DNA of 64,000 bases, taken from an uncultured Acidimicrobiia bacterium (GTDB lineage Bacteria; Actinomycetota; Acidimicrobiia; Spongiisociales; JAENVV01). Shown here in pieces: positions 1 through 64,000 of this stretch. A program made the translations under genes and the position numbers. Numbering within the stretch: position 1 is the first letter of the stretch; every line of letters starts with the position of its first letter. The stretch lies in contig CAWKAG010000056.1 of assembly GCA_963847455.1 (NCBI GenBank), positions 12,421 through 76,420 on the forward strand, given 5' to 3'. The notes below the pieces were generated by a model. It did no database searches and had not been told where the DNA came from. It saw nothing but the letters and a program-made list of their open reading frames with translations.

Positions 1-2
1 CT

Positions 3-725
3 CTGCGAAGAGCTATCAGCATCATGCGCGCGTTCAGTGAGCTTCAACCCTCGATGACCGTCACCGAACTAGCCACAGACCTGGATCTGCACAAAAGCAC
101 CGTCTCGCGCATCCTCGCCACCTTGCTCGACGAGGGTCTCATTTATCAACATCCAGACTCGGGGAAATACTCACTCGGGCTAGGGCTGGTCACCATGTCG
201 GCCGTTGCGATTGGTCAGTCGATAGTTCGAAGCACCGCGCTGCCCCATCTCGACCGGCTCGTCTCCGACTGCGGGGAGACCGCGGTTCTTTCCGTGTTGC
301 GCGGCGACCGGGTGGTGACACTCGCAACGAGGGCCCCCTCTGAGTCCATCCGATACGTGACGTGGGAAGGCCGCGAATTGGCGCCTGCCTCAGCGGTGGC
401 CGGCCGCACCCTTTTGGCCGGCCTATCTCGCACCGAACGGGAGTTGATCGCACCAGGCTTGGGTGACCGGGAACACGAAGAACTCGATGCTCTGCGCGAC
501 CAGGGTTTCGATGCCGAACGAGACAGCATTGAGGAGGGGATGTCGTCAGTCACTGCAACCGTACGTGACCACTTGGGAGGCGTCGTCGCGGCCCTATCCG
601 TTGTGGGCCCGACGTCGAGATTCGAAGATCGAACCTACGAAGCAACTCGCGATGCGGTCCAGGCCGCGGCGACCGATACTTCGCGTCAGTTGGGCTTCGA
701 TGCGCTGAGACCTGGAGCGGCGTAG
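3..725 (+). CDS. IclR-family transcriptional regulator (5' end runs off the window)
   Basis: Frame is open from position 3 (LRRAISIM...). It has an IclR HTH (TVTELATDLDLHKSTVSRILATL) and a C-terminal effector domain (SVTATVRDHLGGVVAALSVVGP). Confidence 0.93.
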   Translation: MRRAISIMRAFSELQPSMTVTELATDLDLHKSTVSRILATLLDEGLIYQHPDSGKYSLGLGLVTMSAVAIGQSIVRSTALPHLDRLVSDCGETAVLSVLRGDRVVTLATRAPSESIRYVTWEGRELAPASAVAGRTLLAGLSRTERELIAPGLGDREHEELDALRDQGFDAERDSIEEGMSSVTATVRDHLGGVVAALSVVGPTSRFEDRTYEATRDAVQAAATDTSRQLGFDALRPGAA

Positions 726-726
726 G

Positions 727-1365
727 ATGCAGCAACTTCATCGCGATTCGCCTGCCGCATCGGTTCATCGCCTTGCTCACCACGATCTCGTGAGTCGACC
801 ATTCGCCAGTGTTGATCGGGTGCCCGCTGATCGCGCCGAAATGGTCGCCATGGTGCGAGATCTCTGTCTCGTCCTCGACGGTATTGACGTCTCTCAACAC
901 GACCCTGAGGGAGGCGGGTGGAGCAAGCGAGTCATACTCACCGAGTCGGGCTTGGAGCGTCCCGATCAACCGGCCACAGTCGTGGGGTTCTTCGGCCTCA
1001 AGCGACGCGACGCATCTGACGAGTCAGTGGCCGCGATCGATAAGATGAACGACCTGCTCATTGATCGCTTCTCCACATTTGCGCCGGTTCGCGGATATGT
1101 ATCACGGGTGCTCGCCGATGAGACCAACTATGCCAATCTGGTTGTCATGGACAACTGGGAAGCGATCGGCAAGTGGAGAAACCAGCTCCCGCATCCCGAA
1201 GCTGCTGGCTCGCTGTCCGAGTCCTTCTACGCCAATGTGCGGATCTACAACGGTCAGCTCGCAGCAGGCTTCAGCGTTCCCGACGCCATGTCCTTGCGGG
1301 TCGTCAAGTACTGGGACTACCGCACTGAGCCACATTGGAAGGCCATCCGACAGCTGGTGGACTAG
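727..1365 (+). CDS. Hypothetical protein, possibly ABM/dimeric alpha-beta barrel-like (212 aa)
   Basis: ATG lies 1 nt after the IclR stop and its TAG overlaps the next GTG. The C-terminal half has a YANLVVM..WE..GKWR..LPH pattern reminiscent of ABM-like barrels (inference). Confidence 0.75.
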   Translation: MQQLHRDSPAASVHRLAHHDLVSRPFASVDRVPADRAEMVAMVRDLCLVLDGIDVSQHDPEGGGWSKRVILTESGLERPDQPATVVGFFGLKRRDASDESVAAIDKMNDLLIDRFSTFAPVRGYVSRVLADETNYANLVVMDNWEAIGKWRNQLPHPEAAGSLSESFYANVRIYNGQLAAGFSVPDAMSLRVVKYWDYRTEPHWKAIRQLVD

Positions 1366-2129
1366 TGCAACCCCTCACGTTGTCCTCGGGATTGTCCCCC
1401 GTAGCCGATCAGTTGGTCAGGCAGGTCGCTGACTGTCTGTCAGAAATCCTCGGACGGAGCGTTTTGTGGACCGATCAGCAAGTCCGGGAAGGCTGGTTAC
1501 GAGACAGCCAGACCGACCTACTGTGGGCCTGCGGATATCTCCACGCATCAAACCTCACCGTCGGATCGTGGCCTTACGCTGCCCTGGTGGCGCCGGTGAT
1601 GGCTGCAGAGCGCTACCGAGGACAACCCGTCTATTTTGGCGATGTGATCGTGCGTTCGAACGATTCTGTCGCGGCAATGGCAGCCCTGGCTCACCGGCGG
1701 TATGCCTTCAACGAGGTCGAATCGTTCTCCGGCTATCAAATGCTGCTCCGGTCTCAGCTGATTGCCGACGACCCGGAAAGGTGGCTCGCCGGCGGGATGC
1801 GTACGGGTTCACACCTTGCCTCTATCGACGCAGTAATCGATGGCTCAGCTGACTGGGCGGTCATCGACTCGACGATGCTTGACATGCAGGCCCACGCGGG
1901 CATCCGGGTGATCACGTCGATAGGTCCTCATCCTTCACCACCAATGCTGATTTCACGAGCATGCGACAACTCACTTCGCAGACAACTCTCGCAGGCTTTC
2001 AGTCAGCTCCATGCTGACGCGACAGCTCGAGTCCTTCTAGAGCAATGGAACGTCGCCTCATTCGTTGAGGTAGACGACCGCGACTATCTGAGTCTGCTTT
2101 CAGTCGGCGAGTCCAAGCTCACGCCTTAA
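1365..2129 (+). CDS. PhnD/PtxB-like phosphate/phosphite/phosphonate-binding fold protein, no signal peptide
   Basis: GTG at 1365 overlaps the upstream TAG. Motifs YFGDVIVR, AFNEVESFSG, TGSHLASIDAVIDGSADWAVIDS and GPHPSPP are typical of the PhnD family. Confidence 0.85.
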   Translation: MQPLTLSSGLSPVADQLVRQVADCLSEILGRSVLWTDQQVREGWLRDSQTDLLWACGYLHASNLTVGSWPYAALVAPVMAAERYRGQPVYFGDVIVRSNDSVAAMAALAHRRYAFNEVESFSGYQMLLRSQLIADDPERWLAGGMRTGSHLASIDAVIDGSADWAVIDSTMLDMQAHAGIRVITSIGPHPSPPMLISRACDNSLRRQLSQAFSQLHADATARVLLEQWNVASFVEVDDRDYLSLLSVGESKLTP

Positions 2130-3027
2130 CTGCCGGCACCGGACCGCGTCGGGAAATGACGTCTGGGTGCCTGGTCGAGTGACACTGTCGGACGCGCAGG
2201 CCATCGCCAGTTGCACCGCAGCAAGCTCGTCCAATCCGCTTGCCAGGCCGTGCGCAAAAGAACCAACAAATGCGTCTCCGGCTCCGGTTGTATCAACCGC
2301 ATCGACCCGGTCAGCCGACACCCTGCGAACCGCACCATCTTGGCCAACGAGGGCGACCCCCGCTTCGCCAAGGGTGACGATCAGCCGACAGCTGGTTTGG
2401 TCAGCAAAGGCCTTCAGAGCCGCATCGTCAAAAGGATCTCCACCTCCGATCAAAGCGAATTCGATCTCGTTGGGAATCAACCAGTCCGTCACCGCGAGCA
2501 GTCCGTCGGAGATCGGCGCGGCCAGGCGCAGGATTGAGGAGCGTCACGGTACCGTTCGATCTTGCTGCCTGAAAGGCGCTAGCTGTGACGAATTGGGGTA
2601 TCTCAAATTGCCCGATGACGATCGCTGCATCGGGATTCGCATCGACTCCTGCAGCGGCGTGTTCGGAGCTGAGGAGGTCGTTGGCGCCCGGAATGATGAT
2701 GATGCGATTGGTGCCGTCGGGTTCTACCCAAATAGGAGCGACGCCGGTCGAGCCGGCGGTCACATGAACGTGGGTCACATCGACCCCGAATTCGGTGAAA
2801 TTCTCGAGGTACATCTGACCGTACGGATCGTCCCCCAGGCAACTCACCATGTGCACGTTGCTGCCAAGCAGACGGGCCATAACGGCTTGATTGGCACCCT
2901 TACCGCCAAACCCCATCTGGAAGCGGTCGCCGACCACCGTCTCGCCGGCCTCCGGTACTCGCTGGGTATACGCAATCAGGTCGATATTTGTTGATCCGAC
3001 CACAACGATCTCGCTGGCACCAGGCAA
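2100..3027 (-). pseudogene. rbsK: Ribokinase, split by a +1 frameshift at about 2522 (probably a sequencing error)
   Basis: N-half has VVVGSTNIDL, GFGGKGANQA and LNPAP; C-half has DWLIPNEIE and VDTTGAGDAFVG. Removing one base restores LNPAPAAPISDGLLAVTDW. AGGAGG precedes a TTG at 3027. Confidence 0.92.
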
Positions 3028-3094
3028 CGAACGGCCTCCTCTCCGATGCACCCATCATCGCACACGCACTACCGTTCGAAGCCGTTGATCAAGG

Positions 3095-4099
3095 ATGGTT
3101 ATGGCAATAGGCGCATGGGATCGACCGGTCCTCCAGTCAATCCGTCCGGTCATCGCACAATCGGAATCAGTCAGGACAAACGCAGAGTCGATTGCGACGG
3201 TCGCACGATGGATGGCCTTTGAGGAGTTCACCTTTCCGACCGGAGCAAGCGCTGGTCCGTTTGCATTGGGAGCAACGCCGGATGAGATAATCGATTTTGT
3301 CATGCTGGCCTCGGCCTTGAACTTCGCGTTTACCGATTTCGAGTCCGGCACGAAATTCGAGGTCGACTACGACGGGCGGACGTGGTCGGACACCGAAGGT
3401 ATGTTTGTCCGGATCCACCAGGCTCTAGCGGCCGGAACCGACCTATGCGACGGATCCGTTATGGCGACGATCACGGCATCAGATCTCGCTCATGTTTTCT
3501 CCGGCAACATCGTGATGCCGATGCTTGAAGCGCGTGCCGACATCCTCAACTCGATCGGATCAGTCCTTGAAGACCGGTACGAGGGTCGATTCCACAAGTT
3601 TGTCGGCTCCTGCCCTCCCGCCATGTACGACGATGGTGACGGACTGTTGGAGCGACTCGTCGAAGAGTTCCCCCGATTCAACGACGCAAGTCCCTATCGG
3701 GGCGAGACGGTCCAACTGCACAAACTTGGTCAGTTGGCGCTCTGGTCGCTGCACATGGGCCTGCATGCGTCCGGTGACTGGGCGGTGCGCGATCTCTCCG
3801 ATATGACGGCCTTTGCGGACTACATCGTGCCGGTCGCGCTGCGCCTGATGGGTATCCTGGAATACTCCCCGGATCTTGAGCAACGCATAAAAGCAGGCAC
3901 GATGATCGCCGCCGATAGCCCGGATGAAGTTGAGATTCGCGCCCACACCCTCTATGCGACAGCGCTTCTGACCGATGCCATCAACGAACTACGACCCTCT
4001 GATCAACAATTGGTAATCCCGCAGGTCGACTATCGACTTTGGAAGACCTACCACGCCACGACCTGGCCGCACCATCTGACCGAAACAGTGATGTACTAG
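3095..4099 (+). CDS. qng1: Queuosine salvage glycosylase (DUF2419/Q_salvage, QNG1 homolog)
   Basis: Motifs ALNFAF, HKLGQL, AFADYIVPVAL..MGILEYS, EVEIRA, QVDYRLW and C-terminal HHLTETVMY match the DUF2419 family. Confidence 0.9.
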   Translation: MVMAIGAWDRPVLQSIRPVIAQSESVRTNAESIATVARWMAFEEFTFPTGASAGPFALGATPDEIIDFVMLASALNFAFTDFESGTKFEVDYDGRTWSDTEGMFVRIHQALAAGTDLCDGSVMATITASDLAHVFSGNIVMPMLEARADILNSIGSVLEDRYEGRFHKFVGSCPPAMYDDGDGLLERLVEEFPRFNDASPYRGETVQLHKLGQLALWSLHMGLHASGDWAVRDLSDMTAFADYIVPVALRLMGILEYSPDLEQRIKAGTMIAADSPDEVEIRAHTLYATALLTDAINELRPSDQQLVIPQVDYRLWKTYHATTWPHHLTETVMY

Positions 4100-4112
4100 G
4101 ACCGACCCTCGG

Positions 4113-5174
4113 TCAGAGGGAGATCTTGTATCCGCCCGCTTCTTCGTCCCACTCCATCGTCACAACCCCTTTGGTCTGAGCCGCTTTCATGAACTGTAGG
4201 AAGCTGCTGTAGCCGAACTGCTTTTCAGAAAAATGTGCGTCGCGTTTGCGCATCTGGTCCTTGAGCCCCGACAACATCACGGTGCCGTCCTTGGCAGTCT
4301 CGGCTATCACCTTTTTCATAAGGTCGAACGCAGCATCGGCCCCAGGGGAATCTGTTGGGAAGTCGATTTCAGGATCACCCTTCGCAGGACCTTCCGACAG
4401 TTCGATAACGCCGTTGTCGCCGAGGTACCGAAGCAGCTCTCCGAAGGCCCGGAACCCGTAGTTGGCTTCCGAAAAAGTCGGATCTTTTCGCAGGAGGGTG
4501 CGTTTCAGCTGGGACCCGAGAATGGTACCGCCGGCACTGCGTTTGAGGCCACCGACGGTCGTACTGACCAGTTTGGCCAGGTCGTCAAGACTTTCGCCCC
4601 CGGCGCCGGATGTCGGTGGTAGCTCTGGCGGTGTGACATCAGGGGCTGGGGGTGCCTGGCGCCGGGGAGTCCTGGGTTTGGCCGGCACCCCGGGTTCAAC
4701 CCCCTCAAGGGTCTCATAGAACAAAAACTCGTCGCAAGCTGGGGGAAGCAGGTTCGACGTGGACGCTCTGATCCCAACGCCGATCACTAGCTTGTTCAGC
4801 TCGCGGAGCTTATGGACGAGCGGAGTGAAGTCACTGTCACCTGTGCAGATGACGAACGTCGAAACATAGGAGCGCTCAAACGCCATCTCAAGCGCATCAA
4901 CTGCCATCTTGATGTCGGCAGCGTTCTTGCGCACGGTTCCCATGCGCTGCGGGATCTCAATCAACTCAACATGATGCCGGGTGAGCATGCGACGGTCTTC
5001 GTCGAAGAACGACCAGTCACCGTAGGCTTTCCGGGCGATAACTCTGCCTCGTTCGGCGAGTGCGTCGGCTACGGGACCAAAGTCGAAGGCGATTCCACCG
5101 AGGTCCTCTCTGGCTGAAATGGCCAGGTTCTCGTAGTCCATGAATAGGGCGATGCGTTGTTCTTCAATGGTCAC
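4113..5174 (-). CDS. NYN-domain (LabA/DUF88) RNase with two C-terminal OST-HTH/LOTUS domains
   Basis: NYN acidic motifs FMDYEN, KNAADIKMAVD and TGDSDF; LOTUS signatures FSEANYGFRAFGELL and FSEKQFGYSSFLQFM. Start set at GTG 5174. Confidence 0.9.
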   Translation of the reverse strand: MTIEEQRIALFMDYENLAISAREDLGGIAFDFGPVADALAERGRVIARKAYGDWSFFDEDRRMLTRHHVELIEIPQRMGTVRKNAADIKMAVDALEMAFERSYVSTFVICTGDSDFTPLVHKLRELNKLVIGVGIRASTSNLLPPACDEFLFYETLEGVEPGVPAKPRTPRRQAPPAPDVTPPELPPTSGAGGESLDDLAKLVSTTVGGLKRSAGGTILGSQLKRTLLRKDPTFSEANYGFRAFGELLRYLGDNGVIELSEGPAKGDPEIDFPTDSPGADAAFDLMKKVIAETAKDGTVMLSGLKDQMRKRDAHFSEKQFGYSSFLQFMKAAQTKGVVTMEWDEEAGGYKISL

Positions 5175-5325
5175 AGTCGAACGATAGACGTTTCGTCGCC
5201 CGGCGTAGACCCACAGTCGAATACTGGTATCGCTTCCTATCTGTGTTAGCGTTCTTGTCACCGCCGCACTGGAACGAGGTCTGCGCACGCGCGCACCCCG
5301 GTGAACTACGGCCTATTACTGGCAG

Positions 5326-5386
5326 AGAACGAAACCTCGAGTTCTTGCCTCTCGATCCTCGTGGGATACGGATTACGAGCGTCGAG
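5326..5386 (+). promoter_or_regulatory. Two-hairpin structured leader upstream of the DEAD-box helicase
   Basis: AGAAC(5326-5330)/GTTCT(5341-5345), and CTCGA-tc-CTCGT...ACGAG-cg-TCGAG (5351-5386). Confidence 0.45.
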
Positions 5387-5438
5387 CCTGACCAAACCGT
5401 ACCTGCCCGGTCTCAAACGATGAGATCAGAGGAGAAAC

Positions 5439-7001
5439 ATGACTACCTTCATCGACCTTGGCGTGCCCGCGCGCCTCGCAAAGCCTTTGGCGGCGCGATC
5501 TATCACCGAGGCGTTTCCAATCCAGGAAGCCGCCATTCCCGACCTAATGGCCGGACGAGACGTGCTCGGACGTGCCCCGACCGGTTCCGGCAAGACCCTG
5601 GCCTTCGGCCTGCCCCTCCTGGCCCGCGTCGAACGAGCCAAACCTAAGCTTCCCCGTGCACTGATACTGGCCCCAACCCACGAGTTGGCTGACCAAATCA
5701 GCAAAGAACTACTCCCCCTCGCCAAGGCCACCAACCGGTGGGTCCTGGCGATCTACGGTGGCGTGGGATATGACTTTCAACGCCGGCAACTGCGCCGCGG
5801 TGCTGACGTCGTCGTCGCAACACCCGGACGCCTCACCGACCTGATTGACGAAGGTTCGGTAAGTCTGGAGGACGTCGACATCGTTGTTCTCGACGAGGCT
5901 GATCGGATGGCCGACATGGGTTTCATGCCTCAGGTCAAGGTTCTGATGGACATGACCAACGCCAAGCGTCAGACCATCCTGTTCTCGGCGACGTTGGACA
6001 AGGACGTAGCCCAGCTAACGAAGGAATACCAGACCGATCCCGTCACCCACGAAGTTGAGGGTGACGAGAACGCCGGTGAGGCATCGCACTATTTCTGGCA
6101 GGTTGACAACCATCAGCGTGTCCAGATGACCGCCGAGATCATCGGCACCTCTACGCCGTCGATTGTCTTCACGCGGACCCGTCGTGGAGCCGATCGGGTC
6201 GCGCAGCAACTCGAGCGCGCCGGTGTCAACGCCGCCGCCATCCATGGTGGTCGCAGCCAGAACCAGCGAACTCGGGCGTTGAATGCCTTCACGAAGGGCA
6301 AAGTCCAGGCGCTCGTCGCCACAGACGTAGCTGCTCGTGGTATCCACGTTGACAATGTCGCAAGCGTCGTCCACTTCGACCTTCCCGAAGACCCGAAGGA
6401 TTACTTGCACCGTTCCGGTCGGACCGCTCGTGCCGGAGCCGATGGTGTCGTGGTCTCCTTCGTACTGGGAAACCAGATGGGTGATGCCAAGCGCCTGCAG
6501 AACTCCGTTGGGCTCAACACCGCCATGCATGATCCAGAAACTGACTGGTTGACCGGTGAATCCGGCGGCCGTATTGGAGATGCCCCGGTTGTCGAGCAAA
6601 AGGGCGGTGGTCAGAAACGCCGCCCGCAAGGCAATCGGAACGGTCAACGCCCGCACAATCGTCGTTCGAGTGGCGGTCATCAGGGCAACAGCGGACGAAC
6701 CCGTTCGGAGTCCAAGAGCCGCGACGGAAGCAACGATGCCCCGCGCGGCAACCGATCGCAGTCATCGGGGAGCACCCGAAACGCCGGCGCATCCCGCACC
6801 AGTGGCGCCGAGCGCGGTAATCGCTCAGAAAGCGGCAACAACGTAGACGGAAACCGTCGGACTTCACCGAATGACCGCGACGGCAACCAGCGGTCGAACA
6901 ATCGTGGCAAATCCGAAAGGACCGGCAACCGGGCGCAATCCGGGGGCTACAAGGGCAACAAGGGCAACAGGAGCAACCCCGGCAACCGCCGGAGCGCCTA
7001 A
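5439..7001 (+). CDS. DEAD-box RNA helicase (RhlE-like) with a long disordered R/G/N/S-rich tail
   Basis: Q motif (FPIQ), APTGSGKT, TPGRL, DEAD, SAT, VATDVAARGI and HRSGRTAR. GAGGAG RBS. Confidence 0.96.
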   Translation: MTTFIDLGVPARLAKPLAARSITEAFPIQEAAIPDLMAGRDVLGRAPTGSGKTLAFGLPLLARVERAKPKLPRALILAPTHELADQISKELLPLAKATNRWVLAIYGGVGYDFQRRQLRRGADVVVATPGRLTDLIDEGSVSLEDVDIVVLDEADRMADMGFMPQVKVLMDMTNAKRQTILFSATLDKDVAQLTKEYQTDPVTHEVEGDENAGEASHYFWQVDNHQRVQMTAEIIGTSTPSIVFTRTRRGADRVAQQLERAGVNAAAIHGGRSQNQRTRALNAFTKGKVQALVATDVAARGIHVDNVASVVHFDLPEDPKDYLHRSGRTARAGADGVVVSFVLGNQMGDAKRLQNSVGLNTAMHDPETDWLTGESGGRIGDAPVVEQKGGGQKRRPQGNRNGQRPHNRRSSGGHQGNSGRTRSESKSRDGSNDAPRGNRSQSSGSTRNAGASRTSGAERGNRSESGNNVDGNRRTSPNDRDGNQRSNNRGKSERTGNRAQSGGYKGNKGNRSNPGNRRSA

Positions 7002-7020
7002 CCCTCGAATCAACAATCTG

Positions 7021-7066
7021 GACCCGTGCTCGCGCCTATCAACAGGCCGGGCACGGGTCTTCTTGG
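7021..7066 (+). terminator. Rho-independent terminator after the helicase
   Basis: GACCCGTGCTCG...CGGGCACGGGTC stem followed by TTCTTGGTT. Confidence 0.75.
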
Positions 7067-7087
7067 TTAACTGCGCCGCACATCGAT

Positions 7088-7444
7088 CTACGGAGTCAGC
7101 CCGTCGAGAGCCCGACGCGTCCGGACAGGCAGTGATGCGACTACCAGCTCATACGAGTGCCCGATCCAATCGTCGAGTTCCCCGTCGGGGAGTTCGTCGA
7201 TAATCACGGTGTTCCAGTGCCGCTTGTTGAGGTGATATCCAGGCGTAACCTTGCCGGGAAACTCTTCCCGTAGATCCAGCGCCAGGTCGGGATCGCACTT
7301 GAGGGCGACCTGAGTTGGGTGGGCGTCCTCAGAGACGATGGCAAAGATCTTTCCGCCAACCTTCCAAACCTGTGCTCCCGGCCCGAACGGGTATCCAGGC
7401 TCGGCGCCCACGTACGATGACAACCGGCCTTGTAGATCCGACAT
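7088..7444 (-). CDS. MmcQ/YjbR-family DNA-binding protein
   Basis: YPFGP, VWKVGGKIFA, LKCDP and PGYHLNKRHWNTV. Confidence 0.93.
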   Translation of the reverse strand: MSDLQGRLSSYVGAEPGYPFGPGAQVWKVGGKIFAIVSEDAHPTQVALKCDPDLALDLREEFPGKVTPGYHLNKRHWNTVIIDELPDGELDDWIGHSYELVVASLPVRTRRALDGLTP

Positions 7445-7515
7445 GATTGCGAGCCTACGCAGCCAGGTTCAGATGCGCAGACGGTTTCGGTACCGACCTG
7501 GCAAGGACCGAATGA

Positions 7516-8268
7516 TCAGGACCAGCGAACCTGAACCGTGTTCCAGTCATCAATGACGGTGGGATCACCGACCAGTTGGGCCTGCTCTTGGGGCAGGCGA
7601 TGCCAAAGCCAAAGATATAGGTCCGAAGCTGAACCGCGGACGAGCGCATCAGCATCAGGATCAGGCAACCGCTCGGTCACGGCCTTCTCCGAGTCGTAGT
7701 AGACCGTCCACGCGTCTCCGGAGTCTGTACATTGCACGGCAAAGCTGGTCGGGTGATCAGCGGTTGGACCGCGACCGCGTCGAGTAATGAAGGCCGTCAA
7801 GAGTTCGCCGATCCCGTCAGCCGCGAAGGCCCGATCAAAGGCCACGGGGAGTTGGCCGGCCGCGAGCTCGGCGTCGACCCGGTGAATGGCCGTTTCGTGC
7901 GCCTGGCGTCGCGCCCAATGGATAAGCGGACTCGGTGCCTCCAGAAACGTCCAGCACCGCAGCTGTTCGGGCGCCTGCTCAAGCACGTCGGCGAGCGCTT
8001 GGTAGCCTGCTTGGAACCACCAGAGCAACTCGCTGTCAACCGGCCACCCACCCACAAGTTGCTCCATGTCCCGGTCTGGACTCTCGCGAAGCCGCTTCCC
8101 AACGATCGTCCGAGCCCAAGCGTGTACCCCAGCCAGGTGGCGCACCAGGTCCCGCACGACCCACTCCGGGCAGCTCGGTACCGGTGCTTCCAGGTCAACA
8201 CCTTCAAGCACTGAGACAAAACGGTCGCCAGCGTTGCGGATTGCTTGGATGTACTGCTCGGTATCCAT
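7516..8268 (-). CDS. Mycothiol-dependent maleylpyruvate isomerase-like (MDMPI/DinB superfamily) enzyme
   Basis: VPSCPEWVVRDLVRHL, RRQAHETAIHRVDAE, ADGIGELL and DLYLWLWHR. ATG 8268 with RBS. Confidence 0.9.
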   Translation of the reverse strand: MDTEQYIQAIRNAGDRFVSVLEGVDLEAPVPSCPEWVVRDLVRHLAGVHAWARTIVGKRLRESPDRDMEQLVGGWPVDSELLWWFQAGYQALADVLEQAPEQLRCWTFLEAPSPLIHWARRQAHETAIHRVDAELAAGQLPVAFDRAFAADGIGELLTAFITRRGRGPTADHPTSFAVQCTDSGDAWTVYYDSEKAVTERLPDPDADALVRGSASDLYLWLWHRLPQEQAQLVGDPTVIDDWNTVQVRWS

Positions 8269-8372
8269 CGGGCATTCTCCCACTCCTATGGGGTTGGGCG
8301 CCAAACGGCCATGCCTAACTGACCGGTCGATCCCGGTTCGGTTACCCGGTAGGGTGGAGTTGGGAGGTGCTG

Positions 8373-8795
8373 ATGGACGAGGCCACATATCGCAAGAACT
8401 TCATCGTTGACCCTCCCCCACCTCAACGGTTCGAGTTTCTCGGGATCCGCGGGGCCGCACTCTATTTTTCGGATTTCGAGGCGGCTGTCGAGTTCTACAC
8501 CTCGGTACTCGGTCCCCCCGGGTATGTAGAAGGCGATGGCACTCGTGGGTGGAAGATCGGCAACTCAGGATTGACCCTGCTCAAAGGCGGCACTGGCGCT
8601 CCCTCCAATACCGAAGTTCCCTTCGTTATGCAGTCTCCTGCCGAAGCTGAACGCCTCCAGGCGGCCTTCATCGCTGCAGGCGCCGCTGGACCGCCCCCGA
8701 GCGATCAACTCATGTACGAACCCGTCCGCTTCTGCCCGGTCGTCGACCCATTCGGCACCGAGGTACTGATCTACGCCCCGCTCGCCGGCCCGTAG
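8373..8795 (+). CDS. VOC/glyoxalase-family protein
   Basis: DFEAAVEFYTSVLG and DPFG..V..Y; GGAGG RBS. Confidence 0.8.
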   Translation: MDEATYRKNFIVDPPPPQRFEFLGIRGAALYFSDFEAAVEFYTSVLGPPGYVEGDGTRGWKIGNSGLTLLKGGTGAPSNTEVPFVMQSPAEAERLQAAFIAAGAAGPPPSDQLMYEPVRFCPVVDPFGTEVLIYAPLAGP

Positions 8796-8837
8796 GCAGG
8801 AACCCTGGATCGCGAGCCAATTCGGGTAATAAAAACC

Positions 8838-8868
8838 TTGACCCTCACGTTACGTGAGGCTGTACGGT
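8838..8868 (+). promoter_or_regulatory. MerR-type 19-bp-spacer promoter with a TipA-like operator
   Basis: TTGACC (8838-8843), 19 nt, TACGGT (8863-8868). Perfect dyad CCTCACGT-T-ACGTGAGG (8843-8859). ATG lies 6 nt after the -10. Confidence 0.9.
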
Positions 8869-8874
8869 GGTTCC

Positions 8875-9630
8875 ATGAACACGAGAACACTGACGGTTGG
8901 TGAAGTGGCCAGACTGGCCAACGTGACGATCCGGACGCTGCACCACTATGACGAAATCGGCCTCGTGGTGCCCGAACGGAGCGCCAGTGGCTATCGAATC
9001 TACGGCGGACCGCAAATAGATCGGCTACAAGAAGCCCTGTTCTTTCGGGAACTCGGCTTCAGCCTGGAGGACATCACGAGCATCGTCGCCGGACCGACCT
9101 ATGCCAGGGAGTCAGCCCTGCTCCGGCAACGCAAACTACTCGAAGTCAAAACAGAACGAATGATGGCGATGCTCGATGCCATCGACAAAGCAATCGAAAC
9201 AGATACAACAGGAGAAACCATGAATTACGAAGAAAAACTCGAAGTCTTTGGCGACTTCGACCCCACTGAGTATGAAGACGAGGCCAAGGAACAATGGGGC
9301 GACACGGATGCTTACAAGCAGTCCGTGAAACGAACCAGCCAATACACCAAGGATGACTGGCTACGAAACAAGGCTGAAGTCAGCCAGATCTACCAAGCCT
9401 TCGTGGCATTGATGAGCAATGGAGTGCCGCCGGGCAGCGATCAAGCGGCTGCGGTCGTCGAGCGGCACCGGGCGCACATTTCCGAATGGTATTACGACTG
9501 CTCAAAGGAGATTCACGCCGGACTCGGGCAGATGTATGTGGCGGATCCGCGATTCACGAAGAACATCGACAAACACGGCGAAGGTTTGGCTGCGTATATG
9601 TCGGATGCGATCGCCGCAGCCAGCAGCTAA
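8875..9630 (+). CDS. tipA: TipA-like MerR-family multidrug/thiopeptide-sensing regulator (TipAL; internal TipAS start at 9220)
   Basis: MerR HTH (VGEVARLANVTIRTLHHYDEIGL) plus TipAS domain (EKLEVFGDFDP..YEDEAKEQWG, GLGQMYVADPRF). Confidence 0.92.
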   Translation: MNTRTLTVGEVARLANVTIRTLHHYDEIGLVVPERSASGYRIYGGPQIDRLQEALFFRELGFSLEDITSIVAGPTYARESALLRQRKLLEVKTERMMAMLDAIDKAIETDTTGETMNYEEKLEVFGDFDPTEYEDEAKEQWGDTDAYKQSVKRTSQYTKDDWLRNKAEVSQIYQAFVALMSNGVPPGSDQAAAVVERHRAHISEWYYDCSKEIHAGLGQMYVADPRFTKNIDKHGEGLAAYMSDAIAAASS

Positions 9631-10037
9631 ACCGGTTCATCTGGACTGGAGTCGATCGAACTGGGGTCGGTCGGGACGTCGACGGCGTGCTCGGTCAGCA
9701 CCGACAGCGGAATGATCTCCAACGCCCGTTCGTGGGTGGCGGCCAAAACAACCGGAGCGGCGACTCCGTCCAGATGTGCCCGCAACCAGTTTCGGGCCGT
9801 GACACACCAACGGTCACCCGGCACCAAGCCTGGGAACCGGTATTGCGGCATCGGTGTGGCGAGGTCATTGCCGATGCCCTGCTGGTGAAGCAAGAATTCG
9901 TGGGTTACCACCGCACAAACGGTATGGCTGCCGAGATCCTGAGGGCCGGTGGTACAACAACCGTCGCGATGCCATCCGGTCATCGGGTCCGTCCCGCACT
10001 CCTCAAGTTCGCCGCCAAGCACGTTTCGATCTGTCAT
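9627..10037 (-). CDS. DUF2237 family protein
   Basis: NVLGGELEECG.DPMTGWHRDGCC, HTVCA, PGLVPGDRWCV and APVVLAATHE. Confidence 0.93.
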   Translation of the reverse strand: MTDRNVLGGELEECGTDPMTGWHRDGCCTTGPQDLGSHTVCAVVTHEFLLHQQGIGNDLATPMPQYRFPGLVPGDRWCVTARNWLRAHLDGVAAPVVLAATHERALEIIPLSVLTEHAVDVPTDPSSIDSSPDEPV

Positions 10038-10048
10038 GTCGTCAGTAT

Positions 10049-10094
10049 GCCTCATGCGAAAGGCGCTGTGGTCCAATGGCCCTTCGCATGAGGC
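10049..10094. promoter_or_regulatory. 15-bp inverted repeat between divergent DUF2237 and F420-type oxidoreductase genes
   Basis: GCCTCATGCGAAAGG-N16-CCCTTCGCATGAGGC (one mismatch). Confidence 0.6.
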
Positions 10095-10118
10095 CGACGA
10101 AGCAATAGGGTCAACAAG

Positions 10119-10592
10119 ATGACGTACGCTCCCAACTCGCGGGTACCCCCGCACGGTTTGGGCCGCTGGTTGGCCCGTGCACCCCGGCACCTGTACCGGC
10201 TTGGCCTCGGACGCATCCTCGGCAAGCGTCTGGTCCTACTCGAACACCGGGGCCGGCGCACGGGCTTCGCACGGCAGACGGTCCTGGAGGTAGTCGATGC
10301 CGACACCACCTCCTTGTTCGTTGCTGCGGCGTGGGGTAAAAGCAGCGACTGGTTCCAGAACATCCAAGCTGATCCCTCGGTCGCCATCAGCAGCGGGCGT
10401 ATCCGAGATGCGCCCGCCACCGCCAACGTCTTGGGCAAAACCGACGCCATCGGGGTGTTCGAACGTTACGCCAACATTCACAAAACGGCCGCTCGTGGCC
10501 TCGCCAAGGCCTTCGACCTTCCGCTCGGGGACGCCGAAGCCATGGCCGACCTGGTTCCGGTAGTTCGTTTGTCCTTCGACCAGCCTTTATAG
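10119..10592 (+). CDS. Deazaflavin (F420)-dependent nitroreductase family oxidoreductase (FDOR-A)
   Basis: LLEHRGRRTG..RQTVLEVV and WG..SDWFQNI.ADP. Confidence 0.88.
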   Translation: MTYAPNSRVPPHGLGRWLARAPRHLYRLGLGRILGKRLVLLEHRGRRTGFARQTVLEVVDADTTSLFVAAAWGKSSDWFQNIQADPSVAISSGRIRDAPATANVLGKTDAIGVFERYANIHKTAARGLAKAFDLPLGDAEAMADLVPVVRLSFDQPL

Positions 10593-10629
10593 ACCCGCAA
10601 GCCCCGGTATGGCTCGTTACCCTTCGACC

Positions 10630-11413
10630 ATGATCGACTACCTGGCGACACTGCAGCGGGAGTCCCACCGATTCGCGTCAGTAACCCGGACCGCCGACCG
10701 CGAGGCTCGGGTTCCTACCTGTCCTGAGTGGAACGTCGCAGATCTGATCTGGCATCTCACTGAGGTCCAGTACTTCTGGGCAACCATCGTGGAGGACCTG
10801 ATCCAGGATCCCGAGGCTGTTCCACCGTTCGAGCGACCCGAGGATGAAGCCCTCTCAGCGGCATTCGCCGTGCAATCGGCGCGCCTCCAGGACGCGTTGA
10901 AGCGCCGCAAGCCCGAAGAAAGCTGCTGGAGCTGGCACGACGGGGGTCACTCAGTTGGGTGGGTCCGCCGGCGTCAGGCACATGAAGCCTTGATTCATCG
11001 CGTCGACGCGGAAATCGCGACAAAACTACGATCGCCAATCGATCGAGATTTGGCAGCCGACGGGGTCGACGAGATCCTCCGTGTGACGATCGACCTGGAC
11101 GACCTTCCGGAATGGGCAACCTTCCTAGCGGACGGCACGAGTGCCCGTGTGGAAACGTCCGACGGTGCCACGGCTTGGTCGATGATTTTCGGTCGCTTCG
11201 TTGGCTCAAGTCCGGTCTCGGGAAATGATTACGACTTTGTTGCCGCCCAGCTCACCTCGTCGATCTCGGACCCGACGGCCGTCATAGGTGGCGCCTCGGA
11301 AGATCTACGACCTCTGGTTGTGGGGTCGGGGCCCGATCGGGTCGTTGTCCGTTTCTGGCGATCCAAGAATCGCAGAGAAGCTCCGCGAAGCCGCCCGCGA
11401 AGCCACCCAGTAG
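10630..11413 (+). pseudogene. Second MDMPI-family enzyme, +1 frameshift at about 11307 (probably a sequencing error)
   Basis: VPTCPEWNVADLIWHL, RRQAHEALIHRVDAE and ADGVDE. Removing one base restores the family C-terminus DLDLWLWGRG...REATQ*. Confidence 0.85.
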
Positions 11414-11532
11414 CCGGGAGCGGATCGAGAGCCATCAGGTGATTCTGTCGCCAATGGCCCTGCCACTATGCTTCCCGCCGCATGTTTCCCGGCAATCAGG
11501 CCGGTTTAGCTCGTACACGAGGGGTACCAAGA

Positions 11533-13410
11533 ATGTCCGAAAACGGCACCGGCCATTCAAAGGGCCTTGCAGTCACCTCCCTCGCGGCGTTGGGGGTTGT
11601 GTTCGGCGATATCGGCACGAGTCCCCTTTACGCATTTCGCGAAGCCTTCCACGTCGCCAACCTCGAACCGACCGAGCAGGGCGTGCTCGGCGTACTCTCT
11701 CTGATCTTCTGGGCGCTCGTTCTGATCGTGTCGATCAAGTACTTGATCTTCGTGATGCGAGCCGACAACGACGGTGAGGGCGGCATCCTGGCGCTGACGT
11801 CCCTCATCATGGGCGACGCCGCCAAAACCAAACGCCGAGCCTTGCTCATCGGCATTGGCCTCTTTGGTACCGCCTTGCTCTATGGCGACGGCATGATCAC
11901 CCCCGCCATATCCGTACTGTCTGCGGTCGAGGGACTCGAGGTCACTTTCCCGGGTATTGGACCGTGGGTCCTCGTGATTGCCAGCTTGATCCTGGTCGTG
12001 TTGTTCGCCAACCAGCACCGAGGAACGGCGGTCCTTGGTGCACTGTTCGGGCCGATCATGATCGTCTGGTTCGGCGTTCTTGCCTTCCTGGGCATCTTGC
12101 AGATCATCAAGGAACCCGGGGTGCTGGCCGCCATCAACCCGCTCGTGGCCATTCGCCTGGTCGTACAGGAGCCCAGATTCGCGTTTTTGGCACTCGGCGG
12201 TGTCTTCCTCGTCGCCACCGGGAGCGAGGCGTTATACGCCGACATGGGCCACTTTGGGACCAAACCCATCCGGCTGGCTTGGTTCGGACTTGTCTTTCCC
12301 GCGCTCGTGCTCAACTATTTCGGGCAGGGAGCGCTCCTCCTCAACAATCCTGAGGCCATTGAAAACCCGTTCTACTCATTGGCTCCGTCATGGGCAGTGT
12401 TGCCGCTGGTGATCCTGGCGACGATGGCAACCGTGATCGCCTCACAAGCGCTCATTTCGGGGGTCTATTCCTTGACGTCCCAGGCCATCCAGCTCGGGTA
12501 CCTCCCCCGCCAACGGATCGATCACACGTCACCTCACCATCAGGGACAGATCTACGTTTCCACCATCAACTGGGTGCTCATGATTGCCGCGGTGGGATTG
12601 GTGGTGACGTTCCAGACTTCGAGCGCTCTGGCCGCCGCCTATGGCGTTGGTGTGGCAACCGATATGGTCATCACCGCGATACTCATTGCCGTAGTCATGA
12701 AAGAGCGCTGGAAGTGGTCGACCCCAGTCGTGGCGGCGGTCATCGCCTCCTTCCTGGTCGTCGACCTGACCTTCTTTGGCGCCAACATCACCAAGATTCC
12801 GGCAGGTGGCTGGTTCCCGCTCGTCATTGGCGTCATCGGGTTCGTGATCATGGCTACCTGGAAACGAGGCCGCGAACTTATGGCGGCCCGTCTCACCAAT
12901 GCCGACTTCCCTGTCGAACGGTTCATCCAGTCAATCGTCGAGACCGATCAACAGCGTGCATCAGGCACCGGCGTCTATCTGTACTCGAGGGCAGGTGCCA
13001 CTCCCCCGACTTTGATCACCAACTTGCGACATCACGAAGTCCTTCACGAAAAGATTGTGCTCGTGAGCATTGAGATCAGCTCACACCCACGCGTGCCGCA
13101 AGCCCGCCGATCAACCGTCCACGATCTTGGCGAAGGCTTCTACCAGGTTCAGTTGTTGTACGGATTCATGCAGCAACCCGATGTCCCTTACGACCTGAAG
13201 AATATCGTGTCCACCGAGTTCGGCTTCGACGACACCAAGGCGACCTACTTCCTGGGGAAGGAGACCGTTTTGGCCACCGATCTACCAGGGATGGCCATCT
13301 GGCGGGAGCGGCTGTTCTCGGTGATGCACCGGAATGCATCGAGCGCCGCTACCTTCTTCAACCTGCCTCACGACCAGGTGGTCGAAGTCGGGATTCAGGT
13401 AGCGATCTAG
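11533..13410 (+). CDS. kup: KUP/HAK/KT potassium uptake protein
   Basis: GVVFGDIGTSPLY, DNDGEGG, YGDGMITPAIS, GSEALYADMGHF, GQIYVSTINW, AAAYG and FLGKET. Confidence 0.97.
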   Translation: MSENGTGHSKGLAVTSLAALGVVFGDIGTSPLYAFREAFHVANLEPTEQGVLGVLSLIFWALVLIVSIKYLIFVMRADNDGEGGILALTSLIMGDAAKTKRRALLIGIGLFGTALLYGDGMITPAISVLSAVEGLEVTFPGIGPWVLVIASLILVVLFANQHRGTAVLGALFGPIMIVWFGVLAFLGILQIIKEPGVLAAINPLVAIRLVVQEPRFAFLALGGVFLVATGSEALYADMGHFGTKPIRLAWFGLVFPALVLNYFGQGALLLNNPEAIENPFYSLAPSWAVLPLVILATMATVIASQALISGVYSLTSQAIQLGYLPRQRIDHTSPHHQGQIYVSTINWVLMIAAVGLVVTFQTSSALAAAYGVGVATDMVITAILIAVVMKERWKWSTPVVAAVIASFLVVDLTFFGANITKIPAGGWFPLVIGVIGFVIMATWKRGRELMAARLTNADFPVERFIQSIVETDQQRASGTGVYLYSRAGATPPTLITNLRHHEVLHEKIVLVSIEISSHPRVPQARRSTVHDLGEGFYQVQLLYGFMQQPDVPYDLKNIVSTEFGFDDTKATYFLGKETVLATDLPGMAIWRERLFSVMHRNASSAATFFNLPHDQVVEVGIQVAI

Positions 13411-14294
13411 CCGGGAGCGTTCACCGGCACCCGCATACCGCGCAGTCCGGAAGCTGCTCCGTAGAGCACCGCCGCGAGAACGATGCCTCCGCCGATCAGG
13501 GTCGTTCCTGCCGGAGCCTCCGCCAAGAAGAGCCACGCCCAGGCGGTGGCTCCGAGGGTTTCTATCGGCCCGAGAAGGCTGACCTGTGCCGTGGGAAGGT
13601 AACGCGTGGACGAAGCGATCGAGACCCGACCGGCTGGACCCAGCATTCCACCGAGCAGCAACAAGATCAGCACCGCTTTCAGGTTGACGGTCGACGGGTT
13701 GGCTATCGCCGCTGACACGATGGCCATGATCAGTCCGCCAAGACCGATAGCAACGGTACGCCGCAATTCGGGGTTCTTGCGCCAGATCGTCAGGTTGGCC
13801 GTGTAGGCGCTGATGGCACCTACCGCGAACAGATCACCCGAAATCCGTCCAGCACCGAAGGAACCGGACATGACGATCAAAATGCCGACGATTGAAGCGG
13901 CGATCGCCATCCACATTCGGCCGCTCGTTCGTTCTTTCAACACCACGTGTGCCACCAACGCCGCCAGAACCGGCGTGGCCGCGAAGATGACGACCGCGTT
14001 CGATACGGTCGTGAACTGAATCGCCAGAATAAAGAAGATCGTGCTCGTGGCTTGAAGCGTTCCACTGGCCACCATGATCCAACCGCCATCTTTGACCGCC
14101 GACGGCAACGACCTCCCGGTTCGGGTCGGCACCAGGATCGACATGGCGATGGCCGTGAAGATGCCAAACCAAAACGCCGTATCCCACTCGCTCAACCCCG
14201 CCACCCGGATGCCGAACGACTCGAAGCTGATCAACGTGTAACCGGCAACGCCCATGAGGAGGCCCAGCTGGTGCGGAGGTAATCGAGAAACCAT
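13407..14294 (-). CDS. DMT/EamA-family transporter
   Basis: About 10 hydrophobic helices in two EamA repeats (TPVLAALVAHVVLKE; WAWLFLAEAP). Confidence 0.88.
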   Translation of the reverse strand: MVSRLPPHQLGLLMGVAGYTLISFESFGIRVAGLSEWDTAFWFGIFTAIAMSILVPTRTGRSLPSAVKDGGWIMVASGTLQATSTIFFILAIQFTTVSNAVVIFAATPVLAALVAHVVLKERTSGRMWMAIAASIVGILIVMSGSFGAGRISGDLFAVGAISAYTANLTIWRKNPELRRTVAIGLGGLIMAIVSAAIANPSTVNLKAVLILLLLGGMLGPAGRVSIASSTRYLPTAQVSLLGPIETLGATAWAWLFLAEAPAGTTLIGGGIVLAAVLYGAASGLRGMRVPVNAPG

Positions 14295-14824
14295 CCGGTG
14301 CAGTATCGTCCATTTCGATCGACCTGTTGGCTCTTATCTGGGTCCAAAATGTATCGATCGAAGGGGTCCAGACTCGGTATCAGTGCGATGGAGGGCGCGT
14401 GGTACCAAGAAGGAAGAACGAGCGAACAGACCGTGCCGACCTGGCGAATTTCCTTGTCCGAGCCTCCGAATGGGCGGAACTCCATCCCCCGCTACAACTA
14501 ATGGGAAATTCAGTACCAAAGCGGAACCCCCAATCCGGAAGTGCTGCCTTCCTGGACCGCTTCAGTCGTTTACGACGACGTCTTTTCGGACTGTCTCCGT
14601 ACTGGTCGACACGATCTGCGCTATCCCCCCGTTCAGTGCCGGACTGGCCCCCGGCCACTGGCCTAAACGTATCCGAATTGTCGGCGATTGCCTACGACAA
14701 CGTTCGGCACGGTTGAGCCAGTGTTTGGCACAGGTCTGCCACACGGTGACGGCCAGGTGATCTGTCGTGTAGATTCCGAATAGAAAGGCGGTCCCTGGGA
14801 GGGTGAGCGGTTAGGGGGCGCCAC

Positions 14825-15424
14825 TTGTCAGCTACGCAAGTCGCCATCGTGCGGGCGATGCCAATTGTTCGGCAGGGAATCGAAGCCACGTTCGCCGGTA
14901 CCGAGTTCTGCTCTGCCGACGTATGTGAATCCGACCTCCCAGCTTGGGGACGCGATGGGGGCCAGATTCTTGTAGAGGTCCACGGAGATCCTGATATTCA
15001 ACTTGTGGCAGACCTGCGAGCCGGGTCACCCGATGTCGTGGTCGTGACCCTCGTCGCCGCCGGTTCAGACCGGCTGGTGGAAGCCTCGCTAAGCGCTGGT
15101 GCCAACTCGGCAGTACCTCTCGGGGCCGATACCAATGGGATTCTCCTTGCCCTACGGGCGGCCGTCGAAAAGCTGACCGTATTGCCCCATTCCGTTGGCA
15201 GAAGTATGGCGAATGGTCACTCGGAGAAGCCACCCTCGCTCTCTGAAGCCGAAGTTGAGTGGTTGAGGGCCTTGGCGGCGGGCCGGACTGTTCGACAGAT
15301 CGCTGATGACTCGGGCTACTCACCCCGAGAAATGTTCCGGTTGCTCAACCGCTGCTACCTCAAGCTCGGCGAAACAACCCGACTGGGGGCGCTACTCAAA
15401 GCCGCCAAACTCGGAGTCGTTTAA
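14825..15424 (+). CDS. Atypical NarL/LuxR-type response regulator (degenerate receiver + LuxR HTH)
   Basis: PIVRQGIEA, SAGANSAVP and LSEAEVEWLRALAAGRTVRQIA..GYS. Canonical receiver acidic and Lys residues are not evident. Confidence 0.8.
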   Translation: MSATQVAIVRAMPIVRQGIEATFAGTEFCSADVCESDLPAWGRDGGQILVEVHGDPDIQLVADLRAGSPDVVVVTLVAAGSDRLVEASLSAGANSAVPLGADTNGILLALRAAVEKLTVLPHSVGRSMANGHSEKPPSLSEAEVEWLRALAAGRTVRQIADDSGYSPREMFRLLNRCYLKLGETTRLGALLKAAKLGVV

Positions 15425-16347
15425 CTCAAGCGCTGGCTGAGCATCGACACAAATATCTCACGATCCACATGCGTCACCACGTTGACGTTGGGTGCCTTGC
15501 CGGTGACCTCGAGCCAATCGACGATGTCGTGACCTCGGGCATGCCCATCACCGATCTCAATCTCGACGTGCCGGGAGACCGACCTGGCGATTGACGAATC
15601 CAGAGCGACGGCCATGGCGATCGGGTCAGGAAAGTCGAATCCACTCAACTTGGTTTGGCTGAGGGCGAACTCGTTGAGAGTCGCCTGAATGTCGACACTG
15701 AACTCGGCAAACGGTGTACCGATGGAGCGAAGGCCGGCGGCCTGGTCGCGGTCGAAAGTCGCCGAGGCGACCGAAATATCCCATCCGATCATCGTGATGG
15801 CCATGCCAGAGCGTAGGACGAGCTTGGCTGCCTCGGGATCGCACCAGAAGTTGAACTCGCCAAGTGGAGTCACATTGCCGGTGCCGGCACCCGTTCCACC
15901 CATGATGTAGCAGTGCCTGACAGCCGAGGCCATCTCGGGAGCGCGCAACAAGGCGGCGGCAACGTTGGTGAGTGGTCCAATGGTGACGAGGTCAACAGCC
16001 CCCGGGGCGGCCAGGAACAGCTCGACCATTACGTCGACCGCTCTCCCGGTGGCCGGCGTGCGACCCGATAGATCCAATCCGATGTCACCCATGCCGTCGG
16101 AGCCATGGACGTCTTCGGCTGATTCGAGGTCACGCAACATCGGCCGTGCCAGGCCCGCATACACGGGTACCTGAGACTCGCACAGGTCGACGGTATAGAG
16201 AGCATTCTGCACGGCCTGGGCAAGCGGAACGTTACCGGCTACAACCGTGATGGCTTCAACGACGACCGCGGGATCTCGCAGAGCCATGATGAGCGCCACC
16301 GCATCATCTGAGGCCGTGTCGGTATCAATCAGCATCCGTTGGATCAT
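15421..16347 (-). CDS. Inosine/uridine-preferring nucleoside hydrolase family protein
   Basis: Ca-binding IDTDTASDD, TIGPLTNVA and GNVTPLGEFNFWCDPEAA; GAGGAG RBS. Confidence 0.94.
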   Translation of the reverse strand: MIQRMLIDTDTASDDAVALIMALRDPAVVVEAITVVAGNVPLAQAVQNALYTVDLCESQVPVYAGLARPMLRDLESAEDVHGSDGMGDIGLDLSGRTPATGRAVDVMVELFLAAPGAVDLVTIGPLTNVAAALLRAPEMASAVRHCYIMGGTGAGTGNVTPLGEFNFWCDPEAAKLVLRSGMAITMIGWDISVASATFDRDQAAGLRSIGTPFAEFSVDIQATLNEFALSQTKLSGFDFPDPIAMAVALDSSIARSVSRHVEIEIGDGHARGHDIVDWLEVTGKAPNVNVVTHVDREIFVSMLSQRLS

Positions 16348-16452
16348 GTGGCCTTCTCCTCGCGTCAGGCGATGCTACCGATCCATCGGATTACCCGGAA
16401 TAGAACCAGTCTCCGTAGACGCCTCGAGGCTGTGGGGCATCCCCGGTATGGT

Positions 16453-18132
16453 TTGGACGTGTTCGACGAGCAGGATGATCCAAAGCCGAAGCCGCCGGTG
16501 GTGGTTTGGGTCACACTTGTCTTCCTCGTGGGGGCGGCAGGATGGTTCCTGGGGACATTCGACTCGCCAACGGGCCCGGTACCTGATCCGCTTGTAACGG
16601 CTACGACACGAGCCTCCGGGGATTCATCCGTCGCCGACGGCGCATACCACCGACCGTACCCGAGCGACCCGCATGCCGGGAATCTCCCGGACGACACCCA
16701 ATTCTTGGGAGTGTTCGAAGCCGATGAACCGGCAACGGTTCGCGCGATTTCGGCCGCCATTATGGTCGATCGGTCCGATGGGAGCACCGCCCCATTCGCG
16801 ACGATCACCTTCACCCAGAACGACGACCAAGCCGATCTCAGCAGCAAGCTCAGCTACCTGCGCCAGTACGAAGAATGGACCCTTCGCATCGAACCATTTG
16901 CAGACGCCGCGATGGCCACGACCGGGGATTTCGACGCCTGGATGGACACACACATCGTCGGCCTCCCGGGTCGGATCATGCCCGCGTTCACATTGGTTTC
17001 TCCGCTCCGCTGGGCCGATGATGATGACGGGATCCTTCCGATGGAGGTGGTCTATGACACGTTTTCGGTTCGCCGAGGATGCTCGACCGACGCGACGGCA
17101 TGTAGCGAAACCCACGCAGTTCAGCTGATATCCGAAAGCCGGGGCTTGGCTGGCGCCGGATCCGTCCTTTCTCCGAACCCGAGACTTCGCTCGGATGAGG
17201 CCTATCTGGACCCGGGGCCTTTGTCGGCGCGCCGCAACCATCTCGTCACGTGGACCGGGTCAGAGCTTCTTGTATGGGGTGGCGACAACGGGCAAGAGTT
17301 CCTGACCGATGGAGCCGCCTACGACCCCGAAACCACTTCATGGAGGTGGCTTCCTCCAACTCCGCTAGAACCCGGTTTGCGTGCTACATCTGTCTGGGCG
17401 GGGGATCATCTCGTTGCCTTCAATAGTGTTCAAACTGCGGCCTATTACCCGGCGGACGACGAATGGCGAACTCTCGGATCGGGCGTCCAACCTCCCAATT
17501 CAGCGGCCAAGACGGTGTGGACGGGTGGTTCGGTATATACCTGGGCGGACGACCTCTACCGATTCGATCCGCCAGCCTGGACTGTACTGCCTTCCCCTGG
17601 TGCCAATCCTCAAACAGCCTGGGAGACCTCCCTGACTGTTTTCGACGAAACGATCTACGCTTCATTTCTCCCGTGGGGTGACTGCTCGGCACGACAAATC
17701 GCCAGATGGACGGGCGCGGGTTGGACTCCCGCGCCTGCGCCGATCCAAACGACTGCCACCGTTTGCGCCGGAGCTGATCAAATCTTGGCGCTTCATCCTT
17801 TGCTCTACGCCTGGGGCAACGATCTGCCGCTGAGTGTCTACGATCCGCGCACGCATACCTGGTCGAATGTCGGTCCAATGCCGGAACTACGTGAACCGGG
17901 CAGTGAGCATCGCATCGGCATCGCCGAACGAATCCTGGTCAGCGAAGGTGATCGAGGGTGGCTGTACTCGCCGTCAGCGCACGGCTGGCAGCCTTTCCAA
18001 TTGCCCGGACAGGTACTCGAAACGACCACGGTGTGGACCGGATCCCAACTGTTGAACTGGGGGCGAACCTGCTGCTTTCCATCGGAACCAGATTGGGGTA
18101 TCGACGCCTGGCAGTTTTCGTTCGAGAACTGA
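16453..18132 (+). CDS. Membrane-anchored protein with a C-terminal Kelch-like beta-propeller (start uncertain)
   Basis: One N-terminal TM segment (VVVWVTLVFLVGAAGWFL); repeats HLVTWTGSELLVWGG, DGAAYDPETTSWRWLP, VWAGDHLV, VWTGGSVYTW and VWTGSQLLNWG. Confidence 0.8.
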   Translation: MDVFDEQDDPKPKPPVVVWVTLVFLVGAAGWFLGTFDSPTGPVPDPLVTATTRASGDSSVADGAYHRPYPSDPHAGNLPDDTQFLGVFEADEPATVRAISAAIMVDRSDGSTAPFATITFTQNDDQADLSSKLSYLRQYEEWTLRIEPFADAAMATTGDFDAWMDTHIVGLPGRIMPAFTLVSPLRWADDDDGILPMEVVYDTFSVRRGCSTDATACSETHAVQLISESRGLAGAGSVLSPNPRLRSDEAYLDPGPLSARRNHLVTWTGSELLVWGGDNGQEFLTDGAAYDPETTSWRWLPPTPLEPGLRATSVWAGDHLVAFNSVQTAAYYPADDEWRTLGSGVQPPNSAAKTVWTGGSVYTWADDLYRFDPPAWTVLPSPGANPQTAWETSLTVFDETIYASFLPWGDCSARQIARWTGAGWTPAPAPIQTTATVCAGADQILALHPLLYAWGNDLPLSVYDPRTHTWSNVGPMPELREPGSEHRIGIAERILVSEGDRGWLYSPSAHGWQPFQLPGQVLETTTVWTGSQLLNWGRTCCFPSEPDWGIDAWQFSFEN

Positions 18133-18135
18133 GAC

Positions 18136-19701
18136 CTATTCGTCCTTGACAGACTCTTCGATCGCCGTCACCAGATCGTTGATCTCAAACGGGCGAGCCA
18201 GGACGAAGCTGCATCCGGCATGAATCGCCGCTACGTGCGCCTCGGTGTCAGACGAGACGGTCGAAGCGACGATTGGGAGTTCATATTCGGCAGCAGCTTT
18301 CAACTGTCTGATCAGGTCGACGCCTCCGGTGCCGGGAAGTTCCAAATCAACAATCGCCGCGTCGAATTTCCTGGCACTGGCCGCCGCCAACGCTTCCGAG
18401 CCAGAGCCGGACGTGACTACGACGTGCCCTCGTTTTTCTAGCATCCGGTTGGCAGACATCCGGATCGTGGGACTGGCATCGACAACCAGCAGATTTAAGC
18501 GGCGGCGCCGTTCACGCAGCCAGTGCTTCGTAACGAGCAGGGTTAGATCCAGGGGCGCAGGTCCCGCAAGTACTTCGTGAGCCGCTCTGGCGACGTCCTC
18601 GGGTGCGTAGGGGCTCGTCAGGTAGCCGGCAATCTGCAACTCGCGGCACATAGCTGCATCGCCACGCGTTCCGGTTGTAGTGAGGACGAGCATGTGTGTC
18701 GATCGAGATTCGGGCCGCTCACGCATGGCCTCGGCGACCGCCAGCGGGTCTTCTAGCGACGAGACGACCACCAGGGCATACGGAGAACCATCGGTGAATG
18801 CACCGACCAGTCTTTCTACGGGTTGGTCCTGGCCGACGAAGTCGAGGCTGAAGCCCAAGCGGGCCAATGCTTCGCGCTTGGCTTCCGATAGCTCGCCAAC
18901 CACCATCACCGGGAGGCCGAACAGCTCGGACCGAGGGATCTCGTGTCGGCCGTTCGGTGCGTTGTGATCTCGTACGATACGCAGCGTCGCGGTGAAGGTA
19001 CTCCCCACACCCACCTCGCTCGTGAGCGTCAGTCCGCCACCCATCATCTCAGTCAGCCGTTTCGAGATCGTCAGACCCAAGCCTGATCCCCCATACGTTC
19101 GGGCGGTTGAGTCGTCCGCCTGGGTGAAAGACTCAAAGATCGCAGCTTGGCGCTCCGGGGGAATGCCGGTTCCGGTATCGGCCACAGCAACCGACATCAG
19201 GTCGTCTGCGTCGATCGACACCTGTACCGTGACGCCGCCTTTTTCTGTGAACTTGGTGGCGTTGTTGATGAGATTCACGATTACCTGACGCAGCCGGCCA
19301 GGATCGCCAATGAGCCGGTCTGGCAGGTCATCGTCGAAATCGAGGTTGAGCCAGAGACCCCGGTCATTGAGTTGGGTCGAAAAGCCGGCCACGATGTCTG
19401 AGAAGGTATCGCGCACCGAATACGGGATCTGCTCTATGGACAACCGGCCGGCCTCGAGTTTGGACATATCGAGAAGGTCGTTGACGAGCGTGAGTAATCC
19501 ATCACCGGCTTCGCTGATGATCTCCATGTACTCGGCCTGCTCAGGCGTCAAACGGGTCTCGCGGACCAGTTGCGTCATACCGATAACGGCCGCTAGCTGC
19601 GTGCGAATCTCGTGCGAGGTGTGCGCGAGGATCTCAGACTTCCGCAGATTCTCTCGTTCGGCTTCGGCAAGTCGAAGCCGCAGGTCATCACCTGCCGTCA
19701 T
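18136..19701 (-). CDS. Cytoplasmic hybrid histidine kinase (HisKA-HATPase-pseudoREC-REC) without an input domain
   Basis: H-box SHEIRTQL, N-box NLINNATKFT, G boxes DTGTGI and GGSGLGLTI, and a receiver with IVDLELP. Confidence 0.9.
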   Translation of the reverse strand: MTAGDDLRLRLAEAERENLRKSEILAHTSHEIRTQLAAVIGMTQLVRETRLTPEQAEYMEIISEAGDGLLTLVNDLLDMSKLEAGRLSIEQIPYSVRDTFSDIVAGFSTQLNDRGLWLNLDFDDDLPDRLIGDPGRLRQVIVNLINNATKFTEKGGVTVQVSIDADDLMSVAVADTGTGIPPERQAAIFESFTQADDSTARTYGGSGLGLTISKRLTEMMGGGLTLTSEVGVGSTFTATLRIVRDHNAPNGRHEIPRSELFGLPVMVVGELSEAKREALARLGFSLDFVGQDQPVERLVGAFTDGSPYALVVVSSLEDPLAVAEAMRERPESRSTHMLVLTTTGTRGDAAMCRELQIAGYLTSPYAPEDVARAAHEVLAGPAPLDLTLLVTKHWLRERRRRLNLLVVDASPTIRMSANRMLEKRGHVVVTSGSGSEALAAASARKFDAAIVDLELPGTGGVDLIRQLKAAAEYELPIVASTVSSDTEAHVAAIHAGCSFVLARPFEINDLVTAIEESVKDE

Positions 19702-19901
19702 GTCTTCCCCGGTCGCGATCGGAAACACCCTACAGCCCAATAGATCGGTATTGGGGTAACGGGTCACGCCAACGACTCACATGCCGTATGGCAGCACCAT
19801 TAATATCGGCGCTGAAACGGCCCACCTTGAGAACGTCATCGGCCGCATCTCGGGGGTTCTTGGGGCCCCAGCACCCGATAACGGGCAGTGGAACCCTGGG
19901 T

Positions 19902-21626
19902 TCAACCCTGGGTTGGTGGTGCCGCGCGGAGGTTGGACGTCGCCGACTCGTCGACCTCTCCATCGACGATCACGACCCCGTACATTTCCCGCGCCGCATC
20001 GAGGGACACGTAATCGCCGGCGACGTCCTCGGCTACTTTGGCCGGATCACGGTCGAACGGATTCCCATGGCCGCCGCCTCCGGGGAGGCCCAGATATAAC
20101 GAATCTCCCGGTGGGATGGACTGCTGGCCCTTGCCGCGCAACCGGGTACCAGAACCAAGTTCCACCCGGGTTGGCAGACCCGCTCCCCCACCGTCGCGTC
20201 CAAACGCCGGATTGTCGACCTTTTCGTATTGGGCAAGCACATCAAACGGCATGCCATCAGTACCCATCAATTCGATGTCCTGACCAAGGCCACCCCGATA
20301 CTTCCCCGCCCCACCCGAGTCCTGGCGGAGTTCTTTTCTCAGAAAAACGATTGGAACGATGGCCTCGGTCGCTTCGACCGGGACCCCTCGGACGCCGTTC
20401 GGGAAGCCGGTGGCGCTCAGGCCATCTTTCGCCGGACGAGCCCCCATACCTCCATTGTTGAAGTGCATCATCTCGAACTCAACAACTTCTCCCACATAGT
20501 CACCGGCGACTGAAGACCCTCCTCGCAGCTGCAGGTTCGCCAGGGCGCTGGAACTCTCCGCCAGGGCCCCACCAGGTAGGACTGGATGGAGTGCGCCGAT
20601 CACCGTGTCCGGAAGCAGGTGCCCGATAATGTGCCGCAGCGCAACTGGCGCCGGACGTTGCACATTGAGAATGCAGTCCTCCGGGGCGGTGACCTGGAGT
20701 GGCTCCATGGATCCAGCGTTGTTGGGAATGTCCGGAGCTACTACGCACTTGATGCCGTACGTCGTATAGGCCTTCGTGTAGTTGAGCACGACGTTGATGC
20801 CATACGTGCTCGGCTTCGAGGTGCCGGCATAGTCGACCAGGATGGTGTCGTCTGAGACCGTCACCGCCGCCTGGAGCGTTATGGGATGCTCGTAGCCATC
20901 CATGGTCACCGAGTTGTGATAGGTACCGTTCGGCAGGGCAGCAATCCGTTTGATCGTTGCCGCCCGTGAACTTTCGATGATGAACTCGGCCAGGTCGCCC
21001 AGATCATCGATGTCGAACTCATTCATCATGTCGACCATCCGTTGGGCACCGACCTCGTTACCTCCGGCGAATGCGAAAATATCCCCCACCACTTGATTCG
21101 CTTCCCGGACGTTCATCCGAATTATCTCGATCAGCGTTTCATTCAACTCGCCAGCTCGGTAGAGGTGAAGGATCGGAATGTCCAGTCCCTCTTCGTAGAT
21201 TTGGCGGCTGTCCGGTGTGAAACCTCTCCCGCCGATGTCGACTACGTGGCAGGTATTGGCCACGAGACCAACGGCACGACCTTTGAAAAAGAACGGCGTA
21301 ACCAGGGTGATGTCGTTGTGATGGCCCGACGCCAACCAGGGATCGTTCGTGAGCAAGACATCGCCAGGAACCATGGTGTCTATTGGGTGCTTGGACAAAA
21401 AGTGCTTCACGCATTCGGCTACCGAGTTGATATGACCGGGCGTGCCCGTGATCGCCTGAGCCAGCATCCGCCCCTGCCGGTCGAACACCGCCGCGGCGAG
21501 ATCACCCGCTTCCCTGACCGAGGTCGAAAAGGCCGTCCGAATCAGGGCTTGGGCTTCTTCCTCGACGACGGCGATGAGCCGATTCCACATGATGTGATTA
21601 TGAATCCGGGTGAGTGCATCACTCAT
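19902..21626 (-). CDS. hyuB: Hydantoinase B / oxoprolinase beta subunit
   Basis: TAFSTSVREAGD, PGDVLLTNDPW..SGHHND, HVVDIGG, VEATE, GGAGKYRGGLG and PGGGGHG. Confidence 0.93.
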   Translation of the reverse strand: MSDALTRIHNHIMWNRLIAVVEEEAQALIRTAFSTSVREAGDLAAAVFDRQGRMLAQAITGTPGHINSVAECVKHFLSKHPIDTMVPGDVLLTNDPWLASGHHNDITLVTPFFFKGRAVGLVANTCHVVDIGGRGFTPDSRQIYEEGLDIPILHLYRAGELNETLIEIIRMNVREANQVVGDIFAFAGGNEVGAQRMVDMMNEFDIDDLGDLAEFIIESSRAATIKRIAALPNGTYHNSVTMDGYEHPITLQAAVTVSDDTILVDYAGTSKPSTYGINVVLNYTKAYTTYGIKCVVAPDIPNNAGSMEPLQVTAPEDCILNVQRPAPVALRHIIGHLLPDTVIGALHPVLPGGALAESSSALANLQLRGGSSVAGDYVGEVVEFEMMHFNNGGMGARPAKDGLSATGFPNGVRGVPVEATEAIVPIVFLRKELRQDSGGAGKYRGGLGQDIELMGTDGMPFDVLAQYEKVDNPAFGRDGGGAGLPTRVELGSGTRLRGKGQQSIPPGDSLYLGLPGGGGHGNPFDRDPAKVAEDVAGDYVSLDAAREMYGVVIVDGEVDESATSNLRAAPPTQG

Positions 21627-23703
21627 CGCGAGCCTCCATGACGATATGACCGCTGTCCGCAATGGTGGCCGTGAATGAACGGGTCACCATGGTGGAAGTG
21701 TTCGCTTCAACGATCACGGCCGGCCCTTCGACTCTGTCCCCCGGGGAGAGGTTTGCGCGCACGAACAGACCGGCTTGCACAACCGTGCCTGACTCAGCAT
21801 CCATCACTCCTCTGGTGTCAGAAGCGACCTCCGTTTGGGTCGACTCCACGGGAGGTTGCAGGGCAACCGCCGGGACGCCGGTCGAAACCGTGAGGACCCA
21901 GCTGAGAATCTCAACATCGACACCCGGGATCGCCCGTCCATACAACCGCTCGTATTCGCCCTCGTAAGCGGCCAGGAATGCAGCCGGGGAAGCTTCGTCA
22001 ACGATGGTTGCTTCGATGCTGATCGGCAATTCCACTCCGACCTCGTGGCCCTGTCCGATGTAGCGCATGTAGGCCAGGCGCGATTCCTGGAGGTCCTGGC
22101 CGGGTGCCCCGGCCAGAACGATTGGAGTCGCCTCGGCCCGCATGGCATCGAGGAGGGCATTCACTCCGACGGCATCAAGCGAACTGAGTCGCTGGTGATA
22201 GGTACGCGTGACTTCGTACGCCACCGGGGCTCGGAGAAATCCGATCGCTGAACCAACTCCTGCACCCGGGGGGATGACGACACGTCGGATCGCCAGTTTC
22301 TCTGCGAGTCGTGCGGCGTGAAGTGGGGCCGCTCCGCCAAAAGCAATCATGGTCTTTGTTTCGACCCGCTGGCCACTCTCGACGGTGTGAACCCTGGCCG
22401 CATTGGACATGTTTTCGTCGACAATCTCAGCCACACCAAGCGCCGAGTTCATCGCGTCGAGATCCAACGGTATGCCGACGGTCCTCAGCAGCGCTTCGGC
22501 TGCCGCAGATGCGTCGAGTGGCATGCGTCCGTCGGCGAAGTTGTCCGGATCGATCTTGCCGAGCACGACATCGGCATCAGTGACGGTCGGCGCCGACCCA
22601 CCTAGGCCGTAGGCAACCGGGCCGGGATCCGAACCGGCGCTTTCGGGGCCAACCGCAATCCGACCCATGGCGTCGAGGTGTGCAATCGATCCGCCTCCGG
22701 CACCGATCTCCACCATCTCGATGACCGGAATTCGTAACGGCAGGCCACTACCTCGCATGAAGCGGTACATGCGGGCAACTTCGAACGATCGGGAGGTCTG
22801 GGGGTGACCGTTCTGGATGAGACAGATTTTGGCGGTGGTCCCACCCATGTCGTAGGAGAGAACGTCGTCATAACCGAGCTGACGTGCAATCGATCCTGCG
22901 AAGATCGCGCCGCCTGCTGGGCCGGACTCAACCAGCCGAACCGGGAAACGACGGGCCGTGTCCAGGGTGGTCAAGCCTCCGCCGGACAGCATGAGGTGGA
23001 GCGGGCACCGCAGACCGATTCTTTCAAGCTCACTGGCCAGGCCGTCAAGGTGGCGACTCATGAGCGGTTGGACATAAGCGTTGGCGCAAGCCGTTGAGAT
23101 CCGTTCGAACTCGCGCATTTCAGGCGACACTTCGCTCGAGAGGCTGATTTCTACGCCAGGAAGTAGTCCAGCAAGAATCTCCCCCGCTCGTTGTTCGTGG
23201 GCGGCGTTGATGTAGCTGTGGAGAAATCCGACCGCCACAGCCTTGACGTCGGCCCCCCGCAACCGCTGAGCGGCGTCGGCCACGTCGCTTTCGTCGAGCG
23301 GGATCAGAATCCGTCCCCGGGCATCAATACGTTCGGTGATTGGCCGCCGCAAGCGGCGAGGCACCAGAGGAGGCGGCAGGTCAATGTTGACGTCGTACTG
23401 TTCGTACCGGTTCTCGTTGCGCATCTCGACGGAATCACGAAAGCCTCGGGTGGTGAGCAGGCCAGTCGCCGAGCCCTTTCGTTCGATGAGCAAGTTGGTG
23501 GCAAGGGTCGTGCCGTAAATCACCTGTGTCACTTCACTGGCATCTACGCTCGCCGTCTCAACAACCTCGGCGATGCCATCGACCACCCCACGTTCTGGTG
23601 CGTCGTGGGTCGTAAGCGTCTTGGCTGCGAAGAGCTCCTCGCCGCGCTCAAGGGCGACGTCCGTAAACGTCCCCCCGATATCCACCGCGATCCGCGTCGT
23701 CAC
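21619..23703 (-). CDS. hyuA: Hydantoinase A / oxoprolinase alpha subunit (ATP-dependent)
   Basis: VDIGGTFTD, GTTLATN, ESGPAGG, DMGGTTAKI, IGAGGGSI, PESAGSDPGP and AFGGAAPLH. Confidence 0.95.
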   Translation of the reverse strand: MTTRIAVDIGGTFTDVALERGEELFAAKTLTTHDAPERGVVDGIAEVVETASVDASEVTQVIYGTTLATNLLIERKGSATGLLTTRGFRDSVEMRNENRYEQYDVNIDLPPPLVPRRLRRPITERIDARGRILIPLDESDVADAAQRLRGADVKAVAVGFLHSYINAAHEQRAGEILAGLLPGVEISLSSEVSPEMREFERISTACANAYVQPLMSRHLDGLASELERIGLRCPLHLMLSGGGLTTLDTARRFPVRLVESGPAGGAIFAGSIARQLGYDDVLSYDMGGTTAKICLIQNGHPQTSRSFEVARMYRFMRGSGLPLRIPVIEMVEIGAGGGSIAHLDAMGRIAVGPESAGSDPGPVAYGLGGSAPTVTDADVVLGKIDPDNFADGRMPLDASAAAEALLRTVGIPLDLDAMNSALGVAEIVDENMSNAARVHTVESGQRVETKTMIAFGGAAPLHAARLAEKLAIRRVVIPPGAGVGSAIGFLRAPVAYEVTRTYHQRLSSLDAVGVNALLDAMRAEATPIVLAGAPGQDLQESRLAYMRYIGQGHEVGVELPISIEATIVDEASPAAFLAAYEGEYERLYGRAIPGVDVEILSWVLTVSTGVPAVALQPPVESTQTEVASDTRGVMDAESGTVVQAGLFVRANLSPGDRVEGPAVIVEANTSTMVTRSFTATIADSGHIVMEARDE

Positions 23704-23745
23704 GTCGTCAAGCTAGTGGATCCGGCGCGAGTGCTCGCCGGCCGC

Positions 23746-24129
23746 TCAGTGAGCAATCTCCCACACGTGACCGCCCGGATCACGAAAACTGGCCGTGCGG
23801 ATTCCCCACGGCCGGTCCATCGGACCATTCAACAAGTGAACGCCCCGTCGCTCCAGCTCAGCACACATTGTGTCAACATCGTCAACCTCGATCGTGAACT
23901 GCATCCTCGGACCGTCGGCTGGTCTACCCACTTCAGCTGGACCAATCAGGTCGGTCGCTTCGGATGCCTGCAGTAGGTTGATGAGCGTGTTACCAAAACT
24001 GAATACGGCCGAATCAGCATCCTCATAGGTCACCGATAGACCGAAGACCTCCTGATAGAACCGCTTGGTCTCGGCCAGATCTTCGACGAACAATGTGATA
24101 GCGCTGATGACTCCAGGCCAGGTGGGCAC
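23746..24129 (-). CDS. VOC/glyoxalase-family protein
   Basis: ITLFVEDL..TKRFY..VFG and DRPWGIRTASFRDPGGHVWEI. Confidence 0.9.
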   Translation of the reverse strand: MPTWPGVISAITLFVEDLAETKRFYQEVFGLSVTYEDADSAVFSFGNTLINLLQASEATDLIGPAEVGRPADGPRMQFTIEVDDVDTMCAELERRGVHLLNGPMDRPWGIRTASFRDPGGHVWEIAH

Positions 24130-24635
24130 TATGGCCGCTCCGGCCGATAGCCCGTCGTCCCGTCAAGCATTTCTCGAAGGATATCGGCGTGACCGGCGTG
24201 CCGGGCGGTCTCCTCGATCATGTGCAATATCACCCACCGCATCGATACCGTATCGCCAAACCAGGCCGTCCCCTCCCCATCCAGGCCGATCTCGCTCATC
24301 GCCAGGTCTGCCGCATCACAAGCCCGGCGGTAAAACGCCAGAACGTCTTCGGTCGATTCGTCGTCGTTCACTCGGAGGTCGGCATCCTCATCGTCCTCAT
24401 CGAACGGAAGCGGTTCGGTCGGCCGACCAAACGTTGTACAGAACCACCCGTACTCAACAGCCGCAAGGTGCTTCACCAGTCCCAAAAGGTTGGTGCCGCT
24501 CGGCGTCATTGGTCTACGGAGCTCCTCGTCGCTCAGACCGTCCAGCTTCCAAAGGATGACCTCGCGTTGCTTGTTCAAGATCGATACGACCATCGGGCCC
24601 TCGTCGCCGGTAATCGGATACGCATCGTTCATCAA
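24129..24635 (-). CDS. DinB-family (DUF664-like) protein
   Basis: [18 protein letters not shown] and [22 protein letters not shown]. Confidence 0.92.
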
Positions 24636-25639
24636 CCGACCTCCATCCCACTCACGACATCAACGAAATACTCAACGTCAGCAGCGGTGATACCCAGGTG
24701 GGTCACCAGCCGACTCGATGAGCGTCCGGTCAGGGCAACGATTCCTTGATCCTTCAGCCTGGCCACAAACGCCGGGTAATCTACGAGGCCGAAATCCACG
24801 AAAACCATATTGGTGTTCTGCCCCTTCACCGTGACTCCCGCCACGTTGCCCAGAAGTTTGGCGAGCAGTTCGGCGTTGGCGTGATCGTCGGCAAGTCGAT
24901 CGATGTGGTGGTCCAGGGCATAGATACCGGCGGCGGCGATGATGCCTGCCTGACGCATCCCACCGCCCAGCATCTTCCTCCACCGGCGTGCCTCGGTGAT
25001 CAGTCCGAGGTTACCGACCAGGACCGAACCTACTGGCGCTCCCAGGCCTTTGGAAAGACATACCGACACGCTGTCGAATGGTTCGGCAACGACCGCCGGA
25101 GGTACGCCCATCGCAACGGCCGCGTTCCAGACACGAGCCCCATCGAGATGCAGCCCCAGTCCACGTTCGTCAACGAAAGCACGTGCGGACTTGAGGTACT
25201 CCAGCGACACGACCTTACCGTTGTGGGTGTTTTCAAGACAGAGCAGCCGGGTTCTGGCGAAATGGCTGTCATCTGGCTTGATTACGGATGCCACGCGTTC
25301 AAGGCTCAGCGAGCCATCAGCTTCCATGTCGATCGGTTGCGGTTGGATTGAACCGAGCACAGCTGCCCCGCCAGCCTCATACTTGTAGGTGTGCGCGAGT
25401 TGGCCGACGATGTACTCATCGCCGCGCTGGCAATGCGCCATCAAGGCAATCAAGTTGGATTGGGTGCCGCTTGGCACGAACACCGCACTCTCTTTCCCGA
25501 GCAGCGCGGCCGTTTTGGCTTCCAGGGCGTTTACCGTCGGATCGTCGCCGAAAACATCATCACCCACCTCAGCGTCGGCCATCGCCTGGCGCATGCCCGC
25601 AGTTGGTTGCGTAACGGTGTCACTTCGAAAGTCGATCAT
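24632..25639 (-). CDS. ltaE: Low-specificity L-threonine aldolase
   Basis: [32 protein letters not shown] and [12 protein letters not shown] (PLP Lys). Confidence 0.96.
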
Positions 25640-25754
25640 GGCCTGAATCTATCAGCGTTGGGTTGTTCCGCATACGCAAGACGAGTGTGCCAAATGACCC
25701 TTGACACGGGACTCCTGAGCGCCTCTACTTAAGGGGTCTTGGAAGGAGCACGGC

Positions 25755-26360
25755 ATGGAAGGCGCCACCACCAAAACGGGACCGCTCGCGTACCTGTCGC
25801 TTGGAGTCGCTCTCATTGCGGTGGGCCTCTTTCACGCAGGCTTCTTCGAGTTCGGCGCCCTGGCGCCCATCATCGCCCTAATCGCCGGGGCTTCCTTGCT
25901 TCTCGCGAACACAGCAGAAACGAGATCAGGACACGGGACTGAACTTGCGGCCTTCGGCCTCCTTGGCATGTTTTGGATCTCGCAGAGTGCGATCTGGGCC
26001 GTCGACCTGTTCGGCGTCCAGCCACCACTCGATCGCCAGTACGTCGGCTGGTACCTCGGTCTGTGGTCGGTGATCGGCGCGGTTCTGTTGGCGGCGCACC
26101 GGAAACGAGGGTTGGTGGTGCAGGTCGTGCTGGCGCTAATCACCGTATGGTTCATTCTCAACGCCGCGGCCGAATTCACGGGCGGGCCGATCGTTACACA
26201 GATGGCGGGATTCGAAGGCCTCATCTCAGGGCTACTGTCGATGTACTTGGGTGCGGCGCTGCTTATCAATGAGGGAGCCATGCGTGAGGTTCTGCCTCTT
26301 GGAGAACCGCGTCTTTCCAAGATCATCATTCCCGACGACATCAGCCAACTATTTGACTGA
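25755..26360 (+). CDS. satP: GPR1/FUN34/YaaH (SatP) acetate/carboxylate channel
   Basis: About 6 TM helices; AFG.LG.FW, AG..GLISG..SMY.G.A.LINE and C-terminal VLPLG. GGAAGGAG RBS. Confidence 0.8.
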   Translation: MEGATTKTGPLAYLSLGVALIAVGLFHAGFFEFGALAPIIALIAGASLLLANTAETRSGHGTELAAFGLLGMFWISQSAIWAVDLFGVQPPLDRQYVGWYLGLWSVIGAVLLAAHRKRGLVVQVVLALITVWFILNAAAEFTGGPIVTQMAGFEGLISGLLSMYLGAALLINEGAMREVLPLGEPRLSKIIIPDDISQLFD

Positions 26361-27233
26361 TAACAGCTTGGACAAACGCTGATTGGTGTCGTCGATATCT
26401 GCCGAGAGTGCCGTCAATGGCGGGCGAACCCGATTCCAACCCTCGTGACCGCTTACCTCGGACAGCCAATGCTTCATCGTCGGGATCGTTCCCCCCGCCT
26501 CGATAATGGACCGCACCTCAAGCATCACTAAATCGTCAATCGAGCCGTTGTTGCGCTGCTCCCAGACCGCCCTGATAACGGCCGGTGCGATATTGGCGGT
26601 GGCGGTGATGACACCAGTCGCGCCATGCCTGGCCCCTTCGATCATGAGTCGTTCGGTTCCCGGAAGAACCGCCAAGCCCTCGACGCTGGTGAAGCCGTGA
26701 AGACTGCTGATCTGTCCACTCGAGTCTTTCAGGCCGATCAGGTTGCCGGCGAATTCTTCGCGAATGGCGGCAATGATGGCCGGCGTGATCGGGACCATCG
26801 ATAACCCAGGGAAGTGATAGAGGTAAAGGCGTAGATCCGCGCCGATCGCCTCGCACAGTGCCGTGTATCCACGAGCCACGCCGCCATCTGAAACGCCCTT
26901 GAAGAAATACGGCGGGACCACGAGAACACCCCGCACACCCATTTCGGTGGCATGGTGAGACAATTCGGCCGTATCGGGAAAAGCTGCGCAGCCGGTACCC
27001 ACGACGATCTGCCCGGTCGGAACGCCACCGTCGACCAACGCCTCGAGGGCCCCAGCGCGCTCTGAGACCGAAAACGACGGAGCCTCACCCGTCGAACCAA
27101 ACAGCACGATGCCATCGCAGCCCGATGCGAGTAGCCCCACACAGTGGTCCACCAGCAGCTTGTGGTCGATGTTCAAAGCTTCGGTAAGTGGCGTCAGGGT
27201 CGGAGCCCAAACGCCCGTCATGGGTGCAGTCAT
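26349..27233 (-). CDS. DHDPS/DapA-like class I aldolase family protein (substrate unknown)
   Basis: FGSTGE, LYHFP and LKDSSG (Schiff-base Lys). Confidence 0.9.
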   Translation of the reverse strand: MTAPMTGVWAPTLTPLTEALNIDHKLLVDHCVGLLASGCDGIVLFGSTGEAPSFSVSERAGALEALVDGGVPTGQIVVGTGCAAFPDTAELSHHATEMGVRGVLVVPPYFFKGVSDGGVARGYTALCEAIGADLRLYLYHFPGLSMVPITPAIIAAIREEFAGNLIGLKDSSGQISSLHGFTSVEGLAVLPGTERLMIEGARHGATGVITATANIAPAVIRAVWEQRNNGSIDDLVMLEVRSIIEAGGTIPTMKHWLSEVSGHEGWNRVRPPLTALSADIDDTNQRLSKLLSVK

Positions 27234-27366
27234 GGTCCGAATCTACCGGTTGTTGGGGCTGAACGCCCGCACCTGACATCGTCACGGCCCAAGAGCAGGC
27301 ATTCGGCGTTGGTCCCAAGACTGTTCGGAGTACATCGACCGGTCAGGAGTGGCACAATCCTGGTCC

Positions 27367-28677
27367 ATGATCGAGCGAAGACACCGACCGAAGATCGGAA
27401 GCGGGCACCCTGCCGGTGACTCGACCCTTGACTTCGGCGACCTGAACCTCCACGCCCTTGGACCGGGCGACCAACTGACGTCCGAGTGGGCTGCCGCCGG
27501 ATTAGCGCTCCCCGACCGACCCAAGATTCGAGCCTACCGGCTCGAACGGATCCGCCAGCAGCTCCGCTCGGCCGGTTGCGACGGAATTCTGCTTTATGAC
27601 CCAATCAACATCCGTTACGCCACCGACACCACGAACATGTCTATCTGGACGATGCACAACCAGGTCCGGTACGTGTTCGTGCCGACCGCTGGACCGGTGG
27701 TCCTATTCGAGTTCTCCAAAGGCGAGTTTCTCGACACCCATTCGGAAGTCGTCGACGAGATCCGTCCCGCCACGTCATTCATCTACTTCTACGCGGGGAA
27801 TCGCCATGAGGAGATCGCTGGCCGGTGGGCCAACGAGATCGTTGACCTGCTTGGCGACTACGGGGGCGGTGACCTGCGCCTGGCGATCGATCAACTCGAA
27901 CTCGATGGCATCCGGGCTCTTGAAGGGCTGGGCGTAACATTGGTCAATGGCCAGCTCCTGATGGAAGAAGCCAGGGTCATCAAGTCGGACGACGAGATCG
28001 TCGCCATGCGGTGTGCGGTCCATGCTTGCGAAGCAGCTGTCGCAGACATGCGCGCCGTCTTCGAGCCTGGCGTCACGGAGATGGCGCTGTGGGCGAGCTT
28101 GCAGGAGGCGAACTTCCGCCGATATGGGGAATGGATCGAAACCCGCCTTCTTGCCTCAGGACCACGCACGAATCCCTGGTACCAGGAAGCCTCCAGCCGC
28201 GTTATCCAACCCGGTGACCTGGTCGGATTCGACACCGACCTCATCGGGGCGTTCGGGATGTGCGTAGATATGTCACGGACCTGGCTGGCGGGGACCACGA
28301 AACCAACCGGTCAGCAGGCGACAACCTTTGCAATGGCCAATGAACAGATCGAACGGAACACGGAGTTGCATCGGCCCGGGGTAACTTTTGAGGAGCTCAC
28401 GTTTAAGTCGTGGTATCCCCAGATCGACAAATTCAACTTCTACACGTGTTTATCCCATGGCGTCGGGCTCTGCGATGAGTACCCGACCATCGTTGTACGC
28501 GAATCCTGGGACTCAACAGGTTATGACGGCGTCCTCCAACCGGGCATGGTGATGTGCGTGGAGAGCTTCGTCGGCCCCAAGCACGGTGGAGAAGGCGTCA
28601 AACTCGAACAACAAGTCCTGATCACCGAGACCGGCAATGAGCTTCTCACCCGTTATCCCACGGGCCTGACCAACTAG
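27367..28677 (+). CDS. dddP: DMSP lyase DddP (M24 metallopeptidase fold)
   Basis: DddP-specific blocks EWAAAGLALPD, NIRYATDTTNM, DEIVAMRCAVHACE, GEWIETRLLASGPRTNPWYQE, FDTDLIG, HGVGLCDEYP and KLEQQVLITETG. Confidence 0.88.
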   Translation: MIERRHRPKIGSGHPAGDSTLDFGDLNLHALGPGDQLTSEWAAAGLALPDRPKIRAYRLERIRQQLRSAGCDGILLYDPINIRYATDTTNMSIWTMHNQVRYVFVPTAGPVVLFEFSKGEFLDTHSEVVDEIRPATSFIYFYAGNRHEEIAGRWANEIVDLLGDYGGGDLRLAIDQLELDGIRALEGLGVTLVNGQLLMEEARVIKSDDEIVAMRCAVHACEAAVADMRAVFEPGVTEMALWASLQEANFRRYGEWIETRLLASGPRTNPWYQEASSRVIQPGDLVGFDTDLIGAFGMCVDMSRTWLAGTTKPTGQQATTFAMANEQIERNTELHRPGVTFEELTFKSWYPQIDKFNFYTCLSHGVGLCDEYPTIVVRESWDSTGYDGVLQPGMVMCVESFVGPKHGGEGVKLEQQVLITETGNELLTRYPTGLTN

Positions 28678-28696
28678 GCGAGACAGAGGGTTCGGA

Positions 28697-29192
28697 TCAT
28701 GCCAACGGCATAACAACCGGCCCGTGATCGACCGCTTCGAGAAACTTCATCAGATCCGCGGGGGCGATGGTCGTCGTCTGATCATTGACAAGCGGATGGA
28801 AATTGAGAAGCGACTCGGCCAACAATGCCTCGTCAACCACGACATGCACACGCCGATCAGCGTCGTTCATCACAGCGAACGGCGTAACCGCCCCTGGCAG
28901 AACGCCCAGGTGCGCCATGAGTCGTTCCGGACTCCCGAACGATACGCGACCCGCCCCGATTCGGTCCCCGAGGTCCTTCAGGTCGAGTACCCGATCCTCC
29001 GGACAGACCACCAACCACATATGTCCCTTCTTGTTGCGAAGAAACAGGTTCTTACAGTGACCGCCCGGTAGGTCCCCCCGGAGCGCCTTGGAGTCTTCCA
29101 CGGTGTAAAGGGGCGGATGGTTGACGGTTGTCGTGGCGATGCCCAATCCTTCGAGATACGCAATCAGGCCGTCCGGGAGATTCGCTGCTCAT
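28697..29192 (-). pseudogene. ProX/YbaK-type prolyl-tRNA editing domain protein, +1 frameshift at about 29175 (probably a sequencing error)
   Basis: HPPLYTVE, GGHCKNLFL, LGVLPGAVTPFA and FHPLVN. ATG 29192 overlaps the upstream TGA (ATGA); removing one base gives MSSESPDGLIAYLEGLGI. Confidence 0.88.
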
Positions 29193-29611
29193 CCGAGGAC
29201 GGCTCGACCGGTTTCATCGAAAGCTACGCCTCCGGAGGCCACTTCCCAGATGTGCCCGTCGGGATCCTTGAAATACCCCGAATACCCGCCCCACTCTGCC
29301 CGCTGGGGGTGCTTGAAGACGAGCGCACCGGCCCGGGCGGCCGCCGCTATGAAGTCGTCGACGGCCTCCGGGGAAGCGACGTTATGGGCGAGGGTGACCA
29401 TCGACCCACCGGGCGGCGGTACCTCTATGCCCATATCGGCCGCCAGATCCTCGTTGGTGACCAGTCCCAACGCCAGCGAGTAGCCGGCCTGCACGAAAAC
29501 GACGGTGTCAAGATCTGCGATGAGTTCAAAACCGAGACCATCGCAGTAGAAACGCCGGGACGTCGCCACATCGCCGACACCAAGTGAAACCAGGTGGACC
29601 TGCTGTTTCAT
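29189..29611 (-). CDS. VOC/glyoxalase-family protein
   Basis: VSLGVGDV..SRRFY..GLG, LAHNV and WGGYSGYFKDPDGHIWEVA. Confidence 0.92.
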   Translation of the reverse strand: MKQQVHLVSLGVGDVATSRRFYCDGLGFELIADLDTVVFVQAGYSLALGLVTNEDLAADMGIEVPPPGGSMVTLAHNVASPEAVDDFIAAAARAGALVFKHPQRAEWGGYSGYFKDPDGHIWEVASGGVAFDETGRAVLG

Positions 29612-30648
29612 GCGAACGTGATCACACTCGTGCCAAGCTGGCCGAACGATCCCATCGACGGCAACTCCTCCGGAACTTCGTCCAGGGTGAGCGTCTTCCC
29701 GACGAGGCGTGCCGGATTCACTTTGCCCTCCTCGATGAGCGAAAAAATGTCCGCATACCCGGTGGCTGGCATTCCATGACTGCCGTAGATCTCGAGCTCA
29801 AGCGATATGACCCGGCTCATCGGAATCGGCAGATTGATACCCGCTTCCAACACAAGACCAATCTGAACATGTCGGCCCCGCTTGGCAAGACACCGGATCG
29901 AGTTCTGGGCCGTCACAGCTGAGCCGAGAGCATCCACCGAAATCTGAGCTCCCCCGCCTGACGCTTCCCGAATGACGTTCACTGGCTTTTCGCGGATCGC
30001 GTTCACCACCACGTCGGCGCCTAGTTCAGTCGCCAGTGCAAGTTTGTCGTCGTCAAGGTCGACCGCGATTACCCGGGCACCGAACGCTTTCGCAACCTGA
30101 ATGGCCGAGAGTCCCACTCCGCCGGTTCCGTGCACCGCCACCCATTCCCCTGCCTGAATGTTCGCCCGATCCGTTAGCCCGTGATAGGCCGTCATGAACC
30201 GGCATCCGAGTGCCGCGGCAGCCACGAAATCAATACTGTCGGGAAGCCGAACAACGTTGAAGTCAGCCCAGGGTACTTGGACGAAGTCCGCCATCGACCC
30301 CCACCCGGAAAACCCCGGTTGGTACTCGTTGTCGCAGATGTTGCCGAATCCGGCCGAACACGCACCACAAACCCCACATCCGCACGAGAAGGGAATCACC
30401 ACCCGGTCGCCGACCGCCCAGCCAGTCACTTCCGATCCGACACGAGCGATCACCCCAGCCATTTCATGACCGGGTACGTGAGGAAGTTTGATCGACGGGT
30501 CGTGTCCCATCCATCCGTGCCAATCACTCCGGCAGACGCCGTTGGCTCGCACCTCGATCACGACACCGTGGGCGAGCGGCTCGGGCCGGGCGACCATCTC
30601 GACTGTCAACGGGCCCTGAAAATCCTTGTACGTCACAGCTCGCATCAT
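29608..30648 (-). CDS. Zinc-dependent alcohol dehydrogenase (MDR family)
   Basis: GVCRSD, GHE, structural Zn site CGCGVCGAC..G..NIC, LGCRFMTAY and GTGGVG. Confidence 0.95.
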   Translation of the reverse strand: MMRAVTYKDFQGPLTVEMVARPEPLAHGVVIEVRANGVCRSDWHGWMGHDPSIKLPHVPGHEMAGVIARVGSEVTGWAVGDRVVIPFSCGCGVCGACSAGFGNICDNEYQPGFSGWGSMADFVQVPWADFNVVRLPDSIDFVAAAALGCRFMTAYHGLTDRANIQAGEWVAVHGTGGVGLSAIQVAKAFGARVIAVDLDDDKLALATELGADVVVNAIREKPVNVIREASGGGAQISVDALGSAVTAQNSIRCLAKRGRHVQIGLVLEAGINLPIPMSRVISLELEIYGSHGMPATGYADIFSLIEEGKVNPARLVGKTLTLDEVPEELPSMGSFGQLGTSVITFA

Positions 30649-30709
30649 GGTGGCTAAACCCTACCGCCCGCATCGTGGTCCTCACGACGGGTTCGGTTAG
30701 ATTCGCCTG

Positions 30710-31948
30710 ATGGACCTTGACCTCAACTACGTTCGATCTCAGTTCCCTGTCTTCGCCACCAGCACCAACACGGAGGCGTTCTTTGAGAACGCCGGTGGAT
30801 CGTATGCCTGCCTGCCGACCATCACTGCTCTGAATGACTTCTACGTCAATACCAAGGTCCAGCCCTATGCGGACTACGCCGCCTCTGCTTCAGGGGGACA
30901 CGCGATGGATCATTCGCGTCAGCGATGGGCAGATGCGCTGGGCGTTGACTTCTCAGAGGTGCAGTTCGGTCCGTCGACCTCAATCAACACCTACGTCCTT
31001 GCGAACGCGTTCAGGGCAACACTCAAGCCAGGCGATGAAGTTGTCGTCACCAACCAGGACCACGAGGCCAATACCGGCGCCCTCCGACGAGCAGCCAAGG
31101 AAGCAGGAGCGACCGTGCGGGAGTGGCGGATCGACCCTGAAACCGGGTTGCTGGATCCCAGTGGTCTAGCCGACCTGGTGGGGGACAAGACCAGAGTCGT
31201 CTCGTTTCCGCACTGTTCGAACATCGTTGGTCAGGAGAACGACGTAAAAGCCCTCACCTCCATCGGCCATGCCGTCGGAGCCCGGGTAATCGTCGATGGC
31301 GTTTCATACGCTCCGCACGGGTTCCCCGACGTCGCCGGTCTCGGCCCGGACGTATACCTATTCAGCCTGTACAAGACCTATTCGGTCCATCAGGGCCTCA
31401 TGGTTGTCCGCCGAAGCCTGCTCGAAGAACTTCCCAATCAGGGACATTTCTTCAACGAGAACCTGCCTACCAAACGCCTTACGCCGGCCGGTCCCGATCA
31501 TGCTCAAGAATCCGCCGCGGGCGGTGTCCTCGACTATGTCGAAGACCTGGCTGTGCATCATGGCGTAGCGGGACCATCACTCCGGGATTCGGTAGCCGCC
31601 GTCGGAGGCTTGTGGCAGACCGCGGAAGACCGCCTCGCCCAGCCGCTTCTGACCTGGCTGGCAGAACACCCCAAGGTGAGACTCATCGGGCCATCGCAGC
31701 AATCTGGACCCTTGCATCGGGCTCCGACCATTGCCTTTTCTCCATTGGACCAAACCGCCTCCGAGGTGGCGAGCAAGCTTGTCGGCCTCGGCATTCAGAT
31801 CAGTTCGGGAAATTTCTACGCGTATCGGGTTCTTGACGGTCTCGGTATTGATCCCGACCAGGGTGTCGTCCGCGCCTCAATGGTCCACTACACGTCAGGC
31901 GACGATGTTGCCCTACTCATGGCCTCCCTTGACCGGGCTCTTGCATGA
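30710..31948 (+). CDS. Class V aminotransferase / cysteine desulfurase-like PLP enzyme
   Basis: FFENAGGS, DHEAN, FPHCSN, VDGVSYAPH, FSLYK (PLP Lys) and RASMVHY. Confidence 0.92.
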   Translation: MDLDLNYVRSQFPVFATSTNTEAFFENAGGSYACLPTITALNDFYVNTKVQPYADYAASASGGHAMDHSRQRWADALGVDFSEVQFGPSTSINTYVLANAFRATLKPGDEVVVTNQDHEANTGALRRAAKEAGATVREWRIDPETGLLDPSGLADLVGDKTRVVSFPHCSNIVGQENDVKALTSIGHAVGARVIVDGVSYAPHGFPDVAGLGPDVYLFSLYKTYSVHQGLMVVRRSLLEELPNQGHFFNENLPTKRLTPAGPDHAQESAAGGVLDYVEDLAVHHGVAGPSLRDSVAAVGGLWQTAEDRLAQPLLTWLAEHPKVRLIGPSQQSGPLHRAPTIAFSPLDQTASEVASKLVGLGIQISSGNFYAYRVLDGLGIDPDQGVVRASMVHYTSGDDVALLMASLDRALA

Positions 31949-33186
31949 CAAAGACCGCGACCACCGAGTCGACCCAGACTCGACTCGTCTGGACCTTCTT
32001 TTGGGTGGTAGCCATCGGCCAAACGGCCTACATCCTCGCCGCTACCGTCTCATCGCTGGCAGGTGGAGAACTGGCTTCGACTCGCTGGAGTGGGTTGCCG
32101 TCGGCCTTCGGAACGGCCGGGCTCGCCGCCGGTGCCATGGTCTTTACGTGGGTTGCCGTCAGGTTCGGCCGGACGGCTTCATTCACTGCCGGGTACGTGA
32201 CAGCTGCCGCCGGGGCGGGCATCGCCGGTTACTCCATTACGCAGAGGTCTTTCCCTCTGCTGTTGCTTGGCATGGTCATCCTCGGTCTCGGGCAGAGCAC
32301 CTCGCACCTGGCTCGGTACGCCGCCGCCGACCTACGGCCGAGCAAACGACGGGCCACCACCATCGGCATGTTGGTCTGGGCGGGAACGATCGGAGCAGTG
32401 CTGGGGCCTCGTGCCTTGAATCCGGCCGGTAATCTGGCAATCTCGCTGGGTTTCGAGGACCTCGTGGGGCCGTACCTCACCGGTGCCATTCTCTTCGGAA
32501 TCGGTGCGGTGGTATTCGCAGTTCTGCTGCGACCCGACCCGGCCAAGCTCGCCATTGACGACGAAATTGAGACCTCAACTCGGATAAACGAGCCCGTCCG
32601 CGATCGCTCAGCGCTGCTAGCTACCAACCAGACCCAGCTGGCTCTGGTGTCCATGGGACTCGGTCAGGGTGTCATGGTGCTCGTCATGACCCAAACTCCC
32701 CTGCATCTGCGGAGAATCGGTGAGGGCCTCGACGTGATCGGGAACGTGATGACTGCCCATACCCTCGGCATGTTCGCCATCGCCCCTCTTACGGGTTACC
32801 TGGTAAAACGACTCGGTACTCGCGCCATGATCGCGCTAGGTGCGGCGGTACTGATTGGATCCTGTGGGATGTCCTTCGCCGGAGCCGATCCTGCGCGGAC
32901 GGCCCTGCTACTCCCGGGCTTGTTGCTGCTTGGCATCGGGTGGAACTTCACCTTCGTCGCCGGCAGCACGCTCTTGATGAATGACCTGGCATTCCAGGAG
33001 AGAACCAACATCCAAGGTATCGGGGACACTCTCACCTGGATTGTTGGTGGCAGCGCCAGCATCGCGTCGGGCTTCGTGGTCAGCGGCACGTCGTATTCTT
33101 CCCTCAGTCTCATCGGAGTGCTTCTCTCGCTCATCCCGATAGCGGCCCTGATGTTCTGGCATGAGCGCGCCACGGTGGCGGTCTGA
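31945..33186 (+). CDS. MFS transporter
   Basis: About 12 TM helices; ARYAAADL, MTQTPL, HTLGMFA and GWNFTFVAGS. ATGA overlap with the upstream gene. Confidence 0.92.
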   Translation: MTKTATTESTQTRLVWTFFWVVAIGQTAYILAATVSSLAGGELASTRWSGLPSAFGTAGLAAGAMVFTWVAVRFGRTASFTAGYVTAAAGAGIAGYSITQRSFPLLLLGMVILGLGQSTSHLARYAAADLRPSKRRATTIGMLVWAGTIGAVLGPRALNPAGNLAISLGFEDLVGPYLTGAILFGIGAVVFAVLLRPDPAKLAIDDEIETSTRINEPVRDRSALLATNQTQLALVSMGLGQGVMVLVMTQTPLHLRRIGEGLDVIGNVMTAHTLGMFAIAPLTGYLVKRLGTRAMIALGAAVLIGSCGMSFAGADPARTALLLPGLLLLGIGWNFTFVAGSTLLMNDLAFQERTNIQGIGDTLTWIVGGSASIASGFVVSGTSYSSLSLIGVLLSLIPIAALMFWHERATVAV

Positions 33187-33189
33187 CGA

Positions 33190-34128
33190 ATGACCCAATC
33201 CCTGCCCTACATCGGACGCACTCGATTGAACGAGCTGGTCCCCATGATCGACGCCATCGACGCACTCGATCGAGCCTTCGCTGCTGGCATCCCCGCGTTG
33301 CCGGTTCGAACCGTCCATGACATCCCCGACGGTCAACTGCTGATGATGCCTGCCTGGTCTGGTCAGGGAATCGGCGTCAAACTCATCACATACAACCCGA
33401 CGAACCACGACCGTCCAACCGTCCAGGGCGTCTACGTCCTCTTCGAATCGGGAACTACTTCACCACTTGCGGTCCTCGACGGATCGGCCATCACCGAACT
33501 TCGGACCGCCGCGGTCTCTGGAGTAGCCACTCGCCACCTCAGCACCACCGATGCGAGCCGTTTGCTCGTGTTCGGATCCGGAGTTCAGGCCAGGAGTCAC
33601 ATCCGCGCCATGCTGGCGGTGCGGCCCATCGCACATATCGAGATCGTAAGTGCCAACCCGGCTAACGCCGTCGGGTTGGCGACCGAACTTCGTGAATCAG
33701 GCATCGACGCTGTGGCAATCGATCCGAGCGGCCTCATAACGGCCGATATTGTTTGTTTGTGTACAACGAGCCCAAATCCGGTCATGACGACCGGCCAGCT
33801 CCCCGCCAGCGTCCACATCAACGCCATCGGCTCGTTCCAGCCACATACGCGCGAAGTGGACTCACGAACCGTGTCCTCGTCTGCGGTGTATGTCGAGGAC
33901 CGCATTGCCGCCATGGACGAGGCCGGCGACCTCATACAGCCCGAGGTCGAGGGCGCCTGGAATCGGTCAGAGATAGCCGCAGACCTGCACGAACTCGCCG
34001 GAGGCGAAGCTGAAGCGGTTGGCGGACGAACTCTGTTCAAGGGGGTCGGATTGGCCTACGAGGATCTGGTAATCGCCCTAGCCGCCTATCAACGGTCAAC
34101 GGACACGAACGATGCATCGGATCGTTAG
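33190..34128 (+). CDS. Ornithine cyclodeaminase / mu-crystallin family protein
   Basis: GVKLIT, TELRTAAVSG, GSGVQARSH, INAIGSF and FKGVGLAYED. Confidence 0.93.
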   Translation: MTQSLPYIGRTRLNELVPMIDAIDALDRAFAAGIPALPVRTVHDIPDGQLLMMPAWSGQGIGVKLITYNPTNHDRPTVQGVYVLFESGTTSPLAVLDGSAITELRTAAVSGVATRHLSTTDASRLLVFGSGVQARSHIRAMLAVRPIAHIEIVSANPANAVGLATELRESGIDAVAIDPSGLITADIVCLCTTSPNPVMTTGQLPASVHINAIGSFQPHTREVDSRTVSSSAVYVEDRIAAMDEAGDLIQPEVEGAWNRSEIAADLHELAGGEAEAVGGRTLFKGVGLAYEDLVIALAAYQRSTDTNDASDR

Positions 34129-34173
34129 GAACGCTTGGCGTTGGCGATCTGCCAGCCGTCCCGACTGGCGGCA

Positions 34174-35262
34174 TCACTGCTGGGTGGGGACGGACCCAAC
34201 GGATCGATGTCGCCGGTGAGGGTCGGCGCCCGCTTGCGACCTCCTGGTCCTGAAGACGAAATACTTCTGGAGGAAGTAGCTCGCCAGGAACAGAGAAGCT
34301 TCGGTAACGAGCTTGGCCAGACCGATCATGATCCCCAGCCGTTCGTAGAGCAGATAGAGGATCGTGTAGTTCGCGATCAGAATGCCGATCGCGACGGTCC
34401 CATAGCCGGCGATAGCGGTGGGCAGCGAGGTGCGCCCCGCCGGGTCGAATACATAACGCCGATTCAGCGTGAAGTTGAGAGTAGCGCTGGAGATACGGGC
34501 GCCAACGACGGCCACCGCCAGGCTGCCAGTCATCGCCATCAGCGCCAGCACAAGCACGAAGTCGACGACGGCCGCGGCAAGCGATGAGATGCTGAAGCGA
34601 ACCAACGGAAGATACACCCGGATCGAGTCAATCACAGGACGGAAATGCGACGACGCGTTGTCGTCGATGTAGACCGTAACAATCGGTACTTCGACGACCT
34701 CGATAGCGCTCCGCCTGGCCTCGAGCAGCACATTGAGTTCGTATTCGAATCGGTCACCATCGATCGACACCAGCCAGGACAGGAGCGATGCTGGATAGCC
34801 ACGCAGACCGGTCTGCGTATCCTGAAGCCGGAGGCCGCTGGCCGCTCGGAGGGCTAGACGGGTCGCCGCGTTGCCGAACCTGCTGCGCAGTGGGATTTCG
34901 CCGGTGAAGCTCCTGGCCCCAAGGACGACGTAGTCGCCCCCAGCCCGGAGCCTGTCTGCTACCGCAAAGATGTCCTCAGGTGTGTGCTGACCGTCGCTGT
35001 CGGCGCAAACGACGTCTTGGTTCGGACAGTGCGCGGCGATGTAGTCGAAGCCCCGCTTGAGCGCGTATCCCTTGCCTCGATTCGGATGGTGCTCGATGAC
35101 GGTGGCACCGGCGAGCCTCACCTGCTCGAACACCGGATCGAAGCGTGGATCGCTCCCGTCGTTGACGACGAGGACCTGGTGCCCTGCGGGACCAGCGGTC
35201 AGGGCCTCGATGAGATCTACCAGCTTGTGGTCGGGTTCGTAGGAAGGAACGAGGATGATCAC
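34174..35262 (-). CDS. Bifunctional GT2 glycosyltransferase / GtrA-like flippase
   Basis: LVPSYEP, VNDGS, NRGKG.ALK, ADSDGQH, DTQTGLR and RFEYE, followed by a 4-TM GtrA domain. Confidence 0.93.
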   Translation of the reverse strand: MIILVPSYEPDHKLVDLIEALTAGPAGHQVLVVNDGSDPRFDPVFEQVRLAGATVIEHHPNRGKGYALKRGFDYIAAHCPNQDVVCADSDGQHTPEDIFAVADRLRAGGDYVVLGARSFTGEIPLRSRFGNAATRLALRAASGLRLQDTQTGLRGYPASLLSWLVSIDGDRFEYELNVLLEARRSAIEVVEVPIVTVYIDDNASSHFRPVIDSIRVYLPLVRFSISSLAAAVVDFVLVLALMAMTGSLAVAVVGARISSATLNFTLNRRYVFDPAGRTSLPTAIAGYGTVAIGILIANYTILYLLYERLGIMIGLAKLVTEASLFLASYFLQKYFVFRTRRSQAGADPHRRHRSVGSVPTQQ

Positions 35263-36368
35263 GACACGACCTCCGATTCCACTGCGATGTAGAGAATGTC
35301 GCTTGTGCCGCGCTCCTCGCCCCTGCCAAGGGGGTTGTTGACCAGCTCACCGTTGAAGTACATCGTTGCCGAGCCACCACCGTCGAGGTTGTACGCCTCG
35401 GTTGCCCCAAGCTCAAGAAAGATCTCCGCAAACCCGGTCATGGTGACGCCGTCGCTATATCCGGGGCTGCGCCCGTCGACAACCACAAAGACGAAGTGGT
35501 TCTCTCCGATGATGCCGATGCCTGCTCGGGGTTGTTCACCCTGGATTGAATGGTTTCCGAAGTTGGTGTCGATCTCGATCTCGTCGATGCCGTCGACAAT
35601 CTCGCCGTCATTCACCAGTGCAGGCCCGAACGACATGGTGTTCCAGACACCGGCGGCGAGGAGTTCGTCGGCAGTTGTTGTGGTCTCGTCGTAGACCTCC
35701 ATGGTCCCGTCCTCGTAGATAGCGAGACCGACACGGGCGCCGTCGTCCCGGTACACAACGCCGTTGCGGATCACGATCCCGGTTTCCCGGAACCCGTAGT
35801 AGTCGCCGTTGATGGCGAAGATGGCTCCGTAGTACTCGGCCATCTCGGACGTGTCCTCGATGATGTTGGTGCCGAACTGGTTGTTGGCGAAGCCTGCCCG
35901 CAGGTCGGTTGCATCGGACAGCTCGACATCGGCGACGTAGTAGGTCACCGTGTCTGTCCCGCTTCCGGTCACAACGGTGGAGATCTCGATTGAGATATCG
36001 CCGTCGGTGAAACTGGTATCGGTGAGCACTACCGGATCGGTCGGCGCGGCTCCTACGGGAATACCGTCGACTTCGGACGTGTCGGCCGCAGCCAGCGCGT
36101 CGCCACTTGCCAGCGAAAGTTCATAGGCGGTTACGTCTTCGAGTTCGACGTGATCGATCACGAATCGATCCAGCGCCCCCAAAGCGACCGCTCCGACAAC
36201 GGCAAGTACAGCGAGGACCGAAACCAAGAGCCTTCGGGCCTTCGGCCTCTTTCGACCCGTCGACCGCGGAGGATCGGAATCGGGCGCCAGCGAGGCTGCC
36301 AACACCCTGGTCGGCGCCGCCGACGGCGTCGAGGTGAAGGATCGGTTGCGGAAACGTTGCATTGTCAT
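35259..36368 (-). CDS. Phosphodiester glycosidase (NAGPA/DUF2233) family membrane-anchored protein
   Basis: N-terminal TM; AINGDYY, SFGPALV, PRAGIG, VVVDGR and AYNLDGGGS. CCAGGAG RBS before ATG 36368. Confidence 0.92.
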   Translation of the reverse strand: MTMQRFRNRSFTSTPSAAPTRVLAASLAPDSDPPRSTGRKRPKARRLLVSVLAVLAVVGAVALGALDRFVIDHVELEDVTAYELSLASGDALAAADTSEVDGIPVGAAPTDPVVLTDTSFTDGDISIEISTVVTGSGTDTVTYYVADVELSDATDLRAGFANNQFGTNIIEDTSEMAEYYGAIFAINGDYYGFRETGIVIRNGVVYRDDGARVGLAIYEDGTMEVYDETTTTADELLAAGVWNTMSFGPALVNDGEIVDGIDEIEIDTNFGNHSIQGEQPRAGIGIIGENHFVFVVVDGRSPGYSDGVTMTGFAEIFLELGATEAYNLDGGGSATMYFNGELVNNPLGRGEERGTSDILYIAVESEVVS

Positions 36369-36653
36369 CTCCTGGATCGTGTACTCACATCGTGAGTGAC
36401 CAGGCTGGGAAAACACTGTGCAGTGCCCATGAAGTTGATGAGATTCGTACAACCAGCCCGATTCTCCCTGCAGATCCCCCGGAGGTGATGTGCCGCAGCT
36501 CAGACGCAAGACATGCTGCTGACCCACGCGAGCGTCCACGATTCTGAGCCAACTCGAAGCCGCCACTCAGGGAACTCCCAGGATGATGACGTACCTTTGA
36601 AAGAGCCGGAAGCAAACGGGCTTGCGGTCATGCAAATAAGGGACACGAACATC

Positions 36654-38420
36654 ATGAAAAAGCGCACAACTCTCGCGATCTCGGTAGCCGTGGTTCTGTC
36701 GATGCTGGCGGGCTGCAGCACAGCCGTAAGCACTTCAGGCGGCGAGGAGATCGTCGCCGCCGGCGAGGAGATCGTTGCCGGCACCGAATCCGAAGCAGCT
36801 GTGGACACGACAGAGGAGAACGCCGGGACCCACGCCAGCGCCGAATACGCCTACGACGAGGCGGACGTCATTGAGATCTCTCTGGGTGCCACGATCACCG
36901 CAGATTCCGACTCGGTTGTCGTCGACGGGACCACCGCAACCATTGTCGAGCAGGGTACCTATCGCATCAGCGGGACTGTCGCCGACGGTGATGTTGTCAT
37001 CGACGCCGGCGACAGTGCGGTGGTCCAGCTCATTCTGGACGATGCCGGCATCACGAATACCGATGGTGCTGCGATTGCCGTCACAAGCGCCCAGACGGCG
37101 ATTGTGATCCTGGCCGACGGCAGCACGAACACGTTGACCGACGGGGCCGTGTACGTCCTGGCCGAGGGTGAGGATGAGCCAAACGCCGCCTTGTACAGCA
37201 AGTCTGATCTCACCATCACCGGTGAGGGGTCGCTGGTTGTCTCCGGCAACTACAACGACGGCGTTGCGAGCAAGGATGGTCTGGTCATCGAAAGTGGTGA
37301 CATCACCGTTGTCGCCGTGGACGATGCTATTCGCGGCAAGGACTACGTCGTCGTGAACGGTGGAAACATAGACCTCACCGCCGGCGGCGACGGGATCAAG
37401 TCAGACAACGACGAAGACCCCGAACGCGGGTACGTCCTGATTGCCGACGGCGAGATCAATGTGACCTCAGGCGACGACGGAGTGCAGGCAGCCACCGACG
37501 CCCTGATCGCTGGCGGAATTCTAACGATCTCCGCCGGAGCTTCCGGCGTAAGCGAGGACGCCCGAGGAGTCCAAGGAGACGTGATGGTAGTGGTCAGCGG
37601 AGGCACGATCATTGTTGACGCCGTTGACGATGCCATTCATTCAAACTCGACCGTCACTATCGATGGGGGTGACCTCACGCTGGCGACGGGCGACGACGCC
37701 ATCCACGGTGATTACGTTGTGACCATCGATGGGGGGTCCATCGTCATCACCGAGGCGTTCGAAGGGATCGAGTCTGAGGTGATCACGATCAACGACGGAT
37801 TCATCGATATCACATCCTCCGACGACGGGCTCAACGTGTCGAGCGCGGATTCAACCGCTACGACCATCGACGCGCGCGGCGGTCCCGGTAGCGAAGCTGT
37901 CGGCGACTACTACATCTATATCACCGGGGGCACCACCGTGATCACGGTCACCGGTGACCTCGCTGAGCAGGGCGATGGTATCGACGCAAACGGCCACGTC
38001 GAGATGTCCGGCGGTGTAGTGGTGGTGAGTGGCCCGACGGACACCCGCAACAGCGCCGTCGACTACAGCGGAGGTTCGTTCGATGTCTCCGGTGGTGTGT
38101 TCGTCGGCACGAACATCAACGGGAGAAACTCAGAAGGCGTCGGCGCAGCATCAACCCAGGCCTCGATCTACGTCACGTCGAGTTCGGTGATCGATGCGGA
38201 TGCGGTGATTCACATCCAGACCACCGATGGGGAGGGCCTGGTCACCTTCCAGCCCGCCAACGAGTTCGACGTAATCGTGTTCACCTCACCTGATCTCGTG
38301 CAGGGCGAAACCTACGAGATCTATGTCGGTGGGTCCGTGAGCGGCGACTCAATGACAGGGCTCTACGAAAACGACGCCTACACCCCGGGCACGCTCCTTG
38401 GGACGACGACCGCGAGTTAG
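36654..38420 (+). CDS. DUF4353 (Cthe_2159-like beta-helix) carbohydrate-binding lipoprotein
   Basis: Lipobox LAGC; repeats TI.EQGTYRISG, YNDG..SKD.L.I.SG, DDAIRGKD, GDGIKSDN, DDAIH and DGIDANG. Confidence 0.9.
   Translation: MKKRTTLAISVAVVLSMLAGCSTAVSTSGGEEIVAAGEEIVAGTESEAAVDTTEENAGTHASAEYAYDEADVIEISLGATITADSDSVVVDGTTATIVEQGTYRISGTVADGDVVIDAGDSAVVQLILDDAGITNTDGAAIAVTSAQTAIVILADGSTNTLTDGAVYVLAEGEDEPNAALYSKSDLTITGEGSLVVSGNYNDGVASKDGLVIESGDITVVAVDDAIRGKDYVVVNGGNIDLTAGGDGIKSDNDEDPERGYVLIADGEINVTSGDDGVQAATDALIAGGILTISAGASGVSEDARGVQGDVMVVVSGGTIIVDAVDDAIHSNSTVTIDGGDLTLATGDDAIHGDYVVTIDGGSIVITEAFEGIESEVITINDGFIDITSSDDGLNVSSADSTATTIDARGGPGSEAVGDYYIYITGGTTVITVTGDLAEQGDGIDANGHVEMSGGVVVVSGPTDTRNSAVDYSGGSFDVSGGVFVGTNINGRNSEGVGAASTQASIYVTSSSVIDADAVIHIQTTDGEGLVTFQPANEFDVIVFTSPDLVQGETYEIYVGGSVSGDSMTGLYENDAYTPGTLLGTTTAS
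36741..36782 (+). repeat. In-frame 21-bp tandem duplication (GEEIVAA-GEEIVAG)
   Basis: ggcgaggagatcgtcgccgcc / ggcgaggagatcgttgccggc. Confidence 0.9.
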
Positions 38421-38444
38421 ACGGCCAGCCAGCAGCGCCGCTTC

Positions 38445-38473
38445 GGAGCCCCGACCTATCTGGGCGGGGCTCC
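38445..38473 (+). terminator. GC-rich hairpin after the DUF4353 gene
   Basis: GGAGCCCCGACC-TATCT-GGGCGGGGCTCC; no U-tract. Confidence 0.6.
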
Positions 38474-38590
38474 CAACGATGCGGCCTGCCGCCTGGTTGC
38501 CCACCTCGGGTTCTGGCTTGTGAACCACTCGTAAGCGGTGTCCTTGGCCGTGCCGAACGGCGTGTCGTACGCAGTTGTTAGCCTGCAGTT

Positions 38591-40003
38591 GTGAACGTCT
38601 CCGACCTGATCGACCAGATCGACGCTGTACCGAACGGCCCTGACGTAGTCGCGTTCTTCGACATGGACGGAACGGTACTTGCCGGGTTCACGGCATTTGT
38701 CTTCGCCCAGGAGCGAATGAAACGTCCCGACCGGGCGAATCTCGGCGTAGCCGCAGTGGCGGTCCGCTACCAGGCGGGCAATGCGACCTTCGAAGAACTG
38801 CTCCGAGCATCGACCAAGGCCCTCGCTGGAATGGCTGAGACGGATATTGACGACCTCGCCGATCGACTTTTTACCGAAACGATTGCCGCCATGATCTACC
38901 CGGAAGTCCGGAGACTGATCCGGGCCCACCAGCGACGAGGGCACACCGTCGTCGTGCTATCGGCCGCAACCACCATGCAGGTGAGACCGGTCGCCAGCAC
39001 CCTCGACGTCGACGATGTGATCTGCAACACGCTCATCGCTGCCGACGGCCACGTAACGGGCGAGGTGGCTGAGCCGATCATCTATGGCGAACAGAAAGCG
39101 CTGGCGGCCGAAGCGTACGTGGCCAAGCGCAAGGCTTCGCTCGCAGATGCCTTCTTCTACACGGACGGCTACGAGGATCTACCGCTCCTTGATGCCGTCG
39201 GGCATCCCCAACCCCTCAACCCGGACCGCAAACTTCGCAAAGCCGCCGACGAACGAGGCTGGATGCCAACTGACTTCGAGAGCCGGGGCAGGCCCACGAA
39301 GACGCAGGTCGTCCGCACGATCCTTGCCCAAGGCAGCGTCATGACGGCAGCAACGGCCGGACTGCTGGCCGGGGTTTTGAACCGGGATCGACGCCAGGCC
39401 ATCAACCTGATGACGTCCACCTGGGGAGATCTCGCCGTAGCCCTGGCCGGGGTGAACCTCGATATCAGCGGCGAGGAGCATCTCTGGTCGCACCGCCCAT
39501 CGGTGTTCATGTTCAATCACCAGAGCAACTTCGACGGGTTGCTGCTCATGAAACTGCTCCGGCGCGACGTCACCGCCGTGGCCAAAGAGCAGCTGAAGGC
39601 GATGCCCTTCGTTGGCCAGATCTTCGAGTTCGGCGACGTGATCTTCATCAACCGGTCGGACCATGCCGCTGCCGTCGAAGCACTCCACGATGCCGCCGTT
39701 CGTATTCGAGAGGGACTGAGCGTGGCCATCTCACCGGAAGGCACTCGTCAGGTAACCCCGACGCTTGGCCAATTCAAGAAGGGCGGGTTTCACCTGGCCA
39801 TGGAAGCCGGGGTCCCCATCGTGCCGATTGTCATCCACAACAGCCTCGATGTACTGCCCCGCGGTGGGCGGGTGATGCGCCCTGCCACGGTCCGCGTTGA
39901 TGTTCTCGAACCGATCCCGACCGCCGACTGGACCGTCGCCGACCTCGCCGACCACGTCGAGACGGTCCGTCGCCAGTTTGAAACCGCACTCGGGCATAGC
40001 TAG
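38591..40003 (+). CDS. plsC: HAD-IB phosphatase / 1-acyl-sn-glycerol-3-phosphate acyltransferase fusion
   Basis: HAD motifs FFDMDGT, LSAAT, K and YTDGYED, plus LPLAT motifs NHQSNFD, FINR, SPEGTR and FKKGGF. Confidence 0.92.
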   Translation: MNVSDLIDQIDAVPNGPDVVAFFDMDGTVLAGFTAFVFAQERMKRPDRANLGVAAVAVRYQAGNATFEELLRASTKALAGMAETDIDDLADRLFTETIAAMIYPEVRRLIRAHQRRGHTVVVLSAATTMQVRPVASTLDVDDVICNTLIAADGHVTGEVAEPIIYGEQKALAAEAYVAKRKASLADAFFYTDGYEDLPLLDAVGHPQPLNPDRKLRKAADERGWMPTDFESRGRPTKTQVVRTILAQGSVMTAATAGLLAGVLNRDRRQAINLMTSTWGDLAVALAGVNLDISGEEHLWSHRPSVFMFNHQSNFDGLLLMKLLRRDVTAVAKEQLKAMPFVGQIFEFGDVIFINRSDHAAAVEALHDAAVRIREGLSVAISPEGTRQVTPTLGQFKKGGFHLAMEAGVPIVPIVIHNSLDVLPRGGRVMRPATVRVDVLEPIPTADWTVADLADHVETVRRQFETALGHS

Positions 40004-40779
40004 CCGGACTTGCGAAGCATCCAGACAATCTCGGATGGGTAGCGCTTGGCCCACTCGGCTGGAACAGCAAACGGGGTCCCTTCTGCATGGTCGGGAGCCC
40101 GCAGCTCACGAAAATCGAGGACTTCGAGGCCGCAGGTTCGAAAGAGCGAAAACCAGTCTGAGATGGGAAGGTTGAATTCGACGCCTCCAGGATCGATCTC
40201 GACGTCGGACCAATCAAAGATATGTTGACCGAAATACGGCCGGACCAGCGTGTAATCAGCCGGTGCTCCATTCAGGGGATAACAAGTCGTGACGATCGGT
40301 GAGTTGGTCAGAAACGACAGGTGGCCGCCAGGCTTCAACAACCGCACGGCTTCCGGTATCCATCGGTAAGGGTCGCACCACAGGGCGGCACCGTATTCGC
40401 TGGTAGCGAAGTCGAAGGACTCGTCTGGATAGGGCACTTGCTCGGCGTTCCCGTGAATCCACTCAATCTGCGAGCCGTACTCAGTCGCCAGCCGTTGGGC
40501 GGTAGCCAACTGATTCTCAGCCATGTCGATGGCGACTACCGCAGCCCCGCGGCGCTCCATCCAACGCGACACATAGCCGGTACCGCACCCGAGCTCAATG
40601 GCCCGCAACCCCACCATGGTCGGAGGTAAGAGCGAGACATCGGCATCACCGATTCCCCATTGGCCCCACTCGGGGAGTTCCGCTGCCCAGGATCTTTCGC
40701 CAGCCGCGACCCAGTGTTCGGCATCCTCATTCCAGGTCTCACGATTCAGCGCGACATAATCAAGATCTGGCCGAACCAT
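40000..40779 (-). CDS. Class I SAM-dependent methyltransferase
   Basis: IELGCGTG, GNAEQVPYPDESFDFATSEYGA and LKPGG. Confidence 0.92.
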   Translation of the reverse strand: MVRPDLDYVALNRETWNEDAEHWVAAGERSWAAELPEWGQWGIGDADVSLLPPTMVGLRAIELGCGTGYVSRWMERRGAAVVAIDMAENQLATAQRLATEYGSQIEWIHGNAEQVPYPDESFDFATSEYGAALWCDPYRWIPEAVRLLKPGGHLSFLTNSPIVTTCYPLNGAPADYTLVRPYFGQHIFDWSDVEIDPGGVEFNLPISDWFSLFRTCGLEVLDFRELRAPDHAEGTPFAVPAEWAKRYPSEIVWMLRKSG

Positions 40780-40837
40780 ATTTGTCACCTTCCGGGCGTC
40801 CCGACTATCCCTGCGTGTCCGGTAGTTTATGGCCCTT

Positions 40838-41401
40838 ATGGCTGACGAGATGGACAATTTACTGGCGACCTACCAGTTCGCCGAGGCAGAGTTGCTGTTG
40901 GCGACGCTTCCCGAACCGGACCAGGAGCCAGCCGCCAAACGGCTTTCGTTGGCCCGGCTGGCCTGCGAGCCGGCCGCCAGGAGGCGCAGCAACGCCATCC
41001 AGTCGGCCGCCCGGAACCACAAGTTCGAAGTGCTCATCGAGTTGCTCGACGACCCGATGACCGCTCCGCTTCTCTCGGTGCTGCCGATCGAACTCCAGGA
41101 CGCTGCCGAGATCCAATTCGCCGCCGCACAGTCCTGGCGATCACGCAAAATCGAAAACCACCAACGCCGCCTAGCTGAGGCTTCGGAGGCATTGGACGCC
41201 TATGACCTGAAGCTCGCCCGATCGCTCATCGGCAGCGTCGAAGATAGGTATCTGTCAGACGACGGACGCGACGAGCGAGATCGGTTGCTGCTCGACCTTG
41301 AGGCCCGACACATGGAAGCAGAAAGCCTCGATGAGACGGCCCGGAAACTCGAAGAGGAACTCCGACCGAAACGATCCAAACGCTGGTGGAACCGCGACTA
41401 G
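40838..41401 (+). CDS. Hypothetical alpha-helical protein
   Basis: Good coding bias; fills the gap between flanking genes and its stop overlaps the atuA stop. No family recognised. Confidence 0.75.
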   Translation: MADEMDNLLATYQFAEAELLLATLPEPDQEPAAKRLSLARLACEPAARRRSNAIQSAARNHKFEVLIELLDDPMTAPLLSVLPIELQDAAEIQFAAAQSWRSRKIENHQRRLAEASEALDAYDLKLARSLIGSVEDRYLSDDGRDERDRLLLDLEARHMEAESLDETARKLEEELRPKRSKRWWNRD

Positions 41402-43146
41402 CTCGTGAGCAGCGAGACCGGGATATCAACCACTTTGGCTCGCACGTACTCACCGAGCCCCTTAGCTTGGGGGTCAAGCCGCAACGACGAACTTACCCCA
41501 TCGCCCATCAAACCGTGGATCAAAAAGTTGACTGCCCATAGGTTGGGGAGCTCGTATCGGTCAACCTCGAGCTGATCCAACTCTGGCATCAACAAACGTA
41601 ACTGATGGATTGACAGGAAATCGGCCAACCATCCGAACCCGGCTTCAGACCGTGCGTACAGGCCGATATTGGCCGACCCACCTTTGTCGCCCGAACGGGC
41701 CCCGATCAAGGACCCGAGCGGAAGCGGTACGGTCTCGCCATCGTCAGACCAACCGGTGGCTGCCAGGCTCACCTCGATGGCCGCACCGGGCACCGGGTCG
41801 GTCTCCTTGACGGAATACGTTCGCTCGCCGACAGTGACTGTCTGCTCAATGTGCTGTCTCTCGATGCTGGTGGGCCAGTAGCGGGCGAATTGCTGCGCTC
41901 CTGACGGAGGAGCCAGGGCAAACATTCCCGGGATATTGCCGAGCACCGTTTGGGTGGCCGCGTCGGCGAAGGCTCGGCCAACCTTCGACTCGTCGGGTGA
42001 GGAGACGGACAGTTGCCAGAAGCTCACCGCCGATCCGTTGGTCCCGGGATTCACTTGTTCTGCGCCGATGGTGGTTTCGACGACCTCGGCAAAATCCGAA
42101 GCTTCAAATGGAATCATCGCCCAGATCTGCTGGCTCACGAGAGAAGCTTTGAGCGGCTGGTTTAGTCCGGTAATTCCGACTGTCATGGTGTTGCGGTAAC
42201 CGCCGGCAGTCGCCGCAGCCACTTTGAGTGTTGAAGGCGGGGCCTCGCCCCCAGTTCCTGAAATCTGCACCCGATCCACACCGATCTGGTCAACCTGCAC
42301 CGTGTCAAACCGGGCCGTTACGTCAGGTCCCAGGTAGGCCGGGCTGCCAATCTCATAAAGAAGCTGACTAACGACCGTTTCACGCGTGACCGCTCCACCA
42401 GTCCCAGGATGCTTGCCGATAATGGCACTCCCGTCTTCGGCAATCTCTGCCCATGGGAATCCGGGATACCTGAGGTCGTCGATCTCGCCAAAGAACGAAT
42501 AGTTCCCGCCCGTCGCCTGCATTCCGCACTCGATGACATGGCCGGCAACCACTGATCCGGCCAATTGGTCATAGTCGTACCGACCCCAGCCATGCCACCA
42601 GGCCGCGGTACCCGATACGAGGGCGGCGTCCGTGACACGACCGGTGATGACAATATCGGCCCCCTGGTTCAACGCTTCGGTGATTCCCCAGCCCCCAAGA
42701 TAGGCATTGGCCACCACAAAAGGCTGATTGGCCGATTCCCCGGTTTGCGCATTTACGAAGGCTTCATCGGCCCTCAACTCAGCCAATCTGTCCACGAGAT
42801 TGTCACCCGTTATGGCGGCCACTACCGGTTCTCGTCCGCGCTCGGCGGCCACCGCTTGAACCGCTGCCGCACAGCCATCCGGGTCGAGGCCGCCGGCGTT
42901 CACGACGACCTTCACGCCACGATCGAGAACCATGTCGAGAACGTCGCCGAGTTGAGCAACAAATGATCTGGCGTAGCCGCCATCGGGCTGGCGTTGCTTC
43001 GTCCTGGCGAGGATGAGCATGGTGAGTTCGGCCAGGTAGTCGCCGGTCAGCACGTCGACGTCACCGCCTTCGAGCTGCTCACGCATGGCGCTCGCCCGAT
43101 CACCGTAGAACCCTGAGATGTTGGCAATCTTGACAGGTCGCTTCAC
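41398..43146 (-). CDS. atuA: Acyclic terpene utilization AtuA (DUF1446) family protein
   Basis: IANISGFYGD, GDYLAELTM, NAGGLDP, ANAYLGGWGI, GRVTDAA, HVIECG, ARSGDKG and RLDPQAKGLGE. Confidence 0.93.
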   Translation of the reverse strand: MKRPVKIANISGFYGDRASAMREQLEGGDVDVLTGDYLAELTMLILARTKQRQPDGGYARSFVAQLGDVLDMVLDRGVKVVVNAGGLDPDGCAAAVQAVAAERGREPVVAAITGDNLVDRLAELRADEAFVNAQTGESANQPFVVANAYLGGWGITEALNQGADIVITGRVTDAALVSGTAAWWHGWGRYDYDQLAGSVVAGHVIECGMQATGGNYSFFGEIDDLRYPGFPWAEIAEDGSAIIGKHPGTGGAVTRETVVSQLLYEIGSPAYLGPDVTARFDTVQVDQIGVDRVQISGTGGEAPPSTLKVAAATAGGYRNTMTVGITGLNQPLKASLVSQQIWAMIPFEASDFAEVVETTIGAEQVNPGTNGSAVSFWQLSVSSPDESKVGRAFADAATQTVLGNIPGMFALAPPSGAQQFARYWPTSIERQHIEQTVTVGERTYSVKETDPVPGAAIEVSLAATGWSDDGETVPLPLGSLIGARSGDKGGSANIGLYARSEAGFGWLADFLSIHQLRLLMPELDQLEVDRYELPNLWAVNFLIHGLMGDGVSSSLRLDPQAKGLGEYVRAKVVDIPVSLLTS

Positions 43147-43225
43147 TCAGTTCCCTTCCACAGTGCGAACTGTAACGGGCGCGGTTGACAGGCGACCCAA
43201 CGGGAACGGCTGATTCCCCTTTGAC

Positions 43226-44053
43226 CTAGACGGCCGTGCGCCCCCGGAGGGTGCGGCCCACCAGTACGACGAAAAACAAGATGACGGGCAGTATGGCCAT
43301 CGTGGCTGACCCGGATGTTTCGGCGTGATAGCTGATGAGCAAGCCCACAACGACGCTCAAGGCACCGATCCCTGCGCTGGTTGCCATCATGGCCGGAACC
43401 CGACGAACCAACAGAGCTGCGGTTGCCGGCGGCCCGACCAGCAGACCGAAAACCAGAAGCGTGCCGACAGTCTGAAACGACCCGACGATCGCAAAGGTGA
43501 TCAAGCCGAGTAGGACGACGTTGGCCAATCCGGGTTTCATTCCGAGCAGTTGCGCCTTCTGGTCGTTGAACGCCAGGGCAAGAAACGGTCGGTACATGAC
43601 GACCGACACCACGAGGGCCAGACCAGCCAGCCAGGCCAAGCCCACCACATCCCCGGCAGTTACTCCCAGGACATCCCCGAACAGCACGGTCGTCAGTTGA
43701 GACGCGTAAGTCGCCGACCTTGACAACACAATCACGCCCAACGCCAGCATGCCGACAAACAACAATCCGATGCCCGTGTCCTCATTGAATGTGGTTTGAC
43801 GATGCACGAAATTGATGCCGCCAATCATCACCAATGCTGCCAAAGCGGCACCGAGCAACACGTTGAAGTCGAACAGAATGGCGATAGCAATCCCGGGAAC
43901 GACGCCGTGGACCAGGGCGTCGCCCAAAAAGGACATACCCCGAATAACTACCCAAGTTCCCACTACGGCCATCGCCACAGCCGCCAGAATGCCGCCCACC
44001 AGGGCGCGCTGCTGAAACCCAAGCGCGAATGGTTCGAGCAACCAGGCAATCAC
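43226..44053 (-). CDS. Zn/Mn ABC transporter permease (ZnuB/AztB-like)
   Basis: RGMSFLGDALVHGVVPG, EDTGIG.LF and VGTLLVFGLLVGP.ATA. Confidence 0.95.
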   Translation of the reverse strand: MIAWLLEPFALGFQQRALVGGILAAVAMAVVGTWVVIRGMSFLGDALVHGVVPGIAIAILFDFNVLLGAALAALVMIGGINFVHRQTTFNEDTGIGLLFVGMLALGVIVLSRSATYASQLTTVLFGDVLGVTAGDVVGLAWLAGLALVVSVVMYRPFLALAFNDQKAQLLGMKPGLANVVLLGLITFAIVGSFQTVGTLLVFGLLVGPPATAALLVRRVPAMMATSAGIGALSVVVGLLISYHAETSGSATMAILPVILFFVVLVGRTLRGRTAV

Positions 44054-45000
44054 GAGGCGGGCTCCGCAGGAGTTCCTAACCCCGCCACGATACGTTCAGC
44101 ATCGACCAAAAGGAGCGAGATCAGCGAATCGCCTGGCTGGCCCGCCGGAGCAATGGACTCAGTCAGTAATTCGACAACTTGCACAGGCTGGGTCGTCTCA
44201 CCGGCGATGGCGAGAGCCAGTTCACTGGACTCAGTCGTCTCCGCGAAGATGGCCGGAACTGCGAGTTCGTCGATAATCCGCACCAGTTCTGCGAGTTCGG
44301 CAGACGATGGGTTGGCCAGCGTGGAGCCGCCAGGGATGATGACGCCAACGACTTCGAGGCCGTAACGGTCGGCGAAATATCCGAACGAACCATGATTTGT
44401 GACCAGTTTGCGTTGGTCGGCGTCCAAACTCGCGATGAGGGCTGCAATCTGCTTATCGGTATCGGCAAGCCGATCGGCGTACACATCTGCATTCGCGGAC
44501 CAGTCGTTCGTCGTGTCGAGCGTCGCCAGGGTGTCGGCTATGAGGCGGGTGGCGTCAATCATGCGAACCGGATCGAACCAAATGTGCGGATCGGGCGTGC
44601 CATCAGGAAAAGACCTGGGATCGACCGAGGGACCGAGCTCAAGGACCCGGGTGCCGTCCGTGGCCGCATCGTCGAGAGCCTTTGCGATGGACGGTTCCAA
44701 ACCCAGCCCGATCGCCACCACGAGATCGGCGTCGCGAAGTTCGGCTACTTGTTTGGCGGACAGCTGAAACTCGTGCGGGTCACCTCCGGATGGGATCAGG
44801 ACGGAAACCTCAGCCTGATCACCGACAACGTTGGAAACCACGTCCCCGACGATGGAAGTTGTGGCGATGATCCGCAAGGTGTCCACTGGTTCGGCCGGCT
44901 CGGTCGAGCACGCCGAGCCGGCCATCGCCATTACGGTCAGGAGTACTGAAAACTTGTGGATAATGATAATGATTCCTATTCTCGTTAGAACGATACCCAC
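44050..45000 (-). CDS. Zn/Mn ABC substrate-binding lipoprotein (ZnuA/AztC-like; start uncertain)
   Basis: Lipobox GSAC; metal ligands DPHEF, DPHIW and NHGSFGY; TTSIVGDVV. Confidence 0.9.
   Translation of the reverse strand: MGIVLTRIGIIIIIHKFSVLLTVMAMAGSACSTEPAEPVDTLRIIATTSIVGDVVSNVVGDQAEVSVLIPSGGDPHEFQLSAKQVAELRDADLVVAIGLGLEPSIAKALDDAATDGTRVLELGPSVDPRSFPDGTPDPHIWFDPVRMIDATRLIADTLATLDTTNDWSANADVYADRLADTDKQIAALIASLDADQRKLVTNHGSFGYFADRYGLEVVGVIIPGGSTLANPSSAELAELVRIIDELAVPAIFAETTESSELALAIAGETTQPVQVVELLTESIAPAGQPGDSLISLLLVDAERIVAGLGTPAEPAS
44959..44981. promoter_or_regulatory. Fur/Zur-type box between the divergent SBP and regulator genes
   Basis: GATAATGATAATGATTCCT is 15/19 identical to the classical Fur box GATAATGATAATCATTATC; AT-rich island in a GC-rich region. 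Confidence 0.75.
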
Positions 45001-45011
45001 AGGTGGCCAAC

Positions 45012-45446
45012 GTGGCAAACACAGAGCAACTCGTAGTCCAGCGGCTGACCGAGTCCGGCATTCGCTACTCGACAGGGCGCAGAGCCGTCATTCAGGCTCT
45101 GTCGGCCGCCGACGGACCTCGATCTGCCGCCGAGCTTCATCGCGACCTCGCTGAAGCTGTCCCCCTGTCATCGCTCTACCGCTCTTTGTCGGTTCTCACT
45201 GACGCTGATGTCGTGACCATGCATCACGGATCGAAAGGCGTCACCCGCTACGAACTGTCCGAGTGGCTCACCGGCCATCACCACCACCTTGTTTGCCTGT
45301 CGTGCGGGACGGTTGACGACATTACTCCCCCGCCTGACCTCGAAGCTGACCTGGAATCGGTGGTTATCTCGCTTACCGTTGCGGGCCGGTTTTCGCCAAA
45401 GGGGCACGCGCTCGAAATCGAAGGTTTCTGCTCGGAGTGCGCATGA
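45012..45446 (+). CDS. zur: Fur-family regulator, probably Zur
   Basis: SSLYRSL, HHHHLVCLSCG and EIEGFCSEC; embedded in a Zn/Mn ABC locus. Confidence 0.85.
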   Translation: MANTEQLVVQRLTESGIRYSTGRRAVIQALSAADGPRSAAELHRDLAEAVPLSSLYRSLSVLTDADVVTMHHGSKGVTRYELSEWLTGHHHHLVCLSCGTVDDITPPPDLEADLESVVISLTVAGRFSPKGHALEIEGFCSECA

Positions 45447-46255
45447 CCCCGGCCGTTTCAGGCACCGGGGTAAGCGTTAACTACGGCCCGAATGTGGCGC
45501 TTGGCCCATCTGATTTCGTGATCCCGGCCGGCACCATCACGACGCTGATTGGGCCCAACGGGTCCGGAAAGTCGACCCTCCTTAACGTAATCGCCGGACT
45601 CGTAGAACCAACGACGGGTTCAGTCGTCATGGACAACGAAGGCCGCACCCGGCTTTCTTATGTTTTACAGAGCACCAAAGTCAACGAAGCATTGCCCGTG
45701 ACCGTTGCTGAAGTCGTGGCCATGGGGCGCTACTCACGTACGGGATTGTTAGGCCGGATGAACAGCGAAGATCGGGCGGCCATCCAGACGGCGATGAAGC
45801 GTATGGGAATCGAAGATCTTGCCTCGCGCCACCTCACCGAATTATCAGGCGGTCAGCGCCAACGAGTTTTCGTTGCCCAGGGACTCGCCCAGCAGCATGA
45901 TCTTTTACTCCTCGACGAACCACTTACCGGCCTCGATCTCACATCGGCCAAGGCGATCGACGACGTCATCCACGACGAAAACAGCCACGGTTGTACGGTG
46001 ATCATCACCACCCATGACCTCGCCGAAGCTCAAGCCTCCGATTGGGTCGTACTTTTGTCGGGACGCGTTATCGCGTATGGCCCGCCTGACGAAGTGCTCA
46101 CTCAGGAGCACCTAAGCGCCGCGTATGGGTCTCTTCATGTTGAGGGTGGACAGGTGTTCCTGGACGACCCGGCCCATCGTGCCTCCGAGAGCCGACACCA
46201 CCACGGCGAGCGACAGATTCATACCGAATCGGACCGTTCGGACTTGCACGAATAA
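45443..46255 (+). CDS. Zn/Mn ABC transporter ATPase (ZnuC/AztA-like) with a His-containing tail
   Basis: GPNGSGKST, LSGGQRQRV, LLDEP and TTHD; tail RHHHGERQIH. Confidence 0.95.
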   Translation: MTPAVSGTGVSVNYGPNVALGPSDFVIPAGTITTLIGPNGSGKSTLLNVIAGLVEPTTGSVVMDNEGRTRLSYVLQSTKVNEALPVTVAEVVAMGRYSRTGLLGRMNSEDRAAIQTAMKRMGIEDLASRHLTELSGGQRQRVFVAQGLAQQHDLLLLDEPLTGLDLTSAKAIDDVIHDENSHGCTVIITTHDLAEAQASDWVVLLSGRVIAYGPPDEVLTQEHLSAAYGSLHVEGGQVFLDDPAHRASESRHHHGERQIHTESDRSDLHE

Positions 46256-46273
46256 CGCGGGTACGATGAGTGG

Positions 46274-46537
46274 ATGTGCCGAAGCATCCTTACCCTCCAC
46301 AACTTCGAACCACCCGCCACGTCTGAAGAAGTGCGCGCCGCAGCCACCCAATACGTTCGCAAGCTCAGCGGGTCACGGGTTCCGTCGAAGGCGAACACCG
46401 AGGCGTTCGATCAAGCAATCGAAGAAGTAGCCGCCGCTACGGAACGAATGCTCAACGCCCTCGTAACCACCGCGGCGCCTCGTGATCGCGAAGTCGAAGC
46501 GGCCAAAGCCCGGGCTCGCTCTGCGGCGCGGCGCTAG
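46274..46537 (+). CDS. DUF2277 family protein
   Basis: MCRSI.TL.NFEPPAT..EV.AAA.QYVRK.SG. Confidence 0.92.
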   Translation: MCRSILTLHNFEPPATSEEVRAAATQYVRKLSGSRVPSKANTEAFDQAIEEVAAATERMLNALVTTAAPRDREVEAAKARARSAARR

Positions 46538-46546
46538 CCCGTCCTT

Positions 46547-47176
46547 CTAGACCGTGTAGGAGTCGTTCCAGTCGAGCGGTATCAACTCGATACCGGCAGC
46601 CTTCAACGCACCACCGGCTAGGTGTCGAACGGTCTGGCGCCCAGACTCAGACAAGTAGAAATCGTGAATCGGGATAACCTGGCTTGGACCGAGACGTTTG
46701 GCAAAGGCGACCGCTCCGGTCATGGATCCCCAGGGCATCATGCACGGAAGCGCCAAAATGGGCGCGGATATCCCTGGCTCATGACTGTCCCCGGGATGAG
46801 TCAGCACGCCGTCGATCGTCCAACTGCGATTCGGAGGCTGCATCCCATTGGGAAGCACGCCGTGCATCACGTCTTCATGTGACACCCCGTCAGGGTTCTC
46901 GACTCCGACTTCAATGTCGTGGGGTCTGAGCAGGTCGGCAACAGCCTGGTTCCCGAAAATCTCGACGTCCTCACCACGATCTATCAGCCAGCGGACAAAC
47001 TCCGGTTTCACATGGTCAGCGTGCTCATGCGTAATGAGGACGCGTTGCACCTCGCCCAGATCGTCGAGGTCTACGAAATCAGTGTCGAACGTGAAGAAGC
47101 CAGGGTCGAACAACGTGGTGCCGTCTTCGGACGCCACGGTAAGGCAAGAATCGGCGAGTCTGCTGATGATCGTCAT
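46547..47176 (-). CDS. MBL-fold metallo-hydrolase
   Basis: FDPG, ITHEHADH, HPGDS and IPIHD. Confidence 0.9.
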   Translation of the reverse strand: MTIISRLADSCLTVASEDGTTLFDPGFFTFDTDFVDLDDLGEVQRVLITHEHADHVKPEFVRWLIDRGEDVEIFGNQAVADLLRPHDIEVGVENPDGVSHEDVMHGVLPNGMQPPNRSWTIDGVLTHPGDSHEPGISAPILALPCMMPWGSMTGAVAFAKRLGPSQVIPIHDFYLSESGRQTVRHLAGGALKAAGIELIPLDWNDSYTV

Positions 47177-47257
47177 AGTGCGACGCTAGCCGAGGTGACT
47201 CCCGAAAAGGCGGTAAGCGACTGGCTCGGCTAGAAGCGCCTGTATCTGTCAGGGCTA

Positions 47258-48067
47258 ATGTCTTCGCCTATGGCAAAAGAGCTTCCTGCTGTTCAGCTGA
47301 AAAACGTCGATGTCGTCCGCTCGGGTCGCAAGCTGCTCAGCGACATCTCGTGGACCATCGAAGCCCATGAGCGGTGGGTCCTTTTCGGCCCAAACGGTTG
47401 CGGAAAAACCACCCTGCTTCAAGTCGTGTCTTCCTACTTGTTCCCCACCCGCGGCGCCGTGACCGTGCTTGGGGTCACGCTCGGCGAGTCCGACGTTCGC
47501 GAGCTGCGCAAACGAATCGGGTACGTAGGGCCCACCCCGGCTCACCTGGTGCGAGAAGGCTACGACTGTCTCGAAATCGTTGTGACCGGCAAACACGCTT
47601 CTTTTGTTGATACCCGCTGGCATACCTATGAGGAAGCGGACTTCAAACGAGCGATCGACCTGCTCGAATCACTAGGTGCTGGGGCGTTTGTTCATCGCAC
47701 CTTCGACACCATGTCCGAGGGCGAGAAGAAGCGGATCCTCATCGCTCGGGCCCTCATGGCACAACCAGAACTTCTTCTGCTTGATGAGCCAAACGCCGGA
47801 TTGGATCTCGGAGCCCGCGAACGGCTGGTCCGGTCCCTGGACGATCTCGGGCGGGATGCCGGCATTCCAATGGTCCTGGTGACCCACCATGTCGATGACA
47901 TCCCCGGATCGTTCACGCACATCATCATGCTCAACAATGGGGAAGTGATCGCCTCAGGAGAGATCAAGGAGACCCTGACGTCGCAAGCTGTTTCGGACAC
48001 GTTCGACATGCCTTTAGTGGTCTCATTCGAGGCCGGGCGGTTCCGGGCGACCGCCCCGCACAGCTAG
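47258..48067 (+). CDS. ABC transporter ATP-binding protein (ModF/YlmA-like, orphan)
   Basis: GPNGCGKTT, MSEGEKKR, LLDEPNAGLDL and VTHH. Confidence 0.92.
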   Translation: MSSPMAKELPAVQLKNVDVVRSGRKLLSDISWTIEAHERWVLFGPNGCGKTTLLQVVSSYLFPTRGAVTVLGVTLGESDVRELRKRIGYVGPTPAHLVREGYDCLEIVVTGKHASFVDTRWHTYEEADFKRAIDLLESLGAGAFVHRTFDTMSEGEKKRILIARALMAQPELLLLDEPNAGLDLGARERLVRSLDDLGRDAGIPMVLVTHHVDDIPGSFTHIIMLNNGEVIASGEIKETLTSQAVSDTFDMPLVVSFEAGRFRATAPHS

Positions 48068-48079
48068 TACTGTCACGCC

Positions 48080-48337
48080 ATGCTCCCGCAGATTTTCGTT
48101 CGATGGGCCTCCCGGCTTCGACTCCCCTGGCTCACCGCCGTCGTCGGGTTCCTTTTCGTTGCGGACCTGATCATCCCCGATTTCATTCCCCTCGCCGACG
48201 AGTTGGTGCTGGGTCTCGCCACGACATTGCTGGTGAGATGGAAGAAGGAACGCGGCGCCGACGAGATCATCGACGTAACTGAAGTTCCCCCGCCAACCCC
48301 CGGGCCTAGCGCCTCGAGCGACCTGGCACGCCGATAG
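48080..48337 (+). CDS. Small membrane protein (DUF6116-like)
   Basis: RLRLPWL...LFVADL.IPD.IP.ADE..LGL pattern. Confidence 0.75.
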   Translation: MLPQIFVRWASRLRLPWLTAVVGFLFVADLIIPDFIPLADELVLGLATTLLVRWKKERGADEIIDVTEVPPPTPGPSASSDLARR

Positions 48338-48393
48338 CCGTCGGCGGAGCTTCACCTAGAATCAAGCTTCAGAGAATCCCAGGAGATCCAGCT

Positions 48394-49167
48394 TTGCTCA
48401 CCGTTCTTTCGCCAGCCAAGACGCTCGATTACGACTCCAAGCTCCCCACCCGCAAGTTCTCGACGCCGAGAATGACCGAAGAGACCCGCGAACTGGTGAG
48501 TGTGATGGCAACGAAGTCTCCTGCCGACCTGCGCGGTCTCATGGACATCTCGGACGAACTCGCTCAGCTCAACTACGAACGCTTTCAGGTATTCGAGCCT
48601 GAGTACAACCGGGCCAACAGCCGTCCGGCGGTGATTGCCTTCAAAGGCGACGTGTACATGGGGCTCAATGTTGAGGAGTTCAGCGAGCGAGACTTCACCT
48701 ACGCCCAAAAGCACCTGCGCATCCTGTCCGGCCTCTACGGAGTCCTTCGTCCGCTCGACCTCATGCAGCCGTATCGCCTGGAGATGGGGACTGCCCTCAA
48801 GACCGACCACGGCGACGACCTGTACAGCTATTGGGGTGGCCGGATCACCAGCTCACTTAACGCCGACCTGGCCAACTATCGCACCAAGGTTCTTATCAAT
48901 CTGGCCTCTAAGGAATACTTCACGGCCGTGCGGACGTCTGAGCTCGAAGGCAAGATCATCAGCCCGGTCTTCCGTGACTTCAATCGCGGCGAATACCGCA
49001 TCATTTCGTTCTTCGCCAAACGCGCCCGCGGTGAGATGGCCGCCTGGATGATCCGCAACAAGATCAAGTCAGTGCGTGGCCTGAGAGACTTCGACGGCAT
49101 GGGATACGAATACAGCCCGGCCCATTCGACGTCGACCCGCCCGACGTTCATTCGCGGAGCCGCTTAA
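48394..49167 (+). CDS. yaaA: Peroxide stress / DNA-binding protein YaaA (UPF0246)
   Basis: LSPAKTLD, AFKGDVY, ILSGLYG.LRPLD..QPYRLEMG, INLASKEY and FFAKRARG.MA. Confidence 0.96.
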   Translation: MLTVLSPAKTLDYDSKLPTRKFSTPRMTEETRELVSVMATKSPADLRGLMDISDELAQLNYERFQVFEPEYNRANSRPAVIAFKGDVYMGLNVEEFSERDFTYAQKHLRILSGLYGVLRPLDLMQPYRLEMGTALKTDHGDDLYSYWGGRITSSLNADLANYRTKVLINLASKEYFTAVRTSELEGKIISPVFRDFNRGEYRIISFFAKRARGEMAAWMIRNKIKSVRGLRDFDGMGYEYSPAHSTSTRPTFIRGAA

Positions 49168-49174
49168 CGACCAA

Positions 49175-49204
49175 CCGCCCAACGAGGAGAGATTCGTTGG
49201 GCGG
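49175..49204. terminator. Perfect 11-bp hairpin after yaaA
   Basis: CCGCCCAACGA-N8-TCGTTGGGCGG. Confidence 0.75.
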
Positions 49205-49300
49205 CATAAGGGCCGGAGGAGGTGGCCCGTGGTCTTGTTTGCTTGTGTATAAATATGATCGGCAAAACTAGAAACCACCTGAGGGATTTATAAGATTTCA

Positions 49301-49780
49301 ATGAGTAAGTCGTGGACCGAGTTTTCCGAAGAATCCCCCGATCTGGCTACTGCCATTCGTACCCGGTTCGAGTCGCATCTCCATCACGTAATCGCCACCG
49401 TGTCGGCTAGCGGAGCCCCACGGGCCAGCGGGACGGAAATCCGATGGTGGAACGACAATGCGTGGCTCGGTTCGATGCCCGGTTCACGCAAATCGGCCGA
49501 TCTGAAGGCAGATCCCCGCTTTTCTATTCATAGCCATCCCGACACCAGCGAGTTGCTGGAAGGCGATGCCAAGCTGGCCGGTGCTGCCGTGTTGGTTGAC
49601 GATGCCGCGGTTCGGCAGGCCTACTCCGAGTTCATCGGCCACCCCGGCGACGATCCCTACGACCTGTTCCGCCTCGAGATCTCGTCGGCCTCCCATGTGA
49701 GGGTTTCCGATGACAAAACCCACCTGGTCATCACCTCGTGGTCAGCCGACGGCGGTACGAGGGTGATCGAGCGGACATAG
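49301..49780 (+). CDS. Pyridoxamine 5'-phosphate oxidase-like split-barrel flavin/F420-binding protein
   Basis: IATVSASGAPRASGTE, SMPGSRKSADL..DPRFSIH and DAKLAG.A. Confidence 0.88.
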   Translation: MSKSWTEFSEESPDLATAIRTRFESHLHHVIATVSASGAPRASGTEIRWWNDNAWLGSMPGSRKSADLKADPRFSIHSHPDTSELLEGDAKLAGAAVLVDDAAVRQAYSEFIGHPGDDPYDLFRLEISSASHVRVSDDKTHLVITSWSADGGTRVIERT

Positions 49781-49817
49781 CTCAGCTCCCGGCACTAACG
49801 GAGCCACTTCTCGACAA

Positions 49818-50648
49818 GGTGCTCGTTCCGGCACGTCCGGCTAATGGACGGTCAAACGACATCGGATTCAGACGCCTTCTCAACGATGCAGCGACACAAC
49901 ATGACCACCTGGTCGGTCCCCCAGCGGAACGAAGTGGAGCGCCGCATCAGTCCCCCAGCAGAACGAAGTGGAGCGTCCGGCGTCGGTTCCCGAGCGGAAC
50001 GAAGCGTGGCAGACGGCAGCGTGACCTGCGGTCACACAGCAGAACGGCAAGCCGTTCTGCCGACGGACTGGCAGCGCCAGTCGCGTGGGGGCTCGTTCCC
50101 AGCAACGGCACGTCCGGCTGGACGGGTACACGCATCGGATTCGGACGTCTTCCCAACGATGCAGCAAACGACGACCTCACCGGTCGGAACGTAGTGGAGC
50201 GTCCGGGGAGAAGGTTCCTGCGGCCGGAGCGGAGCGTAGGTCGGAGGTAGAGGGGCTCGTTCCCAACTAGGGACGCCGGCTTATGGATAGTCGCAGACAT
50301 CGGATTCGGGAGCCTTCTCAACGATGCAGCAACCACCAACAGAGCGACCACCTGGTCGGTCTCCCCAGCGGAACGTAGTGGAGCGTCCGGGGAGAAGGTT
50401 CCTGCGGCCGAAGCGGAGCGTAGGTCGGAGGTAGAGGGGCTCGTTCCCAACTAGGGACCGCCAGGCTTATGGATAGTCGCAGACATCGGATTCGGGAGCC
50501 TTCTCAACGATGCAGCAACCACCAACAGAGTGACCACCTGGTCGGTCTCCCCAGCGGAACGTAGTGGAGCGTCCGGGGAGAAGGTTCCTGCGGCCGGAGC
50601 GGAGCGTAGGTCGGAGGTAGAGGGGCTCGTTCCCAACTAGGGACGCCC
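49818..50648. repeat. Array of 4 complete plus 1 partial hairpin-rich tandem repeats (units of 270, 164, 184 and 186 bp)
   Basis: Anchor GG(G/T)GCTCGTTCC at 49818, 50088, 50252, 50436 and 50622; the last two full units are nearly identical; shared modules CATCGGATTC..CAACGATGCAGC and GGAACG(A/T)AGTGGAGCG. Confidence 0.95.
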
Positions 50649-50749
50649 AGCTGAAGTCGTTGCCCGGAAGGATCCCGCGGGTTGGTCGTCCGTTCGGTAA
50701 GAAATCTTTCGAGTTTCGTTGGCGGTTTGGGCGTTTTCGGAGTGTTTTA

Positions 50750-50771
50750 TGTCACTGGTGGGTCGTATTGT
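50750..50771 (+). promoter_or_regulatory. RecA-NDp/PafBC-type DNA-damage promoter (leaderless)
   Basis: TGTCACTG-gtgggtcg(8 nt)-TATTGT, then 6 nt, then ATG; the mycobacterial consensus is tTGTCRgtg-N8-TAnnnT. Confidence 0.75.
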
Positions 50772-50777
50772 TGGGGA

Positions 50778-51864
50778 ATGGAAGACGATAGTTTGCGATC
50801 GGTTACCACCGACCAACTCGAACAAGATTTCATAGCGGACGAACGGCTTATCGGCCGGCTGCGAGCCCGCCAAGCGATCCGCCTGGCCGAACTCGACACC
50901 CGCCAGGTCCACCACGGCGACGGATGCCGGACCATGGCCGAATGGGTCAGTTCCCGAGCCGACGTGTCCGCCCACACGGCCAAACGGCTCGTTGCGGTCA
51001 CGAAACGCATGATCGACCGTCCCGACCTCCTCGGATCACTTGCTGCCGGTGACGTGTCGTTTGAACGAGTCGAACAGATCGCCCGCACCACCCACACCAT
51101 CGACGACGTCGCCCACCTCGACATCGCCTCGGTTGCCCGGCTGGTCGCCAAAGAAACCCGCCTGACCCGCCATGACGAACAAGACGCCCACGCCGCCCGG
51201 TTCCTGACCATGCAACCCAACCTGGACCAGTCACTGTGGAAAGTGTGGGGACAGCTCGCCGGACTCGACGGGGCCATCGTCCAAGACGCCCTGTTCGCCC
51301 GAGCCGACACCTTCCCCACCGAATCCCACCAAGATCTCGAGGGCGACCCGCAACGCTGACGCTCTCGTCTCCATCGCCCAGGACTCCCTCACCGCCACCA
51401 ACCCGGACGGTTCTGCCGACGCGGTGGCTGACCTGGTTGTGTTCGTCGACACCCGCCAAGGCCAAACCACCAACGGATATGTGCCGGCCGGACCGATCGT
51501 CGGACCCAACACCATCGACGAACTATTGTGCACCGGCTCCGCCGTCGATTACGTCACCCTCAACGCAGACGGCGAAACCCTCAACGTCGGCCACAAATCC
51601 CCCAAGATTCCCCGCAGGTTCCGTCGGGCCGTTCTCGGACGTGACGACGGCTGCTGCGTCGACGGCTGCACGTCGCGCTACCGACTCCAAGCCCACCACG
51701 TCATCCACTGGGCCGACGGAGGACCCACCAACGCCAACAACCTCGTCACATTGTGTTGGTTCCACCACCACGTGATCATCCACCAACGCGGCTTCACCAT
51801 CAAACCCGACTCACCCCGAACCCGACTCCGCCTCCAACGCCCCAACCGAGCCCCACCCGACTGA
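50778..51864 (+). pseudogene. DUF222 (REP13E12-like) HNH endonuclease, +1 frameshift at about 51326 (probably a sequencing error)
   Basis: DUF222-type N-terminus; after the frameshift SRATRNADAL, RRAVLGRDDGCCVDGC, AHHVIHWADGGPTNANNLVTLCWFHH. Confidence 0.9.
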
Positions 51865-51869
51865 ACCAG

Positions 51870-51895
51870 GCGGCGGCTATACCCGGTGCCGCCGC
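51870..51895 (+). terminator. Perfect 8-bp GC hairpin after the HNH gene
   Basis: GCGGCGGC-TATACCCGGT-GCCGCCGC. Confidence 0.6.
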
Positions 51896-52088
51896 TGACA
51901 AGTCCTACTTCTCGCACTCAAGCGACCACCCCATCCGGTAGCTATCCCCAAACCCAAACGACGATTTCGCCGCCAGGCCTCGATCGGACGCCGTTCACCC
52001 GCGTCCAACAGCCGTCCTCGATGTTCCAACTCCACATTGGTGTCCTGCGCCGCTGCCGGCGACCTCTCGTTGCTGCGGATTCGAACCC

Positions 52089-52143
52089 TTGACAAGCGGA
52101 ACTCCACCTGGCAAGCTCACACATAGACCGCCATCTATATGTG
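52089..52143 (+). promoter_or_regulatory. Sigma-A-like promoter with a downstream dyad operator (ArsR-like)
   Basis: TTGACA (52089-52094), 17 nt, CAAGCT; dyad CACATAGA-CCGCCA-TCTATATGTG (52120-52143). Confidence 0.6.
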
Positions 52144-52177
52144 ACTAGCTAGACCGCAGTCCGAAACGGAGTTTCTC

Positions 52178-53398
52178 ATGTCGAATCCAACCGTAGTCAT
52201 TGGTGCGGGACCGATCGGTCTCGCTGCCGCCGCGCATCTTCTCGAGCGCCGAATCGACACTGTGGTACTCGAAAGCGGGGCCAACGTCGGGACATCCATC
52301 CGCGAATGGGCTCACGTACAGCTCTTCTCCAACTGGCGATCGGTGGTCGATAGTTCTGCTGTTCGACGACTCGAAGCGACCGAGTGGACCGCACCTGACC
52401 CGACAGAGTTTCCAACCGGGGGCGAGTTAGTTCACGACTACCTCGAACCGCTTGCCGAAACCATGGCCGACGTTGTTCGGTTTGACCACCGGGTCGCTGC
52501 TATCTCCCGCGACGGGATTGACAAGGTAGTTACGAGTGGCCGCGAAGCGGTCCCGTTTGTGATCCGGGTCGACACGCCAAATGGCCCACGGGAGCTCAAG
52601 GCAGACCATGTCATCGATGCGTCAGGAACGTGGGGAAACCCCAACCCCATAGGCTCATCGGGCTTGCCCGCCCATGGAGAAGACGAACTCGCACAGCACA
52701 TCGAGTACGGGATGCCAGATGTCCTTGGCCGATTCCGGTCCCGCTACACCGACAAACGCGTCCTGGTCCTTGGTGCCGGTCACTCGGCGGCCGGCGTGCT
52801 CCTCGACCTTGCCGACCTCGAGGCTATCGCTCCGAGAACTCGACCCATTTGGGCCATCCGTAGGCCAGATGCAGGAAAGGTCTACGGTGGCCTGGCTGAC
52901 GACGAACTCGAACAGCGTGGCAAGATCGGCTCACAGCTTCGAGACCGTGTCGAGTCGGGGGCCATTGAGCTACGAACCGGATTCCGCGTGTCCGAGCTGA
53001 AACTAGGTCGAGACGGCATCGAGGTGACCGGCCTGACCCCGGGCGGCCAGTCGAGCCCATCGATCATCGTGGACGAGATCATCGCCGCAACGGGACAACG
53101 ACCGAACCCGGCCATAACTCGAGAGCTGAGGCTCGATGTGGACCCTTGGCTCGAGGCTCCGCGTGCATTGGCTCCGCTGATCGATCCGAACATCCACTCA
53201 TGCGGCACGGTACCGCCGCATGGAGTGAGCGAACTCTCCCATCCCGAACCTGACTTCTACACGGTCGGCATCAAGAGCTACGGACGGGCCCCAACCTTCC
53301 TGCTCGCTACCGGATATGAGCAGGTTCGCTCGGTCGTCGCTGCAATTGCCGGCGACTGGAATGCCGCCCGCCGCCTGGAACCCAGCCTGCCTGCCTAA
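52178..53398 (+). CDS. FAD-dependent oxidoreductase of the ars-operon flavoprotein type (ArsO/ArsZ-like)
   Basis: IGAGPIGL, HVQLFSNW, IDASGTWG.PNP, GAGHSA, HSCGTVPPHG and KSYGRAPTFLLATGYEQVRS. Confidence 0.85.
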   Translation: MSNPTVVIGAGPIGLAAAAHLLERRIDTVVLESGANVGTSIREWAHVQLFSNWRSVVDSSAVRRLEATEWTAPDPTEFPTGGELVHDYLEPLAETMADVVRFDHRVAAISRDGIDKVVTSGREAVPFVIRVDTPNGPRELKADHVIDASGTWGNPNPIGSSGLPAHGEDELAQHIEYGMPDVLGRFRSRYTDKRVLVLGAGHSAAGVLLDLADLEAIAPRTRPIWAIRRPDAGKVYGGLADDELEQRGKIGSQLRDRVESGAIELRTGFRVSELKLGRDGIEVTGLTPGGQSSPSIIVDEIIAATGQRPNPAITRELRLDVDPWLEAPRALAPLIDPNIHSCGTVPPHGVSELSHPEPDFYTVGIKSYGRAPTFLLATGYEQVRSVVAAIAGDWNAARRLEPSLPA

Positions 53399-53416
53399 AC
53401 CGGGCCAAGTGTTAGA

Positions 53417-53914
53417 TCAAAGCTCGCGTGGCGAGGCATTGCCTACCCGAATGATCGAGAAGCGGAGCGATGACTCGGCCACCCGATCAATGATCGGCCA
53501 TAACGACTCTTGAACCATCAGCTGCCCGTCAGCGTGCTCGATCTCATCTTCGAGGTTGGAGATGAGATCCACACCGATCGGAACCTGGGACATGGCCGAC
53601 ACCCGATAGCCGGCCGCCCGGTCCTGGAGCTCAAATCCATCGGGAGCAAACTCATATCGAACAAGGTCAACTGATCGCAACCGATCCAGCCACGCCGCTT
53701 CAATGACGAGCACTCGGCGAGCGCCATTCGCCAGTGACTCAAACCAGGCTCGATCAGCATCGGTGGTCGAATCCCAAGCTCCGAAAGTGACACGCGGACA
53801 CTCTCGAGGGAACAGGTAGTTGACGGCCATCTCATCGTCGATAGCCCACACCAATCCATCGATCGGACCGAACACCGCGATGTCCGGCTCCTCCGAGAAG
53901 TGGAACAGCCTCAT
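53417..53914 (-). CDS. DUF6886-like hypothetical protein
   Basis: LFHFSEEPDI..F.P, VWAID, YLFPRECPRV and FSIIR. Confidence 0.8.
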   Translation of the reverse strand: MRLFHFSEEPDIAVFGPIDGLVWAIDDEMAVNYLFPRECPRVTFGAWDSTTDADRAWFESLANGARRVLVIEAAWLDRLRSVDLVRYEFAPDGFELQDRAAGYRVSAMSQVPIGVDLISNLEDEIEHADGQLMVQESLWPIIDRVAESSLRFSIIRVGNASPREL

Positions 53915-53923
53915 GTCGTGTGC

Positions 53924-54484
53924 CTATCGGCCCATCGTGTAGAACTCTTCGTTGGGTCGCATGTTGGTGAGATGGGCCATCCGGTTCGACAACCCGAACA
54001 GACCCACAATGGCTCCCACATCCCAGATGTCGTCATCGTCGAGGCCGTGTTCCTTCAATACATCCCAGTCGGCGATCGTCACCGTCTCGGGTCGCCGGGC
54101 AAACCGTACTGATATGTCACAGATAGCCCGCTGGCGATCATCGAGATCGGCTTTTCGCCAGTCGGTAGCTACCTGATCGGCGAGCAATGGATTCTTGGAT
54201 CGGATGCGGAGCACCGCTCCATGAGCGACGACGCAATAGAGACAGCCGTTGGCCGAACTGGTCACGACCACGATCATCTCGCGGTCGGCCTTCGATAAAG
54301 CTGACGTCGCCTTGTCCATGAGCGTGTCGTGATAGGCAAAAAAGGCGCGAGCCTCGTCAGGACGATGAGCTAGAGCGAGGAATACGTTCGGTATAAAGCC
54401 GGTCTTCTCGGCTACCTCGAGAATTCGAGAACGCAGGTCTTCGGGGACGGAGTCGAGGTCGGGCACAGGAAAGCGAGAGATCAT
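53924..54484 (-). CDS. Peroxidase-related AhpD/CMD-family enzyme
   Basis: GFIPNVF.ALAHRP, REMIVVVTS.ANGCLYCVVAHGA.LR and SNRMAH. Confidence 0.94.
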   Translation of the reverse strand: MISRFPVPDLDSVPEDLRSRILEVAEKTGFIPNVFLALAHRPDEARAFFAYHDTLMDKATSALSKADREMIVVVTSSANGCLYCVVAHGAVLRIRSKNPLLADQVATDWRKADLDDRQRAICDISVRFARRPETVTIADWDVLKEHGLDDDDIWDVGAIVGLFGLSNRMAHLTNMRPNEEFYTMGR

Positions 54485-54501
54485 GACCCAAGTATGCCAG
54501 C

Positions 54502-55272
54502 TCAGGCGCCGGCCACCCCGGCGACGAACAATCGTCTGAACGGATACAGGGTGACTCCTTGGGCGTCGGGCGGATAGGCAGCCAGTATCTCGGCTTCAAT
54601 GGCATCCACAAACTCCTGCCGTTCTTCGCCCAGCACCCCAAGATAAGGTCTGAGCGCAGCACCTTCTATCCAGCGGGCGACCGGGTTGGGCCCACGAAGG
54701 CGCTGGTAGTACACCGTTTCCCAAACGTCGAGCTCGGAACATGACGAACCGAGCAACTCGACATAGCTCTCGGGTGCGCCGACCCGGACGTCGCTCCAGA
54801 GCGGTGTCAGTCGCTCCGCCCACCGCTCGTTGTGTACAACCCGCTCGATGGCGCGATGATCCGGTTCGGAAAAATTGCGCGGCATCTGGATGTAGAAGTT
54901 CCCGCCAGGGGCGAGTTGGCTGATCAACCGAGGTAAGACCACGTCATGGTCCGGCAACCAGTGCAAGGCGGCGTTCGAAAAAATCACGTCCGGTGGGGTT
55001 GACGGATTCCACGAGGCAATGTCGCCGGTCTCAAACCGAAGATTGACAGGATCGGTGCTGGCGTCGCGATCAAGCATCGCCGGGGAGATATCAAGCCCAA
55101 CTACCTCAGCCGATGGATACCGCCGGGCCAACTCAAGGGTGATTCGTCCGGTGCCACATCCCAGGTCGTAGACAAGGCGCGGTTCCAGGCCAGGCATGGC
55201 CGCCAGCAAGTCCTTGGCGGGCCGCTCCCGATGCCGGCGGAACTGCTCGTACAGCTCAGGATTCCAGTCCAT
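54502..55272 (-). CDS. tam: Trans-aconitate 2-methyltransferase
   Basis: W.P..Y..F...R.RPA.DLL, DLGCGTG, FSNAALHWLPDH, QMP.N, WETVY and PFRRLF. Confidence 0.92.
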   Translation of the reverse strand: MDWNPELYEQFRRHRERPAKDLLAAMPGLEPRLVYDLGCGTGRITLELARRYPSAEVVGLDISPAMLDRDASTDPVNLRFETGDIASWNPSTPPDVIFSNAALHWLPDHDVVLPRLISQLAPGGNFYIQMPRNFSEPDHRAIERVVHNERWAERLTPLWSDVRVGAPESYVELLGSSCSELDVWETVYYQRLRGPNPVARWIEGAALRPYLGVLGEERQEFVDAIEAEILAAYPPDAQGVTLYPFRRLFVAGVAGA

Positions 55273-55326
55273 CCAGCCACTCTACGCACGAATTTGGCCG
55301 GAGCCCGGGCAGCCTAGAATCGGCGC

Positions 55327-56079
55327 ATGGCGATCATTGCGTTGGCAAACCAGAAGGGCGGCGTCGCCAAGACCACGACGGTTCATGCGCTTGCCGAAGG
55401 CATGGCGGAAATCGGCCAATCGGTCCTGGCTATCGACCTCGATCCTCAGGCCAGCTTGACCTACGCTTGCGGCATCGACCCCGAGGCTCTGCCGGAATCG
55501 ATCCACGATGTGTTTGTGAAACGCACCGACCTGGCAGACGTGGTTGTCGACGTCGGTTCCTTCAACTTGGCTCCTTCGAACATCGACCTGGCCGGCGCAG
55601 AAATACACCTGATGACCAAAACTGGCCGCGAGTTCATCCTCGCCAAAGCGCTCAAGAAAGTTGAAAGCGACTACGACTTGATCATCGTCGACTGCGGACC
55701 ATCGCTCGGCATCCTCACGATCAACGGCCTGACGGCTGCCAACTATGTGGCGATCCCGTTTCAAGCCGAGACGCTGTCGCAACGCGGAGTTGGACAACTA
55801 CTCGAGACGATCGACGATGTCCGCAGCTACACGAACAGCGACCTTCATATCCTCGGGGGCATTGCCACTATGTTCGACGGTCGAACGAACCTGTCGCACC
55901 AGATGGTCGAATCGATAACCGCTGACCACAAGCTGGAACTGCTTGAACCACCGATCCCCAAGTCGGTACGGGTCGCAGAAGCCCCCGGATTCGGCCAGTC
56001 TGTGCTCACCTATGCCCCGCGTTCCAAGCCGGCCGTCGCCTATCGGGAACTCGTCCAAACGATTCGAGGCAAACTGTGA
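55327..56079 (+). CDS. parA: ParA/Soj-family ATPase (orphan, no parB)
   Basis: NQKGGVAKTTT, IDLDPQAS, DCGPSLG.LT.N.L.AA and IPKSVRVAEAP. Confidence 0.95.
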   Translation: MAIIALANQKGGVAKTTTVHALAEGMAEIGQSVLAIDLDPQASLTYACGIDPEALPESIHDVFVKRTDLADVVVDVGSFNLAPSNIDLAGAEIHLMTKTGREFILAKALKKVESDYDLIIVDCGPSLGILTINGLTAANYVAIPFQAETLSQRGVGQLLETIDDVRSYTNSDLHILGGIATMFDGRTNLSHQMVESITADHKLELLEPPIPKSVRVAEAPGFGQSVLTYAPRSKPAVAYRELVQTIRGKL

Positions 56080-56348
56080 CCGACGGCAAGAAGGCTTTGT
56101 TCGACTCCTCTACCACTTCCAACCGGTCGAAAGCCGATGGCAAGGATTCTCTGTTCTCGGCGTCAGATCGGCGTGGCATCACCGTTGAGTGTTCGCGATG
56201 CGAGGCCACCAACCAGAGCGAACTGGTCGACACGCTCGCCAGGATCAGCTGGTTCTCAATTTGGATCCCGACCAAGAAGTACAGCCGTTGGATGCTGTGT
56301 CCGTCCTGCCATGAGCGTGCCTGGGTCAAAATCCGGTGGTTTGATTGA
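56076..56348 (+). CDS. Small CxxC..CxxC zinc-ribbon protein coupled to parA
   Basis: GTGA overlap with parA and TTGA overlap with ndh; CSRC and CPSC; Trp-rich C-terminus. Confidence 0.85.
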   Translation: MTDGKKALFDSSTTSNRSKADGKDSLFSASDRRGITVECSRCEATNQSELVDTLARISWFSIWIPTKKYSRWMLCPSCHERAWVKIRWFD

Positions 56349-57589
56349 CGCATCGGGTCGTGATCGTCGGAGCCGGATTCGCCGGGCTCAATGCTGCGAA
56401 ACGCCTCAAACGTGCCCCGGTCGAGATCACGATCATCGATCGAGCCAACTACCACCTGTTCCAGCCCCTCCTGTATCAGGTCGCCACCGGCGGCCTCTCC
56501 CCCGCTGACATAGCCTCCCCAATCCGGTACATCCTTCGACACCAATCGAACGCCCGGGTCATCCTCGATACCGTCACCGACGTCGATCTAGAGGAGCGAC
56601 TAGTCGTCACCACGACCGGCCTCATCCCCTACGACACACTCATCGTCGCCACCGGCGCCACGCACCACTACTTCGGACACGACGAATGGGAAACGGCCGC
56701 CCCAGGACTCAAGACACTGAAAGACGCCACTGGCATCCGGGCTTCGATTCTTGAAGCGTTCGAACTCGCCGAACGCACCGACAGCGCCGCAAATCTGACC
56801 TTCGTGGTGGTCGGTGGAGGACCCACGGGCGCCGAGATGGCCGGGACCATCGCTGAGATGGCTCGTGATACGCTCCGCAGAGATTTCCGTTCGATCGACC
56901 CGGGGGCGGCCAGAGTCATCCTGGTGGAGGCCGGGCCGCAGGTGTTGCCAACCTTCTCTGGCGAACTGCCAGCCAAAGCGGCCAAGCAGTTGAAGGACCT
57001 GGGCGTCGAGGTTCGAACTGGATGGCAGGCCACGGAGATAATCACCGAGGCTGTCACGGTCACCGACGGCTCGCAAACCGAAACGATCCCCACCCACCTG
57101 GCGGTATGGGCGGCGGGGGTCAAAGGGTCAGACCTGGGAGCGCAGATCGTTGGGCCCGATGGCCTCGATAGAGCAGGCCGGGTCATCGTCGGCGACGATC
57201 TCACCATTCCTGGACACCCGGAAGTGTTCGTTCTCGGCGACCTCGCCCATGCGAAATCTGCAGGCGAACAGGTTCCGGGGGTCGCCCCGGCGGCGATTCA
57301 GGCCGGAAAGTATGCCGGCGACGCCATCAAAGCCAGACTCAACAGCTCTCCGGTGCCGCCTTTCGTTTACCGCGACAAAGGCAGCATGGCGACGATCGGG
57401 CGGAAGTCAGGCGTTGCCGAGATCGGGAAGCTGCGCCTCCATGGATGGCCGGCCTGGATGGCCTGGCTGGCCATCCATATCTGGTTCCTTATCGGCTTCG
57501 AGAATCGGCTGTTGGTGGTTACCCAATGGGCTTGGAACTACGTCACCCGCAACCGGAGTGCCCGGCTTATCGTGCGATACCGGGACTAA
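56345..57589 (+). CDS. ndh: Type II NADH dehydrogenase (NDH-2)
   Basis: VGAGFAG, YHLFQPLLYQVATG, VVGGGPTGAEMAG, VWAAGV, GVAPAAIQAG and YRDKGSMATIGR. Confidence 0.94.
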   Translation: MTHRVVIVGAGFAGLNAAKRLKRAPVEITIIDRANYHLFQPLLYQVATGGLSPADIASPIRYILRHQSNARVILDTVTDVDLEERLVVTTTGLIPYDTLIVATGATHHYFGHDEWETAAPGLKTLKDATGIRASILEAFELAERTDSAANLTFVVVGGGPTGAEMAGTIAEMARDTLRRDFRSIDPGAARVILVEAGPQVLPTFSGELPAKAAKQLKDLGVEVRTGWQATEIITEAVTVTDGSQTETIPTHLAVWAAGVKGSDLGAQIVGPDGLDRAGRVIVGDDLTIPGHPEVFVLGDLAHAKSAGEQVPGVAPAAIQAGKYAGDAIKARLNSSPVPPFVYRDKGSMATIGRKSGVAEIGKLRLHGWPAWMAWLAIHIWFLIGFENRLLVVTQWAWNYVTRNRSARLIVRYRD

Positions 57590-59418
57590 GCGTCTGCCTT
57601 TTTGGCTGCTTGCTTCCGGTCTGACTCGGAGCGATGACGCTTACGAACCCGGATCGACTTGGGCGTGACTTCAACCAGTTCATCGTCGCCAATCCACTCG
57701 ATCGCCAGTTCAAGAGTCAACACCTTGGGAGGCGTCAGCTTGATGGCGTCGTCAGCGGCAGCTGAACGGATGTTGGTCAGCTGTTTGGGTTTGGCCGGGT
57801 TGGCGGGAAGATCCTGAGGTCGTGATGACTCTCCGATGATCATTCCCTCGTAAACAGGGGCGCCAGGACCAACAAACAACGTACCGCGCTTCTGAAGATT
57901 GTCGAGGGCAAATCCGGTGGTCTCGCCGGAGCGGTCCGAAATCATGGCCCCACCTTGACGGTGTGGTAGTTCGCCGACGAGAGGCATCCATCCGACGTGG
58001 CGTTGGTGAACCATCGCCGTTCCGCGGGTGGCGGTCATCATCAACGATCGGAAACCCAACAGACCTCTCGCCGGCGCCGTCGCGGTGATGATTGTTCTAC
58101 CGGCATCGCCGGGTGCCATGTCGAGTACCTGGCCTTTGCGAGGTGCCAACGTTTGGGTCACCGTGCCGATGTACTCGTCCGGGACATCGACGACCGCCTC
58201 TTCGACCGGCTCCTGCTTCTTCCCATCGATCTCACGAACGACAACCTCTGGCCGGCTGACCTGTAGCTCGAAACCCTCGCGGCGCATGGACTCGATAAGG
58301 ACGGCAAGTTGCAGCTCGCCACGTCCAGCTACTTCGATGACCTCAGGCGACGCAGTCTCACCAAGCTTGATCGACACGTTTCCGAGAATCTCTTTCTCGA
58401 GTCGATCTCGGATTTGGCGTGATGTAAGGAACTTGCCTTCCTTGCCCGCCAGCGGCGAAGTGTTGACCCCGAACGTCATCCGTAACACAGGTTCGTCGAC
58501 AATCAGGCGATCGAGCGCTACTGGGTTGATCGGGTCGGCCAACGTGTCGCCGATCTCGACTTCCGGGATTCCGGCCACAATGAACAGGTCGCCGGCGGTG
58601 CGTTCAGTCACGTCGATACGCTGCAAGCCCTCGAACCCCATCAGGGCCGTGAGCCGCTTCTTCATCGGAGCTTCATCGTCGCGTCCGTGACATACCGCTA
58701 TCTGGCTGCCAGTCTTCAGGGTTCCCTGGATGACCCGGCCGATGGCCATCCGACCGAGATAGTCGGACGCATCCAGACTCGAAACGAGAGCTTGGAGCGG
58801 GGCGTCAGGATCGCCCGTCGAAGAAGGAATGGTTTCGAGGATGGTGTCGAGCAGTGGACTGAGATCGCCATCAGGTGCGGGCATGCCGATGCCTGCCACA
58901 GCCAGACCTTCACGGGCGATAGCGCTCACGATGGGAAACTCGATATGGTGTTCGCCGGCGTCAAGGTCAAAGAACAGTTCGTAGACCTCGTCTACCACCG
59001 CGGCCGGACGCGCATCCGCACGATCGACCTTGTTGATCACAACGACAGCTGGCAAGTCCAACGCCAGCGCCTTCTGCAGAACGTATCGGGTCTGAGGTTT
59101 TGGTCCCTCAGCAGCGTCGACCAAAAGCAGAACGCCGTCCACAAGTGCCAGCGCCCGTTCGACCTCACCGCCAAAATCGGCGTGACCCGGAGTGTCGACG
59201 ATATTGATCCGGACGCCCTTCCACTCCACCGAGGCAGCCTTGGCAAGGATGGTGATTCCGCGTTCACGCTCCTGATCATTCGAGTCCATGACCCGGTCAT
59301 CAGGGCGCTCGTGAGCTGCGAAGACGCCGGTGGTCCGGAGCATCGCATCAACGAGGGTGGTTTTGCCATGATCGACGTGCGCGATCAAAGCGATGTTTCT
59401 AAAGGAAGAAGCAGACAT
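57586..59418 (-). CDS. typA: Translational GTPase TypA/BipA
   Basis: AHVDHGKTTL, ERGITI, DTPGHADFGGEVER, NKVD, GRGELQL, LTNIRS and EVTPKSIR. Confidence 0.98.
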   Translation of the reverse strand: MSASSFRNIALIAHVDHGKTTLVDAMLRTTGVFAAHERPDDRVMDSNDQERERGITILAKAASVEWKGVRINIVDTPGHADFGGEVERALALVDGVLLLVDAAEGPKPQTRYVLQKALALDLPAVVVINKVDRADARPAAVVDEVYELFFDLDAGEHHIEFPIVSAIAREGLAVAGIGMPAPDGDLSPLLDTILETIPSSTGDPDAPLQALVSSLDASDYLGRMAIGRVIQGTLKTGSQIAVCHGRDDEAPMKKRLTALMGFEGLQRIDVTERTAGDLFIVAGIPEVEIGDTLADPINPVALDRLIVDEPVLRMTFGVNTSPLAGKEGKFLTSRQIRDRLEKEILGNVSIKLGETASPEVIEVAGRGELQLAVLIESMRREGFELQVSRPEVVVREIDGKKQEPVEEAVVDVPDEYIGTVTQTLAPRKGQVLDMAPGDAGRTIITATAPARGLLGFRSLMMTATRGTAMVHQRHVGWMPLVGELPHRQGGAMISDRSGETTGFALDNLQKRGTLFVGPGAPVYEGMIIGESSRPQDLPANPAKPKQLTNIRSAAADDAIKLTPPKVLTLELAIEWIGDDELVEVTPKSIRVRKRHRSESDRKQAAKKADA

Positions 59419-59568
59419 GCGGCCGGGAATAGTAACGGAAACCCGCCCGAGTGAGACATTGACTATAAGCCACCGTCGACCACCATCGGACCGGGCCCGC
59501 CGTCGATAAGCAGTGGGATCAACGCGGGTAGCGCCGCCGGGCGATCCGCGCGTCCAGCAATAGTCAGG

Positions 59569-59607
59569 TCCGGGGGTCCGAGAGGGTGTCCTCAGCGAAC
59601 CCCCGGA
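59569..59607 (-). terminator. Hairpin downstream of the secreted-protein gene
   Basis: TCCGGGGGT...GAGG-GTGT-CCTC...ACCCCCGGA. Confidence 0.6.
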
Positions 59608-59617
59608 TCACAATCGG

Positions 59618-60604
59618 CTACTTGGCGGTCACGACCAGCTTCTGGGTGTTTCCATTATTCAGTCGATAGGTAATCGTGTACGTCCCGGCGACGTCGGCAT
59701 CGGTCGTGAACGTCGTCAGCAAGACCCCAACCGGGAACTCGCTGATGGCCGTGATGCCGGGCCACGACGGGCCGCCGGTCGCGATCCCGTAATCGTCGGC
59801 TCCAGCAGGTGCGTCGATCCATACTTGACCCACCGTCTTCTTGCCCTGGACCAAGCGCCCGTGGGTGAGACTGGTCATGGCAATGTCGACTCCGAGGAAT
59901 GGAGTGAAGACGTCATCAAGCACCGAGCTACCTCCATCCCACAGGTACAGCCCGACTGGATTCGCTGGATCGCCCGGGGTTACCGACTGGTAGATCGCGT
60001 TGTTGAACGGCGGTGGTGCACCGCCACTGAAGACGCTGACCGCATTCACACTCGGTCGAGCCTTGGGCAGAATGTGCACCGTGCCGACACCTGTATAGGT
60101 TGCCGCTGAGCCCGGATCTGGCTGGATGACCAGATCCACGTCATACATGCCGGGCCCCGGGTTGCGGAACGAATTCAAAAGCAAATGGACCTGCTTGAAA
60201 CCTGGTCCATTGTCGCCGACCAAGAAATCGGCCGTGAGCGTGGCAGTGACCGTGTTTCCGGCGGTCGAGGTCACCCAGGGGAAAGCCGGGGGCGGAGCGG
60301 GTGGACTCTGGGGCCACCCCTGGAGCAGAATCGCCGTGTTCGTCCCGACCTCGGTGTTCAAGAAGGCCGGTGGCAGCGTTGCGGTCACGGTTCCGCCCTC
60401 AAGCATGCTGATGCCTTGAACACTTGGGGCGATATCACGGAAGGTCAGCACGAAGTCGGTAATCGCTCCGGCCGTCGTGCCATCCGGGGTAATCGGCGCC
60501 TTCGTAGTTGTGATGTCCAAGTGATAGTCGGCCACTGCGGCGGATATCGGGATCAGTGTCACCAGTAAGGCAACCGATAGTGCGATAGACGAGAAACGTT
60601 TCAT
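59618..60604 (-). CDS. Hypothetical secreted protein
   Basis: GGAGGG RBS; Sec signal MKRFSSIALSVALLVTLIPISAAVA; T/G/P-rich beta-type sequence. Confidence 0.85.
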   Translation of the reverse strand: MKRFSSIALSVALLVTLIPISAAVADYHLDITTTKAPITPDGTTAGAITDFVLTFRDIAPSVQGISMLEGGTVTATLPPAFLNTEVGTNTAILLQGWPQSPPAPPPAFPWVTSTAGNTVTATLTADFLVGDNGPGFKQVHLLLNSFRNPGPGMYDVDLVIQPDPGSAATYTGVGTVHILPKARPSVNAVSVFSGGAPPPFNNAIYQSVTPGDPANPVGLYLWDGGSSVLDDVFTPFLGVDIAMTSLTHGRLVQGKKTVGQVWIDAPAGADDYGIATGGPSWPGITAISEFPVGVLLTTFTTDADVAGTYTITYRLNNGNTQKLVVTAK

Positions 60605-60804
60605 TTTCCCTCCAAATTTGCGAACCCCAAGGACATGGGGCAACCCCATCTGGGCAGGTCGGATCTGGGGAGAGGAAGATCGAAGAACGAGGCCCGATCC
60701 AGTTGAAAGGTCACCAGAAGTAGATCACGCGCCTATGAACAACGCCGACGAACTGTCGCAAAACCGACGTTCGCAGCATCCACTCCCAACTCGCTTGGCG
60801 CGCC

Positions 60805-62013
60805 CTAGAACATCTCCTGGCAATACGCGGCGACATCGCACCGCAACATGTCCCCGAGCAGAGCGATGGCCTCAGTGGTACCTGTGAGACGACCAACGCG
60901 GGCCAGTTCGAAGGGAGATCGGTCGCCCAGATATGCCGAGGCGAGCGCCGCTACGTCAACCGACACATCCGGGTCATCCTCAACTACGTCACACAATCCC
61001 CGTCCGGCAGACACCGTAAGGCGATAAGTCTTCTCGTTCCACGGACAAACCGGATCCGCCACGGCCAGGGTCACGGTGCCATCGCGCTGATACGAGCGTT
61101 CCTGGAGGGCTGCCCGAACATCAACCAGCCGCAAGTACAGAGCATCGCTGACTTTGCGGGCCGCCAGCCGGGGATCCAACAACCACCAGTCGAACGGTCG
61201 GTCGATCGGATCGTTCCAATTAACGACCTCATCGACCAGATCGATTTCGGTGAGGAACTGCCAGACAGCGCGTTCAGATATGTCGTCGGCCCCGAACGCC
61301 TCCGACAGCCTCACGATCTGGCGACCCTCGTCATTCCACTTCGCACGGAAAATCGCATAACCCACATCGACGCCATCCACCGATGCAACCAGGCGACGAT
61401 GGGCACTCCAGCCTTCCCGCCGGTCCGGCGGATCTGACAACAACCCTTCCCACCAGGAGCCGTCCCTGGTGAACATACCGGGGCGGCGCTGACGCTCCAC
61501 ATCAAAGAGATCCGGGAAGACTTTGAGCGCCTCGTCTGAATCAACCAATCGGAACTGGTGACCTGATGCGGGCGCACCGATAAACATTCCCGGGCGTACC
61601 GTCAACTTCAGATCATGGTGACGGGCTGCCAATCCATAGCCAAAACGACCATAAATGGCAGCCTCGGAGGCCCAGAGGGTCGCCAGTGGCTCGCCCCGTT
61701 CTAAACAACCGGCGAAGTGTTCGACCATGAGGCGACGAGTGATGCCTCTCCGCCGGTGCGTCGGCAGGATGGCAACGCCGGTCACCCCGCTAGTTGGCAA
61801 TTGCCCACCAGGAATGGTGGTTTCAAATGGGAATGAGCCGAAGGTTGCGACCAGCGTGGCGCCGTCTCGGGCAGTCGTGGACCGCTCGAGCCGGTGCCGG
61901 CGTTTGGCGCGCTCCAATTGCTCCGGTGAGGTATCGGCAGCAAACGCGACTCCCATGGTCGCGAACCACTCGTCGAATTCCTCGGCTGCCACCGGTCCAG
62001 TCGTGATGCTCAC
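60805..62013 (-). CDS. eis: Eis-like GNAT acetyltransferase with an SCP2 domain
   Basis: VAILPTHRRRG, LWASEAAIYGRFGYG, LYLRLVDV, LASAYLG and C-terminal Phe. Confidence 0.93.
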   Translation of the reverse strand: MSITTGPVAAEEFDEWFATMGVAFAADTSPEQLERAKRRHRLERSTTARDGATLVATFGSFPFETTIPGGQLPTSGVTGVAILPTHRRRGITRRLMVEHFAGCLERGEPLATLWASEAAIYGRFGYGLAARHHDLKLTVRPGMFIGAPASGHQFRLVDSDEALKVFPDLFDVERQRRPGMFTRDGSWWEGLLSDPPDRREGWSAHRRLVASVDGVDVGYAIFRAKWNDEGRQIVRLSEAFGADDISERAVWQFLTEIDLVDEVVNWNDPIDRPFDWWLLDPRLAARKVSDALYLRLVDVRAALQERSYQRDGTVTLAVADPVCPWNEKTYRLTVSAGRGLCDVVEDDPDVSVDVAALASAYLGDRSPFELARVGRLTGTTEAIALLGDMLRCDVAAYCQEMF

Positions 62014-62072
62014 CTCACGCAATCTAAACCCGGAGCGTCGACAGGGCCGGACAATTATCGGTAAGTCGTTTC

Positions 62073-62094
62073 TGTCACTGTGAACCATTACCGT
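62073..62094 (+). promoter_or_regulatory. Second RecA-NDp/PafBC-type promoter (leaderless)
   Basis: TGTCACTG-tgaaccat(8 nt)-TACCGT, then 7 nt, then ATG 62102. Confidence 0.72.
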
Positions 62095-62101
62095 GTCAAC
62101 G

Positions 62102-62573
62102 ATGGAAGTAGAAGTAATTCGATCGGCTCGTCGCCGAAAGACCATCCAGGCCCGGCTCGAATCGGGGGTCCTCAAAGTGATGGTCCCCGATACCTTGACC
62201 GCCGAGCAAGAAGCCCATTGGGTTGATGTGATGCGGACCAAGCTCGCAACCAAGACGACGACAACCCCCGGGCTTGAGGATCGGGCGGCACGACTTGCCG
62301 ACCAGTACGACCTCAAGCGTCCAAAGACCGTCTCGTGGTCGACCCGCCAGAACCACCGGTGGGGATCATGCACGCCCGCCAATGGGAGCATTCGTCTGTC
62401 GTCGCGTACTGAGAGACTTCCCCGACTGGGTGATTGACTACGTGCTGATCCATGAACTGGCCCACCTTTCGGAGTCCGGCCATGGGGCGGCCTTCAAGGC
62501 ACTTCTCGCCCGCTACCCGAAGGCCGAACGCGCTGAAGGCTATTTGATCGCCAAGACCGAAAACCCCACCTAA
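62102..62573 (+). pseudogene. M48/YgjP (DUF45)-family zinc metalloprotein, +1 frameshift at 62408 (probably a sequencing error)
   Basis: RSARRRKT, RWGSCT and IRLSSR, then (other frame) LRDFPDWVIDYVLIHELAHL..GHG..F; one extra A at 62408. Confidence 0.9.
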
Positions 62574-63712
62574 GTCGCTCGTAGAGTCCGGGCCCGAAAC
62601 CAGGCGTACGCCAGGACTGCCCAACTGACCAGCAGCACCGGACCTAAGGCTTCAAGGGTGAATCGCTCAGCGAGCACGCCGACCAGCCACGGCAAGAAGG
62701 CCGCACCCAGCCCGGCCACCGCCAACTGATACCCGACAGCCGCTTCCGTCCCGTCGCCCCCTACCTGCGCCGGGGTGAGCGACACGAGACCGGGGAATAC
62801 CGATGCCATACCCAGTCCCAGTATCGGGAGTCCGGCCGCTCCCCAGCCAGCCGGATTCACCCAAAGGATCATGGTGCCAACGAGAATCATCAGTATTGAG
62901 GCGTCAATCGCTGACTTAATGGAAACCCGCTTCCCGAAGAACCCCATCCCGAGACGCCCGGCAGTCAGGCCTCCCCAGAACAGACCAACCCACCAGCCAG
63001 CTGCGGACTCATGCAATCCCCGCTGTTCGAATAGGAGCGTGAAAGACCATTGTCCGGCGGCAACCTCCATGCCGGTGTAGAAGAAGAACGCCGCCAAGGT
63101 GGAGGCACGGGCAGGGCGTCCCGGCCCACTACTGGCGTCGACGGGTACGACCTTCCACATGGGCGACACCCCCATCGCCGTAGCGAAGAGGATCAAGCCC
63201 ACCGCGGCCAAACCAACAAACGCCCAACGCCAGTCGGGCAGCACCGCGACCACCACCAGCGGCCCCATGGTCGCTCCCAACCCGAAGAGCCCGTGCAATA
63301 GGCTCATGGCTCGTAGTGACCGGAATCGGGCGAAGTACGAGTTGACGCTCGTGTCGAGCGAGCCGCCGCCCAGCCCACTGAGAAACCAAGCGAAAATGAC
63401 GGTCGGCCAGTTCGGAGCGAGAACAAACGTCACGAGCGCCAATACGCCAAGTCCAACGGCTCCGACCATGGCTCGACCAATCCCCAACCGCGCGGTCAGG
63501 CGCGGTGCTAACAACGACCCGGCGATGTAGCCAATCGTCAGTGCTGCCGTGAGAAGTCCGAGTCCCGATACGGATAGATCGAACTCGCCCCGCAGCGTCG
63601 GCCAGCTCGGACCGAGAGACCCATCGGTGAATCCCAGTTGCGCAAAGGCCGCGAAGCCAAATGCCGTCAGCAGCCAGACGACTGGTTTGCGCCTATTCGA
63701 CGACTCGGTCAC
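62570..63712 (-). CDS. MFS transporter (FucP-like)
   Basis: About 12 TM helices; GGGSLDTSVNSY, LHG.FGLGA..GP, Y.GME and FWGGLTAGR. GTG start at 63712. Confidence 0.9.
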   Translation of the reverse strand: MTESSNRRKPVVWLLTAFGFAAFAQLGFTDGSLGPSWPTLRGEFDLSVSGLGLLTAALTIGYIAGSLLAPRLTARLGIGRAMVGAVGLGVLALVTFVLAPNWPTVIFAWFLSGLGGGSLDTSVNSYFARFRSLRAMSLLHGLFGLGATMGPLVVVAVLPDWRWAFVGLAAVGLILFATAMGVSPMWKVVPVDASSGPGRPARASTLAAFFFYTGMEVAAGQWSFTLLFEQRGLHESAAGWWVGLFWGGLTAGRLGMGFFGKRVSIKSAIDASILMILVGTMILWVNPAGWGAAGLPILGLGMASVFPGLVSLTPAQVGGDGTEAAVGYQLAVAGLGAAFLPWLVGVLAERFTLEALGPVLLVSWAVLAYAWFRARTLRAT

Positions 63713-63822
63713 ATCTGAACTGTCTGAAAAGGGACATCCGCGATGGACCCTAACGGGTGAACGCTCAACCCCGGTCGTCGCGTCCACTAGGTTCTCTAGC
63801 GGGAACCAACCTGAGGAGATCC

Positions 63823-64000
63823 ATGAGCGACGCAACCGTCCGGGCACGCGCCAACGACATACCGGTATATCAGTTCGATTCTCTTGCGTGGACGAGTCCA
63901 AAACCGCTGTCCGAGTCGCGGGTAGCTGTGGTCACCACCGCCGGTTTGACGACCGATTCAGCGAGCCTGTGGTCCCAATCCGACGAGGGATTCACGGTGC
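63823..64000 (+). CDS. Glycine/sarcosine/betaine/D-proline reductase component B (GrdB/PrdB)-like protein, 5' part only
   Basis: GAGGAG RBS; ATG 63823 opens MSDATVRARANDIPVYQFDSLAWTSPKPLSESRVAVVTTAGL, which runs off the window. It is absent from the ORF track. Confidence 0.75.
   Translation, partial: MSDATVRARANDIPVYQFDSLAWTSPKPLSESRVAVVTTAGLTTDSASLWSQSDEGFTV

Follow-up and report, generated by a model that had tools for sequence, protein, structure and literature searches.

Does this locus give an uncultured, marine-type actinobacterium the means to cleave DMSP? The studied members of the DddP family release the climate gas DMS, and a preliminary description of the 64-kb stretch of DNA analysed here (the window) had read one of its genes as a DddP DMSP lyase in an actinobacterial host. 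The host was borne out, as the genome belongs to the Acidimicrobiia. Whether the protein belongs to the family and whether it acts on DMSP are taken separately below.

The open frame runs from 27349 to 28677 on the forward strand and offers an alternative GTG start at its first position. We accepted the ATG at 27367 as the start (gene 27367 to 28677, +; 436 aa) because the resulting N-terminus, MIERRHRPKIG..., aligns with the starts of the homologues (MxxxRHRPKIG). No record of the exact protein was found in the contig index. The protein combines Creatinase_N (PF01321) and Peptidase_M24 (PF00557) domains of the pita-bread type. Against the NCBIfam DddP model NF043017 it scored 452.1 bits (E 1.9e-135), covering model positions 19-438 of 443, and the runner-up family, PepQ, reached 49 bits. 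The only strong sequence matches in the PDB were the RlDddP entries 4rzy (E 1.7e-113), 4s00 and 4s01 (E about 1e-113) and the RdDddP entry 4b28 (E 6e-105), and BLASTP identity over the full length was 45.6% to RlDddP and 42.2% to RdDddP. An AlphaFold2 model of the monomer, built on 50 homologues (mean pLDDT 88.6, pTM 0.90), placed the four DddP entries on top (TM 0.88, E about 1e-48), versus TM 0.65 and E 1e-24 for prolidases; prolidases, creatinase and DoeA all ranked after the DddP entries, with TM 0.62-0.71 and E 1e-24 or worse. The window gene therefore encodes a full-length, genuine DddP-family M24 protein. It is probably a soluble, homodimeric, di-metal enzyme of the Fe type; the dimer and the metal we infer. 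In the DddP family the substrate tunnel is shaped by the interface of the homodimer.

The active site is the second part of the case. In RdDddP the binuclear iron centre is held by Asp295, Asp297, Asp307, His371, Glu406 and Glu421, with Tyr366 and Asp377 above the metals and Asp377 as the favoured base (PMC4108388). A conserved Trp and Tyr of DddP bind the sulfonium (review, PMC5395565), and alanine substitution of the six metal ligands abolishes the activity of RnDddP (PMC10989825). We defined the pocket residues from the RdDddP paper, the review and the PDB mutants, of which 4s00 (Y366A) and 4s01 (D377N) directly mark two catalytic columns; the RlDddP numbering was checked, and the sequence recovered from the alignment output reproduces the published residues. 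In the alignment, W94 (codon 27646 to 27648, +) corresponds to RlDddP Trp95, to which a sulfonium-binding role is given (PMC5395565). D289-T290-D291 in FDTDLIG (28231 to 28239, +) supplies the ligands Asp295 and Asp297, and D301 in CVDMSR (28267 to 28269, +) the ligand Asp307. Y359, H364 and D370 lie within FYTCLSHGVGLCDE (28441 to 28476, +; HGVGLCDEYP for H364 and D370) and are placed by the alignment and by 4s00 and 4s01: they correspond to Tyr366, to the metal ligand His371 and to the proposed catalytic base Asp377. The last two ligands, Glu406 and Glu421, are matched by E399 (CVES) and E414 (KLE) at 28561 to 28608 (+). All of the motifs to which the preliminary description had drawn attention (D-T-D, CVDMSR, HGVGLCD, CVES and KLE) are present and align with published residues of RlDddP and RdDddP.

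The complete DddP active site, made up of six ligands plus W94, Y359 and D370, is thus kept, and these nine residues are invariant in an alignment of 50 clade members with 58-95% identity. In more distant M24 relatives (33-47% identity) the Asp377 column is often occupied by V, G, I, N or Y, or the Asp297 column by Gly, so that the full catalytic set is not trivially family-wide. Forty-six of 120 columns that are invariant in seven proteins of the canonical group differ or vary in the window clade, and some of the deviating columns adjoin W95 or fall in the 259 and 282-283 loops.

Where the protein stands within the family was addressed with trees of the window protein, 80 named genome loci, representatives of 50%-identity clusters and Rl/Rd DddP, with two M24 paralogues from the window genome as outgroup. 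The 80 best loci that were used did not include Roseobacter genomes. A quick tree of 118 rows and a careful maximum-likelihood tree of 72 rows agree. In the 72-row tree the window protein falls in a 46-row clade with the Roseobacter and SAR116 DddPs (UFBoot 95, SH-aLRT 93), every member of which keeps the complete catalytic set. Three groups make up this clade. The canonical one (support 100/100) unites Rl/Rd DddP with a SAR116-type protein and some gammaproteobacteria; the second (100/99) is rich in Rhizobiales and includes Mesorhizobium, Roseibium and Ahrensia; the third, of 27 rows (89/63), is rich in Actinomycetota and contains the window protein. Within this third group, a 13-row clade (100/100) joins it to Acidimicrobiales, Ca. 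Aldehydirespirator, Ca. Poriferisodalis and two gammaproteobacteria of the Arenicellales type. The window protein thus shares the 46-row clade with Rl/Rd DddP but sits in a different sub-branch, in trees that left out O. doudoroffii DddP1/P2, the fungal DddPs, the scallop symbiont HWgs001 and the listed non-functional references. With Rl/Rd DddP as the ratified members of these trees, no experimentally ratified enzyme could be placed in the 27-row branch. Homologue searches started from two further proteins, P0177 and P0197, returned only names of the type 'Xaa-Pro peptidase' (Leisingera, SAR324, Rubrobacter).

The NF043017 bit scores track the tree groups. RlDddP itself scores 890; L085, L038 and the SAR116 type follow with 630, 610 and 605.5, then L079 with 563 and P0124 with 530. 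The Rhizobiales group lies at 509 (Ahrensia) and 477 (Mesorhizobium), the window protein at 452 between L077 (460) and Ilumatobacter (449), L016 at 394 and the distant groups at 300-331. The curated equivalog cut-off of this model is 600 bits, which the window protein misses. That line seems to have been drawn just under the SAR116 type; the failure shows that the protein lies outside the curated core and is not proof of inactivity.

On balance, we lean towards a DMSP lyase that would convert DMSP to DMS and acrylate as the most likely activity, judging from family membership and the retained pocket. The DMSP carboxylate would bind at the binuclear centre of D289, D291, D301, H364, E399 and E414, W94 and Y359 would hold the sulfonium, and D370 would take the alpha-proton, after which beta-elimination would free DMS and acrylate. 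No dedicated acrylate pathway would be coupled to the reaction; acrylate may instead be activated elsewhere, for example by a PrpE-like ligase encoded on contig C12, before generic enoyl-CoA enzymes take over. Both the substrate and the fate of acrylate we infer from these comparisons. Besides family, fold, catalytic residues, the place in the 46-row clade, the selection on the gene and its passing of the survey threshold of 40% identity and 70% coverage, we counted for the lyase reading that functional DddPs are reported whose identity to their relatives is similar or lower: the functional enzymes of A. oryzae and F. graminearum cc19 have 50% and 32% identity to RdDddP (PMC4108388), and a functional scallop-symbiont DddP has 55% identity to O. 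doudoroffii DddP2 (PMC10989825). What we counted against it are the score below the cut-off, a 27-row branch in which no ratified enzyme could be placed, the 46 of 120 deviating columns, the rows of genes with MttB and DMGDH in relatives, the repeated loss of the gene in the genus, and an 86%-complete genome in which AcuI, DmdA, DddL and BCCT were not found.

Of these points, the gene rows in relatives bear most directly on the substrate. Neighbours were clustered over 80 loci and the recurrent clusters annotated. In the Rhizobiales group a typical same-strand row consists of MTTB (PF06253), a DAO-FAO_M-GCV_T gene of the DMGDH-like type and, last, the DddP-like gene. This arrangement recurs in several Actinomycetota members (L039, L075, L077, L078 and L016), of which L016 belongs to the window's own 13-row clade. 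A homocysteine S-methyltransferase gene (PF02574) is often near the row. Its hosts include a soil Mesorhizobium and a sludge Microthrix, and DMSP is scarce in soil and sludge. Such linkage hints at a connection with quaternary-amine catabolism and would allow for a substrate other than DMSP, but it is not decisive; alternatively, the catabolism of betaine and that of DMSP could simply share islands. No paper linking DddP with MttB in this sense was found in the literature searched. In a subclade of sponge symbionts the neighbours are CoA-transferases, enoyl-CoA hydratase and acyl-CoA carboxylase, which would fit acrylate or propionate handling as well as carnitine-type chemistry.

A serious rival explanation is a DddP-like lyase or hydrolase that acts on an osmolyte other than DMSP, of the onium or zwitterionic kind; a quaternary-amine analogue of DMSP would be one candidate, a betaine-type demethylation intermediate a second. 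The di-metal and Asp-base chemistry would be the same, and little or no DMS would form in nature. We regard this as possible and rather unlikely. Apart from the rows just described, with their frequent methyltransferase neighbour and their soil and wastewater hosts, it could draw on MTTB and DMGDH-like genes elsewhere in the window genome and on the very high Km of known DddPs for DMSP, 14-17 mM (PMC5395565). However, the window gene is not itself beside any gene of the MTTB or DMGDH type, the Trp and Tyr that bind the sulfonium are strictly conserved, as is the base Asp, and the DddP family is not known to act on any other substrate. Moreover, an MTTB gene also adjoins the gene of L085, a PGAP-grade DddP that passes the NCBIfam cut-off with its 630 bits, which means that lyases and non-lyases cannot be told apart by this association. 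The wider proposal that the Actinomycetota-rich sister branch as a whole contains no DMSP lyases and performs di-metal beta-elimination or hydrolysis of another onium osmolyte, tied to MttB and DMGDH, may be entertained tentatively, and we think it doubtful. The lyase remains our preferred reading of the window protein. The flat label 'DMSP lyase' nevertheless goes beyond the evidence because the protein lies below the cut-off, on a sister branch without a placed ratified member and with MttB/DMGDH linkage among its relatives; what holds firmly of the original assignment is the family and the catalytic residues.

In the window, the DddP-like gene is on the left divergent from a gene for a DHDPS/DapA-family aldolase-like protein (26349 to 27233, -), and on the right it is convergent with a gene for a YbaK/ProX-type tRNA_edit domain protein (28697 to 29146, -); these two genes form the edges of a variable slot. 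Because its flanks are divergent and convergent, the DddP-like gene is taken to be monocistronic. Its own promoter presumably lies in the 133-bp divergent intergenic region at 27234 to 27366 (+), between the DHDPS-like and DddP-like genes of opposite strand, in which a promoter scan found no sigma-70 consensus; a terminator scan around the gene gave nothing useful. To the left of the DHDPS-like gene is a gene for an acetate-type channel of the AceTr/SatP family (25755 to 26360, +), and this identity, proposed earlier, holds (NF038013, 90 bits against a cut-off of 50). Beyond the YbaK-type gene is a Zn-dependent MDR alcohol dehydrogenase-like gene (29608 to 30648, -; ADH_N and ADH_zinc_N) whose product has the catalytic C/H/E ligands and the structural zinc motif CxCxxCxxCx7C. 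AcuI/YhdH, by comparison, is a zinc-free MDR family with cut-offs of 297 bits (TIGR02823) and 440 bits (NF051456), and the MDR protein scored 51 bits on TIGR02823. The preliminary description was right that this enzyme is not AcuI, but it is two genes away rather than adjacent.

No known DMSP or acrylate gene was found within about 10 kb of the DddP-like gene, in agreement with the preliminary description, and missing acrylate genes nearby are typical for dddP. The same interval holds hydantoinase A/B, two glyoxalase-fold genes, a DinB-like gene, a threonine aldolase, a cysteine-desulfurase-like gene, an MFS carrier and an ornithine-cyclodeaminase-family gene. It had been proposed that acrylate might be handled by the neighbouring SatP channel or Zn-ADH. 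The SatP and Zn-MDR genes are, however, syntenic in congeners without the DddP-like gene, and the DHDPS-like gene is likewise conserved in congeners with or without it. A functional connection with SatP, DHDPS or the Zn-ADH was therefore dismissed, and with it that route for acrylate.

The search was extended to the rest of the genome, an assembly of 2.97 Mb in 84 contigs and 86% complete, as had been recommended for acuI, dmdA and prpE. Neither acuI nor dmdA was found in what is assembled: the best scores were 103 bits (TIGR02823) and 63 bits (NF051456) for AcuI/YhdH, and 104-106 bits against a cut-off of 410 for DmdA. DddL and a BCCT carrier were likewise not found in the 86%-complete genome, and because it is incomplete these four absences are provisional. 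For prpE the outcome was mixed, in that the ligase on contig C12, distinct from a clear Acs, is PrpE-like with 725 and 695 bits on two PrpE models, and both scores are below cut-off. The genome also encodes one OpuAC-type binding protein, two MTTB-family proteins and several DMGDH/sarcosine-dehydrogenase-like proteins.

The history of the slot was compared across related genomes. A close homologue of the DddP-like gene was present in five of 61 of them, and no intact copy was found in any of the other seven species of the genus; four congeners preserve the gene order around the slot. In the closest congener, G006 (about 89% amino-acid identity in neighbour genes), the DHDPS and YbaK genes are 194 bp apart, and the gap includes the last ~135 bp of the gene in decayed form (73% identity, with indels), a deletion having removed about 1.29 kb; the first ~20 bp of the intergenic region beside the DHDPS-like gene are conserved there. 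In G005 a CNNM/CorC-type gene occupies the slot and is followed, just before YbaK, by a stub for the first ~37 residues (MTQGRHRPKIGAG...HALGPG); in G001 and G002 the slot contains the CNNM/CorC gene alone. The decayed 3' stub in G006 and the 5' stub in G005 indicate that the gene stood at this site in the ancestor of at least three species and that it was truncated independently at least twice. The gene is therefore old at the locus and has been repeatedly lost in the genus. A recent horizontal insertion was rejected, as GC and GC3 equal those of the neighbouring genes and stubs lie at the same site in two congeners.

This record of loss could be taken to mean that the window copy is itself a relic on its way out and irrelevant to the cell: none of the seven congeners has an intact copy, and only stubs survive in G006 and G005. 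We consider this very improbable. The frame is intact, all catalytic residues are kept, base composition is that of the neighbourhood, and comparison with a 95%-identical copy from another sample gives a dN/dS of 0.13. The intact window copy is maintained by purifying selection, but sister species can do without the gene. That the protein is an ordinary M24B Xaa-Pro peptidase or aminopeptidase P is scarcely credible: homologues are publicly named 'Xaa-Pro peptidase family' or 'aminopeptidase P family' and the Peptidase_M24 and Creatinase_N domains are present, but the PepQ and aminopeptidase P models reach 44-49 bits versus 452 for DddP, prolidase structures fit much less well than those of DddP, the protein shows the DddP hallmarks of an additional Asp297-type ligand and the Trp/Tyr/Asp377 set, and RlDddP is inactive on Val-Pro (PMC5395565).

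The finding of such a gene in this class is not new. The presence of dddP in Acidimicrobiia MAGs from the Mariana Trench was reported by Zheng et al. in 2020, with DddP groups III/IV including Actinobacteria (PMC7494906), and a Southern Ocean study of 2026 again reports Acidimicrobiia with dddP (PMC13280387). Survey rules (HMM E<=1e-50 plus tree curation, or at least 40% identity with 70% coverage to a ratified DddP; PMC7494906) would count the window protein, which passes these thresholds. The novelty implied by the preliminary description was thus overstated, and because of the 2020 and 2026 reports we rate it as low. According to a 2018 report, Gram-positive bacteria had until then yielded no ratified ddd gene, and our search of the literature turned up no actinobacterial DddP ratified since.

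A single gene adds little when similar ones are already in MAG surveys, and the interest of the locus lies in its branch. An active branch would supply a defined gene through which Actinomycetota release DMS. Should the branch prove inactive on DMSP, a large set of genes is miscounted by the survey thresholds (40% identity, HMM E<=1e-50), and metagenomic surveys would overstate the DMS-producing potential of Acidimicrobiia and Rhizobiales if the branch is not one of lyases. Either outcome would calibrate gene counts for the DMS cycle. The most useful by-products of the analysis are the repeated gene decay at one locus within a genus and the operon of MttB, DMGDH and DddP-like genes in relatives.

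Among known systems, other M24B small-molecule enzymes are remote. Prolidase/PepQ, creatinase and the ectoine hydrolase DoeA share the pita-bread fold and a creatinase-type N-domain with the window protein, at 17-25% identity and TM about 0.65-0.70; creatinase is without a metal centre, and none of them has the Trp/Tyr/Asp377 set of DddP. The closest known DddPs (EC 4.4.1.3) come from Ruegeria lacuscaerulensis, Roseobacter denitrificans, Roseovarius nubinhibens and R. pomeroyi. The window protein shares the two-domain M24 architecture and the length of the R. lacuscaerulensis and R. denitrificans enzymes (PDB 4RZY/4RZZ/4S00/4S01 and 4B28), with 42-46% identity and TM 0.88, and dddP is usually a stand-alone gene, as it is here. 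It differs from them in the N-terminal 30 residues, which follow a clade-specific RHRPKIG...HALGPG pattern, and in belonging to a separate Actinomycetota-rich branch below the 600-bit cut-off. The dddP homologues reported from Acidimicrobiia (PMC7494906, PMC13280387) come from the same host class, under rules that would capture the window protein; the reports give presence or absence only, and they may well concern the same clade. The Rhizobiales DddP-like proteins of Mesorhizobium, Roseibium and Ahrensia form a sister group in the same well-supported clade, in which no catalytic residue is missing; they are 51-56% identical to the window protein and likewise score under the NCBIfam cut-off (477-509 bits). 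Their genes, however, are operonic with those for quaternary-amine demethylation, whereas the window gene stands alone.

Two congeners (G006, the closest, and G005) carry only pseudogene stubs of the DddP-like gene, both in the slot between the DHDPS-like and YbaK-type genes that holds the gene in the window. The stub in G006 (contig C113, locus L111, 4405-4598) retains the 3' end, and that in G005 (contig C18, locus L112, 8112-8264) retains the 5' end. Since opposite ends of the gene were retained, the losses in G006 and G005 were independent. In three congeners the slot is filled by a CNNM/CBS/CorC_HlyC transporter gene (L112, 6403-7659; L113, 6479-7720; L114, 9151-10392), of which no close copy was found in the window's genome, G000, where the best matches are paralogues of 28-31% identity on contigs C61 and C65.

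Across relatives' loci, a recurrent same-strand order was seen, in which an MTTB-family methyltransferase gene is followed by one for a DAO-FAO_M-GCV_T (DMGDH-like) protein and then by the DddP-like gene. The row lies at about 1700-7300 in each of L027, L031, L055, L057, L069, L071 and L084, and is also present at L016 (within the window protein's own 13-row clade), L039, L077 and L078. Frequent neighbours of the row are genes for a homocysteine S-methyltransferase (PF02574), a PhnD-like binding protein and a fatty-acid desaturase. We found no DddP-MttB link, in the sense of a shared gene row, in the literature searched. G000 itself has two MTTB-family frames, both on the minus strand: one on C7 (38532-39872) with a single in-frame TGA, and one on C63 (54193-55677) adjoining a DMGDH-like gene. 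In the window, a hydantoinase B/hydantoinase A pair of the oxoprolinase or N-methylhydantoinase type (19900-23703, minus strand) lies about 4 kb upstream of the DddP-like gene.

A genome of the same order, G031, has two DddP-like genes in tandem (C42, 24863-27468), whose products each share 51-52% identity with the window protein. At the Ca. Poriferisodalis-type locus of the sponge-symbiont subclade (L008, 2274-16730), the DddP-like gene is surrounded by four CoA_transf_3 genes, an acyl-CoA carboxylase pair, and genes for a MOSC protein, an enoyl-CoA hydratase and an acyl-CoA dehydrogenase, a context compatible with acrylate/propionate handling or with carnitine-type chemistry. The dinoflagellate proteins named 'DddP' in UniRef (Cladocopium goreaui, P0296/P0171 cluster) were placed outside the canonical clade and have Gly in the column of the catalytic base, Asp377 of RlDddP; the name may be over-extended in their case.

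Follow-up and report, generated by a model that had tools for sequence, protein, structure and literature searches.

The window analyzed here, a stretch of 64,000 nucleotides from the genome of an uncultured member of the Acidimicrobiia, contains an array of tandem repeats between a gene for a PNPOx-like protein and a gene for a DUF222-HNH nuclease. The features of this locus are as follows:

49301..49780, + strand: gene for a PNPOx-like protein (pyridoxamine 5'-phosphate oxidase fold; Pfam PF01243, E = 1.2e-8), upstream neighbor of the array
49817..50087, + strand: unit 1, the oldest and most degenerate, with a partial module A (A-core ~49875-49895)
50088..50251, + strand: unit 2, diverged module A and a copy of module B (50170-50264); 77% identity to the reference unit (blastn), covariance-model score 66 bits
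50252..50435, + strand: unit 3, complete modules A and B (A-core ~50313-50333; B 50355-50448); covariance-model score 93.5 bits
50436..50621, + strand: unit 4, complete modules A and B, 98% identical to unit 3 (A-core ~50499-50519; B 50541-50634); covariance-model score 93.6 bits
50622..50650, + strand: unit 5, truncated, first 26-29 nt only (GGGGCTCGTTCCCAACTAGGGACGCC)
50750..50771, + strand: promoter of the HNH gene predicted from sequence, TGTCACTG (50750-50757), N8, TATTGT (50766-50771)
50778..51864, + strand: DUF222-HNH (REP13E12-type) nuclease gene, broken in the assembly by one extra base near 51336
51865..51928, + strand: right end of the segment that blastn aligns between this locus and a paralogous one on contig C34

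The array extends over 49817-50650 and comprises five units, the final one being partial. It starts 37 nt behind the stop codon of the PNPOx-like gene and ends at about position 50650, 128 nt before the ATG of the HNH gene at 50778, in line with the distance of about 130 bp given in an earlier note on this DNA. The same note listed five copies of an anchor sequence, four of which are exact (GGGGCTCGTTCC at 50088, 50252, 50436, and 50622), while the one at 49818 carries a mismatch (GGTGCTCGTTCC); the start-to-start spacing amounts to 270, 164, 184, and 186 nt. Tandem Repeats Finder reported 50185-50644 with a period of 186, 2.5 copies, 98% matches and a score of 890. The described polarity, with near-identical units next to the nuclease gene and diverged units further away, was also recovered: units 3 and 4 are 98% alike, whereas identity between distal and proximal units is 62-79%. 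Four differences (a 2-nt indel and substitutions) separate units 3 and 4, which can therefore be told apart as copies and do not represent a trivial duplication of one string. Each 186-nt unit consists of module A (~100 nt) and module B (~85 nt, unit positions 103-186). In unit 1, the 5' half of B (29 nt) occurs three times, at 49913, 49947, and 49983 (period 34-36), and a three-hairpin module (50011-50082) takes the place of the second hairpin of B, termed P2. A covariance-model scan detected no repeat copies downstream of the HNH gene. A protein-coding array was rejected because the four open reading frames spanning it yield no Pfam match and are not continuous through the repeated units, and a CRISPR-like array because the would-be spacers are themselves repeated, at 98% between units 3 and 4, in a unit of 186 nt.

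Module B is laid out as 5'-GTCGGT, hairpin P1 (CCCCCC..GGGGGG around a variable inner hairpin), AAGG, the variable hairpin P2 and GGTAG-GGGGG-CTCGTTCC-3', such that an element of ~85 nt contains two and sometimes four covarying hairpins with an invariant GGTAG 3' of P2. Pairing extends to 93% of cells among the copies in the host genome, with compensatory change at 8 of 16 pairs; none of 500 shuffles reached the observed value and slid controls gave 41-63%. For 98 distinct copies from other genomes the corresponding values are 94.9%, a figure somewhat inflated by an alignment fitted to the model, and 11 of 16. G-U pairs outnumber A-C mismatches in the stems 60 to 10. Both hairpins are under selection, with one strand favored. 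The units had previously been described as structured, and this holds for the two hairpins in their second half, while the folding of the 186-nt unit as a whole is not superior to that of shuffled sequence (z = -0.5 for the + strand, -0.9 for the - strand). One large structured RNA per unit was rejected, as the minimum free energy resembles that of shuffles on either strand or as DNA. With regard to individual stems proposed earlier, the CTCCC-type stem, as hairpin CTCCCC..GGGGAG, is strongly supported by covariation, and a hairpin covaries at the site of the CCTGCG/CGTAGG stem, though with the actual pairing shifted to CCTGCGGCC..GGTCGGAGG. Comparison with Rfam 15 at E <= 1 gave nothing relevant over the array, the only two matches in the window being far below threshold and unrelated; at gathering score, only tRNAs and SRP RNA were found over 12 loci with B clusters. 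No relationship of the repeat to tRNA or tmRNA emerged.

The intact ortholog of the HNH gene on contig C12 of the related genome G004 encodes 361 amino acids with DUF222 and HNH domains only (PF02720, E = 2e-16; PF01844, E = 2.8e-7). Such genes had been noted as multi-copy, and seven loci were indeed found in the host genome, including the paralog at C34:103754-104988, which is 89% identical in DNA and, in the assembly, carries a single-base frameshift near C34:104056. The ATG follows the TATTGT element after 6 nt, so the predicted transcript would be leaderless. We take TGTCACTG-N8-TATTGT to be a RecA-NDp-type motif. By sequence, the promoter thus appears to have the layout of the RecA-NDp/PafBC DNA-damage type (motif reference PMC6789036). 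The same layout precedes the DUF222 copies at C34:104k, C34:20k, C84, and C3 and the orthologs in G002, G003, G004, and G007. Of the five other host copies read upstream, four have a TGTCAC-type element before the ATG; the copy at C63 has a looser TGTCACAG version, and none is present in the sequence read upstream of the C70 copy. As the HNH gene has its own predicted promoter between array and ATG, the array would be neither its RNA leader nor its guide.

Module B is not confined to this locus. In the 3-Mb host genome ~48-49 copies are arranged in ~13 intergenic clusters (nhmmer/covariance model), and copy number reaches 91 in one relative. All eight genomes of the genus and 24 of 41 related genomes contain B, and a scan with a strict B pattern gave matches in MAGs of uncultured Acidimicrobiia and nowhere else; an order of this class is covered by the family. 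The clusters sit between unrelated genes, e.g., after tuf, after SRP RNA or inside the nuo operon. B occurs in both orientations, with two subtypes usually facing each other alongside other short tandem modules; in clusters on contigs C14, C16, C28, C32, C48, C51, and C79, subtype T1 is on the strand opposite to T2, and tandem linker modules are present. Mosaic modules and tandem B-unit arrays with no HNH gene nearby occur at C41, C42, C48, and C28. This architecture is BIME-like. Canonical REP-RAYT is ruled out, as a Y1/RAYT transposase (PF01797) was found in none of the 41 genomes, while 6 of 14 control genomes were positive. A 495-aa open reading frame between the B copies of C79 was considered as a transposase inside a cluster and discarded, since by eye it resembles an NAD-dependent epimerase with a spurious N-terminal extension. 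The array in the window is probably a locally amplified mosaic intergenic repeat of REP/BIME-like type, and the HNH nuclease would have no dedicated RNA or DNA partner in it.

An alternative reading ties the array functionally to the DUF222-HNH gene: module A, and perhaps B, would be a site of recognition or cleavage, or an end, of a mobile or gene-converting HNH unit, and break repair would drive the gain of units. The distribution of the modules, for which a genome-wide search with the unit and a test for enrichment near DUF222-HNH genes had been suggested, bears on it in both directions. Module A is found only at HNH loci. In the host genome nhmmer detected it solely at the two paralogous DUF222-HNH loci, and its core motif TTCTCAACGATGCAGCRAC is restricted to the region upstream of this HNH lineage, i.e., to the two loci here and to orthologs and paralogs in four other species, where it is conserved before the orthologs in G002, G003, G007, and G004:C12 and before the paralog G004:C33 (52% protein identity). 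Module A is a spacer specific to the HNH lineage of the array. B clusters lie directly upstream and on the same strand of three of the seven DUF222 genes here and of three of five in G004; for the host genome, a binomial estimate gives P ~2e-5 to 2e-3. A real local association of the modules with DUF222-HNH genes does exist in the genus. Against a functional tie, B resides mostly elsewhere: 10 of the ~13 clusters in the host genome have no HNH gene nearby, 29 DUF222 loci in other genomes all lack B within 1.5 kb, the copy number of B is not related to presence or copy number of DUF222 genes, and tandem amplification of B units takes place just as well at loci lacking an HNH gene. Four DUF222-HNH genes of the host genome with uninterrupted frames carry no repeats upstream. 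Genome-wide occurrence away from HNH genes, which the earlier note had set against its own proposal, is thus what was found for module B across genome and order, while the local association remains. Our search of the literature returned nothing that links DUF222-HNH or DUF559 to repeat arrays, and we know of no biochemical data for any DUF222-HNH protein, which also counts against the functional tie.

The history of the locus adds evidence on both sides. PNPOx-like orthologs in G007, G002, G003, G001, and G005 mark the syntenic locus. In G007 the orthologous site is a 340-bp spacer whose sole repeat sequence is one unit resembling unit 1 (~76% identity over 49950-50120), and G004:C12 carries about one unit, followed by an identical unit-5 junction and the same spacer; the proposed direction of expansion agrees with these single ancestral-type units. 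In G002 and G003, A-core repeats occur in the absence of B. At the paralogous locus ~1 unit in G004:C12 compares with ~3.5 in the host genome (G000:C34), so that species vary in the number of units at the array locus and at its paralog. The two paralogous loci are homologous from ~20 bp ahead of the first A-core to 64 bp beyond the stop codon, and the G004:C12 gene is closer to the copy in the window (92%) than to its syntenic C34 counterpart (89.6%), which hints at exchange between the loci. Both observations would suit a mobile or gene-converting unit; on the other hand, both loci are old, syntenic across species and not recently transposed, and we regard the functional tie as unlikely. For the locally amplified repeat that we favor, a single unit would originally have separated the PNPOx-like gene from the HNH promoter, with extra units probably gained through exchange with the paralogous locus. 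The string GGGGCTCGTTCCCAACTAGGGACGCC starts every unit and thereby provides a direct repeat at which unequal recombination or slippage can duplicate units; multiplication by unequal recombination or replication slippage on this 26-nt repeat may have followed and would leave the youngest copies beside the HNH gene.

Lying upstream of a leaderless promoter, the array would, if transcribed at all, form the 3' tail of the upstream gene. It could then act as RNA via read-through from the PNPOx-like gene, serving as a 3'-end stabilizer, giving rise to small RNAs, or forming a terminator or insulator ahead of the putatively damage-inducible promoter of the HNH gene. The one-strand selection on the hairpins with its 60 to 10 preference for G-U over A-C is consistent with such a role, as are the co-orientation of every array copy with the upstream gene and the frequent position of B clusters after highly expressed genes (tuf, SRP RNA); RNA-level functions of the stabilizer and terminator kind are among those reported for REPs (PMC3733652). 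Nevertheless, we consider it quite improbable. Neither promoters nor intrinsic terminators beyond chance expectation and no U-tract terminators were found inside the array, the whole unit is not unusually stable, one B copy in G019 lies antisense within the nuo operon, and the opposite orientation of the subtypes in clusters places half of the copies antisense to any given transcript. That the extra near-identical units are merely a repeat mis-expanded during assembly is very hard to sustain: although the genome is an 84-contig MAG with ~4% contamination, near-duplicate contigs (C28 and C51, 98-99% identical) and several frameshifted genes, units 3 and 4 can be distinguished at four positions, the paralogous C34 locus is independently multi-unit with diverged units, and unit number varies between related species in otherwise collinear loci.

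Elsewhere in the genome, B copies tightly flank a small low-copy gene for a DUF559/Vsr-like endonuclease, an arrangement present in 14 genomes from six families. In the host genome, the small DUF559 gene is located at C28:36689-37045. Among the 27 best-scoring DUF559 loci of an order-wide search, 14 have B within ~10-460 bp, ten of them on both sides, and the B-flanked gene occupies different chromosomal sites in different species. The small DUF559 gene is present in 7 of 8 B-rich genomes as compared to 10 of 33 others. Its product matches PF04480 (E = 2e-28) and PDB entry 3HRL (E = 5e-14), with VADF...VVEADG aligned to VDF...IVEADG (D...E-x-D core). A RecA-NDp-like promoter before DUF559 genes was not consistently seen, and a metagenome scan with the DUF559 protein was uninformative, returning only five distant relatives, none of which has B nearby. 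If B has a conserved protein partner, the candidate is this endonuclease rather than the adjacent HNH protein; as a candidate partner nuclease of B repeats, DUF559 is new. We tentatively put forward that B is a REPIN-like family of the Acidimicrobiia whose cognate enzyme may be not a RAYT but the low-copy DUF559/Vsr-like PD-(D/E)xK endonuclease encoded between B copies, a possibility that we do not rate as the likelier outcome. Were it true, it would represent a second, independent solution to the maintenance and spread of hairpin repeats, and the arrays beside DUF222-HNH genes would be by-products, stemming either from permissive sites common to selfish nuclease genes and B clusters or from nuclease-induced breaks repaired with gain of units.

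Taken together, no evidence was obtained for the array as guide RNA or dedicated substrate of DUF222-HNH nucleases. What it led to is a family whose sequence and covarying structure are conserved throughout an order of uncultured Actinomycetota and which forms BIME-like mosaics without RAYT and consistently brackets a Vsr-like endonuclease gene. B repeats also break short-read assemblies of Acidimicrobiia and hide embedded genes. The origin and spread of palindromic repeats lacking a RAYT is an open question, stated as such for CGTC-tagged REPs (PMC3733652), for which the B family offers a concrete candidate enzyme together with defined DNA hairpins.

Compared with known systems, B resembles REP, BIME and REPIN sequences as a high-copy, extragenic, dispersed hairpin repeat. 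It shares with BIMEs the alternation of subtypes in opposite orientation within clusters and the fixed linker modules, with GTAG-tagged REPs the invariant GTAG block beside a hairpin and the preference for sites after genes, and with REPIN-RAYT systems a low-copy nuclease gene, here DUF559, flanked by repeat copies. It differs from REPs in its size of ~85 nt with at least two hairpins instead of a single palindrome of 20-40 nt, in the position of GTAG 3' of the hairpin and in its actinomycetotal host, the word 'Actinobacteria' being absent from the 2013 survey (PMC3733652). Unlike in REPIN-RAYT systems, there is no Y1/RAYT in the 41 genomes, and the flanked gene encodes a PD-(D/E)xK Vsr-like DUF559 protein and not an HUH tyrosine transposase. 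CGTC-tagged REPs, for which the same survey describes no dedicated transposase (Di Nocera et al., 2013), are likewise a dispersed palindromic family without RAYT; tag and sequence differ, and B is physically linked to a candidate enzyme.

In being structured, non-coding and placed immediately 5' of a gene with an HNH domain, the array recalls the RNAs of HEARO and the omega-RNAs of IscB. An RNA partner of this kind, as suggested in the earlier note, is unlikely: the array has no Rfam match, the adjacent protein consists of DUF222 and HNH and lacks RuvC, a predicted leaderless promoter separates array and reading frame, and the repeat resides mostly away from HNH genes. REP13E12-type genes are members of the mycobacterial DNA-damage regulon, and the adjacent gene agrees with them in its domain pair, its multi-copy occurrence (seven loci) and its putative RecA-NDp promoter layout; the array belongs to a separate repeat family, and to our knowledge no REP13E12 gene with an upstream hairpin-repeat array has been described. 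Pneumococcal BOX elements (boxA-boxB(n)-boxC) and mycobacterial MIRUs consist of short modules in a set order, with one module repeated in tandem, lie intergenically within or after operons and vary in copy number between strains. The array resembles them in its ordered modules with one iterated, in its intergenic sites and in its variable copy number, whereas no relationship exists in sequence and B is set apart by conserved junctions and stems that covary across the whole order.

Between positions 49817 and 50650 the window contains five units arranged head-to-tail. Their anchor, GGGGCTCGTTCC, is exact at 50088, 50252, 50436 and 50622 and carries one mismatch at 49818, in agreement with the five copies reported in the earlier note. 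The polarity described there was also correct: positions 50185-50644 were resolved by Tandem Repeats Finder as 2.5 copies of period 186 with 98% matches, while identity between distal and proximal units is 62-79%. The final 26-29 nt of the array are the start of a unit again, and the distance from there to the HNH gene, put at about 130 bp, was measured as 128 nt up to the ATG at 50778. The array had furthermore been called structured. This holds for part of the unit, i.e., two helices in its second module, but not for the entire unit, which is thermodynamically nothing special (folding z = -0.5 and -0.9). The following features of the window are relevant here:

49817-50650, the array, each unit consisting of module A followed by module B
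50011-50082, example of a module of three hairpins that can stand in for hairpin P2 of module B
50750-50780, TGTCACTG-N8-TATTGT-N6 immediately 5' of the ATG of the HNH gene
50778-51864, gene encoding a protein with DUF222 and HNH domains

Iterated nhmmer searches of the whole assembly of the source genome (2.97 Mb, 84 contigs, 86% complete) split the unit into these two modules, which differ in distribution. Module A, the first ~100 nt, occurs only in the window and at C34:103011-103659 on another contig, in each case directly 5' of one of two paralogous DUF222-HNH genes with 89% DNA identity. The segment common to both loci extends from ~20 bp before the first copy of a conserved motif of module A, the A-core, to 64 bp past the stop codon. 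Module B (~85 nt) is present in about 48 copies that form about 13 clusters on both strands among unrelated genes, e.g., after tuf (twice), between SRP RNA and tRNA-Ser and beside an epimerase-like gene. With regard to the proposed link between unit and nuclease, the confinement of A to two DUF222-HNH loci speaks for it, whereas the genome-wide occurrence of B, mostly with unrelated neighbors, speaks against it. The two subtypes of B, with 3' ends ..GGTAGGGGGGCTCGTTCC or ..GGTAAGGGGGCTGGTTAAG, mostly face each other. B clusters additionally contain a 32-nt CTCGTTCCTCTCTCCGAGCATGCAAGCGAAGG unit and the 52-nt 5' half of B, both in tandem, as well as the three-hairpin module, and are thus mosaics with the architecture of a BIME-like element. 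Units containing B were also found amplified in tandem at sites without an HNH gene nearby:

C41, period 179, 2.9 copies
C42, period 111, 3.6 copies
C48, repeat of ~429 nt

At C41:33267-34060, an SRP RNA gene is directly followed by three tandem 179-nt units with one B each and then by tRNA-Ser.

Structure alignment of 22 B copies from the source genome supported the helices TCCCCCC/GGGGGGA, which encloses a variable inner hairpin, and CCTGCGRCC/GGYCGGAGG, with 93% of cells paired and changes on both sides in 8/16 pairs. None of 500 shuffles scored as high and slid controls reached 41-63%. The covariance model made from this alignment retrieved 98 distinct copies from other genomes, and here, too, the helices were supported, with 94.9% of cells paired and 11/16 pairs compensatory in an alignment that is model-fitted and hence leans to structure; 216 cells had changed on both sides, compared with at most 23 in slid controls. 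G-U pairs exceed A-C mismatches by 60 to 10 and therefore the strand as written is the one under selection, acting as RNA or as single-stranded DNA. No Rfam family matching B was found. The consensus common to all copies combines a single run of six C with two runs of six G (CCCCCC..GGGGGG-AAGG..GGTAG-GGGGGG), such that the C run has two mutually exclusive ways of pairing. For subtype T1, pairing is also possible between the 3' CTCGTTCC and GGAACGA in the inner hairpin.

Module B is present in 8/8 genomes of the genus, with 2-91 copies each. Other genera of the same family have it as well (55 copies in genome G019), as do further families of the order (41 and 57 copies), and in total 24 of the 41 relatives are carriers. 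The top count stems from a 50-contig assembly and highly fragmented MAGs yielded few copies; counts are therefore probably capped by assembly quality and, as all genomes are MAGs, represent lower bounds. Across prokaryotes, sampled with one genome per species, the exact B pattern matched solely in uncultured Acidimicrobiia MAGs. A Y1/RAYT transposase was not detectable in any of the 41 genomes, the same search being positive in 6/14 control genomes. A single B copy at G019:C10:321944-322016 lies antisense to the nuo operon with GGAGG sequestered in hairpin P2; by eye only, we read its surroundings as two genes for NADH dehydrogenase (nuo) subunits with a short spacer in between, and B elements can therefore sit within operons.

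The source genome has seven DUF222 loci. In three of these (window, C34:104k and C34:20k) a B mosaic is located immediately upstream on the same strand, and the remaining four lack upstream repeats. The same arrangement was found elsewhere in the genus:

G004:C12, syntenic with C34:104k
G004:C33, paralog with 52% protein identity
G004:C27, G001:C326, G007:C91 and G003:C369, presumed orthologs of C34:20k in view of matching upstream sequence

The binomial P for the source genome was estimated at 2e-5 to 2e-3, rising to 1e-3 to 3e-2 with the two paralogs counted as one event. The enrichment for which the earlier note proposed a test exists within the genus but not outside of it, where B occurred within 1.5 kb of 0/29 DUF222 loci; DUF222 itself was found in 38/41 genomes, whether or not B was present. 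Each of the three array-preceded genes has a single frameshift in this assembly (window ~51336, C34 ~104056, C34:20097-21150), whereas the reading frames of the four array-less genes are uninterrupted. The frameshifts may be real or stem from assembly errors, and the affected genes are not classed as pseudogenes here. The window gene carries one extra base near 51336 relative to the intact 361-aa ortholog on G004:C12, and the single-base indel in the C34:104k paralog is a different one.

The element at 50750-50780 has the layout of the mycobacterial RecA-NDp/PafBC promoter, TGTCACTG-N8-TATTGT-N6-ATG. Upstream sequence was read for five of the six other DUF222 copies, and a TGTCAC-type element resides at the same place in four of these five (C34:104k, C34:20k, C84, C3). 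At C63 the version is looser, TGTCACAG, and upstream of the C70 copy no such element was read. The TGTCAC-type element also precedes the HNH orthologs of four other species (G002, G003, G004, G007). As the element in the window is positioned directly before the ATG, the array lies upstream of the gene's own predicted leaderless promoter, which is RecA-NDp/PafBC-like (PMC6789036). A function of the array as guide RNA or dedicated HNH substrate is not supported, since B is mostly located elsewhere and the promoter lies downstream of the array. At the level of the genus, a weaker association does exist that connects the repeats and the A-core motif with this HNH lineage.

The gene order at this locus, PNPOx-like and then HNH, is old and syntenic. 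In G007, the spacer is 340 bp long and holds a single unit similar to unit 1 of the window, with A-core, half-B repeats, three-hairpin module and CTCGTTCCC tail. The HNH-upstream spacers of G002 (C74, L132) and G003 (C158, L133) measure ~1.08 kb, lack B and contain several A-core motifs (TTTCAAYGATGCAGCGAC), spaced by roughly 110 nt in G003. G004:C12 has ~1 A+B unit compared with ~3.5 at the syntenic C34 locus. In the source genome, the full A+B unit is 91% identical between the paralogous loci and duplicated at 98% within the window locus. The locus probably began with a single unit, then exchanged sequence with its paralog and lastly gained units in tandem on the 26-nt direct repeat found at the start of each unit. 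Clusters of A-core motifs occur nowhere else in the source genome, so the A-core belongs to this HNH lineage; it could be a regulatory site, an element end or a nuclease site. The HNH gene on G004:C12 (L089) is 92% identical to the window copy and 89.6% to its syntenic counterpart on C34 (L031), and its right flank is not syntenic, two hints that the HNH segment may have moved or undergone gene conversion.

The result of greatest interest was obtained outside of the window, where B brackets an endonuclease gene and its twin:

C28:36689-37045 (-), ORF of 122-147 aa inside the B cluster downstream of tuf
C51:35428-35797, frameshifted twin

The C28 product is a DUF559/Vsr-like PD-(D/E)xK endonuclease (PF04480, E = 2e-28; PDB 3HRL, E = 5e-14, with the D...EAD core aligned), and B copies are located on both sides within about 20-110 bp. 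The surrounding regions C28:33068-40500 and C51:31801-39171 (tRNA genes, tuf, B cluster, tRNA-Trp) are 98-99% identical save for the repeat cluster as the variable part, reflecting either strain heterogeneity in the MAG or recent duplication. Small DUF559 genes with flanking B were also found in other genomes:

G004, same locus
G002, different locus, after nuoD
G019, another genus
G026, another family

The small gene occurs in 83/251 genomes of the order, with one to three matches each. In short-read MAGs, the contig very often ends 100-400 bp away from the gene, which fits with assemblies being broken by flanking repeats. Among the best-scoring 27 loci of the order-wide search outside the genus, 14 have B within roughly 10-460 bp (most within 170 bp), ten of them on both sides, and cover six families (f1, f2, f4, f6, f7, f12). 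Together with G000, which is the source genome, G004, G002 and G015, this amounts to 18 genomes with B-flanked small genes. As a control, 13 loci were examined at which a ~300-aa protein has DUF559 only as its C-terminal domain, and B was near none of them. Among the 41 relatives, the small gene is present in 7/8 B-rich genomes (>=15 copies) vs. 10/33 others (Fisher P = 0.005). There are exceptions in both directions, with some genomes carrying the gene but no B and some fragmented MAGs carrying B but not the gene.

Relatives of DUF559 are Vsr nucleases of T:G mismatches and a homing endonuclease from a group I intron (PMC3424549), and our literature search returned nothing that connects DUF559 with repeats. 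Any mechanism of B dispersal and any function of B are inferred. In sum, the array is genuine: a hairpin repeat family that is BIME-like and lacks a RAYT has recently expanded here, between a housekeeping gene and the DUF222-HNH promoter. The conserved bracketing of the Vsr-like gene by B points to a REPIN-like system in which the partner enzyme would be of a new kind.

Follow-up and report, generated by a model that had tools for sequence, protein, structure and literature searches.

Promoter Architecture Upstream of the DUF222-HNH Gene

This locus raises the question of whether a DUF222-HNH gene from the class Acidimicrobiia is transcribed from a DNA damage promoter of the kind described in mycobacteria. 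The gene lies in the window, the whole stretch of 64,000 nucleotides analyzed here (C56:12421-76420), which belongs to a 2.97-Mb assembly of 84 contigs with 61% G+C and 86% completeness (label G000; contigs are labeled C with a number). In mycobacteria, the signal that activates PafBC is single-stranded DNA (PMC11804915); the activator inserts between region 4 of SigA and the DNA, with helix 3 of PafB reading a GTC triplet at approximately -26 and sigma region 2 reading the -10; promoters without a -35 element are thereby active only after damage (PMC8635444). These promoters follow the pattern tGTCgg(N10)tA(N3)T, a -26 element combined with a canonical -10 and no -35 (PMC8635444; PMC6789036; PMC11804915), of which the GTC triplet is the only strictly conserved part (PMC8635444). 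The pathway has been studied in the class Actinomycetes only, with a predicted span across the phylum, and the published promoter alignment comprises 14 species, all from the class Actinomycetes, with the Acidimicrobiia absent (PMC8635444). Our literature search found no paper linking the Acidimicrobiia with PafBC. The evidence below indicates that the segment 50750-50780 is very probably a PafBC-dependent "hybrid" promoter (RecA-NDp or P1 type) in an Acidimicrobiia form, TGTCAC(A/T)(C/G).

Read directly from the window, the + strand at 50750-50780 is TGTCACTG-N8-TATTGT-N6-ATG; the original prediction had this arrangement exactly right, and the ATG opens the DUF222 frame. The elements are as follows, with the evidence for each in brackets.

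50746-50749, + strand: T-rich stretch TTTA, 5' of the -26 element (sequence)
50750-50757, + strand: -26 element TGTCACTG, the predicted PafB-binding box (sequence; position-specific enrichment; genome consensus)
50751-50753, + strand: GTC triplet inside the -26 element (sequence)
50758-50765, + strand: spacer gtgggtcg, 8 nt (variable among orthologues at the first two bases only)
50766-50771, + strand: -10 hexamer TATTGT, of the TAnnnT type (sequence)
50772-50777, + strand: discriminator TGGGGA, 6 nt between the -10 hexamer and the start codon (sequence; orthologue comparison)
50778-50780, + strand: start codon ATG, also the predicted transcription start of a leaderless mRNA (genome-wide spacing; ATG kept in orthologues)

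Every feature by which a PafBC-dependent promoter can be recognized from its letters is present in 50750-50780. No sigma-70-type -35/-10 pair was found anywhere in 49700-52200, which rules out a canonical sigma-70 promoter near the gene; the hexamers located 16-18 nt upstream (GTTTTA, TGTTTT, and GTGTTT) match TTGACA at no more than two of six positions. A search of 50700-50850 for the SOS box TCGAAC-N4-GTTCGA found none at the promoter, the best match having three mismatches and falling inside the coding region, and a LexA-controlled promoter was set aside for this gene. When a position weight matrix (PWM) was trained without this site and without its paralogue on contig C34, the site scored 13.9 bits and ranked 35th of about 6 million genome positions; the core members of the regulon score 20-33 bits with the same matrix, well above it.

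What the sequences show directly is the motif with its enrichment, regulon, and conservation, and the presence of the regulator; binding of PafBC, induction by damage, and the position of the transcription start at this promoter we infer by homology with mycobacteria. DNA damage would give rise to single-stranded DNA, and this would activate the PafB-PafC heterodimer. In this "sigma adaptation", the latter would insert itself between the DNA and region 4 of the housekeeping sigma factor, with PafB reading the GTC of the -26 element while sigma region 2 would read the -10 hexamer TATTGT. The first transcribed base would be the A of the ATG, which lies 6 nt past the -10, or a base adjacent to it; the mRNA would have no leader and would encode a nuclease-like protein of the DUF222-HNH (13E12) type.

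A REP-like array of approximately 186-bp units occupies window positions 49818-50650 upstream of the gene. Similar arrays are found upstream of the C34 paralogue (C34:103004-103712) and of the closest orthologues (loci L005, L008, and L013), none being seen upstream of the 87-88% identical orthologues at L006 and L007; shorter copies of a repeat unit of approximately 95 bp are scattered over at least ten contigs. The original prediction had placed the array outside the transcript. Its end at about 50650 lies 128 nt upstream of the predicted transcription start, so that by this start site the array would indeed not be part of the DUF222-HNH transcript; read-through across it from a co-oriented PNPOx-like gene (49301-49780) is possible.

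Distribution of the Motif in the Genome

The pattern TGTCAC-N10-TAnnnT occurs twice in the window, compared with 0.17 expected from shuffles, and 25 times in the whole genome, with an ATG or GTG located 5-8 nt past the -10 in 17 of the 25 cases. To assess the enrichment without a preconceived motif, we counted every hexamer at every offset across all 783 TAnnnT-N5-8-ATG/GTG sites that open reading frames of at least 100 amino acids. The strongest signal among these candidate leaderless starts came from TGTCAC at offset -16, seen 13 times where 0.14 were expected (93-fold enrichment). The core is strict, as a search allowing one mismatch adds only two leaderless sites, and the resulting genome consensus is (g/c)g(a/t)(a/t)tn-TGTCAC(A>T)(C/G)-N8-TAnnnT-N6/7-ATG. 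The N6 gap between the -10 and the ATG of the DUF222-HNH gene is common to 16 other sites in the genome, and the leaderless start that had been predicted is consistent with this genome-wide N6/N7 spacing.

The genes preceded by the motif include recA, uvrB, two UvrD-type helicases, a PD-(D/E)XK (Cas4/RecB-like) nuclease, a ComM/Mg-chelatase-like ATPase, Uma2 and REase-ARP nucleases, an M28 peptidase, and a YgjP-like HEXXH peptidase, the last of these within the window (62073-62573). Six of the seven DUF222 genes carry a PafBC-type box upstream, five of them with a TAnnnT -10 and the sixth (contig C63) as TGTCACAG-N8-GACAAT-N6-ATG; in place of such a box, the seventh (contig C70) has a canonical TTGACC-N17-CATAAT promoter. 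The motif is thus strongly enriched before repair genes and other DUF222 genes, and its lack of enrichment at repair genes had been named as an outcome that would speak against the original prediction. The exact pattern proposed there for scanning, TGTCA(C/G)TG-N8-TANNNT, did less well: it has three matches in the 2.97-Mb genome, namely the DUF222-HNH site, its 89% identical paralogue at C34:103798, and window position 62073. It finds no repair gene and misses recA because most sites have an A at position 7; we therefore dropped it as a regulon pattern in favor of the working consensus TGTCAC(A/T)(C/G).

The second site in the window and the gene behind it are:

62073-62094, + strand: second promoter of the same type, TGTCACTG-N8-TACCGT, then 7 nt to an ATG at 62102 (motif scans)
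62102-62573, + strand: gene for a YgjP-like (HEXXH) metallopeptidase, frameshifted near 62385 (PF01863, 22.7 bits, below the cut-off of 26)

The IHELAH of the YgjP-like gene falls in its second frame. An open reading frame on the minus strand (60805-62391), encoding an Eis-like GNAT, overlaps this gene; its domains start only at residue 134, which puts its probable true start near 62000.

LexA Boxes and Other Predicted Damage Promoters

The genome contains a LexA layer of damage control as well as the PafBC layer. A fragment of lexA is located at the end of contig C5. Another subfamily of DUF222-HNH genes, whose proteins start with MFE or MFD, has perfect SOS boxes (TCGAACATATGTTCGA) overlapping the leaderless ATG; such perfect boxes are found at the DUF222 genes of C70 and C84. 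The spacer and the second half-site of the LexA box TCGAACnnATGTTCGA contain the leaderless ATG, so that the operator doubles as coding sequence for the first residues of the MFE/MFD proteins. The positions are:

C84:3374, C70:62128, C3:1616, and loci L009, L011, and L012 (in these loci approximately 20-40 nt before the match start): LexA box at DUF222 genes of the MFE/MFD subfamily

In most MFE/MFD copies the LexA box directly follows the PafBC box, an arrangement that would place a putative dual control by PafBC and LexA over +1. The recA gene (C5:5559-6482, minus strand), which is split over two frames in the assembly, has an SOS-like box TCGAACGTCTGTTCGT approximately 20 nt upstream of its PafBC box TGTCACAC-N8-TAACGT. 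This layout can be likened to that of mycobacterial recA, with its LexA-dependent P2 and its LexA/RecA-independent P1. A further perfect SOS box is found at C63:45735, between a TTGACA-like hexamer and TATCAT, before an open reading frame of 240 amino acids. Going by the LexA-controlled mutasome cassette, we presume that this frame may be ImuA-like and would then be in keeping with a LexA core regulon.

PafB and PafC in This Genome

The presence of pafB and pafC was the genome check that the original prediction called for, their absence counting against it, and both genes were found. The genome has only two genes with a WYL domain, which are adjacent on contig C6 in the order prcB-prcA-pafA-pafB-pafC-tatA-tatC, followed by a large helicase-like open reading frame; this is the canonical actinobacterial arrangement of the Pup-proteasome locus. 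The best solved relative of the upstream WYL protein is chain 7p5x_AY (E = 6e-28), PafB of Mycobacterium smegmatis in the cryo-EM complex of RNA polymerase with PafBC (7P5X); this chain is deposited as "Transcriptional regulator-like protein" and was taken as PafB by its residue numbering. For the downstream protein it is 7p5x_AX, PafC (E = 2e-31).

C6:33279-34133, - strand: PafB gene, in which residue H43 corresponds to S45 of M. smegmatis

Among the published residues of PafB that read DNA or contact the holoenzyme, R8, A43, R46, R50, K52, R56, W70, and Y76 are kept. In helix 3, FHRMFERDK aligns with FSRMFERDK, so that the GTC-reading arginines R46 and R50 are conserved; Trp70 of the wing is conserved too, and S40, E42, and S45 of the M. 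smegmatis protein are replaced by N, V, and H. In PafC, D62 is kept and GDLMD aligns with GDLID.

Conservation in Orthologues, Distant Homologues, and recA Promoters

The -26 element of the DUF222-HNH promoter is unchanged across six orthologues. In five orthologues from other Acidimicrobiia metagenome-assembled genomes (MAGs), with 87-98% identity, TTT-TGTCACTG, the -10, TGGGGA, and the ATG are all retained, the only differences being at two bases of the spacer and at one N position within the -10. Taken alone, this carries little weight, since the coding DNA next to the promoter is just as well conserved. The flanks of four distant homologues (41-44% identity) show no similarity; three of these homologues carry a TGTCACAS box and one carries CGTCACAC, each at an equal distance to the -10 and with a leaderless ATG. 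With pafBC present, six of seven DUF222 genes boxed, and the box found at these homologues, the link from PafBC to DUF222 genes that was proposed for this distant class is supported at the level of sequence.

To extend the comparison to the class, we surveyed 30 recA upstream regions from the Acidimicrobiia for NGTC-N12-TAnnnT. Exactly one match was present in 19 of the 30, and C occupies base 6 in 17 of these 19 boxes; the forms listed are TGTCAC (13), TGTCGC (3), CGTCAC (2), TGTCAG (1), and TGTCAT (1). The remaining 11 regions, in which no recA box was found, belong to family f8, family f10, and two genomes of family f7; the f8 genomes, of approximately 1.1 Mb, also have weak or absent PafB matches. 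As a positive control, the same procedure applied to other classes of the phylum recovered TGTCAGTG, the textbook form, in genomes of 7.5-9.2 Mb, and the recA boxes of other Actinomycetota lineages read TGTCAGCG, TGTCGGCA, TGTCCGAC, and similar forms. TGTC is constant across lineages while bases 5-8 drift from one lineage to another, which agrees with the published statement that the GTC triplet alone is strictly conserved (PMC8635444). The site had originally been described as a G-to-C variant: the C is present, yet it is not special to this site, being part of the class-wide TGTCAC(A/T)(C/G) and lying outside the invariant GTC.

The DUF222-HNH Gene and Its Frameshift

The gene shows a DUF222 domain followed by a C-terminal HNH motif, as in the 13E12 family, with the two domains in two reading frames:

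50778-51359, + strand: first frame, 193 codons, N-terminal part with DUF222, premature stop (PF02720, 27.7 bits, cut-off 24.4)
51337-51864, + strand: continuation in the +1 frame with the HNH domain, stop codon at 51862-51864 (PF01844, 29.9 bits, cut-off 21.4)
51869-51896, + strand: 9-bp G+C-rich hairpin directly after the stop, a possible terminator without a T-run (-24 kcal/mol, z = -2.5), also present after the C34 paralogue

The frame is interrupted by one extra base near 51336 in comparison with intact orthologues of 361 and 367 amino acids, and in the C34 paralogue one base is inserted at another place and 12 nt are duplicated. Comparison with that paralogue alone would read as an 11-nt deletion in the window copy, an interpretation ruled out by the intact orthologues, which resolve it into the 1-nt insertion here and the 12-nt duplication in the paralogue. 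Single-base indels abound in the assembly: frameshifts are seen in recA, in the YgjP-like gene, and in several further open reading frames, and pafA and pafB are apparently shortened at the C-terminus. The frameshift in the window copy is probably an assembly artefact, because such indels occur in many essential genes.

Alternative Explanations

The box might be a genuine damage-regulon element read by a regulator other than PafBC, such as a ClgR-like factor, another WYL protein, or an alternative-sigma system. RecA-NDp was assigned to ClpR/ClgR in older literature, as cited in PMC3381160 and PMC5656591, the link between box and PafBC in the Acidimicrobiia is drawn from mycobacterial homology, and four genomes of family f10 have a PafB but no box before recA. 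We nevertheless consider another regulator unlikely: a -35/-10 pair would not fit the short 10-nt gap between box and -10, which has the exact -26 geometry of PafBC promoters, the GTC-reading arginines of PafB are conserved, the only two WYL genes of the genome are the pafBC pair itself, and in family f8 the recA box is missing along with a convincing PafB. Chance resemblance without promoter function has to be weighed against base composition, from which we estimate approximately 10 matches to TGTCAC-N10-TAnnnT in 6 Mb (both strands), and the PWM score of the site is modest (13.9 bits). The match is, however, separated by exactly 6 nt from a start codon that is conserved, and it is kept in five orthologues, and the 93-fold enrichment at its position and the boxes at six of seven DUF222 genes leave coincidence with a negligible chance of being correct; together, the enrichment, DUF222-gene, and orthologue data effectively refute it.

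If the DUF222-HNH gene were a decaying pseudogene, one copy of a selfish element, the promoter would be a relic in which the motif survives only because the duplication is recent. Both the window copy and the C34 paralogue are frameshifted, at different positions, and promoter and coding DNA are similarly conserved among close orthologues, as would be seen in this case. Intact orthologues nevertheless exist in two other MAGs, and the break itself probably stems from the assembly, given that many essential genes, among them recA and apparently pafA and pafB, carry single-base indels here. Distant homologues, moreover, keep the box despite unrelated flanks, and we regard a relic as very unlikely. 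A PafBC-dependent promoter in its Acidimicrobiia form is thus the reading that we retain.

PafB Residue 45 and Base 6 of the Box

Base 6 of the box is C in the Acidimicrobiia, in place of the G of Mycobacterium- and Streptomyces-type genomes. We compared the recA box with PafB residue 45, the residue directly before the first GTC-reading arginine, in 38 genomes (loci L073-L110). All 22 sampled genomes with C at base 6 have Arg, His, or Lys at the position of S45 of M. smegmatis, and Ser, Asn, Ala, or Gly occur only together with G at base 6. Genome-wide counts of TGTCRC versus TGTCRG are 31 versus 7 in this genome, 39 versus 4 and 26 versus 1 in other Acidimicrobiia, and 9-13 versus 69-97 in genomes with Asn. 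There are exceptions to this split: genome G023 has Ala and yet shows 10 TGTCRC versus 3 TGTCRG, and the Lys genomes of family f26 mildly prefer G. These contradict a simple code in which residue 45 decides base 6. That the base-6 switch reflects a coevolved change in PafB specificity, with residue 45 as the candidate determinant, is a tentative idea of rather low probability, the contrast being phylogenetically confounded. If true, a whole regulon of at least 20 promoters would have been rewired together with one residue of helix 3.

Relationship to Known Systems

The closest known counterpart is RecA-NDp, or recA P1, of Mycobacterium, which has the same geometry (TGTCxx-N10-TAnnnT with the GTC triplet and no -35), the same pafBC pair in the Pup-proteasome locus with R46/R50 and W70 of PafB kept, and the same regulon center of recA, uvr genes, and helicases. 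The Acidimicrobiia differ in bases 5-8, which are AC(A/T)(C/G) compared with the mycobacterial (A/G)GTG, and in that 17 of the 25 sites here are predicted from sequence to be leaderless, with the ATG 6-7 nt past the -10. Other single-stranded DNA-sensing WYL activators of SOS-independent damage genes are DriD of Caulobacter, SiwR of M. smegmatis, and a WYL activator of Acinetobacter; those are homodimers with their own operators, whereas here we find a heterodimeric PafB/PafC pair and the PafBC-specific -26/-10 layout.

The gene itself belongs to the same family as the multicopy 13E12 (REP13E12) genes of M. tuberculosis, with DUF222 and a C-terminal HNH, and seven copies are found in the genome here. 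A damage-regulon promoter is common to both, and the MFE/MFD subfamily has a LexA and a PafBC box as described for Rv2100. Unlike the DUF222-HNH gene studied here, which has no SOS box, most of the M. tuberculosis members are directly LexA-controlled (PMC3381160). The premise that REP13E12/DUF222 genes belong to the PafBC regulon hence applies to part of the family, as the damage-induced 13E12 genes Rv1128c, Rv1148c, Rv1945, and Rv3466 do contain RecA_NDp (PMC3381160).

Implications for the Acidimicrobiia

The Acidimicrobiia promoter extends the known PafBC system and is not a new system; PafBC promoters in this class are an expected extension and come as no surprise. This genome, together with the 30 recA promoters of the class, provides sequence-level evidence for what appears to be a working PafBC pathway in the Acidimicrobiia, a largely uncultured class of marine and soil bacteria. 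The consensus TGTCAC(A/T)(C/G)-N8-TAnnnT-N6/7-ATG can be used to annotate damage regulons in MAGs. Judging from the distribution of the predicted promoters, DUF222-HNH genes have apparently stayed in the regulon over very deep divergence; this suggests that these genes have a real role in the damage response or exploit it.
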